Virus record (IMG/VR): IMGVR_UViG_3300029448_000142
Span: 1 to 37,239 of that record
Source: a virus
Lineage: Duplodnaviria > Caudoviricetes
Reading direction: 5' to 3' (one strand)
DNA: 37,239 bases
Positions 1-37,239 of the stretch are shown here, in pieces. The position numbers and the translations under genes are program-made. A model generated the notes under the pieces. The model ran no database searches. It saw nothing but the letters and a program-made list of their open reading frames with translations, and was not told the origin of the DNA. How positions within the stretch are numbered: position 1 is the first letter of the stretch; each line of letters starts with the position of its first letter.

Positions 1-130
1 GCCATTGTTACGTCTCGACCTAATCTTTGTAGGTCAGGTTCTGCCATGTCACCAAAGTAATGTGTCGTTAACAATGATGATTGTAAAGTAGGTTTTACCA
101 TCGTAGTCATTACAGTCTTCTCCTTGTGTT
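1..130. repeat. Terminal overlap, copy 1 (identical to 37110..37239 except c53/t37162); indicates circular/permuted closure
   Basis: Direct comparison of both ends. The TAA of ORF 110..343 overlaps the ATG at 110 (=37219) of the next gene across the junction. Confidence 0.95.
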
Positions 131-343
131 GTATAGCCAATCTGCACACTGGACTCTTTCTATCCTAGTCTCAGTCAGTAACTCTTTGCATCGCTTGGCT
201 TGTTGTTGCTTATGAAGCTTGACGTTATATATGTCACCATCTTCAAGATTCACGTAATAGTTAGTAGCTGTTGTAGTCTGGTTAGTATCATTGTTTCGAG
301 ACTTGGTTAACTGCAGCTTCTCTCTCCAAGTTAATATCATCAA
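110..343 (-). CDS. hypothetical phage protein
   Basis: ORF packed in operon; stop overlaps the next start (TAATG). Confidence 0.6.
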   Translation of the reverse strand: MMILTWREKLQLTKSRNNDTNQTTTATNYYVNLEDGDIYNVKLHKQQQAKRCKELLTETRIERVQCADWLYNTRRRL

Positions 344-349
344 GACACC

Positions 350-559
350 TCACTCGTCACAATTGGGACAACTAATGTGTTGTCTCCACTCTTCATTAGT
401 TACACCAGTAATCAAGTACTCACGGTCCTCAGGACTGAGGTCTGGACACACGTCTTGTATCAGCTCACCGTTTGCATGACGTATCAGTTGCTCTTGGGTT
501 ACATCGATTTCTCTTTGGTGAGTAACGCCAGTCAATGAGGAAACTTTAGTCACTCTCAT
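350..559 (-). CDS. conserved small phage protein
   Basis: Likely start MRVTKVSSLTG (ATGA overlap with exonuclease stop); LIQD.CPDL...REYLITG...EEW pattern familiar from phage hypotheticals. Confidence 0.65.
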   Translation of the reverse strand: MRVTKVSSLTGVTHQREIDVTQEQLIRHANGELIQDVCPDLSPEDREYLITGVTNEEWRQHISCPNCDE

Positions 560-1314
560 CGTCCCGGCTCCCACAAGTTGATAGTCTCTGTGTCCCAGTT
601 CCAATCGACAGACCTAAGTATCCTGGCACAGCGACTCTGGACAATTGCATACTCCCTAGTCAGCCCTGCTTTGATGTATGCCTGAGCTACTTGGTCCCAA
701 CTTGGATGGTTGCCTAAGATACCTTCAGCTTTCTTGGGACCAATGCCAGGGATACCGTTGTATCCATCTGTAGCATCACCTGTAAGACACTGGGTCAGAA
801 AGTAATAGTCAGCTTCTGCATCTTTGATTTGCAGTAGCTCATTAGCCATTGGTCTATAGAGTTTGCCAGGGATAGTCTTCATGTCTTTATCATCAGACAC
901 GATGCATGTAGGGTGAGTCTTTGCAGACTGAAGAATACCCATGATGTCATCAGCCTCTAAAGTGTCCTGGACATGACACATGAAGTTGTCTTTGGCCCAC
1001 TCTATCAAGTGTTTGTAACCTACTGGCTTTCTGACTTTCTTGCGTCCACCTTTGTAGTCAGGTAACACAGTCTTTCTAAAGTTCTCACCTTCGGTAAAAC
1101 AGATGAGCATCTTGTCTGCTTGTAGACGTTCACAGAATGCCTGTAGTCGACTTGTAAACATGCGTTTAGCTGCACCTACATCACATGTTAAAGACCATAC
1201 CTCGTCCCCCCAGTCAGTTTCGTCTTCACATGCTGCAGCTGCCTGATAGAGATACAAGTCACCATCAATAAGTAACGTGGTATCTTCGCTAGAGAAGCTC
1301 TTTAATACGTTCAT
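556..1314 (-). CDS. 5'-3' exonuclease (T7 gp6-like)
   Basis: LLIDGDL, NFRK..LPDYKGGR, LEADDIMGI, SDDKDM, LTGDATDGYNGIPGIGPKKA motifs; GGAGG before ATG 1314 (track start 1335). Confidence 0.92.
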   Translation of the reverse strand: MNVLKSFSSEDTTLLIDGDLYLYQAAAACEDETDWGDEVWSLTCDVGAAKRMFTSRLQAFCERLQADKMLICFTEGENFRKTVLPDYKGGRKKVRKPVGYKHLIEWAKDNFMCHVQDTLEADDIMGILQSAKTHPTCIVSDDKDMKTIPGKLYRPMANELLQIKDAEADYYFLTQCLTGDATDGYNGIPGIGPKKAEGILGNHPSWDQVAQAYIKAGLTREYAIVQSRCARILRSVDWNWDTETINLWEPGR

Positions 1315-1555
1315 CGATGCCCTCCATAAACTCAAAGCCTTCTTCGGTTATCATCCACTTCTTGCCAAATGTCTCATCTTCAATCTGTGTTGTGATAAGA
1401 CCTGAGCTGGCACAGACAGCTACATACCAAGCACCGTTACGTGCAAAGTTACTTTTAACTGTGAAGGGTTCTCTAGCTGCTTTGTCTAGGACTAACCAAA
1501 ATGATACGAGTTGTTCAACGTCATCGTTGAAATCAATAGATTCAGTGTGTGTCAC
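1289..1555 (-). CDS. T7 gp5.7-like protein (putative host RNA polymerase inhibitor)
   Basis: KSNFARNGAWYVAVCASSGLITT...WMITEEGFEFM resembles T7 gp5.7 (QSNYVRNNASLVAEAASRGHIS...WEITASGTRFL); same position between polymerase and exonuclease; start uncertain (GTG 1555 vs track 1660). Confidence 0.7.
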   Translation of the reverse strand: MTHTESIDFNDDVEQLVSFWLVLDKAAREPFTVKSNFARNGAWYVAVCASSGLITTQIEDETFGKKWMITEEGFEFMEGIDERIKELL

Positions 1556-3323
1556 ACCAAGTGAGTCCCACGGCATAATCTGCTTCGATTGGGAGTTTGC
1601 TGGTGATTCCGAAATGAGTTCCTGCTTCTTCCGCCATTCCTCTAAGTATGTTACCGACATTGTGTGCTACCTCTTCAGTTCGACATGCAATCTGCAGTTC
1701 GTCATGTACCCATGCCAAGATGAGTGCATCGTTCTGTAGTTGTTGTCGTGTTATCTCCTTGTCGACCAGGGCTAACCACTTCTTACACAGAAGGGCTCCT
1801 GCTGACTGGAGAAGTTGTGAAAGGCATTTATGCTCTGACCTTACGAACAGCTTTCTGCCGTCCAAACCTTTGAGGTATCCGCGCTTATATGCTTGTGAAA
1901 GTTCATTCTTTAATGATTTAAAACTAGGAATATTCTTATCAAACTCTGACTTAAGTCTCTTACCGTCTTTGGCATTACCACCGACTAACTTACCAATGAG
2001 AGCGTCACCACCCCCATAAGTAGTTGCATAGATGAATGTCTTAGCTGCATCTCTTGTAGGTAAACCTGCTGCCTTCTGATTGAAGGTATGAATGTCTCCA
2101 TCCATGATTTGTTTGGCATACTCACCGCCATCATCAAGAAAGTAAGCAAGACACCTAAGTTCCAACTGAGACAAGTCACCACCACATAGGTGCCAACCTT
2201 TGGGCACAGTGAACAACTCTCTCATAGGTTTACCATAGGCTGCCTTAGCAGACACAGTCTGTGCTACGTTAGGATTACGATGGCTGGCTCTACCTGACAC
2301 AGTGCCACCAGAGACTATGGTATGTCTTAGCTTACCGTCTTTGTCTACCATCTTAAGCCATGCCTGGCTACCCTCAGCCAACTGAGCGATTCTCTTTTGC
2401 ACTAACATGAACTTCGCTAGTTTCTTAGCCTCAGGATATGGCAGCTGAGACAACACAGTCTCGTCTACCTTGGCCTCACCACTGGGGGTGAATGACTTAG
2501 GTTTCCAACCGTACTTTTGTACAAGACAATAGTGGATATGCTTACGACTGTTGGGATTAAACTCAACGACCTTGACCTTCGTAAAAGGCTCTCCTTTGAC
2601 GTATCCACGAGTTTTATTATTAGCCCTAGGGATGAACTCAGTGTGTACCTCCCAAGGCTCAAACAGCTCGTTAAGCTCCTTCTCCAGCTCTATCCGGGTC
2701 GTTGCTAACTCAGCGTACAAATGCTCCGCTGCTTTGATGTCAAAGGTCCAACCATTGTTACCAACTCTGTAACAAATCTCAGCTAACTCATGTTCTAACT
2801 CAAGTGACTCTTCAGAGAAACCTTTGGCCATCTTCATGAGCTTTTTGTATAACTCATAGGTAACTGTTACGTCTTGCTGACAGTACTCAAGCATCTCAGG
2901 GTTACACTCTTCCCAGCCTCCTTCATAGTCACCTTTCATGGTTCCCATTCGCAGACCCCAAGCCTTGAGTGCATGGCTGCCATACATTCTCTTCTTAAAG
3001 TCTTCAGGTAGACCGACAGATGTTGCATCGTCATTAATAAGGTCTGCAGCAACCAGTCGACTGATGACAAGTGTATCTGTGATTTTGCCAGTTGGTTTCC
3101 AGTGTGGATAAACTTTTTGTAATGCAGGTATGTCGAACCCAATGATGTTGTGACCTATGATTTCTGCAGCATCTCTTAGTAAGACAAGAGCCTCAGTGAT
3201 GCCTTCTGTTCCATGGTAAATCTTAGGTCCTTCATTGGTTGTTGTATCTTGGATTGCGATACAGTGGATGGTGTCTAACTCCTGAAGTAATCCATTGCTC
3301 TCCAGGTCAAACACTAGACTCAT
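1542..3323 (-). CDS. DNA polymerase, family A (T7 gp5-like) with 3'-5' exonuclease domain
   Basis: FDLESNG and GHNIIGFD exo motifs; motif A DLSQLELR, motif B RDAAKTFIYATTYG, motif C VHDELQ. Confidence 0.96.
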   Translation of the reverse strand: MSLVFDLESNGLLQELDTIHCIAIQDTTTNEGPKIYHGTEGITEALVLLRDAAEIIGHNIIGFDIPALQKVYPHWKPTGKITDTLVISRLVAADLINDDATSVGLPEDFKKRMYGSHALKAWGLRMGTMKGDYEGGWEECNPEMLEYCQQDVTVTYELYKKLMKMAKGFSEESLELEHELAEICYRVGNNGWTFDIKAAEHLYAELATTRIELEKELNELFEPWEVHTEFIPRANNKTRGYVKGEPFTKVKVVEFNPNSRKHIHYCLVQKYGWKPKSFTPSGEAKVDETVLSQLPYPEAKKLAKFMLVQKRIAQLAEGSQAWLKMVDKDGKLRHTIVSGGTVSGRASHRNPNVAQTVSAKAAYGKPMRELFTVPKGWHLCGGDLSQLELRCLAYFLDDGGEYAKQIMDGDIHTFNQKAAGLPTRDAAKTFIYATTYGGGDALIGKLVGGNAKDGKRLKSEFDKNIPSFKSLKNELSQAYKRGYLKGLDGRKLFVRSEHKCLSQLLQSAGALLCKKWLALVDKEITRQQLQNDALILAWVHDELQIACRTEEVAHNVGNILRGMAEEAGTHFGITSKLPIEADYAVGLTWCDTH

Positions 3324-3571
3324 ACAGCCATTTCAATTTGAGTAACGTAATCATTGACGTTAGTGTTTTTTAAGTGCCAACGACCAATAACAGCTTTCTT
3401 TCCTTCACGGTTCTTAACTTTGATGTCCTCTCGAACAATGTCAAAGCCTTGGCTCTTTAAACTGTGTATATGTGCTGAAATTCTAGTGATTCCCCAGAAC
3501 CTAAATGCATCTAAACTGGTGATACTGTTGCCTTCCTGTAGAAAGGAAAGGACTTTATCTTCTTGTGACAT
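3320..3571 (-). CDS. small winged helix-turn-helix protein (HTH_39-like)
   Basis: QEDKVLSFLQEGNSITSLDA...GITRISAHIHSLKSQGFDI pattern; AGGAG RBS. Confidence 0.75.
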   Translation of the reverse strand: MSQEDKVLSFLQEGNSITSLDAFRFWGITRISAHIHSLKSQGFDIVREDIKVKNREGKKAVIGRWHLKNTNVNDYVTQIEMAV

Positions 3572-3595
3572 TGTATGTCTCCTTATGTGTCGATT

Positions 3596-4357
3596 TTAAA
3601 ATTTAAGAAGTAGCTCTTCTTGTTTCCACTCACAAGTAAAGCCACAATCTGTGGGCACATCGGTTTTAAAAGTGCCTCTATCAGGGTCTAGTACATCAAG
3701 GTAAACAGGTCCGTTTTTATCCTTGTTGACAGCGTGTCCAAGCTTGCGTTCTAACTTTGCCATCTTGTTAAATGCCTCTGGAAAGTCGACTCGTATTTTG
3801 TTCCAGTAGCCCATACCGCCTTTGACACAACCGACACAGTTGTTGTTGTTGTAACCTAATTGATACATCACAGGAATTTCAATTCCCAAATCTCCAACAA
3901 ACTCTAAACAATTTTTCTTGGTGTACCCTTTGTTGAACAGGATAAAATCGGCTTCCACTGTGTTGTTTGCATCAAGAAACCTATTTACTCTGTTCTCTTC
4001 TTCTACTGTGTAACCAAACACTTGAATGTCGTTGTGTTTCTCGTAAGCCTTTCGTACATTCTTTTTAAGAACCATCGTACAAGGTGCCCCAAGGGGCCCT
4101 TTGATAAACTTTCTCTCTTCGAATACTTTATAAATAGAGCAATCTCTCTCAGCATCACCTATAACCTTGATTGGGAGCCTACATTCCATTTCATACTCTT
4201 TAAGAAATCTAAGACTGTCCTCATGCTCTTCCTGTACTCGACAGTAAACAGCCTCAAAAGGATGGTCTTTGTATTTATCTCTGGCAAGATAAGTAGCAAA
4301 CGCACTAGCTGCCCCACAGCTAAACCATGAAACAACTCGCTGAGAGTCATAAGTCAT
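3596..4357 (-). CDS. PAPS-reductase-like / adenine nucleotide alpha-hydrolase family protein
   Basis: PP-loop-like SWFSCGAAS; PCTMVLKK; GYTVEEENR; NNNCVGCVKGG; C-terminal CGFTCE; AGGAG RBS. Confidence 0.7.
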   Translation of the reverse strand: MTYDSQRVVSWFSCGAASAFATYLARDKYKDHPFEAVYCRVQEEHEDSLRFLKEYEMECRLPIKVIGDAERDCSIYKVFEERKFIKGPLGAPCTMVLKKNVRKAYEKHNDIQVFGYTVEEENRVNRFLDANNTVEADFILFNKGYTKKNCLEFVGDLGIEIPVMYQLGYNNNNCVGCVKGGMGYWNKIRVDFPEAFNKMAKLERKLGHAVNKDKNGPVYLDVLDPDRGTFKTDVPTDCGFTCEWKQEELLLKF

Positions 4358-4369
4358 AATAAATTACTC

Positions 4370-5983
4370 CTAAAAACGAGAATCATCAGAATCGGCATCG
4401 ATTAACCGTCCTGATTCGCGGTTGTACTTCAGTCTTCCTGCCCATCCAACTTGACCAGTAAAACGGTTCTTTAAGACCACAAGCTCCCTGGTGTCATCTG
4501 TTGGGTCCTCAGCGTTCACTTGAAGACCAATACAAAAGTCAGCAAGTTGTGCAATGGAGTGGGAGCCTCGTAACTGAGAGAGTTTTACCTTGGCACCGTT
4601 CTCATGACCATCGCCTTGAGGACGAGTAAGATGACTAACTAAAAACAGAGTGATTTGTAACTCTTGCACCATCGTTCTCAATCGAGTCATTGCGTCATCT
4701 ATCAATCTGCGTTCATCTGACACTTTTCCAGTCATCGAACTAACAACAATAGATAAGTGGTCTAAAAACACATGTGTGCATCCCATAGCTTTCACCATGT
4801 ATTGGATGCGGTTGATGACGATATCTAAGTCAGTACTACCAAAGTGATTAAAAAGCTGAATGTCCTGTAGCTTGAACAAATCATCATGAGCCCATAAAAC
4901 TTCTTCTTTTGATGCAGCCTCATGGTCTTGAACAATGTTTTTGTTTAAATACAGCCCAATCAGACCCCTAACAGTTCGCTTGTTTTCCTCCTCAAGCATT
5001 AACATTCCAACCTTTTGTTTGTGCATATGAAGGTGCAATGCAAACTCAGTAATTAACGTAGATTTACCCACGCCACTCCCGGCACATATCGTCACCAAAG
5101 TAGACGGACGAATGCCTCTTGTTAGCTCGTTAAGTTTTGAGTAGGGGTAGGTAACTAAGGAGTGTTCATCAGTCTCAGTAATGATGTCTCGCAGTTCTGT
5201 TGTAGAGACAATACCATCAGGTCTCCAGTCCTTCGCCCTCCATATGGCATTGACTATCTCAGCCTCACCACCTGCCTGTAGAGCCTCGTTAGGGTCTTTG
5301 TAACCACTAAGCTTTGCTATCTTACATTTGCCTATAGGAAGGCTCTCAGCACACTCTAATGCAGCCTTTTGCCCTGCTTCGTCTGAGTCAAACATCAAGA
5401 TGATTTCTTCAAAGCCATCTAGGAAGTCCCAGGCCTTCAGGAGAGCTTTCTTAGCTGATTGCGCTCCATTTGGGACCGATACTACAGGCCACTTGTTGTG
5501 TTGAGCCTGGGACACTGAGAGAGCATCTATGGCCCCTTCTGTAACCACTAGCTTCCTACCTGTAGTCCACAAGTGTTGACCAAAGAGACACATGTGTATT
5601 GCATCGCCTAAGACAGTGAAGTTTTTGTCTTGGTCTCTTGTCTTTTGAACTCTGATTTCACCGTTGTCATCGCGATAGTTTTCAATCTGTACTGGTCTTC
5701 CTTGGTACTCTCCGACTTGATAGTCATACTTGCGACATGTGTCTTCACGGATGCCTCTAGCAACTAGGTCAGCGTAGTCTCCTTGGATTAAATCTTTGTG
5801 TAGTTTCTTTGGTTTCGTGGATGCAACAACTTCTACGTCATCAACTGGCGTAAACAATTGGCACCCGAAACAATAGGTATGGCCATCGTCATAGATAGCA
5901 GCGTTATCCTTTGAGCCACAACTCTCGCAACTCACATGCATTACAAATGCAGACTCATTGTGAGTCTCTTGGATTGATAACAT
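4370..5983 (-). CDS. DNA primase/helicase (T7 gp4-like)
   Basis: Zn ribbon CESC...CFGC, TOPRIM TEGAIDAL and FDSDEAG, Walker A GSGVGKST, FLDHLSI, LRGSHSIAQLAD, KNRFTG; GAGG before ATG 5983. Confidence 0.96.
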   Translation of the reverse strand: MLSIQETHNESAFVMHVSCESCGSKDNAAIYDDGHTYCFGCQLFTPVDDVEVVASTKPKKLHKDLIQGDYADLVARGIREDTCRKYDYQVGEYQGRPVQIENYRDDNGEIRVQKTRDQDKNFTVLGDAIHMCLFGQHLWTTGRKLVVTEGAIDALSVSQAQHNKWPVVSVPNGAQSAKKALLKAWDFLDGFEEIILMFDSDEAGQKAALECAESLPIGKCKIAKLSGYKDPNEALQAGGEAEIVNAIWRAKDWRPDGIVSTTELRDIITETDEHSLVTYPYSKLNELTRGIRPSTLVTICAGSGVGKSTLITEFALHLHMHKQKVGMLMLEEENKRTVRGLIGLYLNKNIVQDHEAASKEEVLWAHDDLFKLQDIQLFNHFGSTDLDIVINRIQYMVKAMGCTHVFLDHLSIVVSSMTGKVSDERRLIDDAMTRLRTMVQELQITLFLVSHLTRPQGDGHENGAKVKLSQLRGSHSIAQLADFCIGLQVNAEDPTDDTRELVVLKNRFTGQVGWAGRLKYNRESGRLIDADSDDSRF

Positions 5984-6000
5984 TTGATTTCCCTCAAACA

Positions 6001-6036
6001 AAAAAAGGGCCACCCCCATTTCTGAGGATGACCCTT
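6001..6036 (-). terminator. putative intrinsic terminator between endonuclease and primase
   Basis: Minus strand AGGGTCATCCTCA-GAAA-TGGGGGTGGCCCT followed by a T run. Confidence 0.65.
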
Positions 6037-6048
6037 AGCTCTCCTTAA

Positions 6049-6489
6049 CTACTCTCGTAGCCACTCATCAGGAATCGTTTTGTGGGCATAGACAAACCCC
6101 TGCTTATCACAGAAGGATGCATATGTCGTTTTCGACCCCTTGTAGAGTTTGGTATTGCAATTACTAAATACAAACCTAATGTCAATCTCTGGGTGCTGCT
6201 TGCGAATTAAGACGTGCTTCTGTCTATCCTTCACGTTCCAGATACCTTTTGTCTCAACATAAAAAAAGCCACCGTCTTTCTTGGGCAGCTTAAAGTCTGG
6301 AGTGTACTTGTGATTGCTTTCGGGTATTACATAGAGAATCTTGTCGGTCTCATAAATAACCTTAAGACCTGCAGCTTTTATCTGACATGCTGCTGTGTCT
6401 TCAAGACCACTTCGATAACCATGCTTGATACCGCGTTGTCGTTTAGAAGCGGTCTGCCGACTGCGCTTCTTCCGTTGTCTCTGGGGCAT
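6049..6489 (-). CDS. endonuclease I / Holliday junction resolvase (T7 gp3-like)
   Basis: YRSGLE, YTPDF, YVETKG, DRQKH, HPEIDIRFVF, IPDEWL. Confidence 0.95.
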   Translation of the reverse strand: MPQRQRKKRSRQTASKRQRGIKHGYRSGLEDTAACQIKAAGLKVIYETDKILYVIPESNHKYTPDFKLPKKDGGFFYVETKGIWNVKDRQKHVLIRKQHPEIDIRFVFSNCNTKLYKGSKTTYASFCDKQGFVYAHKTIPDEWLRE

Positions 6490-6997
6490 CGAAAGTATCC
6501 TGTAGTATGTCATCTGCTACAAAACCGCCCTCAACGGAATCAAACCCATCACCGTTAGTCTCACCACTGGACACAGGGTCAATAACCTGGACCTTGGTTA
6601 ACTGTAAGGTGATGCCCTTAGAACCACTGACACTGTAAGGTGCAATATATCCTCCGACCTTAATCACTGATCCACCCCAAATCTTTGGGACCTGTTCTCC
6701 AACTAGGTTTTGACCGTTAGAGTCAAAGAAGTTGGGTACATATTTACTTTTAGTAATAAACACAGTTTCACCAGTGTCTTCATCACTCTTAAATGGCATA
6801 CGAGCTTTTTGCCAATCTTTACCAAACTCAGTCTCTGCGACCTTCTCTATAATCTTAACTAGGGCAGAAGCATTGTCTGCAATAAGATTAGTCTTGTACT
6901 TTGGCTCATTACCAAAGGCAGTGTCAGGCTGGTTCAACCATGGATACTGGGCGCGACCTTTGCCGCTGGTGAATTTAACTCGATTAGTCTGAGCCAT
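6443..6997 (-). CDS. ssb: single-stranded DNA-binding protein (T7 gp2.5-like)
   Basis: AQYPWLNQPD, IWGGS, GITLQL..VQVI; acidic tail ending in F; position between RNAP and endonuclease. Confidence 0.88.
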   Translation of the reverse strand: MAQTNRVKFTSGKGRAQYPWLNQPDTAFGNEPKYKTNLIADNASALVKIIEKVAETEFGKDWQKARMPFKSDEDTGETVFITKSKYVPNFFDSNGQNLVGEQVPKIWGGSVIKVGGYIAPYSVSGSKGITLQLTKVQVIDPVSSGETNGDGFDSVEGGFVADDILQDTFDAPETTEEAQSADRF

Positions 6998-7084
6998 TAG
7001 TTTCTCCTTTTGTTTAAGTTTTAGTGTTTACAATTGATAATAGAAAACGCACTCCCAGGGTTACTGGGAGGTCACGATTTAGGT

Positions 7085-7117
7085 TGACGATTGTTCTCTA
7101 ATAGGTGGACACAACTA
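7085..7117 (-). promoter_or_regulatory. putative phage RNAP promoter upstream of SSB
   Basis: 33-bp sequence identical to 9847..9879 (minus: TAGTTGTGTCCACCTATTAGAGAACAATCGTCA). Confidence 0.75.
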
Positions 7118-7128
7118 GTGCCCAGGTG

Positions 7129-9831
7129 CTAACTAAAGCAATACTCTGACTCTATGACTTGCTCTAGGTTGAGGTTGCCCTTAGGTGGAATCTCTAAGTC
7201 ATCTAACTTTTTGATACCTTCGTCAGACAATTGTTTCTTAGCCTGCTTCCAGAACTCAGAGTAAAGACAATAGTCTGAGTACATGTCAGCAAAAGTATGA
7301 CGGACAGACTCATACATCACTTCGCTCTCTGCAGGTGTTGTTCCAAAAGAGTCATGAATCAAAAAGAAGTTAGTCACTCCTTGTTTCTTAGCGTCTAACA
7401 CAGTCTTCAACAAGTGAGATGAATCCATCGAGTGGATGACGTTAGGTGCTATAGAGCTTTTAGATTTCTTCTTGTCTACCTTTGACTTAGGACTCTTGGA
7501 CCTGAAGGTTGCTTGAGTCCTTTTGTTAATACCTGCTTCTCTGTCAAACAAAAAGATTTTTACCTTCTTAACATCCCAGTGGGTATACCGCTGACACATT
7601 GGAAACCCTATAGGATTGTCAAAGCGTAGGTGTTTACCTTCGTGAGCTAAGGCACCTGCAACCTTCTGAAAGAAAGACATACCACCTGCTGCACTACTGA
7701 TGACTTGCTTAACTGACGCATAGTTAATCGTAGCTAAGAATCTAGCAGCCTGACTATGAGACCAAGTGTCTTCACCAAAAGGATGTACAAAGGGTTTACC
7801 AGTGGTTCCATCAAGTTCTTTCTTGATGACCTTGTCAGACAGCTTCTTCATGATGTCTTCAATGAGCTGGTCACCAAATCCCCAGGCATCACTAGAGTAA
7901 CCATAGGTCATGGTGTTTCTTTTTACAGTGCTACGGTCTACTCCATAGGCTAACCATTGTTTCGCAAAGATAATCCTGGAGGCCCTTACTTGTTGTACCG
8001 TCTTGATGACCTTGCCGCTCTTGTCTTTGATTTCCTTTAGGTAAGGTTCTTCAAAGGATGGGTCAGCAATTTGCTTCAGACGTGCATTAGTTACTTTTGC
8101 TACTGCAGCATAAACATCCTGAGGTTTATCACTGGGCATCAAGTTAACCAGGGCACCATCGTCTTCATTAAGTGATGCTGCAGCATAGTGCTGTACACCA
8201 CTATTAGTTCCATCCAAAGAACACGGTAGTCCACACATGTAGTCCTCACCGACTACTCGACAATCCATGTAGTTAGCATACTCATGACATGCTGCAAGGA
8301 ACTGAAACGGTTTGTCAGCTTTAGACCAAATCTTGAAGGTACCTATGAAGTCTCGACCAATGGCATAAACAAGGCGTTCTCTTCGTTGAACAAACGCCAC
8401 TCTAGTATCTAAGGACTTCTTGCTTAACTTGTTGATGTCCCAAACATTGGCAATGTGCATAGACAACCAATACACAGAGTCATCACTAGCAACTATGGTC
8501 TTATCGTGGAGTAAAAACAAAGACTTGATACCGTCATCCCGGTGGTAACTAAAGTTAGGCACTGGATACACACGGCATCTGAAGTCCTGATTCCAACCTA
8601 TGAAGAAATGCGTGTACAAAGACATTTCATCAGCATCAGCCATGTCTTGAGTCATCAAAGACACTGCACCGTCTATCTCTCGATTCTTTGTCTCTATCTC
8701 TTTTTCAACTGTAGTGATTGACTTTTTGTCCTCTACTGACATAGAGCTAAAGTCATCAGGTCTCTTTGGTTTAACAATCTTTGTCTTAGACGGAAACTTA
8801 GGTATTGGTGCATCAGTCTCCCAAGCCCACTTGACTGCCTCTAAAGTGTACTGATTGATTTCTAGAGGTGTCTCTTGTAGTGCATTGAGTGCTTGGACAT
8901 AGCCAGGTAACTCCTTACCGTCTTTCAACTGATACTCTATGGCCTTCTTTTGTACATAGGATGCCTTGCGAACTAACGGTACTTGCTTACAGGCTCTTTC
9001 TGTAAAGTAACAACCAGTGTCAAACTTAGTCCATGGTTTCGGTGGTACGACCAATGGTCTAAACATAGGCTCTTGCCAAGACACAAGATAATCCATGTCT
9101 GCTATTTGGTCCCTGGCACTTTCGGTTAGACCAATCATCTTCCTAAAGTCTGAATACTTTGGGCCTTCTCTCTTGTCCCAACCCTCAAAGACACCACTTG
9201 CCTTCAAGACAGCACTAAGTATCAAGGCTCCTACTTTAATGTGTCTTTCGCAAAGGTCCTTGTCTTGACCATTGACCTTCATGGTGATGTCTTTAGGACC
9301 CCAGTCTTCCTTCACATAGTCTTTCTTAGAAGCCATAGCCTTAGCTGCTTTGACCTTAAAGAAATCTACAGCTTCGTCTTTAGTAACCTTAGTCTCTATA
9401 GACTTTGCTAACTGATTGTCAAACTCTTTCAGACCATCGAACCACTGCTGTAGTTCTACCTTCTTACCAATCATATTCAATATGCTAGTCCTACAGCCAT
9501 TAGTCGCTACAGCTTCGTAACATACAGCAAGACCAATGTAAGCAGCTACATCTGTGTCTATAGCCTTTAGGTCTTTATAACCACAGTGTTTACGACCGTC
9601 ACCCTTGTTCTCTTGGGTAGTAAGGTAGTCCTGTAGTTCTGTAGAGACTCTTGGTAAAGCCTCAGTTATGAGCTTGTGAGGATTATTCTGAGTGGATAAC
9701 TTAGAGTTCCCTTTAAGCCTGTTAAGATATCTTTGTCTTCCATCGTCAAACATCTTGTTTTCACGTTCTACCTGTATAGCGTGTGTACCTTGGACCTGTG
9801 TAGCGTGTGTACCGTTGATTAACTCCTTCAT
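7129..9831 (-). CDS. single-subunit DNA-directed RNA polymerase (T7 gp1-like)
   Basis: PLVVPPKPW, DFRCRVYP, KPFQFLA, LDGTNSGVQH, RSTVKRNTMTYGY, APNVIHSMDSSH, IHDSFGT; start probably MKELING at 9831 (track 9876 lies inside the promoter motif). Confidence 0.97.
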   Translation of the reverse strand: MKELINGTHATQVQGTHAIQVERENKMFDDGRQRYLNRLKGNSKLSTQNNPHKLITEALPRVSTELQDYLTTQENKGDGRKHCGYKDLKAIDTDVAAYIGLAVCYEAVATNGCRTSILNMIGKKVELQQWFDGLKEFDNQLAKSIETKVTKDEAVDFFKVKAAKAMASKKDYVKEDWGPKDITMKVNGQDKDLCERHIKVGALILSAVLKASGVFEGWDKREGPKYSDFRKMIGLTESARDQIADMDYLVSWQEPMFRPLVVPPKPWTKFDTGCYFTERACKQVPLVRKASYVQKKAIEYQLKDGKELPGYVQALNALQETPLEINQYTLEAVKWAWETDAPIPKFPSKTKIVKPKRPDDFSSMSVEDKKSITTVEKEIETKNREIDGAVSLMTQDMADADEMSLYTHFFIGWNQDFRCRVYPVPNFSYHRDDGIKSLFLLHDKTIVASDDSVYWLSMHIANVWDINKLSKKSLDTRVAFVQRRERLVYAIGRDFIGTFKIWSKADKPFQFLAACHEYANYMDCRVVGEDYMCGLPCSLDGTNSGVQHYAAASLNEDDGALVNLMPSDKPQDVYAAVAKVTNARLKQIADPSFEEPYLKEIKDKSGKVIKTVQQVRASRIIFAKQWLAYGVDRSTVKRNTMTYGYSSDAWGFGDQLIEDIMKKLSDKVIKKELDGTTGKPFVHPFGEDTWSHSQAARFLATINYASVKQVISSAAGGMSFFQKVAGALAHEGKHLRFDNPIGFPMCQRYTHWDVKKVKIFLFDREAGINKRTQATFRSKSPKSKVDKKKSKSSIAPNVIHSMDSSHLLKTVLDAKKQGVTNFFLIHDSFGTTPAESEVMYESVRHTFADMYSDYCLYSEFWKQAKKQLSDEGIKKLDDLEIPPKGNLNLEQVIESEYCFS

Positions 9832-9846
9832 ACTCCTTGTCTCCCA

Positions 9847-9879
9847 TGACGATTGTTCTCTAATAGGTGGACACAACTA
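9847..9879 (-). promoter_or_regulatory. putative phage RNAP promoter upstream of the RNAP gene
   Basis: Identical to 7085..7117. Confidence 0.75.
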
Positions 9880-9881
9880 AA

Positions 9882-9896
9882 TGATAATGGTTATCA
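9882..9896. promoter_or_regulatory. Fur-box-like operator
   Basis: TGATAATGGTTATCA, one mismatch to the 7-1-7 Fur consensus TGATAATnATTATCA. Confidence 0.55.
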
Positions 9897-9941
9897 CTAA
9901 TAATGCATAGAATTTTATGTCTATTTGTATAGCTGTAGTCC

Positions 9942-9966
9942 AAAAAAAAGCCTCCGTGGTGGAGGC
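9942..9966 (-). terminator. intrinsic terminator ending the integrase operon
   Basis: Minus strand GCCTCC-ACCAC-GGAGGC + T8. Confidence 0.8.
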
Positions 9967-9985
9967 CTTTGTTTCTAATGCTTCT

Positions 9986-10123
9986 TTAATGAAGCGTAGT
10001 GTTCTCAAGTACTAACTCAAACTGGTGTGGCTCATCCTCGTCTACCTCTATCACATCGGTAGCTAATGACCACGCCATGTCCCAAGCATCCTTGGCTTCT
10101 TTAGCTTTATCGTCTTTATTCAT
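9986..10123 (-). CDS. small hypothetical protein (45 aa)
   Basis: GAGGAG RBS before ATG 10123 (MNKDDK); overlaps the upstream stop. Confidence 0.55.
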   Translation of the reverse strand: MNKDDKAKEAKDAWDMAWSLATDVIEVDEDEPHQFELVLENTTLH

Positions 10124-10304
10124 GCGACTCTCCTCTATTTTTTCCATATACTTCTGTACATAGCGCAACCCAATGCTCAGGATAATCTTTAACTAAGCCT
10201 TGTCTAAGTTTATCTATCGCCTCTCCGTCCTCATTTTTAACTTCTGCACAAGCCGCATCAATCATTAAGTTCCATAAGTCAATTTTCCATTCTCTAAAAT
10301 TCAT
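10116..10304 (-). CDS. small hypothetical protein (62 aa)
   Basis: GGAG RBS; ATGA overlap with integrase stop. Confidence 0.6.
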   Translation of the reverse strand: MNFREWKIDLWNLMIDAACAEVKNEDGEAIDKLRQGLVKDYPEHWVALCTEVYGKNRGESHE

Positions 10305-11155
10305 GCGACTCTCCCTTTAGGTGCTTCAAGTTTACTCATGATATTAGCCAAAGAATCTTTCTTGGCATGGACATACTTCTTTGTAGTTGCTATCGACCTA
10401 TGACCTAAGATAGTACCGACCACAATCGTGTCTACATTAAACTCCATAGCTAACCTAGTAGCACATGTGTGTCTAAGCACATGAAACACAAAGTCATCAT
10501 CAAAAGGAGCGATAGACATTCTTGCAGCATCCCAAGTGTCGTAGAACTTACGGTGCGAATAGACACCACTAGGACAATAACCTAAGTTTTCTAAGGCAAC
10601 CTTGGCTTCTTGGTTTAGAGGTACAGTCCGCTGCTCACCATTCTTTGTCTGCGTCAGCTCAACAAAGCCACCACAGCGGCTCACAGTGCCTACAGTCTTC
10701 TTGCTAGACGCATTGTTGATACTTAGGATTTCTCCTAGGCGCATACCAGTGTTGACACCTAAGGTAACAAAGTCAGCCATCCATGGGTGGTCAGAGTCCA
10801 GGAAGAACTCTATGAGGTCGTTAACCTCTTGGTCAGAGAAGAACCTAGGTCTCCCTGGCTCTACAGGTTTCCATCGTACCTTAGGTACTCTGTCGACCAA
10901 CTCAAAGTCAGCTGCTAGGTTAAACAAGGCACTGAATGCAGCCAGGTACCTGTTGACTGTGTTGTTCTTAAGACCTTCAGCAGACAAGTGGTCTATGAAA
11001 GCATAGAGGTCAGCAGCTTTATATTCGCCAATCTCTTTGTACTTGTTGTATCTAAAGTCGCTGAGTCTTTTGACCATGAACCCACAGTCTCTTAGGTACT
11101 TACCGCTCCAGAGTCTAGCTCCGTGTTTATCAAAAAAAGTTTCTATAGTTGTCAT
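10301..11155 (-). CDS. int: tyrosine recombinase / phage integrase
   Basis: TGMRLGEIL, TKNG, HVLRHT, LGHRSIATTKKY catalytic pattern; GGAG before ATG 11155 (track 11230). Confidence 0.95.
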   Translation of the reverse strand: MTTIETFFDKHGARLWSGKYLRDCGFMVKRLSDFRYNKYKEIGEYKAADLYAFIDHLSAEGLKNNTVNRYLAAFSALFNLAADFELVDRVPKVRWKPVEPGRPRFFSDQEVNDLIEFFLDSDHPWMADFVTLGVNTGMRLGEILSINNASSKKTVGTVSRCGGFVELTQTKNGEQRTVPLNQEAKVALENLGYCPSGVYSHRKFYDTWDAARMSIAPFDDDFVFHVLRHTCATRLAMEFNVDTIVVGTILGHRSIATTKKYVHAKKDSLANIMSKLEAPKGRVA

Positions 11156-11201
11156 AATGTTTTCTCCAAGTAGTGACAGCATCAGGGCTGTCTGAAGACA
11201 T

Positions 11202-11223
11202 AAAAAAAGACCCGGAGGTCTTT
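11202..11223 (-). terminator. short hairpin + T run upstream of integrase
   Basis: Minus strand AAAGACC-TCCG-GGTCTTT-TTTT. Confidence 0.5.
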
Positions 11224-11298
11224 GTGTCAATCGATTAATTTAGGTTAAATCTATTGCTATTCGTATGTAGGAAACTATAGAGCTGCTAGTTGCGTTAG

Positions 11299-11355
11299 TA
11301 GAGCAGTCGACTCATAATCGATTGGTCGTAGGTTCAAGTCCTACTGGGCCCACCA
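11299..11355 (+). other. attP core candidate: 3' three-quarters of a tRNA with CAT anticodon (Ile2/Met type); 5' part degenerate
   Basis: TAGAGCA-GTCGA-CTCATAA-TCGAT-TGGTC-GTAGG-TTCAAGT-CCTAC-TGGGCCC-ACCA; anticodon and T arms intact, no proper 5' acceptor/D strand; adjacent to integrase. Confidence 0.85.
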
Positions 11356-11593
11356 TTTTACAAGACGTTTTAGCTATAGTTTCCACGCTAGAAAAGTCAA
11401 TAGACCTTTGTAACGTATTACCCTTGCCAGTGTTACAGTAGCGAATGTAGGCTACTCTCTGTCTCTCTTCGTGTATCGCTTTACGCCTGCTACCTGAGTC
11501 TAAAGTTCTTTGGTAGGTCAAAGGGTGCGGTGGTCAACTCTCAACCACATGTGCATTATTATCTATTGTGAGACGTATGTAAATACCTTCAGT

Positions 11594-11609
11594 ATAGGTG
11601 GACACAACT
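11594..11609 (-). promoter_or_regulatory. putative phage promoter (partial copy) pointing towards attP/integrase
   Basis: ataggtggacacaact, 16-bp exact match to the 33-bp motif. Confidence 0.6.
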
Positions 11610-11610
11610 G

Positions 11611-11645
11611 AAAAAAACACCAGTCAACCTAAGTCGACTGATGTG
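11611..11645 (-). terminator. intrinsic terminator after the lysis region
   Basis: Minus strand ACATCAGTCGAC-TTAG-GTTGACTGGTGT + T run. Confidence 0.8.
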
Positions 11646-11737
11646 GCCACAGGCCAAGGAGACAGCGGTCTCTAGGGGTTTAAGACGCTGACTGACAGTA
11701 TGACTTTACACGTAAATAAGGTCACACTTATCGGGAG

Positions 11738-11917
11738 TTACATAGGGTTTGGACATGCACATTCATGGTTTTTACTGAGGTTTTCTGACTCCCAGTATTG
11801 ACCACAGTGTTCACACTTTTTGTACTCAGGTGTTCTTTTGCTACCAAAGATAGCATCATAATTTAGTTCGTATTGTTCCCGGTTCGGGATAGGTCGCGGA
11901 GTGCTGCCTTTCGACAT
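11738..11917 (-). CDS. small hypothetical protein with Cys/His-rich C-terminus
   Basis: GGAGG RBS, MSKGSTPRP...NYDAIFG, CEHC...HECAC. Confidence 0.65.
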   Translation of the reverse strand: MSKGSTPRPIPNREQYELNYDAIFGSKRTPEYKKCEHCGQYWESENLSKNHECACPNPM

Positions 11918-11941
11918 AGACACCTCCAATTTTGGTAGGAC

Positions 11942-11964
11942 ATTGTTCTCTAATAGGTCGACAC
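11942..11964 (-). promoter_or_regulatory. putative phage promoter (variant)
   Basis: attgttctctaataggtcgacac, 22/23 match to the motif. Confidence 0.65.
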
Positions 11965-11966
11965 TT

Positions 11967-12338
11967 CTATTTTCTAAGGTCCATTAGCTTGCTGACACCA
12001 CGGATGCCAAAGCTACTTGAGATTGCTATAAAGAGTAGGTACTGGTACCACTCAGGTAATTCAGAGAGTGCAACAAAACCAAGTTGTACCCTTTCGATGA
12101 CAGTTGTGTCATTAGCTGCAATGGCATAACCTACCATAAAGATAGGGATAGCTAAGACAATCGTCCAGAACTCATCTTTCCAACTACTGCCAGATGCAGC
12201 GGCCATTGTCTGCTCCCAGTTTGCATCATTCTGTATCACTGAGATTTTAGCTTCATGCTTTGCCTGCTTCTCTTCTGCCTTGTTCTTCATGTATCCGCCT
12301 ACCAGGTTAGTGATAGGACCAATAAGATTCTGTAGCAT
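11967..12338 (-). CDS. putative holin-like membrane protein
   Basis: WKDEFW followed by hydrophobic segments; coupled (TGATG) to lysozyme. Confidence 0.6.
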   Translation of the reverse strand: MLQNLIGPITNLVGGYMKNKAEEKQAKHEAKISVIQNDANWEQTMAAASGSSWKDEFWTIVLAIPIFMVGYAIAANDTTVIERVQLGFVALSELPEWYQYLLFIAISSSFGIRGVSKLMDLRK

Positions 12339-12751
12339 CAGCTTGCACTCCTTATCATGGCAGCAACTTCTACAGCTCGATAGCCTACCTGGTTAGCATA
12401 GCGACTATCTAATAGTTCATTGGCTGCCCTTTTGTACTTACCTTCTTGTATAAAGGCTAAGGTCTTTTTAAACTGAAGTAATCTAGGGATGCCCATGTTG
12501 AAACATAGGTTAACTAGGGCCTCTTTGACTGGCTCAGGCATCTTCTGAAAGTCTTCAATGTTTCTCTCTAAGTCAATGATTGCATCATCAATGTCTTCAT
12601 CTAACATGATGTCAGCAACCTTTTGTGAAATGCCTTTGTCATCTAGGTTTCTTCCAACACCAATAGTAAGACAGCCTGAGCTGCACTCGTAGGGCATGAG
12701 TTTACATGCCTCATGTTTAATTAATGTCTCACGCAGTCTCTGCATGTCCAT
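12338..12751 (-). CDS. endolysin, T4-type lysozyme (GH24)
   Basis: HE-x8-C-x5-TIGVGRNL, LVNLCFNMG..RLLQFKK, AANELLDSRYANQVG.RA; AAGGAG before ATG 12751. Confidence 0.9.
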   Translation of the reverse strand: MDMQRLRETLIKHEACKLMPYECSSGCLTIGVGRNLDDKGISQKVADIMLDEDIDDAIIDLERNIEDFQKMPEPVKEALVNLCFNMGIPRLLQFKKTLAFIQEGKYKRAANELLDSRYANQVGYRAVEVAAMIRSAS

Positions 12752-12765
12752 AGTTATCTCCTTTT

Positions 12766-12873
12766 TTACACAGTTACTACCAGATAAATACTCCAGCAAA
12801 CTAAAGGCATGGCGCAAAAAAGCCCTTTCCACGTATCGCTACCCCAGGTCCAGTCTTGTCCTGAACAATTCAT
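12766..12873 (-). CDS. 35-aa membrane peptide (not in ORF track)
   Basis: MNCSGQDWTWGSDTWKGLFCAMPLVCWSIYLVVTV; TAATG coupling upstream, ends at the lysozyme RBS. Confidence 0.5.
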   Translation of the reverse strand: MNCSGQDWTWGSDTWKGLFCAMPLVCWSIYLVVTV

Positions 12874-13085
12874 TAGTAAATCTCCTCTGTATCATCAACG
12901 TATTTAGGAACACAATAAGCAGTCACTGGGTGTAGGTACTTGCCTCCTCCCTGGGTAGACAAAATTTCACTAAACCAAAGACAGTGCCGCACATCCCTCC
13001 ATATTCCATAGGTTTCCGTAGACTCAATGAATTTACCTGCAGGTGACCAAAGTTCTACTACTAAGACAAATGCTAGTATCTTCAT
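12873..13085 (-). CDS. small protein with hydrophobic N-terminus and two Cys
   Basis: Start MKILAF at 13085 (ATGA overlap); resembles the upstream neighbour. Confidence 0.6.
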   Translation of the reverse strand: MKILAFVLVVELWSPAGKFIESTETYGIWRDVRHCLWFSEILSTQGGGKYLHPVTAYCVPKYVDDTEEIY

Positions 13086-13285
13086 CGGATTATCTTGAAG
13101 TTGTGGTCTTCTGGTAGCCATACAAGACGGCATACAGCTGGTGCTACTTCATAGTTTCTTCTTGGACGGCTCAGGGATTGAGCCATGTATAGGCAGCCTT
13201 GGAGACTGTGGAAGTAAAGAGTTTTTTCGTCTGGTTCGCCTGCCTCACCCCCAATAAGGAAGATAAGGGCAAAGGCTAGTTTCAC
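13082..13285 (-). CDS. small protein with hydrophobic N-terminus and two Cys
   Basis: GTGA overlap with the upstream stop; signal-like N-terminus. Confidence 0.6.
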   Translation of the reverse strand: MKLAFALIFLIGGEAGEPDEKTLYFHSLQGCLYMAQSLSRPRRNYEVAPAVCRLVWLPEDHNFKIIR

Positions 13286-13587
13286 TTTTGATTTTGCTGC
13301 AACATGATAGTAATGAGCTGGGCCAACTTAGCGTCAGATGCCTTTGCAAGCTCGTTTGACTCAGACAGTTTATCTGCCAATACAGTAATAGCCTGCTCAT
13401 TCAAAGCAGACTTTCGTGTGTTAGATGCAGAGCTTTCTTGTACCTTCTCGACCACTTTAGCGACTCTAGATACCTCAGCATCTGTGGCTTGAGACTGCGC
13501 TTCTAAGGCGTAGAATGCCCCTATTGCAGGTACTGCAGCCAATATCAAAGGTAATGCCCAGGAGGGCAGTTGTATCTGATTAGACAT
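13282..13587 (-). CDS. membrane-anchored coiled-coil protein (possible spanin-like)
   Basis: N-terminal hydrophobic helix followed by a helical region; in lysis cluster. Confidence 0.55.
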   Translation of the reverse strand: MSNQIQLPSWALPLILAAVPAIGAFYALEAQSQATDAEVSRVAKVVEKVQESSASNTRKSALNEQAITVLADKLSESNELAKASDAKLAQLITIMLQQNQK

Positions 13588-13600
13588 AGTGTTTCCTTTT

Positions 13601-13783
13601 TTAGACAAATTTAGCGAGAGCGATTGCTCCCAAGATAAATGGATAGATGGCCCACAGCATTCTCTCTAGTTTGTCAAAACGCTTGCTGCCATCATTCAAC
13701 CTACGCTCTATAGATTCATACCTAAGAGCGCATTCAGCCTCATGTTTCTCCATCCTAGCAATGCATTCCTTTACAGTTGCCAT
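13601..13783 (-). CDS. small coiled-coil + C-terminal TM protein (holin/XhlA-like)
   Basis: HEAECALRY...RFDKLERMLW + hydrophobic tail. Confidence 0.65.
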   Translation of the reverse strand: MATVKECIARMEKHEAECALRYESIERRLNDGSKRFDKLERMLWAIYPFILGAIALAKFV

Positions 13784-13890
13784 CAGTACTTTTTCCTTTT
13801 CTTCTTTTTAGCTACGTTTGCCTTTGCTTTGGCAGCAGCAGCTTTACCTTTAGTGGTGTAGGGATAAGATTTTCCAGCTACTTTTGGCAT
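13783..13890 (-). CDS. 35-aa Lys/Ala-rich basic peptide (not in ORF track)
   Basis: MPKVAGKSYPYTTKGKAAAAKAKANVAKKKKRKKY; AAGGA RBS; TGATG coupling to the next gene. Confidence 0.65.
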   Translation of the reverse strand: MPKVAGKSYPYTTKGKAAAAKAKANVAKKKKRKKY

Positions 13891-13908
13891 CGTTACTTTT
13901 TCCTTTTC

Positions 13909-14229
13909 TTAAGCGAAGTCAATGCCGTTGCCAGAAATTTGAGAACCTCCAAATCGCAGAGTTAAGTTTGTCGAGCCTGACAAATCGCCACTCTTTATTC
14001 CTGCTTTGTATTTAACCGATGGCTCTGGCTCAAACCCTACAAACTCACCGACTGATGTAAAGGTATCCACATCATGGAAAGTTGTACCGTCATAACTTTT
14101 TTGCACTGTGACTTTCGTTCCAGATCCTAAAGTTCCACTGATTGAAAATGTAAAGTCACCGCTAAAAGTACGAACGTCAGTGAATTCATTTGCTGTATCA
14201 ACAGCACTTTTTGTTACATAAGTTGTCAT
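13909..14229 (-). CDS. hypothetical beta-rich protein (possibly virion-associated)
   Basis: AAGGA RBS; VTVQKSYDGTTFHDVD motif; follows tail fibre. Confidence 0.65.
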   Translation of the reverse strand: MTTYVTKSAVDTANEFTDVRTFSGDFTFSISGTLGSGTKVTVQKSYDGTTFHDVDTFTSVGEFVGFEPEPSVKYKAGIKSGDLSGSTNLTLRFGGSQISGNGIDFA

Positions 14230-14254
14230 GTTATTTTCCTTTGAAAATGTTTAA

Positions 14255-15784
14255 TTAAGATTCAAGCGCAGTAATACGAGCTTCTAGTTCTTGGATAGTT
14301 GCAACCAATAGAGGTACTAATTTAGCTTGGTCAATACCTTGGTAGTCTGGTACTTCACGCTCACCCATGACTTGTGCTGTAGTTTCTCTCCATAGTTGTC
14401 CATCTTCTAACTCTGATGGTTGCTCTACGTTAGCACTGTGTATGACTTCAGCTACACCTTCGACAGCCTCGACAGCTTCTACAGCCATTACTTCTGCAAC
14501 AGCTTCAGTAACTACATTGCCTTCTTCGTCTAAGACTTCATCCTGTGGAGCAACATACTCAACAGCCTCTACGCCTTCTACAGCAACAACTTCAGGAGTA
14601 TAGATGTCACCCGTTGCAGGGGACACTTCATACTCTTCAGTCTGCATGGCATCTTTAGAACCAGTGACAGACTCAGGTACAACTTCCTGTGCTTCGTGTG
14701 CTAGGAAGCCATCTACTCGTGAACCATCAGCTTTCCATGCAAAGTTTACAGGCTTCAACTCTTTGAGTCGGTCTGTAGCACCTGACATGGGTTGTACATC
14801 TTCTTTGAGACGGTAGTCTGAGGATGTGTTGAAGGCTGTAGCTGAACCGTCTGTGGTAATGTTCCCAACTAGACCATTACCGTTGTAAAACCTTACTTGC
14901 GTGTTAGCACCTGTGGAAGTGGTAGAAGTGTAAAATTGGTCTGAGGTAAAACCAAACCCTGCTGTGCTTCCTGTTGGTAATGAACTGCCATTTATATACA
15001 GTTCACCATTAGGAATCGAGACGTTAGAATTATCATCAATGATTAATGGGAAGGTACTGTCAGTTACATTACGTATTACAAAACCGTTGTTGCTTACACC
15101 CGACTGTCCTGCACCAACCTGATATACTTTACTAGCGGCCGCGTTTGTAAATTGTACACGACAGCCACTAGTTACGTTTGTACCAGCTACATCTATATTT
15201 CCTCCAGATACAGTTAGGTCACCTGAGGGAATTGAGACATCCCCAGACGCGGATACATTTATACGATAGGCATTGTTTGTGTCATCAAAAATACCAAACT
15301 CTCCGTTATTATTAATAATAGAGTAATCAGAGTTGTGGTCTGTGTCTGTTAATTTGATTCTTGGATACGCATAGCTTAACTCTAAGTTCCCTGATAAAAT
15401 CGCACCGTCAGCACTTAGGCTTCCCGTTATGTCACACCCCCCACTCGTGGTTGCGATTTTGGGATTCCCGCTGTGATATAGAGTGACTGCACCATCGTCA
15501 ACAGTATTTAAAAAAACCTGACTACCTCCAGCTTTCATCAGCCAGATGTTATCAGAGCCTTCTATTATTAAATCACCTTGGCCAGTGTCTTTAATGTAGC
15601 TGTTATTATTATGATGATAAATTGCTAAATCACCGCTATCGCCAAATAAAGCCTTTTTTCCGTCTTCCCACGTAATATCAGAATCTATGTCAATGTTGCC
15701 TTCAAAGGTTAGTTGGCCCTCGATTGTGACATCGTTAAATGTTGGATTGCGGCCAAAGACTCCACCGTTTTGTTTAATGCTCAT
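14255..15784 (-). CDS. tail fibre/spike with C-terminal peptidase S74 intramolecular chaperone
   Basis: Gly/Ser/Asn-rich beta repeats; TSSDYRLKEDV, LKPVNFAWK, GFLAHEAQEVVPE, LVPLLVATIQEL..RI..LE. Confidence 0.88.
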   Translation of the reverse strand: MSIKQNGGVFGRNPTFNDVTIEGQLTFEGNIDIDSDITWEDGKKALFGDSGDLAIYHHNNNSYIKDTGQGDLIIEGSDNIWLMKAGGSQVFLNTVDDGAVTLYHSGNPKIATTSGGCDITGSLSADGAILSGNLELSYAYPRIKLTDTDHNSDYSIINNNGEFGIFDDTNNAYRINVSASGDVSIPSGDLTVSGGNIDVAGTNVTSGCRVQFTNAAASKVYQVGAGQSGVSNNGFVIRNVTDSTFPLIIDDNSNVSIPNGELYINGSSLPTGSTAGFGFTSDQFYTSTTSTGANTQVRFYNGNGLVGNITTDGSATAFNTSSDYRLKEDVQPMSGATDRLKELKPVNFAWKADGSRVDGFLAHEAQEVVPESVTGSKDAMQTEEYEVSPATGDIYTPEVVAVEGVEAVEYVAPQDEVLDEEGNVVTEAVAEVMAVEAVEAVEGVAEVIHSANVEQPSELEDGQLWRETTAQVMGEREVPDYQGIDQAKLVPLLVATIQELEARITALES

Positions 15785-15813
15785 AATATATTCCTATGTT
15801 AATTCTATTGTGT

Positions 15814-16500
15814 TTATTTAGCCGACCAACCAGTGTTACCTGTGCCTGATTCTTTGACATACAAAGTGGTATTTGAACCACCATTAGTTCTTAAAAATAA
15901 CGACCCTACTGGAGCAGTCACCGCACCTTCAGGAGTGTTAGCACCGCTTGTGATAGTGACTCCACTGCCAAGGTTTACTCCAGTAGTCACTGAGGCATCT
16001 ACATAAGCCTTGATTGCGGCTGTGGTTGGTACATTTGAGTCCGATGAACTTGATAATGTAGTGGATGTATTAAAGTTCGATATTGTGTGATTACCATTGC
16101 TATTATTCAGTTGTATCTGCTGTGCAGAAAGACCTGCCGCATTTACATTTGCATCTACACTTAACGTACCAGTTGTGCTTAGAGACATCGAAGTACCTGT
16201 TCCACCAACTCCCTGGGTATACCACTTGTGTCCTTTACCTGATTCAGATGTAGTGTATTTAATGTCACCAGTTGTGGCCGATAAATTACCGTCTCCATCG
16301 TGGAATAATTTAAACTTGCCTGTTTCAAAATTTATTTCAGAAGAGGCTCCAAAAGCAATATCACCTCCACCTGTCATTTCTATAGAACGGCTGTTAGATT
16401 GATTTCCTGTTGCCAATATTTCAGATAGAAAGCGAAGTCCAACCTGCGAATTTTCAGGCGTTGATAAACCACTAGTACTAAAAAATGAGGATTTAGCCAT
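15814..16500 (-). CDS. tail fibre-associated protein
   Basis: MAKSSFF start; VPTTAAIKAYVD; PEGAVTAPVGSLFLRT..G....LYVKESGTGNTGW C-terminus typical of fibre proteins. Confidence 0.7.
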   Translation of the reverse strand: MAKSSFFSTSGLSTPENSQVGLRFLSEILATGNQSNSRSIEMTGGGDIAFGASSEINFETGKFKLFHDGDGNLSATTGDIKYTTSESGKGHKWYTQGVGGTGTSMSLSTTGTLSVDANVNAAGLSAQQIQLNNSNGNHTISNFNTSTTLSSSSDSNVPTTAAIKAYVDASVTTGVNLGSGVTITSGANTPEGAVTAPVGSLFLRTNGGSNTTLYVKESGTGNTGWSAK

Positions 16501-16517
16501 TTTTGTATCCTTTCTGG

Positions 16518-17120
16518 TTAAAGTGCGTAGGCTGGTCTTATACTTTGTAGAGACCCGGCTAACTCTTGGTCATCTGCCTGTACTTGTATCTCATCGAGGA
16601 ATGCCTGGTATTTACCTTCGAATACTGGAGACCTCTCGTCTAAGTAGTAGTCAGATGCATAAGTGAGAGCTGCATAGATAATCAAGTCAGATGCAATAGT
16701 TGCCAAAACATTCTCATCAGTATCAGAATTCATAGCTACAAATTGAGCATAGTAATTAAGAGTAAGGCTGCCGCTGCTTGGGTATGGGCTAATTAAAAAT
16801 TTAGAGCCTTCTCTAGTAAAATAGTAAGGACTTCCTTGCGTGTCAGCTTGCTTTAGGTTCTGCATTTCAGCCATAGGAATTCTTACCAAGGTCCTATTGT
16901 CATAATAGAGGTCAATAGCCTCTAAAAAATCAGAAGGCAAAACAACACTAGTAGTAGAAGAAGAAATACTATATGTGTGCTGAGTTTCCATAGAAGGTAT
17001 TCGCAGAGTCCTTTGGATTCTAGTAATGCCTTGGTCGATGAAGGTATCAGCAAGGGTATCAGTGATATCGCTGCGGTTTAATACAGCTTTAAATTGGGTT
17101 CTTAGACTACCCTTGTTCAT
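16518..17120 (-). CDS. head-tail adaptor / tail tubular protein A-like
   Basis: LNRSD....TFI, LPSDFLE, GSPYYFT, PYPS, DLIIYAAL; downstream of capsid. Confidence 0.75.
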   Translation of the reverse strand: MNKGSLRTQFKAVLNRSDITDTLADTFIDQGITRIQRTLRIPSMETQHTYSISSSTTSVVLPSDFLEAIDLYYDNRTLVRIPMAEMQNLKQADTQGSPYYFTREGSKFLISPYPSSGSLTLNYYAQFVAMNSDTDENVLATIASDLIIYAALTYASDYYLDERSPVFEGKYQAFLDEIQVQADDQELAGSLQSIRPAYAL

Positions 17121-17123
17121 AGG

Positions 17124-17441
17124 TTATACCTTCTTTTTAGTTGTTAGGAATGCGTCCAGGTTCTCTTGTTTTAACCTGGCAACTATCTTGAACGCAGGCT
17201 CCTTTAACATGTCGAAACCTTCGCGTAGCCACTTCTCATGAACAGACACAGGGACTGAAGCAACAGTCATGTAGTCTTTCTCTTTGAAGTCTAAGGAGCT
17301 TTCTTTTTGTCTCTTAAGCGTATCTAGAAAACTCTGAGGAATGTGTTGTGTTTGTTTGATAGTAAAGTTTCTATCATCGTTGTCCCGGAGGACTCCTGTC
17401 TGCACATCGTGCATGGTGGTTTTTGTGTCTATGGTAGACAT
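17124..17441 (-). CDS. conserved hypothetical protein downstream of capsid
   Basis: AAGGAG RBS; VASVPVSVHEKWLREG motif. Confidence 0.7.
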   Translation of the reverse strand: MSTIDTKTTMHDVQTGVLRDNDDRNFTIKQTQHIPQSFLDTLKRQKESSLDFKEKDYMTVASVPVSVHEKWLREGFDMLKEPAFKIVARLKQENLDAFLTTKKKV

Positions 17442-17465
17442 GGCTTCTCCTTTTAATAAGTAAAA

Positions 17466-17526
17466 TGCAGATGGGACCTAAGCTCCAGTAAGGAGAGCGG
17501 AACCTGGATACCCAGGCCCCACTGCA
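17466..17526 (-). promoter_or_regulatory. long hairpin after capsid gene with anti-SD loop (terminator/regulatory RNA)
   Basis: TGCAG-TGGGGCCTGGG-TA-TCCAG [GTTCCGCTCTCCTTA] CTGGA-G-CTTAGGTCCCA-T-CTGCA-TTTT. Confidence 0.6.
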
Positions 17527-17556
17527 AGTACTACAGTTACTAGCTATCTATGAAAC

Positions 17557-18969
17557 TTAAGACAGACCAGTAATCATTCCAGAATCGGAATGGTTCACAT
17601 GCTTGTTTGAAATCTCACCCACTACGAAATGAGTATCTGCATCGCCATTTTTACTAAGCAAAGTACGAGTAAACGGACGCAGTACACACTGCTTAAACAT
17701 GGATGGGTCAACCAAGAATGCGTGAGTTGACAATTGATTTCTGTTAATCACGGTTCGTAACTCTCCGAATGGAGTAAGTATTACGTCAATAACATTAATT
17801 AATGTCTTTGCATCGATTTCACGGTTACGACCAGTGGCTGTAGCGAACCCGGCCACAATAGTGGCATCAGCTGGCTTAATCATAAGCACAGTTGGCTCAG
17901 AACCATTGGTATAACAGGTCTGATGTAGCTCAATCAACTTAGCCTCTGTAAGCGCGTCAGTTGAACTGGAACCTGCATCTACAGTAGTAGAAATCTGTTG
18001 TGAGACAGAAGCCATCTTACGAGCAGCACTTGCACTACCTGTAACAGCAGCTTGGTCAACACCAATCATTGCCTTTTCAACATCAAGCTTTACAGCTTTT
18101 AGTGTCTTGGCGAGGGCATCATTCGCCAATCTTCGCTCAAGGTCGTTACTCTTGAACCGTCTTTATCCTTAAGACTGCTTATGCTTTCGACATAAGATGA
18201 GACTATATCATCACCTGTTGTATAAACAGGGTCATGCGCTTCCACCCACTTGGGTGTACTCCCTTCCGGGATAGTCGTTGCACCTTCCCTAGTAACTAGG
18301 GCTTGGCTCAGGATTACCATATCTTTCGACTTAGGCTTCCCCTGAATTCACATGATTTAGGCAGCGCATACCATTTTTAACGCTGTTTCTTTTGCTCGAC
18401 CATGGGTTTTAACCGCATCAACTGTACCAGCAACTTTAAATGCTTCACCGATGATTTGAGTCGTGTTAGAACGAACAGTAGGCTGACCAATAGCTGTAGT
18501 TGAAGCATCAGCTCCTTCTACGAGCGCATTGACTCCAGCTGCCCTAATAGAATCTTCAAGAAATTCAAATGTACGAGCAGATACTTTTTCAGTCTTTATC
18601 ATTGACTGGAATGGTGTGGATGTCACTTATGTTCAAGTAGGCTCGTTATTTCCTACTCCGTCCTCTTCAAGACTGCAGCATATTTCTATACTGGTCAGAC
18701 TATATCTTCACCCTCTATAAAAGAGGGGCTAGGTGCTTCCACTCACTTGAGTGTACTCCCTTTCGGGATAGTCGTTGAACCTTCCTCTTGCGAGGCTCGG
18801 CTGCTGATTGTCGGTAGCCACCACAGCTACTACGATTTTCCAGCAATTCTCCTAGTTACAACTATAGATTACTCTACAGCGGCCCAATCTGTTTAGGCGA
18901 AATGTTTGCAATCGTTTGCGAAACGTCTTCACTCATACCAATAGTTTGATAAGTTTGTAGTAAACTCAT
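17557..18969 (-). CDS. major capsid protein (SU10/DUF5309-type), spliced: join(18969..18895, 18623..18380, 18119..17557), 293 aa
   Basis: Joined exons read MSLLQTYQTIGMSEDVSQTIANISP|TSTPFQSMI...NTTQI...GRAKETAY|ALAKTLKAVKLDVE...LRPF...; 882 nt in frame; follows scaffold gene. Confidence 0.9.
18120..18379 (-). ncRNA. group I intron 2 (IA2-like, 260 nt, no ORF) in capsid gene
   Basis: P GAATTCAGGGGAA, Q AATCCTGAGC, R GTGCAACGACTA, S TGATATAGTCT; P1 CAGCGU/GCGCUG with U.G at the splice site; P10 GGUAU/AUGCC; terminal G 18120. Confidence 0.93.
18624..18894 (-). ncRNA. group I intron 1 (IA2-like, 271 nt, no ORF) in capsid gene
   Basis: P GAATTGCTGGAAA, Q AATCAGCAGCC, R GTTCAACGACTA, S AAGATATAGTCT; P1 GCCU/GGGC with U.G; terminal G 18624. 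Confidence 0.93.
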
Positions 18970-19007
18970 TGTTAATTACCTTTATAAAAAATTGAGATTA
19001 GTTAGCA

Positions 19008-20057
19008 TCATTCCCAATTAGACATAATGACATCTGCAATGTTATCCAAGTCACTACTATTACTTCGTAGGCGGTCCACATTCTTCTGCTGACGTTCACG
19101 CTTAATGTCAGTTTTAGACGGTGGTGCCTTCTTAGTTCGTAGGACTTTTTTCGCTGCTTTGGCTTTTTTCACGGTGGCTACCTTAGTAGTTTGGTCAAAC
19201 ATGCGAGCCTTATTCAGTAACATAATGACATTAGGATCGACATATTGATTGACGGCTTCTTCAGGTAAACCGTTAGTAATGGCGTACTGACGGATGTCGT
19301 TATACATCGAATTGTTCCAGTCAGGGATTTCTCTCTGCAGAACTTTGACACATTCCTTCGCTTGTTCTTGCATAGCTTGGGACTGTTGATTTTTAACGTA
19401 TCCGTAGAAACCATCGGCCTCTTCAGTTAGGAACTTGAGGTCATCTTCGGCTTGTTTAGCTTCTGCCCTAAGTTGGGTAAAATCCTCAGCACTCATGTTT
19501 TTAGACGCAACTAGCATGTCTACTTCAGAGTAAGGTTTGAACCGTTCTTGGGCTCGACTAATCATTGCCTGTAATGACGCATCAGCTTTTTGCAGTTGTT
19601 CATCAGCCATCTTGCGCTGTGATGCTGTTTCTTGAGACTTTCTAGTTAAAGACGCTTCTTGACCATACAATCTTTTGAGGTCTTTGATAGATGCCTGCTT
19701 AGACTCACCATCAACACTAATTTCTACCAGGGTGTCATCGTCAAACGCAACGACTTCAGCTTCTTCGCTGTCATCATCTTGTTCTTCTGCTTCTTCCTGG
19801 TCATCTTCAGTGTCTTCAGACTCGTCCTCTTCTTCAGGGTCCTCATCGTCCTCTTCGTACTCTAGGTCTTCAGTTTCATCTTCAGTTTCGACAGATTCTT
19901 CTACTCTAGTCTCACTTGTAGTTTCATCTGTTGCCTCTTGTTCTTCTTTGGATACCGTTTCCGGGTCCTCCCAATTTCCAAGTATGGCTTCTGCAGCATC
20001 GTCTAATGTGAGTGCTGCTTCAGAAATGGAATTGCTATTGACGTTACCGTTAGGCAT
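19008..20057 (-). CDS. capsid scaffolding protein
   Basis: Very acidic N-half, ISVDGE....SIKDLKR.Y....LTRKSQE, coiled coil; between portal and capsid. Confidence 0.85.
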   Translation of the reverse strand: MPNGNVNSNSISEAALTLDDAAEAILGNWEDPETVSKEEQEATDETTSETRVEESVETEDETEDLEYEEDDEDPEEEDESEDTEDDQEEAEEQDDDSEEAEVVAFDDDTLVEISVDGESKQASIKDLKRLYGQEASLTRKSQETASQRKMADEQLQKADASLQAMISRAQERFKPYSEVDMLVASKNMSAEDFTQLRAEAKQAEDDLKFLTEEADGFYGYVKNQQSQAMQEQAKECVKVLQREIPDWNNSMYNDIRQYAITNGLPEEAVNQYVDPNVIMLLNKARMFDQTTKVATVKKAKAAKKVLRTKKAPPSKTDIKRERQQKNVDRLRSNSSDLDNIADVIMSNWE

Positions 20058-20061
20058 GGTC

Positions 20062-20343
20062 TTATTCCTCTTCAGTAGTTACTTCTTCTTCATCGTTAGT
20101 TTCATTTACCTTGGCATCGATTTGGTCACGCACTTCGACTTGCTGCCGCAAAGTATTCACAATGTCTACCACAGCACGATAGTGTGCATAGGCTTCAGTT
20201 CTTTTGTCTGACTCATCAGGTGCAGAAGCTAAGAATGATTGGACAGTAGAGTCCACCATAAGATTGATGGTTCTTGTGAATGACTCTGTTGCAAGCAGAG
20301 TTTCCGCGTCATTACCAAGTACAGTTAGTTCTTCTTCAGTCAT
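20062..20343 (-). CDS. hypothetical protein between portal and scaffold
   Basis: AAGGAG RBS before ATG 20343. Confidence 0.75.
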   Translation of the reverse strand: MTEEELTVLGNDAETLLATESFTRTINLMVDSTVQSFLASAPDESDKRTEAYAHYRAVVDIVNTLRQQVEVRDQIDAKVNETNDEEEVTTEEE

Positions 20344-20382
20344 TTTGCTCTCCTTTAAGAACATAGGTTTTAGGTCAATGCA

Positions 20383-22416
20383 TTAACCATTAGGTGATGC
20401 AATGGCAGTAATCTCATCAGCTTGTTGAGCTAGTAGTAGCTCCGCTGCAGCGATTAACTTCTTGTGCTTCAGCTGCTCTTCCTTGAGGTCAAGGTTGTCA
20501 GACTGTATAGCGTGTTGATTCTCAGCTTTTGCTCTTTCAAGCTCTAGCTTCATTTGATTAATCTGTGCTTCTACCTGAGCCTTAGTTTCTGCCATGGCCG
20601 TCTGCCGCTCTTGTATCTCAAGCTGCTTCTGCGCCATTTGCATCTGCATTTCTTCTGCAGGGTCTGGTTGCTCAGGTGGTAGATTCTCAGGATTAGTAAG
20701 GTAGGCACTGACTTCTTTAATACCTGTCAGCTCCATAATCTTTGATGCTAAAGCATACTGGTTAGGTGCTTGGTACATCTTTGATAGGTTAGGGTCATTA
20801 GTCATCATTGCATGAAGTGCTAGGTACTTCTGAGACTCTTTCTCTTGCTCTCCATAGCCAAGGTTTAACTCGATGACAACATCGCGCTTTTCTTTCCAGT
20901 CGCGTGGATTACAAGGTACATACTTACCAGACAACTCGACAATGCGTTCCTGCTGCTCATTCTCACAGACCAGCTGGTAAACTTCTTGAAACAATGGCTT
21001 AACAAACTGAGTAGCAAAGTTACGAGCAATTATCTTTTGTCTCTGCTGAGACATGGTCGCAAGTTGCTCAACCATTGCAGCTGAGTTTTGCTTGCTAATA
21101 GCATCTTTGTTAAGGCCCTGAGACATCTTAGACACGCCTGTAGTGTCTTCTTTGTCTTCGTCTAGCATCTGTATTGTGTTAAATATGAATGGGTTTAGAG
21201 GAGCTTGCATCATAGGTGCAATGGCATCTGCACGGCTTACGTTAACAATACCGCCTACCCGGTTATCAATCAGCTCACGCGGATTAGTAAGACCACCTTT
21301 GACTACTGTGTAACGTGGGTTATTAGTAATCATGGCGTGGTCTAAGATAGACCTAGTCAATATAGTCCTAGCATTTTGAGTAGCAACTACTTTGTCTGCA
21401 TAGTTGTTACCATAGAAGCTATGAGGTACTGGTAGAGGTACAAAAGTAACGAATGGTTTTCTAGCGGACTTCTCTTTTAGTAGTAATACGTTACCTGCTT
21501 TGATGACACGGTATAACTCAGCGACACCTGAGCCTTCAACGTCTAACATAATGTAGGCTTCATAGACCATGACGTTACGGACTTGGTCCTGGTAACCACC
21601 AGTCTTTGTGCCACGGAAGTTTCCTACATTGTCAAACCTAGCAAGGACTTCTGGGTCTGTATCCATGTCGACATCGTGGTGTTCACCAATCTTTTCTATA
21701 AGCTTTTCTGAGTAACCTTCGAGACGTAGGTCAGACAGTGTCTTCTTAGTTCTGTGGGCACAGAAGTTAACGTCTTCTAGGCTTTTTGCTTGTGTTTCAA
21801 TAAGAAACTCTTCTGGAGCTACGTTCTCAATGATTACTTGGCTAGTGTCAGACTCAATACTTATGCTGCCAGAGATTAACCCAAGCTCGTCAGTGGTGCT
21901 TTCTGTTAACTCTACGCCTTCTTGTGCAAGCAGTAGGTTTAACTCACTATCAGTAATATCAGTGAAATCTTCATAGTCATAATCAACAGACTCTTCCCAG
22001 AATACTTTGACAACTCCTGCTCTAGCAATGAGGCCATCATGGATAACTGTAGACATAGTCGTGTAGAGGTCATTCTGACGGTGTACAACATAATCAGTGT
22101 ACTCAGTGCATACTTTGGCTTTCTCTACGTCATCTTCATTTTGTGCAGCAAAGCGCACTGTCTTGTTTCCACTGGAGAAGGTTTCAAGTAAAGCTGCCTT
22201 AAGGCTCTCTACTGCATCGTAGACATCTAAAGAAACATACTTAGAGTTACCCTCATGTACTGGTCTGGGCAAAGTTCCATTGTAATAGTCGATTATCTTT
22301 GCTCTTTCTGTAGATAGCTCTGAGTCTGCATATCCGACAGATAAGCCTACCTGCTCGTCTACCAAAGCAACGATGTTGCTATCTGACAGTTTTTTCTCTT
22401 TTAGCTTCTTTGCCAT
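20383..22416 (-). CDS. portal protein
   Basis: 677 aa after terminase; DYYNG, SKYVSLDV.DAVE, DGLIARAGVVKVFW, ENVAPEEFLI, Gln-rich C-terminal coil. Confidence 0.9.
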   Translation of the reverse strand: MAKKLKEKKLSDSNIVALVDEQVGLSVGYADSELSTERAKIIDYYNGTLPRPVHEGNSKYVSLDVYDAVESLKAALLETFSSGNKTVRFAAQNEDDVEKAKVCTEYTDYVVHRQNDLYTTMSTVIHDGLIARAGVVKVFWEESVDYDYEDFTDITDSELNLLLAQEGVELTESTTDELGLISGSISIESDTSQVIIENVAPEEFLIETQAKSLEDVNFCAHRTKKTLSDLRLEGYSEKLIEKIGEHHDVDMDTDPEVLARFDNVGNFRGTKTGGYQDQVRNVMVYEAYIMLDVEGSGVAELYRVIKAGNVLLLKEKSARKPFVTFVPLPVPHSFYGNNYADKVVATQNARTILTRSILDHAMITNNPRYTVVKGGLTNPRELIDNRVGGIVNVSRADAIAPMMQAPLNPFIFNTIQMLDEDKEDTTGVSKMSQGLNKDAISKQNSAAMVEQLATMSQQRQKIIARNFATQFVKPLFQEVYQLVCENEQQERIVELSGKYVPCNPRDWKEKRDVVIELNLGYGEQEKESQKYLALHAMMTNDPNLSKMYQAPNQYALASKIMELTGIKEVSAYLTNPENLPPEQPDPAEEMQMQMAQKQLEIQERQTAMAETKAQVEAQINQMKLELERAKAENQHAIQSDNLDLKEEQLKHKKLIAAAELLLAQQADEITAIASPNG

Positions 22417-22418
22417 TT

Positions 22419-23990
22419 TTATACCATCTCTATGTAGTAGCTGTCTGAAGAATCAATAGGGTCCCAGGCACCCTCATGTACATAATTTGCTAAGGCCAAG
22501 GACATAACGCAGTCATCAAAACAACCAGATTCTGCTTGCATAGCACCTGACTCAGTGACGATGTATGTCATCATTTCTCTAATAGTGACTTTGTCATTGA
22601 GTTCTATTTCATTTTCACGCATTGACGCTCTTAGTTTGTCAATAATTAGGGGTTTAGTTTTTGCGGTGGTAGAGAATCCAAGTTTTACAGTTTCTCTGTC
22701 AGTCACCTTGTCGTGCTGTACTTCTGTGTAAAAGTTTCCATAGGCCATGTCTTTACCCAACCGGGTACATGTCAAGATTCCATGACTGTTGTTTTCTACA
22801 CAGATATGAGCTTCGTTGTAGTATTCGCCAAGCTTATAAAGGATTGTCGCAAAGTAATCAGGATGTACATGACCTCGCCATATAGCGACCTGACGCTTCT
22901 TTGAGTCTAATACTTGAGCGCAACTGTAGTCACCGCCACGAACACCCATAGCCACATCAGCCCCGATGACATACTGCTCACCAGGGACATGAGGTCTAAA
23001 GACAAAAAGCTCTCCACGGTGGTTGTTCTCAAACTCATCGCCTTCTAAAGCAAGACGAGCTTCTAAGTCTCTTGTAGAGGTCAACTGTTCTGCTAGTTGC
23101 TCAGGATTGAACACAGGTCTACCAGTAGTCAGAAAGGCTTCATCGGCATACGATGGATACTCCTGACGAAACAAGTCGATACCATTCTGGGCTATCTTCT
23201 TACGCCTAAACATTAGCTGCTCATTGTCTAGGTCATACTTGTCTACTAAGTCTTCTTCTTCAGGAGTCCTTTCAAATGTTTCTGGCACACTCTCACGGTA
23301 CGCAGGGTCAATATACCAAGGGATAAACACAGGAACATAACCATTAGTACCATTGACAGCACCACGCCAAAGGTCATAAAAAATACCGTTGACACCGTTA
23401 GCTGTACTTTCAACAAAAATAGCTGTGCCTGGGGAGTTAGGAACTGCTTGAGTGAGTCCGTTCCAGTTGTCCAAGGCTGTAGATTTTTGCCAGAACGCAA
23501 GTTCTGAAGCGTGGCAATGACTAATTGTTTCACCTCGCCCAATATTCTCAGAACCTGCCGTTGCAACAACAAAAGACGAATCAAGAACATCAAAACTTAA
23601 CTCCCTTCGTGAACTGTATTTAGTGTGTGGTTTAAGAATAGCTGGACAATGTTCGTGGAATCTCTTGGTCATATCAAAGAGAGCCCTAGTAGAATCTGCA
23701 TGGTGTGTAATGACCATGGCTTTTCTAGCTGCTTGCTGACTTACTGAGTAATAAAGGTATCCACCAGTGTAAGTACTAAGACCCTGCTGCCTAGCTTTAA
23801 GAATGATGATGCGTATCTTGCCTTCGGTAGACAATTGGTCATTAACAGCATTGTTAAGTATTGTCTGTGCAGCGTTTATTTTAAGAGGGCGAATCTTGCC
23901 TTCTTTAGTTCTTATCTTGAGGGCAGACTTAGAGTAAAAATCAAAATCAGTCAGCAGTTTCTTCCGTACTTCCTTCAGCTGCTTGTTCAT
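22419..23990 (-). CDS. terL: terminase large subunit
   Basis: LKARQQGLST (Walker A), HASELAFW, ESTANG, YVIGADVAMG..GGDYS, VENNSHG, FDDCVMSLALA. Confidence 0.95.
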   Translation of the reverse strand: MNKQLKEVRKKLLTDFDFYSKSALKIRTKEGKIRPLKINAAQTILNNAVNDQLSTEGKIRIIILKARQQGLSTYTGGYLYYSVSQQAARKAMVITHHADSTRALFDMTKRFHEHCPAILKPHTKYSSRRELSFDVLDSSFVVATAGSENIGRGETISHCHASELAFWQKSTALDNWNGLTQAVPNSPGTAIFVESTANGVNGIFYDLWRGAVNGTNGYVPVFIPWYIDPAYRESVPETFERTPEEEDLVDKYDLDNEQLMFRRKKIAQNGIDLFRQEYPSYADEAFLTTGRPVFNPEQLAEQLTSTRDLEARLALEGDEFENNHRGELFVFRPHVPGEQYVIGADVAMGVRGGDYSCAQVLDSKKRQVAIWRGHVHPDYFATILYKLGEYYNEAHICVENNSHGILTCTRLGKDMAYGNFYTEVQHDKVTDRETVKLGFSTTAKTKPLIIDKLRASMRENEIELNDKVTIREMMTYIVTESGAMQAESGCFDDCVMSLALANYVHEGAWDPIDSSDSYYIEMV

Positions 23991-24450
23991 GTGTTTGCTC
24001 TTCTTCTTCTTCAGTTAAAAGGGATGCCAAAAAGTCTTCGGCTTTACTAATAGAGACATCAGACTTTGTTGCTGGCTTGCTCTTGGTAAAATCTAAGACT
24101 AGACGTGCAGCTGCAAGTCTTTCTCTGGACTGACCGTCTAACCGCATAACTTCTACTGCAGTTGTAAGGGCTTCCTTTTGGTACTCATCTTCAATGTTGT
24201 ATTTATCACTCATAATTTTTACTACCTTTTTAGCGTCCTTTTTAGCTTGTTCTCTGATGGGAGCAATTGTTTCTTTAGTATGTCCGTCAGGAACACCCAT
24301 AGGTCTACCAGGGTTCTTCCTTGGCTTTGTCGACCATTGTCTTCTTAACTCTCGTCCTTCTGGCGTGGACATGAGTGTCTTGAAGTAACTATTTTTTCTC
24401 GCTAGGTTTGGGTTTTTTACCTTTGGGGGTGACTTTTTTCTTGGGCTCAT
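23947..24450 (-). CDS. putative terminase small subunit
   Basis: Basic N-terminus, GRPMGVPDG, RLAAARLVLDFTKSKP; overlaps the terL start. Confidence 0.65.
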   Translation of the reverse strand: MSPRKKSPPKVKNPNLARKNSYFKTLMSTPEGRELRRQWSTKPRKNPGRPMGVPDGHTKETIAPIREQAKKDAKKVVKIMSDKYNIEDEYQKEALTTAVEVMRLDGQSRERLAAARLVLDFTKSKPATKSDVSISKAEDFLASLLTEEEEEQTHEQAAEGSTEETAD

Positions 24451-24649
24451 CTGGTTTTATCTCCTTTGTTAAAACGTCAACCAATGCAGCTCTTGTATTC
24501 TTTTGACCACTGCAGAACATGTCCATAGGAAGGTCTGTCAGCATTTCCTTAAAGACATGCTGCTTTTGTTCTTGGGACAGTAACTTTGATGATTTAACTA
24601 GGTCTACCTGGCTCAAAATGTTGACCAGGTCATATGCTCTCACTTTCAT
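24389..24649 (-). CDS. hypothetical protein
   Basis: AAGGA RBS; packed in operon. Confidence 0.6.
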   Translation of the reverse strand: MKVRAYDLVNILSQVDLVKSSKLLSQEQKQHVFKEMLTDLPMDMFCSGQKNTRAALVDVLTKEIKPDEPKKKVTPKGKKPKPSEKK

Positions 24650-24661
24650 GGGGTTTTCCTT

Positions 24662-27600
24662 CTAGGCTGACAACATCCCAGGTCCTGGAGTCAAGATGCC
24701 TGGGTTCTCTTCTTCTTCTCCACCTATCATTCCTGCCATCAAAATAGCTACGATAGTTGCTAATGGACTAGCAAAGAATTTAACTGGAATGTTACTTTCG
24801 TTGAAATGGTCTTGGATGAACTTATAAGTTGTGGGTAAAAGCTTTTTAGAAGTTTTAGGGTCTATGATAGACAACAGCACTGGATCTTCTGAAAATTCAG
24901 CATCATTTTTAATGTAACCTTCATACTTAAGAAATTCTTCGTCTACTCTTCTATTTGCTTCTTCATCTGTTGCACTAGGATTTTGTTCAAAATAGAGTTC
25001 TTTTGCTAATTTACGGTTTAGCCTTATAGGAAATTCACCTAATTCTGGTGCAGACCCAAACCCAACAAAAGTACCGTTTTGTAAAGCATCGATTTCATCC
25101 TTAATAGATTTTGCTTGCGAATACGTCAAATTACTTACGATATCATTTGCATAGTTCATCCTAATTTTTGCATCAGGAAGCTTTTCTGCAAAAGTAGAAT
25201 CAGGTAAATAATTGCGTTGGGCTGCCGCGACAACTTGAGCTATGCTTTGACGTAAACTACCATCAAAATATTGTTTTTGCTTTTTATCTGCTAAATTATG
25301 CGCAGGTGGTCTTTTTATTGTGTAACTTGGCTCGTTATCCATAGGTCTAGACTCTAGTCCATGAGACATTTCATGAGCTAAAGTTAATAAAGTTTTTCCA
25401 TAATTGCTACGATTTCTTATAGCAACTCTACCGCTTACACCTTCGTTATTAGGCTGAAAAAAACCTTCAGTGCCAATAGGTATATTGTTTTGTGAAAAGT
25501 CTCGTAACTCTTTGTGGGTTTGAAATATACCAATTGAAATGTCTAGCATGTCTGCAAGCTGCTGAAAGTCTTCCATACTAGACAAGCCTTTCTCAAACTT
25601 AGTGCCAGGCTTACCAATGACCATCTGCACAGCACCCTTGGCATCCTCAAGTTTATCCTTGATTTGACCAACGGTAGGTGTAGTGAAGTCGAATGGTATC
25701 TGTGGAGACTCAGGCTGCAGCAACGCTGGCTGCGTAGATAGGTCTATTTCTGCTGTGATTTCTTCTGGTTGTAGAGTTCTACTAGGCTGTTCATCTGCGT
25801 TTCTAACTGTTCTTTGTTCAGGGACAACTGTGCTTTGTCGAACTTCTCCTGGTCCAAGTTTTGGGCGCGGCTGAACTCGGTCGATTGCTGCGTTGAGGTC
25901 TTGTTCATTGAATCCTTCCTTAATTAATAGTTCTTTTAGGCTCGTTGCAAAGTCTTTTCTAACATTCTTAAGTGGAACGCCTAACTTCTTATATAAATCT
26001 TGTTCAGGATACCATATTAGGGCTTGGAATGCAGCAGGTTCAATGCTAAGTCCAGTCTGCTGATTGAACTTTGTAACGGCTGTTTGTACCAGGGAACGTA
26101 AGTGATTACGCTCTGTTCCATTAGTTGGTGAATCAATAGTATTCTTTAGCGAACCTTTAATTGTAAAAGCTGCTTTAGTAGCCTCGCTTTTGACTTTTCT
26201 CTTTGGGTCACCCTTTTTCAAATCATAGAGTTTTCTATTTTTTTTGTAATCAGCTTCATGTAGTTTAATTAATTCAAATGCTTTATCAATGAGCTGTTCT
26301 TTAGATATACGCTTGCGGCCTAATGCTTTTTTAAGGCGGTTCAACTGGTTCTGGAACTTCTTTTCATCGAACTCCATCAGTTTACCTTTAAGACGGCCTA
26401 CGGTTCTCATAAACCACATATCCATTGTAACTGGACTAAAATCACCTCTTAGATTAGTGTAGAAACCATTTCCAACTTTAGGACCAAATACTGCAGAGCC
26501 GTAAACAACCGTATCTACGTTCTCGCCTCCAACTTTACCTTCGTCTCCTAAGTAATTTTGTAAAACTGGGTTTAACTCTTTCACTGTAAATTTTGTCTGT
26601 AAGAAATCAGCTAGAGCTTCCATCGAGCCAAGCTTATTAAGCAACATATTTGCTTTTTTGAAGTTTAACTCCATAACCGCCTGGCTTTTACCCTGCCCAA
26701 TGACCTCAAACTGTCCCTTATCTCTAAAATATTCGTAGGCTTTTTCTGCAATTTTAAGGTTAGTCGGTACGTCCATATTCTGAGACATGATAGAAAGAGC
26801 GACTAGCATTGGAGTCTTTGCGTTTACGTCAGTAGCTATTTCTGGATACTTCAAAGACATCATACTCAGCATTTTTTCAATGGTTAGGTCATACCAGTCC
26901 ATTGCGCTGCCTTCGTCCTGACTATTCATTTCGTAGATAGCTTCAGCTACTAAATCATTAGCAATTAACTCACGGTCTGCAGGGTCAGCAATATCTCTTA
27001 CAGTGCCGCCAATCTTATTTAAGGCTCTGGCTTCTAGGAATTTTGCAACTTCGGTCTTACCCTTCATTTTTGGAAATGTTTCGCTGCCCTCATTTATTGT
27101 ATTAACGTTAGGACTCGTGTCAAAAGCTAATGCAGGACCGTCTGTAAACGATGGCTCCATAGAGGCATTAAGTTCAAGAGAATTTGTTTGTAAAGGGTCA
27201 AACTGAGCATTAACTGAACGTATGTCTGAAGGCTCAAATATTGCTAAATGAGTAGATGGATCGTCTGCAAGACCTACTGAATCATTTAGGTTAAGAAGTT
27301 TAACCCCCTTTTTACCTGTAAGTTTAGCCTTACGCATTAAATCATTAATTTCTAAAGACACCCCTGAATCATCAAATGATTTACCTTCCATATCTTTTAC
27401 TAATAAATCTGCATCCTTTGGTGCATAGATTGGAATAATGTTTTGTCCGTTATTTCTATCACCACTATTAAATTTAAGTTCTAGTTTTTCTGCAGCATCA
27501 AGAAGTTTGTCATATGCATCATGTCCTATAACTGAAATTGGAATGCCATTACTGTCTTTTTTGAAACCAGTAGAATCGATACCAGATTGAGTAAGTAAAC

Positions 27601-30298
27601 CATCTAGAGTTAACATGGTCTCTTGCTCAATAAGCTCATCGCCATAAACAGATGCTGCATCTTCTGCTTCTTTTACTAAGTTGTGTACTGGTGCATATGT
27701 TCCAGAATAATGAGCATAACTCATAGCTGTTCTTGGACTATCTGAGAACCAAAATCCGTTTTCTGCAGAGGTAGACCCTGTAGATAATCCTCGCTTGCCT
27801 TTTTCAAAAGATAAAATATTAGAAGCAGTACCGTGATAATAAACAGTAGAAGTATCGTAACCCTGCTCTTCAGCTCTAGCTTTTCTATCGGCTACATTAT
27901 TCCTATTGAACGACATCTCTCTAGACTCATCGATTTCCATCGCGTCATCTTGAGCTGCATCGCGTTCTTCTTTAGCTCCTTGCTGTGCCATAACTCTCTG
28001 TAAGTATTGACCAAGGTATTTCTCTACAGTAGGACCAGGAACGTCTTGTTCTTCCAAACGTCTTGCCATCGATTGAAGACGAGAGACTGGGTTGAGACCT
28101 AGGTCTAACTGCATCTCTTCAAGGGTGTTTAATAGCATTGCTTTTTGCTGTACAGGAATAGTACTGTCTGCATTTACTGCTTCAGTAATACGAGCTGCTT
28201 CTGCACGATTGTTCTCTATGCCACGCTGATAGTTCTGGTCTTTTTGTGAAAGCTGCTGTTGAGCTTGTCCTTGAGCTGCTGACTGAGCATTACGAGGTCT
28301 AACCATCAAGTTTTGAAGTTGAGGGTATTGGTCAACAAGAGCATTGATGTCACGGTATAAACCAAAATCTACTTGACCTCCAGTAGCTACACTAGTTTCG
28401 TAAGCTTCGATAGCTCGTGTGGTAGCAGGAAGTGTATTTGGGTTTGCTTTCAGTATTCGGATTACTTGGGCCAGACCAGATCGATCTAATCCGGTTGCAT
28501 CTCGCATAATGTCTTCTGGACTGCCTTGCTGCGGAGGGGCACTTTGCTGAACTCTTCTTAGGTTAGCTTGACGCTCTTCTTCAGTATATTGTTCTTGGCG
28601 TAGACGAGCTTCTTCTGCTTGCGCTAGAGCTTGTTCTGCTACTTGTGCTTTTGCAGCTTCTTCCGCTGCCTCTTCGTTTTTAAGAGAGCGACCAGTTGCT
28701 GCTGGCTGTCCAGGCTGGTTTACATTTTGATCTATGTAACGAGCTACGTTGCTTCTTCTGCCTGTAGCTTTATCAATGAGACGCCCAGCTCCAAAAGTAC
28801 CTATTTGGGCTGCGGACAAGGCTGGATTAGACAATCCTAAAGCGATAGAGGCCAGTGGACGAGCAAACTGCTGCATTGGGCCGCCAGTATTAGAATAATT
28901 ATCTAAAGGTCCTATTGGGTTTAATGCATCAGTGTACTGTGTCACTCCTCCAGTCAATCCGCCTGAGTAAAGATTCGTTAAAGCATTCATTTCGTGCATT
29001 AGGGAGATAGCTTCTTGGCCTTCCTGAGTATCACCAGCAATTTTCTCAAATGCTGCAAAGTCAGCTGGCTCTACAACGTTCTTCACTTTGTTTTTAGATT
29101 TTATTGCTGCTAAAGCTGCATCAGACTTTTCAATCACTTGGTCAAAAGTGTCTGACTTTTTAATCTTAAGTCTTTCTTTCAACATGCCAATCAAAGTTTT
29201 TAATCTTTGGTTCATGTCACTGTGAGAATTGTCAATTAGACCTTTAGCGCCCTTGTTGTTATCTGGGTCGACATCTTGCACATCATAATTTTCAGAATTT
29301 TCGTCTTCATCAGCTTGGTCAATTTTTAATGCTAGGCGTTTAGACAAATCTGCTGCAGCTTGTTCTGTTCTAGACGTTGGAAATTCTTCTTGGTAACCTT
29401 TCATTAAATCTTCAGCAGAGGATTGACCTCTAGTTCGACTTCCTACTGCTTTTCTAGCGCCAGCAATTGTCGTATCAACAGCACCAGCTGAACCTGCTCC
29501 TATTATCCCTTCACCAATAGCTTGCCTAGGACTAACTTCTAAACCTTTTTTTGTAAGTAGCGTAGAGCCAGTCTGTTCACCGACACTCTGTAACGCTTCG
29601 GTGCCTCCTTCAGCAAGCATTCTTCTCATGATTCCAGACATTCCTGGAGCAATTGCATTAAGCATTCCTATGCCAGCTGCTGAAGTAGCTGCTACATAGA
29701 AATCTTCTTTGTTAGGCTCTTTGCGACCATTGTTCTTGGCTCTTTCCATTGCAATTGGACCAAGTTGCTGCATTCCTTCAAATACCATTGGTCCACCAAA
29801 TGCTCCAATAACACCGCCTGTGGCTGCTCCTGCAGCTGTCCCAGCTCCGGGTATCACTGATCCGGCTAATCCACCAACTCCTGCTCCTACTGCAGCACCG
29901 CCTGCCCTACTTCCAAGTGACCCAATAAATTGACCTGCTTGTTCAGCAACTGCCTTTGGAGCATAAGTAAAGTCATATATAGGCCGACCTTCGTTCATAA
30001 ATTGAGAAGCAGCACTTTGTCCTGGGCGTCTATCAACTAGGCCTCCCAATGAATCAGCTAAATCGTCTTTTCCAAACACTCTTGCAGTTGTAGCTGTATT
30101 TTCAGCTGCTTGGTCAATTCCTCGCATAAAAGCATCACCAAAGCCTTCAAACGCTCCATCTTTTGCATTAGCTTCTTCGGCTGCGTATGCCTTTTGATAC
30201 ATACCGTCTAGAATTTTTGCTTTTTTGTAATCTTTTGCTTCAAAAGCTTTTCGTGCCTTTCGGTATATTTCGTCTGAGCTGTATTCCAGTGTAGCCAT
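24662..30298 (-). CDS. large internal virion/ejection protein, polyvalent (ART-like, glycosylase-like, HExxH peptidase domains)
   Basis: 1878 aa; Gly/Ala hydrophobic N-terminal segments; YHGT...GFWFS...A.SYA; GPKV..FYTNL...VTMDMWF.R; LAHEMSHG. Confidence 0.75.
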   Translation of the reverse strand: MATLEYSSDEIYRKARKAFEAKDYKKAKILDGMYQKAYAAEEANAKDGAFEGFGDAFMRGIDQAAENTATTARVFGKDDLADSLGGLVDRRPGQSAASQFMNEGRPIYDFTYAPKAVAEQAGQFIGSLGSRAGGAAVGAGVGGLAGSVIPGAGTAAGAATGGVIGAFGGPMVFEGMQQLGPIAMERAKNNGRKEPNKEDFYVAATSAAGIGMLNAIAPGMSGIMRRMLAEGGTEALQSVGEQTGSTLLTKKGLEVSPRQAIGEGIIGAGSAGAVDTTIAGARKAVGSRTRGQSSAEDLMKGYQEEFPTSRTEQAAADLSKRLALKIDQADEDENSENYDVQDVDPDNNKGAKGLIDNSHSDMNQRLKTLIGMLKERLKIKKSDTFDQVIEKSDAALAAIKSKNKVKNVVEPADFAAFEKIAGDTQEGQEAISLMHEMNALTNLYSGGLTGGVTQYTDALNPIGPLDNYSNTGGPMQQFARPLASIALGLSNPALSAAQIGTFGAGRLIDKATGRRSNVARYIDQNVNQPGQPAATGRSLKNEEAAEEAAKAQVAEQALAQAEEARLRQEQYTEEERQANLRRVQQSAPPQQGSPEDIMRDATGLDRSGLAQVIRILKANPNTLPATTRAIEAYETSVATGGQVDFGLYRDINALVDQYPQLQNLMVRPRNAQSAAQGQAQQQLSQKDQNYQRGIENNRAEAARITEAVNADSTIPVQQKAMLLNTLEEMQLDLGLNPVSRLQSMARRLEEQDVPGPTVEKYLGQYLQRVMAQQGAKEERDAAQDDAMEIDESREMSFNRNNVADRKARAEEQGYDTSTVYYHGTASNILSFEKGKRGLSTGSTSAENGFWFSDSPRTAMSYAHYSGTYAPVHNLVKEAEDAASVYGDELIEQETMLTLDGLLTQSGIDSTGFKKDSNGIPISVIGHDAYDKLLDAAEKLELKFNSGDRNNGQNIIPIYAPKDADLLVKDMEGKSFDDSGVSLEINDLMRKAKLTGKKGVKLLNLNDSVGLADDPSTHLAIFEPSDIRSVNAQFDPLQTNSLELNASMEPSFTDGPALAFDTSPNVNTINEGSETFPKMKGKTEVAKFLEARALNKIGGTVRDIADPADRELIANDLVAEAIYEMNSQDEGSAMDWYDLTIEKMLSMMSLKYPEIATDVNAKTPMLVALSIMSQNMDVPTNLKIAEKAYEYFRDKGQFEVIGQGKSQAVMELNFKKANMLLNKLGSMEALADFLQTKFTVKELNPVLQNYLGDEGKVGGENVDTVVYGSAVFGPKVGNGFYTNLRGDFSPVTMDMWFMRTVGRLKGKLMEFDEKKFQNQLNRLKKALGRKRISKEQLIDKAFELIKLHEADYKKNRKLYDLKKGDPKRKVKSEATKAAFTIKGSLKNTIDSPTNGTERNHLRSLVQTAVTKFNQQTGLSIEPAAFQALIWYPEQDLYKKLGVPLKNVRKDFATSLKELLIKEGFNEQDLNAAIDRVQPRPKLGPGEVRQSTVVPEQRTVRNADEQPSRTLQPEEITAEIDLSTQPALLQPESPQIPFDFTTPTVGQIKDKLEDAKGAVQMVIGKPGTKFEKGLSSMEDFQQLADMLDISIGIFQTHKELRDFSQNNIPIGTEGFFQPNNEGVSGRVAIRNRSNYGKTLLTLAHEMSHGLESRPMDNEPSYTIKRPPAHNLADKKQKQYFDGSLRQSIAQVVAAAQRNYLPDSTFAEKLPDAKIRMNYANDIVSNLTYSQAKSIKDEIDALQNGTFVGFGSAPELGEFPIRLNRKLAKELYFEQNPSATDEEANRRVDEEFLKYEGYIKNDAEFSEDPVLLSIIDPKTSKKLLPTTYKFIQDHFNESNIPVKFFASPLATIVAILMAGMIGGEEEENPGILTPGPGMLSA

Positions 30299-30315
30299 TT
30301 ATAAGACCTTATATA

Positions 30316-31446
30316 TTAGTCGACCATTGCAGCGCGTTCTTCATCAGAAAACGCACTTGGAGCAAAGCTTGTAGGGGGTGCACTAGTAGAGGGTTCTGAT
30401 TGAGACGCAGTGTAAGTATTAGAGAACCCAACACCTGCATTACGTCCTACCACTACGCCATTGTTTAGCCGTGTTTGAACTTGTTTTAGGTTTTCTATTC
30501 TAGCTTTTAACCACGATTTCCAAACATCTTCATCCATAGACATCGTAGGTACACTGGACTGGAAAAGAGCCATTTCTTTATCAGAGATCGCACCTTTTGT
30601 GTTTGCAGTGTTTAAAAGAGTTTGGTCAACAATGATGTCTCTTAGCTGAATCCTAAATGCTTCTCTATCAGCATTTGAAAACCCAGGTACACCTGAAGCA
30701 TCTAGGTTGGAGACAATGTATTTATCCCAGAATCCTGTAACACTTGAGAAATCATCAAACCTAGTTAAAGCAGACTGTAGTTTATCAACCATTTGTGTGG
30801 TTTCTTCTAAACCATTGTCACCCTCTTCTTGACCTTGAGACTGAGCAGCTAGATTAGCTAAATCAGCAGCAATACCTTCGTTCTGAATGTTCCCATACTC
30901 GTTACCCATAGCAGCCATTGCTGCATTGAGACCTTGTGGACTGGCTCCCTGCATTGCTGCACCCATGCGAACTAACTTTGTACCCAGTGTTTGTTGTCCA
31001 GGTCCTACGTTTTGCTTCTGCATTAAGTAATCGCCAAAGCTTGTCCTGTCTCTCTTCTTGTCACTTTGGTTTGGCTGACTTAAAAAATCAGATGTCATTG
31101 CAGGACTAGAGGATTGAGGTGTTACTGGGCCTTGTTGTTTAGGATAAGGGTTTCCTGGTAGACCTAATATTGGCTGATTGGTGCCTAATTGACCTGAGTT
31201 TTCTCTAATTGGAGCTGGTACAAACCTTTCTTGGTTTTGTTGAGGTTTACGCATAGGAAAAGGTATAAAACCATTGCTATTTTGTAGCCTGTTAACGTCA
31301 GCCTGTGCTTGCTCTATATAACTAGTACCACCACCAAGAGGACCACGGTCACCAATTTGTTTTTGCTGTTGCAGATTAGCCATAGCCTGTTCTAAAGGAC
31401 TCATCTGTGGTTTGTTGACTCCAAAGTTCATTCCGAAAACACGCAT
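30316..31446 (-). CDS. putative internal virion (ejection) protein
   Basis: Q/P/G-rich N-half, KGAISDKEM motif; GGAGG RBS; position among core proteins. Confidence 0.65.
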   Translation of the reverse strand: MRVFGMNFGVNKPQMSPLEQAMANLQQQKQIGDRGPLGGGTSYIEQAQADVNRLQNSNGFIPFPMRKPQQNQERFVPAPIRENSGQLGTNQPILGLPGNPYPKQQGPVTPQSSSPAMTSDFLSQPNQSDKKRDRTSFGDYLMQKQNVGPGQQTLGTKLVRMGAAMQGASPQGLNAAMAAMGNEYGNIQNEGIAADLANLAAQSQGQEEGDNGLEETTQMVDKLQSALTRFDDFSSVTGFWDKYIVSNLDASGVPGFSNADREAFRIQLRDIIVDQTLLNTANTKGAISDKEMALFQSSVPTMSMDEDVWKSWLKARIENLKQVQTRLNNGVVVGRNAGVGFSNTYTASQSEPSTSAPPTSFAPSAFSDEERAAMVD

Positions 31447-31447
31447 A

Positions 31448-32494
31448 TCAGGGCCCTCCTCCATAAACAGTGTTCATTGCTGATTGAACTGAGTTAGTAG
31501 GTGGTATACCACCGCCAAACTTGTCTTTGTAGTTTGCATAACTGTTCATAAAGTCCATACCATAGCCAAGGCCTTGCATTGCACCACCAAAACCACCAGC
31601 TGCAGTTGAATTCATGTTTGGCTGTACCTGAGGAGCCCCTGGAGCATTACCTAACATTCCAGCTTGATATCTCATCTGCGTGTTAAGACCGAAATCACGG
31701 TCTCTCTCGAATCTGTCTCGTAAATCATTGAGATAGTCTTGGTCAAATCCTCGTAAATTAGCTCCAGCACCAGTCATAAAGTCACCCATAGTTCCCATGG
31801 CGTTTATTCCACGCTGATAACTTTGGTCTAACCCACGGTTTGCATTCATCATGTCTGTAAACTGACGGTTTTGCTGATTAACACTTTGATTCATTAGGTT
31901 TTGATTGATAGTTGCTGCGGTATCCGCTCTTCTATCGTTGTAACCACGAGCTGCAACAGCATCTGCTATGCCAGCTCTAGAGCTATTTATGTTTCCACCG
32001 CCAGAGGAGGCCATGTTAATACCCGGTAACGTCTGTTCTGTTAGTGTTCTATAGTCATCACGCATTGCTGCTTCAATGAGAGGGCCAGAATTAGACAATG
32101 CATAGTCTCTTGCCTGTGCAAGACGGTCATCACTTCCAGCTGCATACAAGTCTGCATAGTTTTGACCAAAGTTTTGACCTACCTGAGACAAATCAAATGC
32201 GCCTTGGGCACCCATAGCTCCCATATTGCCTATAAAGTTATTACCAACTTTTTCATACATGTTTGGACCAGCTAGGGTCTGACCCATGTAGGCTCCTGTG
32301 TTTTGTACATCATCAAGATAACCTTGGCCTGCTGCTAGGCTGTCAGTAATGTAGGGCTTGTACATCTCAAACTGCTCACGGTTGAGCCTGTTAGCTTCGT
32401 CTTGAGCTTTCTTTGCCTGATTAGCACCATAGGCACCTGAAGCACCACCTATTACTGCGCTACCAATCATTGCTGTTGCTGGGTCCATTCCCAT
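31448..32494 (-). CDS. putative internal virion / DNA-transfer protein
   Basis: Gly/Ala-rich hydrophobic N-terminus, Q/M/G-rich, SSRAG motif. Confidence 0.7.
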   Translation of the reverse strand: MGMDPATAMIGSAVIGGASGAYGANQAKKAQDEANRLNREQFEMYKPYITDSLAAGQGYLDDVQNTGAYMGQTLAGPNMYEKVGNNFIGNMGAMGAQGAFDLSQVGQNFGQNYADLYAAGSDDRLAQARDYALSNSGPLIEAAMRDDYRTLTEQTLPGINMASSGGGNINSSRAGIADAVAARGYNDRRADTAATINQNLMNQSVNQQNRQFTDMMNANRGLDQSYQRGINAMGTMGDFMTGAGANLRGFDQDYLNDLRDRFERDRDFGLNTQMRYQAGMLGNAPGAPQVQPNMNSTAAGGFGGAMQGLGYGMDFMNSYANYKDKFGGGIPPTNSVQSAMNTVYGGGP

Positions 32495-32495
32495 T

Positions 32496-32786
32496 TCAAG
32501 TTACCTCTTTCATGTATATATCAATTATTTTGTTGTCTACACACTCTCGTGTTTCGACATATGTAAACTCAAGCATTAACAAGAATTTTTTATGTTTCTC
32601 ATCGCCACATTCGTGGATGCAATAGAGTGGTGATTTACGGATAGCTAACAAGAGTTTCAAACTGTCTTGTAAGTCTCTTTTTACTGATTTGTTGTAGCGG
32701 TAGACATCGCAATGTAAAAACGTGTGTTCTTCGTATTGGTCGTAATATGCCGTGAAGTCATCGCTCTCTATGACTGGTGTTTTCAT
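32496..32786 (-). CDS. hypothetical protein (position of tail assembly/GNAT-like gene)
   Basis: ATGA overlap; lies between tail tube and core genes. Confidence 0.6.
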   Translation of the reverse strand: MKTPVIESDDFTAYYDQYEEHTFLHCDVYRYNKSVKRDLQDSLKLLLAIRKSPLYCIHECGDEKHKKFLLMLEFTYVETRECVDNKIIDIYMKEVT

Positions 32787-33061
32787 ACAGCAACCCAGGC
32801 AGTACCGTTGTATACGACCATGCCTTGTGAGCTGTTACCTAATGCATCCCAAGGTAGTACGTTAAAGCGTACTGTTCCTTTTCTGGGATTCGCTGGTTCT
32901 TGGTCTGTTGCCTGTATAGCAGCCTCAGAGAGACTGTTAATGGCGTTCTCTATGCGCTGTAACTCATCTGATATGTAATTGTTGACACTAGCTTCAATGG
33001 TCGGAAAGTTCTTTCTGACGTACTGTCGTAAGACAAGGTCAGTCTGCTCATTAATTGGCAT
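32783..33061 (-). CDS. hypothetical tail-associated protein
   Basis: YISDELQRIENAI, GMVVYNGTAW. Confidence 0.65.
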   Translation of the reverse strand: MPINEQTDLVLRQYVRKNFPTIEASVNNYISDELQRIENAINSLSEAAIQATDQEPANPRKGTVRFNVLPWDALGNSSQGMVVYNGTAWVAV

Positions 33062-33069
33062 ACTAGGAC

Positions 33070-34710
33070 CTACCTTCTGCCAGTGGCAGTGAGTTCTACA
33101 TCAAAACCTAAGAATCTAAAGTCTTTTGTATCAGACAAAGTCATTTTGTAACTGAGGTATCTACCTGCAGCTCTTGTGTCTACCTTGTGACTGACTGAAG
33201 CATCAAAAGTCACTGTAGACTCATACACCGTTGCACTTGTTATAAGGTCAGCTGCACCAAAGTTAAAACTAAACTGCTTGTTACTGTTATTTGTGTGTGC
33301 CTGGGGTACTACTTTAGTAATCACTTTGTAGCCACTAAGAGGGACACTATCGTCTAGGTCTATACCGACTCTTTCAATAAAAGGTGATTTAGTAGCAACA
33401 GTATCTACCGGGAAACTTAGGAGCGTATTGTCTTCACTACCGTCTAATCCATAGAGCTTGTCTGAGGTAATACCATCGTTAGTAGAGTCTTGACCTACGA
33501 ATACATTGTGTAAGCTAAAGCCTGCTTCTTGCGAGTGATAGGTACCACCAATTGTTGCGTAGGTTCCCACTACGTTTTGATAAGTAGACGTAGACGCAAG
33601 ACTAGCTAGAGTAGCTGAGGAGACGTTTGGTAAGTCTAAGAAGGACCAAGTGTTATTCTTGTAGTTGAACACTGCTGCCCGGTTACATCTGTCACCATTG
33701 GTAAACTCAGACATGTCATCACCTGAGCTGTAGCAGAAGTATATTTCTTCAAGTAATGGATTGTGGTGTACAAAGCATCTCTCTAGCTTATCTGTGTTAA
33801 TACTATTGAATATGTATGACTTGACTCTTTCATCTGCAATGGAGACCTTACTGTTACCATCGTGGGTGTAGATGTCATCTGTACCAAAGCAGAAATGCTT
33901 GTTCTGTACTTCTATTGCACAGTTAGCATTGATAAGACCAGTCTCACTAAATAGTTTTCTAAAGTTAAAGATAAAGGTGCCACCCACGAATTCCATGAGC
34001 CATACCTGGTCTTTACTGTAAATAATAAAGTTAGAACCTAGAGTTGCACCATCAACAATACCAGTCTTCATTTGTACTAAATCATTGAATCCTGCTGACT
34101 TAGTTGTGTCTGCTGCATACCAACTGTCAGGCGGCACATTGTTAGCCTGAGCTAAGTTGGACCATCGAACCCTGGTAGGATAGCTTGAGCTTCCTTCTAT
34201 CATGTTTAATGCAATCAGGAAGTCACCATAGGACCTAAGAGACTCTGTACGCCAGGAAGACACCCAGTTATCTCCTGTAGCAGATGACTGGTTTGGTATG
34301 TCAGCAAAGTTAGTACCACCGTTGATGCGGTACACTGGTATTCTGTCGTTTCTATTGAAGTAGGTAATGTTGGCTAAGGTAGAACCAGTGAAAGGTGCCT
34401 GGTTAGATGCCATTGCGGATATGGAACCACTGCGGTCTGTAGTAGTACCATTTGCATATTCTTTGATAACGTAGGTGTCAGACACCATTAAGACAGTGCC
34501 ATGACCAGATGAGGGGATGGTTCCATAGGAGAACCTAGGATTAAATGTTAAGTCTTTTACTGCACGAAAGACTGGGGCTCTAACTACAGCACCCTCGTCA
34601 AACCTTACATTCTTTGCTCTAGTGAATGCCTGTGGAGGCAGACTAGCAGGAGATGCATCAGCAAGAACACCTACGTCACCCACACCTCTAATTGGTAACG
34701 TCTGTCCCAT
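33070..34710 (-). CDS. tail tubular protein B / nozzle-like
   Basis: 546 aa beta-rich; NVRFDEG, RVRWS, VFNYKNNTWS, GRYLSYK, ends GRR. Confidence 0.75.
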   Translation of the reverse strand: MGQTLPIRGVGDVGVLADASPASLPPQAFTRAKNVRFDEGAVVRAPVFRAVKDLTFNPRFSYGTIPSSGHGTVLMVSDTYVIKEYANGTTTDRSGSISAMASNQAPFTGSTLANITYFNRNDRIPVYRINGGTNFADIPNQSSATGDNWVSSWRTESLRSYGDFLIALNMIEGSSSYPTRVRWSNLAQANNVPPDSWYAADTTKSAGFNDLVQMKTGIVDGATLGSNFIIYSKDQVWLMEFVGGTFIFNFRKLFSETGLINANCAIEVQNKHFCFGTDDIYTHDGNSKVSIADERVKSYIFNSINTDKLERCFVHHNPLLEEIYFCYSSGDDMSEFTNGDRCNRAAVFNYKNNTWSFLDLPNVSSATLASLASTSTYQNVVGTYATIGGTYHSQEAGFSLHNVFVGQDSTNDGITSDKLYGLDGSEDNTLLSFPVDTVATKSPFIERVGIDLDDSVPLSGYKVITKVVPQAHTNNSNKQFSFNFGAADLITSATVYESTVTFDASVSHKVDTRAAGRYLSYKMTLSDTKDFRFLGFDVELTATGRR

Positions 34711-34811
34711 ACTTATGTTCCTTATTGTTTACATTGTTTCTTATGCTTTACGCGACCCAGTAAGCTTTAGTGGTACCTAGGTCTATCTGGGGTCTACTAG
34801 GAGGCATAAGG

Positions 34812-35573
34812 TTATGCTGTACGTTTCCACATATAGACAACCACATATGGCTGCATAATGTTATGGGCAGCTCCACCTCCAGTAGACGATGTAGTAGTAG
34901 AACTAGGGGCACCAAGGTCTCCACCGCCTGTCCTGTTGACACTGTTGTTTGTGTCTTGCATAGCAGTGAAACTATGGGTGTGAGCAGGCATCTCATTAAT
35001 AGTCAACGTGTGAGTCTTAGAACCACCTGTCTTTTCTGAAGAACCATCAGTAGAAGCAGCTACAAACTCAGCATCAGCAGGGTCGTTATAATCATGTCCT
35101 GCCAGTACTTTTCCTGCACCATAAGGTGCCCAAGTACCACCAAAGGCTGAAGCAGGACTTGTGTTAGCTACAGACGTATAGATGGAACCTATAGGATAAG
35201 TAGAGTTAAGAGCTTCAGCTTTCACTAAGTTCCAAACTTCAGCTGCAGTAATACCTGTGGCCAACGCAGGGGTTACTTCACCTTCGCTATCTGTAGCTGT
35301 AGTAATCGCAGGTTCACTGATGCCTACCAATGTCTTTATCTTTGCTGCAGTGATGTTTGTATTAAAGGTGGCATTGGTACCATCGGATACTATGGCAGTC
35401 TTAGTGTTTAATTCTGCAGGTGTCGCAGTGACTGCTGCATCTACGTTAGGAAAAGTATTCTTGATTGTACTTTTGATAATCTTGAGATGCTCATCGATTT
35501 CAGACAAGGCATCTGTCTCTGGAGGAAACTGTGCGTTGAGACTATTGATGTAAGTACCAGTTTCTACGGTCAT
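34812..35573 (-). CDS. short tail fibre / baseplate Gp10_C-like protein
   Basis: YPIGSIYTS...FGGTW...GKVLAG, GGSKTHTLTINEMPAHTH, HNIMQPYVVVYMWKRTA; start MTVETG at 35573. Confidence 0.8.
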   Translation of the reverse strand: MTVETGTYINSLNAQFPPETDALSEIDEHLKIIKSTIKNTFPNVDAAVTATPAELNTKTAIVSDGTNATFNTNITAAKIKTLVGISEPAITTATDSEGEVTPALATGITAAEVWNLVKAEALNSTYPIGSIYTSVANTSPASAFGGTWAPYGAGKVLAGHDYNDPADAEFVAASTDGSSEKTGGSKTHTLTINEMPAHTHSFTAMQDTNNSVNRTGGGDLGAPSSTTTSSTGGGAAHNIMQPYVVVYMWKRTA

Positions 35574-35897
35574 GAGTTTTACCTTCTTTCTTGGATTCTT
35601 AGGTCCTTGGTTTCGTGGGGAGACTCTGGTTAAAAGAGACAGACAACAACAACAACAAGTCGACCCTTTACCCTTGTTTTTGAAATCATTAGTACATTTG
35701 ACCCATGGGGGTGACATTTGTCACTAGGAGTCCCTGGAATCATAGACATTTGTCCATATGTGGCCTACAGCCTAGACAGACACGTCAATCGATATGTTAT
35801 CGGCTGACCTTTAGAGACTTTAGTTACTGACTTATAGACATTGGGAAAATTTGTTGGCTTAAGGCTTTTTCTTTGTGTTGAAAATAGGGAATTAACC

Positions 35898-35974
35898 CAA
35901 GTACCACCAAAGCTCCCTCAAGTACTACTCAAGTACTACTCAAGTACCACTCAAGTACCACCAAAGCTCCCTCA
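35898..35974. repeat. short direct-repeat array
   Basis: 23-mer CAAGTACCACCAAAGCTCCCTCA at 35898 and 35952 enclosing three tandem 11-mers CAAGTACYACT. Confidence 0.9.
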
Positions 35975-36057
35975 TGTCTTCTCAATGCTCACCAGAGTCC
36001 ACCAATGCTCTTCTAAAGCCACCAAAGTCTAACTGTATCTCATGTATCTAAAGTTAT

Positions 36058-36114
36058 CTCAGTAGTCACCTAAGCTCACTGTGAGGGAGACAAGAGTTGT
36101 CGGTGACTACTGAG
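36058..36114. repeat. 13-bp perfect inverted repeat enclosing two small hairpins
   Basis: CTCAGTAGTCACC ... GGTGACTACTGAG with internal CTCACTGTGAG and GACAAGAGTTGTC. Confidence 0.8.
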
Positions 36115-36214
36115 TTAACAAATGATTGACACATGTATACATAGGTATTCGGTTGTTTATTACATATGTTCTTCGGTTCAACATCCGCAACGCTCAGAAC
36201 ACATGTATATCCTC

Positions 36215-36231
36215 ATAGGGTGGACACTTCT
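36215..36231 (-). promoter_or_regulatory. possible variant phage promoter upstream of the virion operon
   Basis: Minus strand AGAAGTGTCCACCCTAT, similar to the GTGTCCACCTAT core and to the AGAAGTGTC of the 11942 copy. Confidence 0.45.
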
Positions 36232-36600
36232 CCAAATACAATAGAATAGGTATTCAAATGAGTATTTAGTTAACTGAATGGCTATTCAGAAAACATGTCG
36301 ATTGACTAGTATTATTAGGTAGATAAGAGTATTGTGCGGAAGGTGTCGAGGGTTCAGCATGCACTCCACGTTAGTCTTGTTACTAACACACATGGAGGCA
36401 GCTGTTCCTTCGGCATCCCTTCTATACGTTCCTGTACAGATCTGCCACTCTACAACAGTAAGACAAATATGCATAGCACTTATGACTATTAGTCATTGGT
36501 TAACATGTGTTGTCCCTAGTAAAATACCGTCTCACCTATGATTACACCTTACTGAGGACCACCGTAACACTTATGAACTTTATGCTTACCTTCACTGTCT

Positions 36601-36972
36601 TTACCTTGTTTTTAATTGCCCTTGATAACTTGACTTTAGTCTCTCCAGATACCAAAGACTCTTCTCCAGACATTCCAAGGGTTTACCCTTCTCCTTCTTC
36701 TCGTACCTCCACAGGTACTTGAGTACATTGCCTTTACAGTAGCCACGAAATGCTTCAGGGGTCATTGATGCTTCAATGGCCTCTATGCACTCAATATTCC
36801 CTGCAGTGTAATGACTAGGACTATTCACCATGTCTTTAGCTTGCTCTTCTTCAGCTAACTTATGATATGCCTCCATTGTCACTGCATTGTTTGGGTCAAT
36901 TACAGGATACTCTCTTTGTAGTCTGTCCCAGTCAGCTGGGGTTGCACTGTTAATTCCATGTCCATCATTCAT
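36601..36972 (-). CDS. DUF3310 / T7 gp1.7-like nucleotide kinase
   Basis: DMVNSPSHY...IECIEAI...YCKGNVLKYLWRY..K....LEKSLWYLERL. Confidence 0.85.
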   Translation of the reverse strand: MNDGHGINSATPADWDRLQREYPVIDPNNAVTMEAYHKLAEEEQAKDMVNSPSHYTAGNIECIEAIEASMTPEAFRGYCKGNVLKYLWRYEKKEKGKPLECLEKSLWYLERLKSSYQGQLKTR

Positions 36973-36976
36973 ATGA

Positions 36977-37219
36977 CTACACCTCTTCATCATCAAAGGT
37001 GTCTGGGACTAGGTGTCTTGCAGCAGCAATATGATAGGCAGACATTGCTCTATCCAATGCACCATCAGCTGCAGCAAGCTTATCAACAATAACTTTACGG
37101 TTGTGTCTAGCCATTGTTACGTCTCGACCTAATCTTTGTAGGTCAGGTTCTGCCATGTCACTAAAGTAATGTGTCGTTAACAATGATGATTGTAAAGTAG
37201 GTTTTACCATCGTAGTCAT
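36977..37219 (-). CDS. hypothetical protein
   Basis: AAGGAG RBS; TAATG-coupled to ORF 110..343 across the circular junction. Confidence 0.65.
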   Translation of the reverse strand: MTTMVKPTLQSSLLTTHYFSDMAEPDLQRLGRDVTMARHNRKVIVDKLAAADGALDRAMSAYHIAAARHLVPDTFDDEEV

Positions 37220-37239
37220 TACAGTCTTCTCCTTGTGTT
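37110..37239. repeat. Terminal overlap, copy 2
   Basis: Matches 1..130 with one substitution. Confidence 0.95.

Follow-up and report, generated by a model that had tools for sequence, protein, structure and literature searches.

The major capsid gene of the virus contig studied here is interrupted by two inserts which, judged by their sequence, are both group I introns predicted to self-splice. They are likely optional and dispensable selfish elements that are passed between related phages as DNA together with a short stretch of flanking exon. The contig, a record of 37,239 nt that is about 93% complete, was analysed as a whole and is referred to as the window. The interrupted gene is predicted to encode an SU10-type major capsid protein (PF17236) and consists of the following parts:

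18895..18969, minus strand: capsid exon 1, 75 nt or 25 codons, matching residues 1–25 of relatives at 64–96%
18624..18894, minus strand: intron 1, predicted ORF-less group I intron of family A, 271 nt, after coding nt 75; RF00028 80.2 bits, covariation
18380..18623, minus strand: capsid exon 2, 244 nt, PF17236 positions 25–106 (E 5.9e-18)
18120..18379, minus strand: intron 2, predicted ORF-less group I intron of family B, 260 nt, after coding nt 319, inside a Tyr codon; RF00028 80.6 bits, covariation
17557..18119, minus strand: capsid exon 3 and stop codon, 563 nt, PF17236 positions 110–291 (E 1.9e-39)

Each insert is preceded by a U and has G as its last letter. These ends, as well as the coordinates of all exons and inserts, agree with an earlier sequence-only reading of this DNA, which had also claimed a single stop-free frame of 293 aa for the joined exons. 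Joining by script indeed gave 882 nt coding for 293 aa, with the terminal stop as the sole stop codon and the junction peptides NISP/TSTPF and KETA-Y-ALAK. The unspliced RNA would yield 31 aa, the length previously proposed, and RNA lacking only intron 1 would yield 113 aa, so that the capsid protein would depend on the removal of both introns. The SU10-type assignment, likewise part of that reading, is borne out by the profile PF17236 (SU10_MCP), which matches exons 2 and 3 above cut-off and in collinear order; exon 1 (25 aa) on its own gave no profile match. Open frames are also obtained from other U/G cut pairs, 10 around intron 1 and about 40 around intron 2, and the frame alone therefore does not fix the junctions. 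They are fixed because the joined protein aligns gap-free over residues 1–293 with intronless relatives (identity up to 93%), an alignment that the earlier reading had suggested as a check, and because the same junctions are the best or near-best join in relatives.

A scan of the whole window against Rfam returned three matches, namely two to RF00028 and a weak one to tRNA. The RF00028 matches at 18178–18421 (80.6 bits, E 3.9e-19) and 18676–18904 (80.2 bits, E 5.4e-19) exceed the gathering cut-off of 50 bits, in line with the group I identity proposed before and with the covariance-model search proposed along with it. Compared to 200 shuffles the folds of the inserts reach z-scores of -3.22 and -2.24. 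The helices that both introns can form are P1, with U.G as its splice-site pair, P3–P9, P7.1, P7.2, P9.1 and P9.2; intron 1 can additionally form P2. The splice-site and guanosine-site helices are positioned as follows:

18882..18898, minus strand: intron 1 P1, exon 18898–18895 with guide 18885–18882, U.G at the splice site
18698..18773, minus strand: intron 1 P7, 18773–18769 with 18702–18698; encloses P7.1, P7.2, the P3 3' strand and P8
18362..18385, minus strand: intron 2 P1 and P10 guide arm, exon 18385–18380 with 18367–18362; P10 18372–18368 with exon 3 18119–18115
18201..18276, minus strand: intron 2 P7, 18276–18272 with 18205–18201; encloses P7.1, P7.2, the P3 3' strand and P8

We aligned 18 introns of family A and 11 of family B, chosen by hand from 39 distinct ones. 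Pairing is retained in 98.5% of cells in family A and in 96.8% in family B. Changes on both sides of a pair were found for 33 of 74 pairs in family A (19.3 in shuffles) and for 25 of 73 pairs in family B (9.5 in shuffles), none of 500 shuffles being as high in either case, although these figures are tilted towards the fold, since the window's sequence itself served as the template for the structures and the shuffling takes no account of relatedness. The U.G pair of P1 at the 5' splice site is present in all 18 family A and all 11 family B introns. In family A, P1 shows one both-side change, in the L038 row; in family B, P1 is paired in 11 of 11 rows with two both-side changes, and four of the five P10 pairs have changed on both sides. 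The core helices P3, P4, P6, P7 and P8 are present, and the G-C pair of P7 that forms the guanosine site is invariant in both alignments. P8 aligns less well in family B (78% paired). In the window, P3, P4, P7 and the P1 helix of each intron are intact; they are also conserved, and the hairpins P7.1 and P7.2 covary in both families. Two such hairpins between P7 and P3 are the criterion for subgroup IA. As features for classing introns they are also named in the available part of PMC3984707. Both introns thus probably belong to subgroup IA, more narrowly IA2.

The exon offers independent support for the predicted fold, since the letters needed for P1 fall on synonymous codon positions and track the presence of the intron. 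At site 75 they are found in 15 of 17 carriers versus 2 of 81 non-carriers, the remaining two carriers having a compensating change in the guide; at site 319 they are found in 15 of 15 carriers versus 14 of 83 non-carriers. The two introns are about 69% alike overall and nearly identical along some 50 nt that cover P7, P7.1 and P7.2 (around 18787–18738 and 18290–18241, minus strand), a stretch that could permit exchange between them.

Group I splicing begins with a guanosine attack behind the U in P1's U.G pair, and the exons are then joined at the terminal G. By this chemistry both introns are predicted to cut themselves out of the capsid mRNA. They would do so independently of each other, because their guides differ and the omission of exon 2 (244 nt) would shift the frame. 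For the latter reason exon skipping was also rejected as a source of a useful product.

A word search listed 24 sequencing runs, none of which contains half of the region's words. The runs in which parts of the region occur all have low word shares and carry the labels seawater, marine or viral metagenome. Four of the 24 runs, all marine, were compared with the window and contain contigs of relatives only, at about 89–98% identity. Intron pieces are present in all four. Joined forms in runs X8, X9 and X10 were rejected as proof of splicing, as their junction letters differ and they look like intronless alleles. One contig of X8 (record 13), 300 nt in length, matches the window at 18628–18810 and contains window 18653–18628 twice, at record positions 1–26 and again at 271–296. 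The period of this repeat, 270 nt, equals the size of a family-A intron. This is a hint at a circular excised intron of a relative, coming from one contig of depth 5 whose middle 87 letters were uncompared.

We determined the distribution of introns in 98 distinct full-length capsid alleles, including the window, taken from two sets of relative loci and from genome matches. No intron is found in 71 of the 98, a count that is biased upward because one of the locus sets comprises the best 80 of 473 loci by whole-protein match and so favours intronless alleles. One to three introns, in nine combinations, are present in the remaining 27. In the other set of relatives at least one intron is present in 28 of 80 loci. 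Alleles that are near-identical (0–1% apart) differ in intron content, carriers are scattered across the exon tree, and the two-intron allele of the window recurs in several contigs. Insertion sites were counted if they had both U/G ends and a P1 match; motif-found loci included, there are about nine, after coding nt 75, 152, 165, 175, 319, 338, 486, about 662 and 669. The 72 extracted inserts measure 245–305 nt each; several automatically placed junctions were misplaced. Introns group by site in the intron tree, with 6 label changes versus 19.8 when labels are shuffled. One intron family occupies sites 75, 175 and 669, where nearly all carriers have an identical set of four exon letters just before the intron; a second family occupies site 319. 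Three or more introns were seen in the SU10-type capsid alleles L301, L325, L335, L077 and L078. The apparently long intron of L342 turned out to be two compact introns. In L195, an SU10-type capsid locus with distant motifs, the two ORFs scanned gave capsid matches only.

Pairs of alleles that are discordant in intron content were examined for traces of transfer. In 7 of 13 such pairs, which were picked by hand, sequence differences are clustered within 25 nt of the site (p 2e-11 to 2.3e-5); clustering is weak in two pairs (p about 0.02) and absent in four. L074 and L015 differ at seven positions, all of them between -3 and +15 of the site. The tracts reach past the bases needed for P1 and P10, which marks them as recombination tracts. 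Among seven sister pairs, five are gain-like (L074, L024, L044, L063 and L057), with the non-carrier matching the background, L002 is loss-like, and the L125 group points neither way. The tracts of L074, L024, L044 and L063 match carriers that are 14–35% diverged elsewhere. Close intronless pairs also show a tight cluster of differences somewhere in the gene in 4 of 13 cases, which suggests that short-tract recombination is ordinary in the capsid gene. Co-conversion of flanking exon is therefore seen beside the introns without being specific to homing.

No nuclease ORF was found inside 51 extracted introns, whose longest stop-free sense stretch is 76 codons, and no intron-linked nuclease was found among 747 clustered ORFs in the flanks (mostly 3 kb) of the capsid loci. 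One flanking ORF with an HNH-like motif lies in the intronless locus L142 and has no PHROG match. The scanned ORFs of the window include no recognisable endonuclease gene, T7-type endonuclease I aside. With a genome completeness of about 93%, and with relatives read no further than the surroundings of the gene, a trans-acting nuclease could have been missed.

Related introns were then sought by motif in other genes and phages. The family-A motif occurs at 118 viral loci, and 52 distinct matches passed the intron filter: 47 in capsid genes (24 SU10-type, 20 phrog_267 and 3 phrog_3437), two in polymerase or reductase genes and three without a gene family. The family-B motif occurs at 56 viral loci with 39 distinct matches, 32 of them in SU10-type capsid genes. 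Both motifs were derived from capsid introns and the sets overlap the first set of relatives, so that the capsid bias of these counts is partly built in. An earlier family-B motif had given 17 loci, three in a capsid gene and most of them not intron-like. The 39 metagenome loci comprise 19 capsid loci with no long insert and five with long core inserts and no capsid match. ORF-bearing versions of the introns at capsid sites were found nowhere among the viral and metagenome motif-matched loci. In a scan of 57 proteins from picked loci, HNH or endonuclease VII ORFs were detected in five introns of the non-capsid polymerase, RNA polymerase or reductase genes (L160, L179, L180, L190 and L221). From these sequences the two intron families appear to be mostly ORF-less and mostly capsid-borne.

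Within these sets, phrog_267 capsid genes carry ORF-less introns resembling family A, often two per gene (L162, L166, L173, L178, L187, and further L194, L199, L212, L225 and others), as do the phrog_3437 capsid loci L167 and L231. Motif matches of L221, L232, L236 and L292 lie beside genes for T7-type RNA polymerase, RNA polymerase beta, tape measure protein and DNA polymerase; in L221 the T7-type RNA polymerase gene is accompanied by an endonuclease VII ORF.

The account that we regard as the probable one is that of self-splicing, near-neutral introns which homologous recombination carries from allele to allele along with short exon tracts, and which rarely jump to new sites that match the guide. 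For the transfer between alleles, co-infecting or resident phages would recombine homologously within short matching exon segments, and a dedicated nuclease would probably be absent. New sites would be colonised rarely, with survival only where the exon already matches the guide. Whatever the route, an intron survives only where its guide matches, so that the exon letters held in common agree with reverse splicing without proving it; the available text of PMC3984707 describes reverse splicing as being without direct experimental evidence. Homing in trans, in which a free-standing or intron-borne nuclease encoded elsewhere cuts intronless alleles and repair copies the intron, would likewise leave co-converted exon, its hallmark, and accessible sections of PMC2988022 and PMC3984707 describe both exon co-conversion and trans homing of ORF-less introns. 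A predominance of gain-like changes (five of seven sister pairs) would be easier to reconcile with homing driven by a nuclease than with neutral recombination, HNH or endonuclease VII ORFs do occur in related introns of the polymerase, RNA polymerase and ribonucleotide reductase genes, and differences between intronless pairs number 45 around site 75 and 42 around site 319, with 29 expected. We nevertheless consider it unlikely, as no such nuclease gene was recognised in the flanks or the window, several nucleases would be required to serve about nine sites, and the six tested sites fall at the 31st–69th percentile of amino-acid conservation, away from the most conserved codons. A bolder form of nuclease-free spread, a group I ribozyme lineage specialised on phage major capsid genes whose RNA guide finds the sites and which spreads between alleles up to 35% diverged without a homing endonuclease, is conceivable but doubtful; if true, it would provide a natural test bed for the unproven reverse-splicing route of intron transposition.

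The remaining alternatives concern function and splicing itself. The sequence-only reading had suggested that the introns gate or time assembly through GTP or Mg2+. The dependence of the capsid protein on the removal of both introns and the concentration of the intron families in capsid genes speak for introns kept as a gate or timer of capsid synthesis, responding to GTP, Mg2+ or the state of translation, and in its available part PMC11878797 discusses the idea of a "molecular on-switch" and a dependence of T4 intron splicing on growth state. We found no evidence supporting such a gate: many alleles are intronless, alleles 0–1% apart differ in introns, an allele may have no intron or three and more, and the insertion sites vary from lineage to lineage, which makes this reading very unlikely, though a subtle effect on fitness or timing could escape a comparison of sequences. 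Little capsid protein would be made if the group I introns no longer spliced unaided, either dead or in need of a host factor. In the tested phage set of PMC11878797, as far as its available text goes, four of eight intron-carrying genes were spliced only in infected cells; against the intact and conserved P3, P4, P7 and both P1 helices and the recurrence of the two-intron allele in several contigs, however, we give the loss of unaided splicing scant credence. The window is a single metagenomic record, which could raise the suspicion of an assembly artefact or chance pattern. Many other contigs, however, contain these introns at identical junctions, which refutes the suspicion, and with Rfam E-values of about 1e-19 it carries virtually no weight.

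Other phages are already known to have group I introns in the capsid gene. The available part of PMC7886860 (Yutin et al. 2021) reports them for crAss-like phages of the Delta and Zeta groups, whose capsid gene is in one instance divided into five fragments. The novelty claimed by the sequence-only reading was hence overstated, also in view of the structural-gene introns of Twort orf142 covered in the accessible portion of PMC11878797. As in the crAss-like phages described in those sections of PMC7886860, a major capsid gene is split by several group I introns and annotation is confounded; the crAss-like introns were found there via intron-encoded protein domains and in gut phages. In contrast, the introns analysed here are ORF-less (245–305 nt) and interrupt an SU10-type capsid gene, relatives occur in marine samples, and the phage has a genome of about 37 kb with a T7-like RNA polymerase and an integrase.

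The orf142 gene of Staphylococcus phage Twort contains three ORF-less introns of subgroup IA2. It is a tail tube gene with introns and exon skipping according to the available part of PMC11878797. Our case resembles it in having several small introns in one structural gene, and between intron 2 and Twort records there is a match of 70% covering 69% of the intron; it differs in that the gene encodes the capsid protein and that skipping of exon 2 would shift the frame. The T4 introns in td, nrdB and nrdD share with ours the co-conversion of exon beside a mobile intron and an early in-frame stop within the intron. Unlike them, the host gene here is a structural one and no intron-encoded or neighbouring nuclease was found. 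In jug phages, group I introns that average about 206 nt fragment essential phage genes, as the short introns do here, and 37 of 76 have splicing support from RNA reads; the genes named in the accessible sections of that report, in contrast to the capsid gene, are terL, nrdD and polymerase, and free-standing nucleases are many (PMC12880540).

Another case is phage C72C1 (GenBank OQ984150.1, L081 about 2970–3210), whose major head gene carries a family-B intron at the homologous position, matching intron 2 at 82% over 86% of the latter. The head gene is annotated as two "major head protein" pieces plus three spurious ORFs on the opposite strand, and the intron is unannotated, an instance of the mis-annotation by gene callers that had been anticipated from the window's sequence. 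C72C1 differs from the window in having one intron, and its GenBank record is without a host. We found no paper on phage C72C1, and none on introns in SU10-type capsid genes in the literature covered, which excludes most subscription papers and Table S1 of PMC11878797; from the available text, that table lists split phage genes and may name further capsid cases.

The capsid gene is a standard phage marker, and in 28 of 80 relatives it lies in pieces that gene callers split, as in C72C1. Group I introns in phages are said to favour DNA-metabolism genes in the parts of PMC11878797 and PMC12350094 available, and the capsid-borne, mostly ORF-less families contrast with this bias. While the window's own two-intron gene is a modest example among known capsid-gene introns, the near-identical pairs of alleles with and without intron make the spread of a nuclease-less intron testable and raise the question of how nuclease-free introns spread.

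The capsid gene belongs to an SU10-type head module made up of portal, scaffold, capsid and adaptor genes. Its other members are:

20383..22416, minus strand: SU10-type portal gene (PF23899, E 3e-179)
19008..20057, minus strand: head scaffolding protein gene, directly upstream of the capsid gene (phrog_3927, phrog_9013)
16518..17120, minus strand: SU10-type adaptor gene, downstream of the capsid gene (PF24175)

The window also encodes a T7-like RNA polymerase, DNA polymerase A, a primase-helicase, endonuclease I and an integrase, so that a T7-like RNA polymerase, replication genes and an integrase are combined with an SU10-type head module. A phage collection held no cultured close relative, the nearest cultured phage reaching about 33% over exon 3, and matches in genomes were confined to four MAG contigs with mixed labels. 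The weak tRNA-like match lies at 11280–11352 on the plus strand (Rfam 32.7 bits; no tRNA by ARAGORN). It adjoins the integrase gene at 10301–11230 and may be an attachment site through which the phage integrates into a tRNA gene of its host. A gene for a protein of 1878 aa at 24662–30298 (minus strand) shows a weak, sub-threshold match to ART-PolyVal (ADP-ribosyltransferase) over residues 818–1030 and adjoins a gene with a faint match to DNA-ejection proteins. A PAPS-reductase-like gene (phrog_424) at 3596–4357 on the minus strand is located between the primase-helicase on one side and the DNA polymerase on the other.

Follow-up and report, generated by a model that had tools for sequence, protein, structure and literature searches.

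A phage capsid-gene group I intron without P2 whose 3' tail is predicted to pair with the downstream exon

Introduction

Can a group I intron that leaves no room for the P2 helix still be a fitted, functional element, and if so, what about it is out of the ordinary? The question arises from a 37,239-nucleotide stretch of viral DNA (the window; IMG/VR record IMGVR_UViG_3300029448_000142), which makes up most of a phage genome. Nearly all of its genes lie on the minus strand, and they include a T7-like RNA polymerase, a DNA polymerase, a primase-helicase, an integrase and a head module. An earlier note, written from the sequence of the window alone, had singled out the second of two introns in one gene as a candidate minimal natural ribozyme. 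Textbook group I introns bind their exons solely through the guide sequence, which forms P1 and P10. What would be new here is a covarying third contact made from the intron's 3' end, not the loss of P2.

Results

Two group I introns split the major capsid gene

Both introns lie in the major capsid gene, and each matches the Rfam group I family at about 80 bits (intron 2 against the general model RF00028: 80.6 bits, E 3.9e-19). With both removed, the capsid frame is 293 amino acids long, the same length as many intact homologs (Table 1). Ten U^...G cuts near the ends of intron 2 preserve an open frame. Only the cut at 18380/18120, which removes 260 nt, yields KETAYALAK, the junction encoded by intronless relatives; the other nine fail to give the homolog junction. 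The insertion therefore falls in phase 1 inside a Tyr codon, Tyr107, as the earlier note had it. Beside the integrase gene, positions 11280-11352 (plus strand) resemble a tRNA with a CAU anticodon loop (Rfam, 32.7 bits; no call by ARAGORN) and may be an attP site or a degenerate tRNA gene. A promoter scan gave hits at chance level only.

Table 1 Features of the capsid gene and of intron 2 (window coordinates)
Feature	Position	Strand	Remarks
Major capsid exon 1	18895..18969	-	25 codons
Intron 1	18624..18894	-	271 nt; IA2-type; P2 with GNRA loop; phase 0 after Pro25
Major capsid exon 2	18380..18623	-	Final 6 nt (18385-18380) are the P1 5' strand
Intron 2	18120..18379	-	260 nt; ORF-less; P2-less IA2-type; phase 1 in Tyr107
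Internal guide sequence	18362..18372	-	P10 strand 18372-18368, P1 strand 18367-18362; covaries with exons
P1-P3 linker	18356..18361	-	6 nt at the P2 position; has the in-frame stop of unspliced exon 2
P3 5' strand, P4, P5, P6, P6a	18282..18355	-	P3 5' strand 18355-18349; P4 18345-18340/18313-18308; P6 18307-18305/18284-18282
P7	18276-18272 with 18205-18201	-	In block 18200..18278
P7.1, GUA linker, P7.2	18271-18260, 18256-18243	-	Within 18200..18278
P3 3' strand; P8	18238-18232; 18230-18214	-	Within 18200..18278
J7/9 strand of P9.0	18199-18197	-	In block 18135..18199
P9 (GAAA loop); P9.1; P9.2	18196-18178; 18175-18159; 18157-18135	-	
PX intron strand	18123..18129	-	7-nt tail segment between the C18199-G18131 pair and the 2-bp P9.0 helix
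P9.0 2-bp strand and terminal G	18120..18122	-	Strand 18122-18121 (pairs with 18197-18198); terminal G 18120
P10 target	18115..18119	-	Exon 3 nucleotides +1 to +5
PX exon strand	18107..18113	-	Exon 3 +7 to +13, Leu-Ala-Lys codons
Major capsid exon 3	17557..18119	-	phrog_1328; PF17236 on homologs

Among the 80 viral loci that encode this capsid, the same intron sits at this site in 18, the intronless junction is matched in 46, and one further locus (L039) holds a different P2-less intron there. The intron is patchily distributed among close relatives. Scanning viral contigs for the pattern turned up 18 loci, every one on a contig already found, while a metagenome scan returned 39, some from other genes, and a scan of prokaryote genomes revealed no true intron in 120 loci. 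After removal of duplicates and two truncated loci, the comparison set for intron 2 comprised 20 distinct sequences including the window, to which L103 is identical over the intron 2 stretch. The Ala codon just before the site (18381-18383) is GCG in 18 of 18 viral intron alleles, compared to 6 of 46 intronless ones and none of the intronless YALAK type. This linkage suggests either exon co-conversion or selection on P1; as an absolute marker of intron alleles GCG is wrong, given the six exceptions.

RNA contigs, from 8 of the 24 listed runs, contained no joint from an intron-bearing allele. X9 and X10 show a join across the site, but on a contig that is about 88% alike and has GCC for the Ala codon, as intronless alleles typically do; the loose ends of X4 and X8 are of the same GCC type, and X5, X11 and X12 contain pieces of related introns.

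Other introns were seen along the way. Across the 80 capsid loci (L001-L080), ORF-less group I introns occupy at least five sites, after codons 25, ~60, 107, ~113 and 223, in patchy combinations of up to three per gene; P1 is 4 bp in the P2-bearing introns at codons 25 and 223, and 6 to 8 bp in the P2-less ones. The intron at codon ~113 in L034 (2735-3000) is a more distant group I intron that blastn matches to neither intron of the window. A further family of P2-less introns occupies another gene at ten loci (L102, L117, L121, L130, L131, L133, L138, L139, L217 and L232), with an apparent ORF end in L1 and, judged by eye, an extended P10 of about 13 bp.

The core and guide sequence of intron 2 are intact

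Intron 2 contains the group I core, P3-P4-P6-P7-P8 with the P, Q, R and S elements. Between P7 and the 3' strand of P3 lie P7.1 and P7.2, joined by GUA, the arrangement by which the IA2 subgroup is defined in the text of one study (PMC3428280); elsewhere the subgroup is reported to be heterogeneous (PMC11878797). Both hairpins show compensatory changes among relatives. The earlier note had called them the same as those of intron 1, which is nearly right: the two sets differ at three positions. Its remaining pairings we recovered where it had placed them, namely P1 (CAGCGU/GCGCUG, with a U.G at the site), P10, P3 and both strands of P4 (UCAGG/CCUGA).

The note had further argued that the guide sequence is adapted to both exons, and here the 20 relatives bear it out. 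Both sides changed in one of the six P1 pairs and in four of the five P10 pairs, P1 with a Thr codon and P10 with an exon change from Tyr-Ala to Tyr-Asn, so that the guide sequence tracks both exons. The U.G at the 5' splice site (U18380.G18367) and a P10 of 4 to 5 bp occur in 20 of 20 sequences, and the intron ends on G18120. Over 68 named pairs, 96.7% of cells are paired in the 20 distinct sequences, and 18 pairs show two-sided changes, compared to at most 4 when partners were slid as a control.

No ORF-sized insert is present in intron 2 or its relatives (20 of 20, lengths 251 to 280 nt), and a scan of 34 window ORFs, several of which match no family, found no homing endonuclease gene. Taken together, the comparative sequence evidence supports intron 2 as a real, site-adapted group I intron without P2, and on the same evidence it is almost certainly active, that is, it should splice. 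The chemistry that we assume for it is inferred from the group I family. We also observed that the frame of exon 2 reads across the whole guide sequence (18379-18357) before it meets a stop codon within the P1-P3 linker. P1 could thus be unwound by ribosomes, which intron 1, through a stop of its own, would hold back until it had spliced.

Loss of P2 is ordinary

That P2 is missing for want of room withstood closer inspection. No base of the 6-nt linker between P1 and P3 pairs with a probability above 0.13, and the gap is 5 to 6 nt in all 20 distinct sequences of the family; in intron 1, by contrast, P2 is present and the gap is 26 nt. The GNRA hairpin between P1 and P3 that marks a P2 of the T4 or Twort type, and whose loop docks on P8, is absent from intron 2. 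An alternative P2, or a reading of P1 as P2, can be set aside, since intronless alleles fix the splice site and the linker bases do not pair.

What did not survive was the step from a missing P2 to a minimal natural ribozyme notable through that loss, a reading to which we give next to no chance and which is refuted as to size and rarity. Intron 2 does lack P2, but it keeps P5, P6a, P7.1, P7.2, P9, P9.1 and P9.2. Its 260 nt are only 11 fewer than the 271 of intron 1, P2-less introns of 233 to 250 nt exist among the fetched loci, those at the same site reach down to 233 nt, and the Azoarcus intron, at about 205 nt, is smaller than intron 2. As to rarity, a trait-blind scan for IA2-like cores (126 loci, from 3 of the 64 parts of the collection) gave 123 distinct cores, 43 with P2, 15 without, 51 unclear and 14 unparsed, so that P2 is missing from 15 of the 58 phage IA2-like introns that could be classified. 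A search pattern built on the layout without P2 matched 111 viral loci, which represent 75 types and several genes and include a few chance matches. An active P2-less IA2 intron has, moreover, already been published (PMC3428280), and a review notes that P2 is missing in some group I introns (PMC3984707). We conclude that the loss of P2 is ordinary and adds nothing new. Two other IMG/VR records (L320 and L340) hold P2-less introns that place the layout outside capsid genes as well, one of them apparently in a T7-like DNA polymerase motif.

A predicted helix across the 3' splice site covaries with the exon

A plain fold of intron 2 places a 7-bp hairpin across the 3' splice site, 18129-18123 with 18113-18107 (pair probabilities 0.72 to 0.96), inside which lie both bases of P9.0, the terminal G and the target of P10. 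We refer to this helix, which the earlier note had missed, as PX. The names P9.0a and P9.0b for the P9.0 pairings come from the Twort structure. The tail is 9 to 10 nt long in introns with PX, compared to 4 to 6 nt in other introns at the same site.

Among the 20 distinct relatives, all seven PX pairs form in 16 and six in the other 4, the mismatch always being at the outer end. PX pairs were counted from a fixed GAAGA anchor, because MAFFT misregisters the tail. The third base of the Leu codon (+8) is C, G or U with G, C or A as its tail partner, and that of the Ala codon (+11) is C or A with G or U, which gives three compensatory changes that track synonymous exon changes. The sole inner departure from Watson-Crick pairing is a G.U. 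When tails were combined with non-cognate exons, an inner mismatch appeared in 19 of 21 combinations, and against shuffled exons PX was significant in 11 of 11 tail types (p <=0.007). Given 11 of these 20 sequences, RNAalifold also predicted PX and found two of its pairs compensated, although its alignment was misregistered. PX is retained even in L124, where a 22-nt hairpin insert (740-765), possibly the relic of a lost insert, separates the PX strand from the terminal G.

About three independent double changes underlie the covariation in the intron 2 family, and tail and exon, being adjacent, are co-inherited; L114 looks recombinant. On this comparative record we regard PX as very likely a selected RNA helix. 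Two other roles were considered and dropped: masking of a UUG start codon that is in frame with exon 3 but is not conserved, and blocking of a cryptic G at +3 (that G is absent in the L038 type).

A second capsid site carries a similar tail

Introns without P2 also occur at another site in the capsid gene, V-S-P-Y-G-E, where 67 of the 120 loci resembled introns. They include short-tail types and 13 types with a tail/exon helix of 5 to 7 bp that reaches exon positions of about +8 to +14. These tails follow synonymous changes of Tyr (TAT/TAC) and Gly (GGC/GGA), and 12 of the 13 types pair better than with shuffled exons (p <=0.021). Short forms of the helix include the two P9.0 bases, whereas long forms leave P9.0 free. 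Between families, tail/exon energies are weak (means of -2.0 and -3.7 kcal/mol, versus -7.7 and -10.3 for cognate combinations). L481 (no P9.2 loop motif) and L294 (P1 misparsed) were left out of these comparisons; L272/L389 contains an assembly gap and is a probable chimera.

In the trait-blind scan, a hairpin of at least 6 bp at the 3' end occurred in 4 of 62 distinct intron ends, compared to a rate of 0.003 in shuffled sequences, and all four belong to the two capsid families. A tree of 68 cores set the tail introns of the Tyr107 site (site C) in a clade of their own (starred, 96/92), apart from most of the V-S-P-Y-G-E family. One joint origin of both tail families is not rejected (AU p 0.259), so they may share it, and two independent origins of PX are unsupported. 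Either way, the tail is fitted to two unrelated exon sequences.

Short tails are common at both sites (21 of 32 types at site C, 15 of 28 at V-S-P-Y-G-E). That P2-less introns generally compensate by longer exon pairing held only in part: distal L1/exon pairing went beyond shuffles in 5 of 21 short-tail types at site C and in 3 of 15 at V-S-P-Y-G-E.

Possible roles of PX

The reading we lean towards, by a modest degree, is that of a P2-less IA2-type intron, likely self-splicing, in which PX acts as a clamp on the 3' exon next to the terminal G and so aids exon joining. Free G would attack at the U.G pair of the 6-bp P1; the terminal G would then enter P7 via P9.0, with P10 aligning the 3' exon. 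As a local hairpin, PX would form first, once exon position +13 had been transcribed. Its 9-nt loop would contain both P9.0 bases, the terminal G and the five bases of P10, leaving the 3' splice site open beside the core and backing up a P10 of 4 to 5 bp. With its 7-bp stem crossed by a single base, PX would suit the geometry of an H-type pseudoknot. Once the capsid mRNA is ligated, ribosomes translating it would strip PX off. In favor of clamping, L1/exon pairing is weaker in tail-helix than in short-tail introns at the same sites (-4.9 versus -6.4 and -6.6 versus -8.9 kcal/mol), a contrast confounded by L1 length and kinship. An engineered duplex near the terminal G is described as increasing second-step yield (PMC11417360), and P10 strength as driving fitness in Tetrahymena (PMC7877785). 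Against it, most P2-less introns at both capsid sites manage without PX.

PX could instead delay the second step, keeping the 3' splice site off the G pocket until the first step is complete, which would spare free G the competition of the terminal G during the slow docking of a P2-less P1. Such competition is reported to slow the first step (PMC2588497), and all four surveyed hairpin ends are in P2-less introns. The short form at V-S-P-Y-G-E fits this idea better than clamping, since its -3 base follows the exon while the J7/9 partner stays unchanged, which implies that the helix overlaps P9.0. In the intron 2 family, however, PX reaches no further than -4, and 17 of 20 relatives form both P9.0 pairs, with a compensatory change in four, and the long V-S-P-Y-G-E forms also leave P9.0 free; we consider such a delay unlikely.

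A role in RNA is not needed if PX is an inverted repeat made or repaired by replication template switching at a quasi-palindrome, leaving intron 2 a plain P2-less IA2 intron. The arms lie 9 nt apart, a known geometry for templated mutation, and L013 and L108 show two exon and two tail changes together. Template switching could explain the origin of the tail insertion, for which an inverted exon copy is a natural source. As an account of what maintains PX we find it decidedly improbable: departures from pairing are G.U or terminal, as in RNA helices, a pattern which argues that RNA pairing maintains PX, and the V-S-P-Y-G-E family likewise keeps a G.U within its helix. Adaptation of P1 and P10, which lie 250 nt apart, in the same lineages means that exon pairing is under active selection, and a hairpin at this place is confined to those 4 of 62 intron ends.

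Mobility offers another role, in that PX would extend target recognition by the excised intron to about 18 bp (P1, P10 and PX together) when it reverse-splices into the mRNA of intronless capsid genes, and so help an ORF-less intron spread. The lack of a homing endonuclease gene in the scanned ORFs and the 20 relatives agrees with this, as does the patchy presence of the intron, and for 17 of the 46 intronless exons every pair with the window's tail can form. Yet tails match their own exon rather than the commonest intronless one, and RNA-based spread is described in a review as having no direct experimental support (PMC3984707), which makes mobility the least probable of these roles and a faint prospect overall.

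Granted that PX is a selected helix, clamping rather than another role is in our judgment moderately probable. A broader proposal, that PX is a third exon-binding element besides P1 and P10, built from the loop within P9.0 and needed for efficient docking of the 3' splice site, and that it originated in two P2-less capsid families, or was retargeted from one to the other, and is re-tuned as often as the exon changes, is one we put forward tentatively, at somewhat less than an even chance.

Discussion

A third exon contact would mean that these introns constrain synonymous codons deeper into the host gene. PX also gives a simple mutant-and-rescue handle on the docking or timing of the 3' splice site. 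In practice, these ORF-less introns split capsid genes and escape annotation. The phage C72C1 is a case in point: its capsid intron is unannotated, and the record shows two capsid fragments and three false ORFs listed as hypothetical genes. That intron (L100, OQ984150, 1470-1740) occupies the same site as intron 2, is P2-less and shares 81.6% identity over 86% of the intron. It differs in having a short tail without PX, and its L1 pairs with the exon from +9 onward over about 10 bp.

The Twort and td introns have P2, and that of td is reportedly dispensable, going by the title of a 1992 paper by Salvo and Belfort. The 3' domains of the Twort orf142 and T4 td introns share the layout of intron 2, with P9 and a terminal stem before the tail, but their tails are short, unlike the PX tail. 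Twort orf142 is also a precedent for several similar IA2 introns in one structural gene (PMC10136302; AF132670). Group I introns in virion genes are likewise described for the capsid and tail genes of Cluster J mycobacteriophages (Pope et al. 2013, PMC3706429), where one is ORF-less, 265 bp long and spliced during late expression; these are other phages and other sites. Among the closest published layouts is that of the DNA polymerase intron of phage Pf-WMP3 (Kong et al. 2012, PMC3428280), an IA2 intron with P1-P10 except P2, assigned to IA2, as intron 2 is, on P7.1 and P7.2 joined by GUA. It splices in vivo and in vitro according to the article, but unlike intron 2 it contains an HNH gene and resides in a polymerase gene. 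A helix between tail and exon was not found in the passages of that article that the analysis covered. Across the literature covered, which left figures, supplements (e.g., of PMC11878797) and the classic IA2 structure papers outside its scope, we found no natural helix between an intron tail and the 3' exon described, and PX is probably previously undescribed.

Counterparts by design do exist. In engineered ribozymes, extended guide sequences or homology arms add a duplex near the splice sites and raise efficiency (PMC6155759, PMC11417360), as we propose for PX. Those duplexes are artificial and extend from the ribozyme's 5' end or from the precursor's ends, whereas PX joins the P9.0 loop to the 3' exon. 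If our reading is true, PX would be nature's equivalent of engineered homology arms and could serve as a portable part in the design of trans-splicing, splicing and circular-RNA ribozymes.
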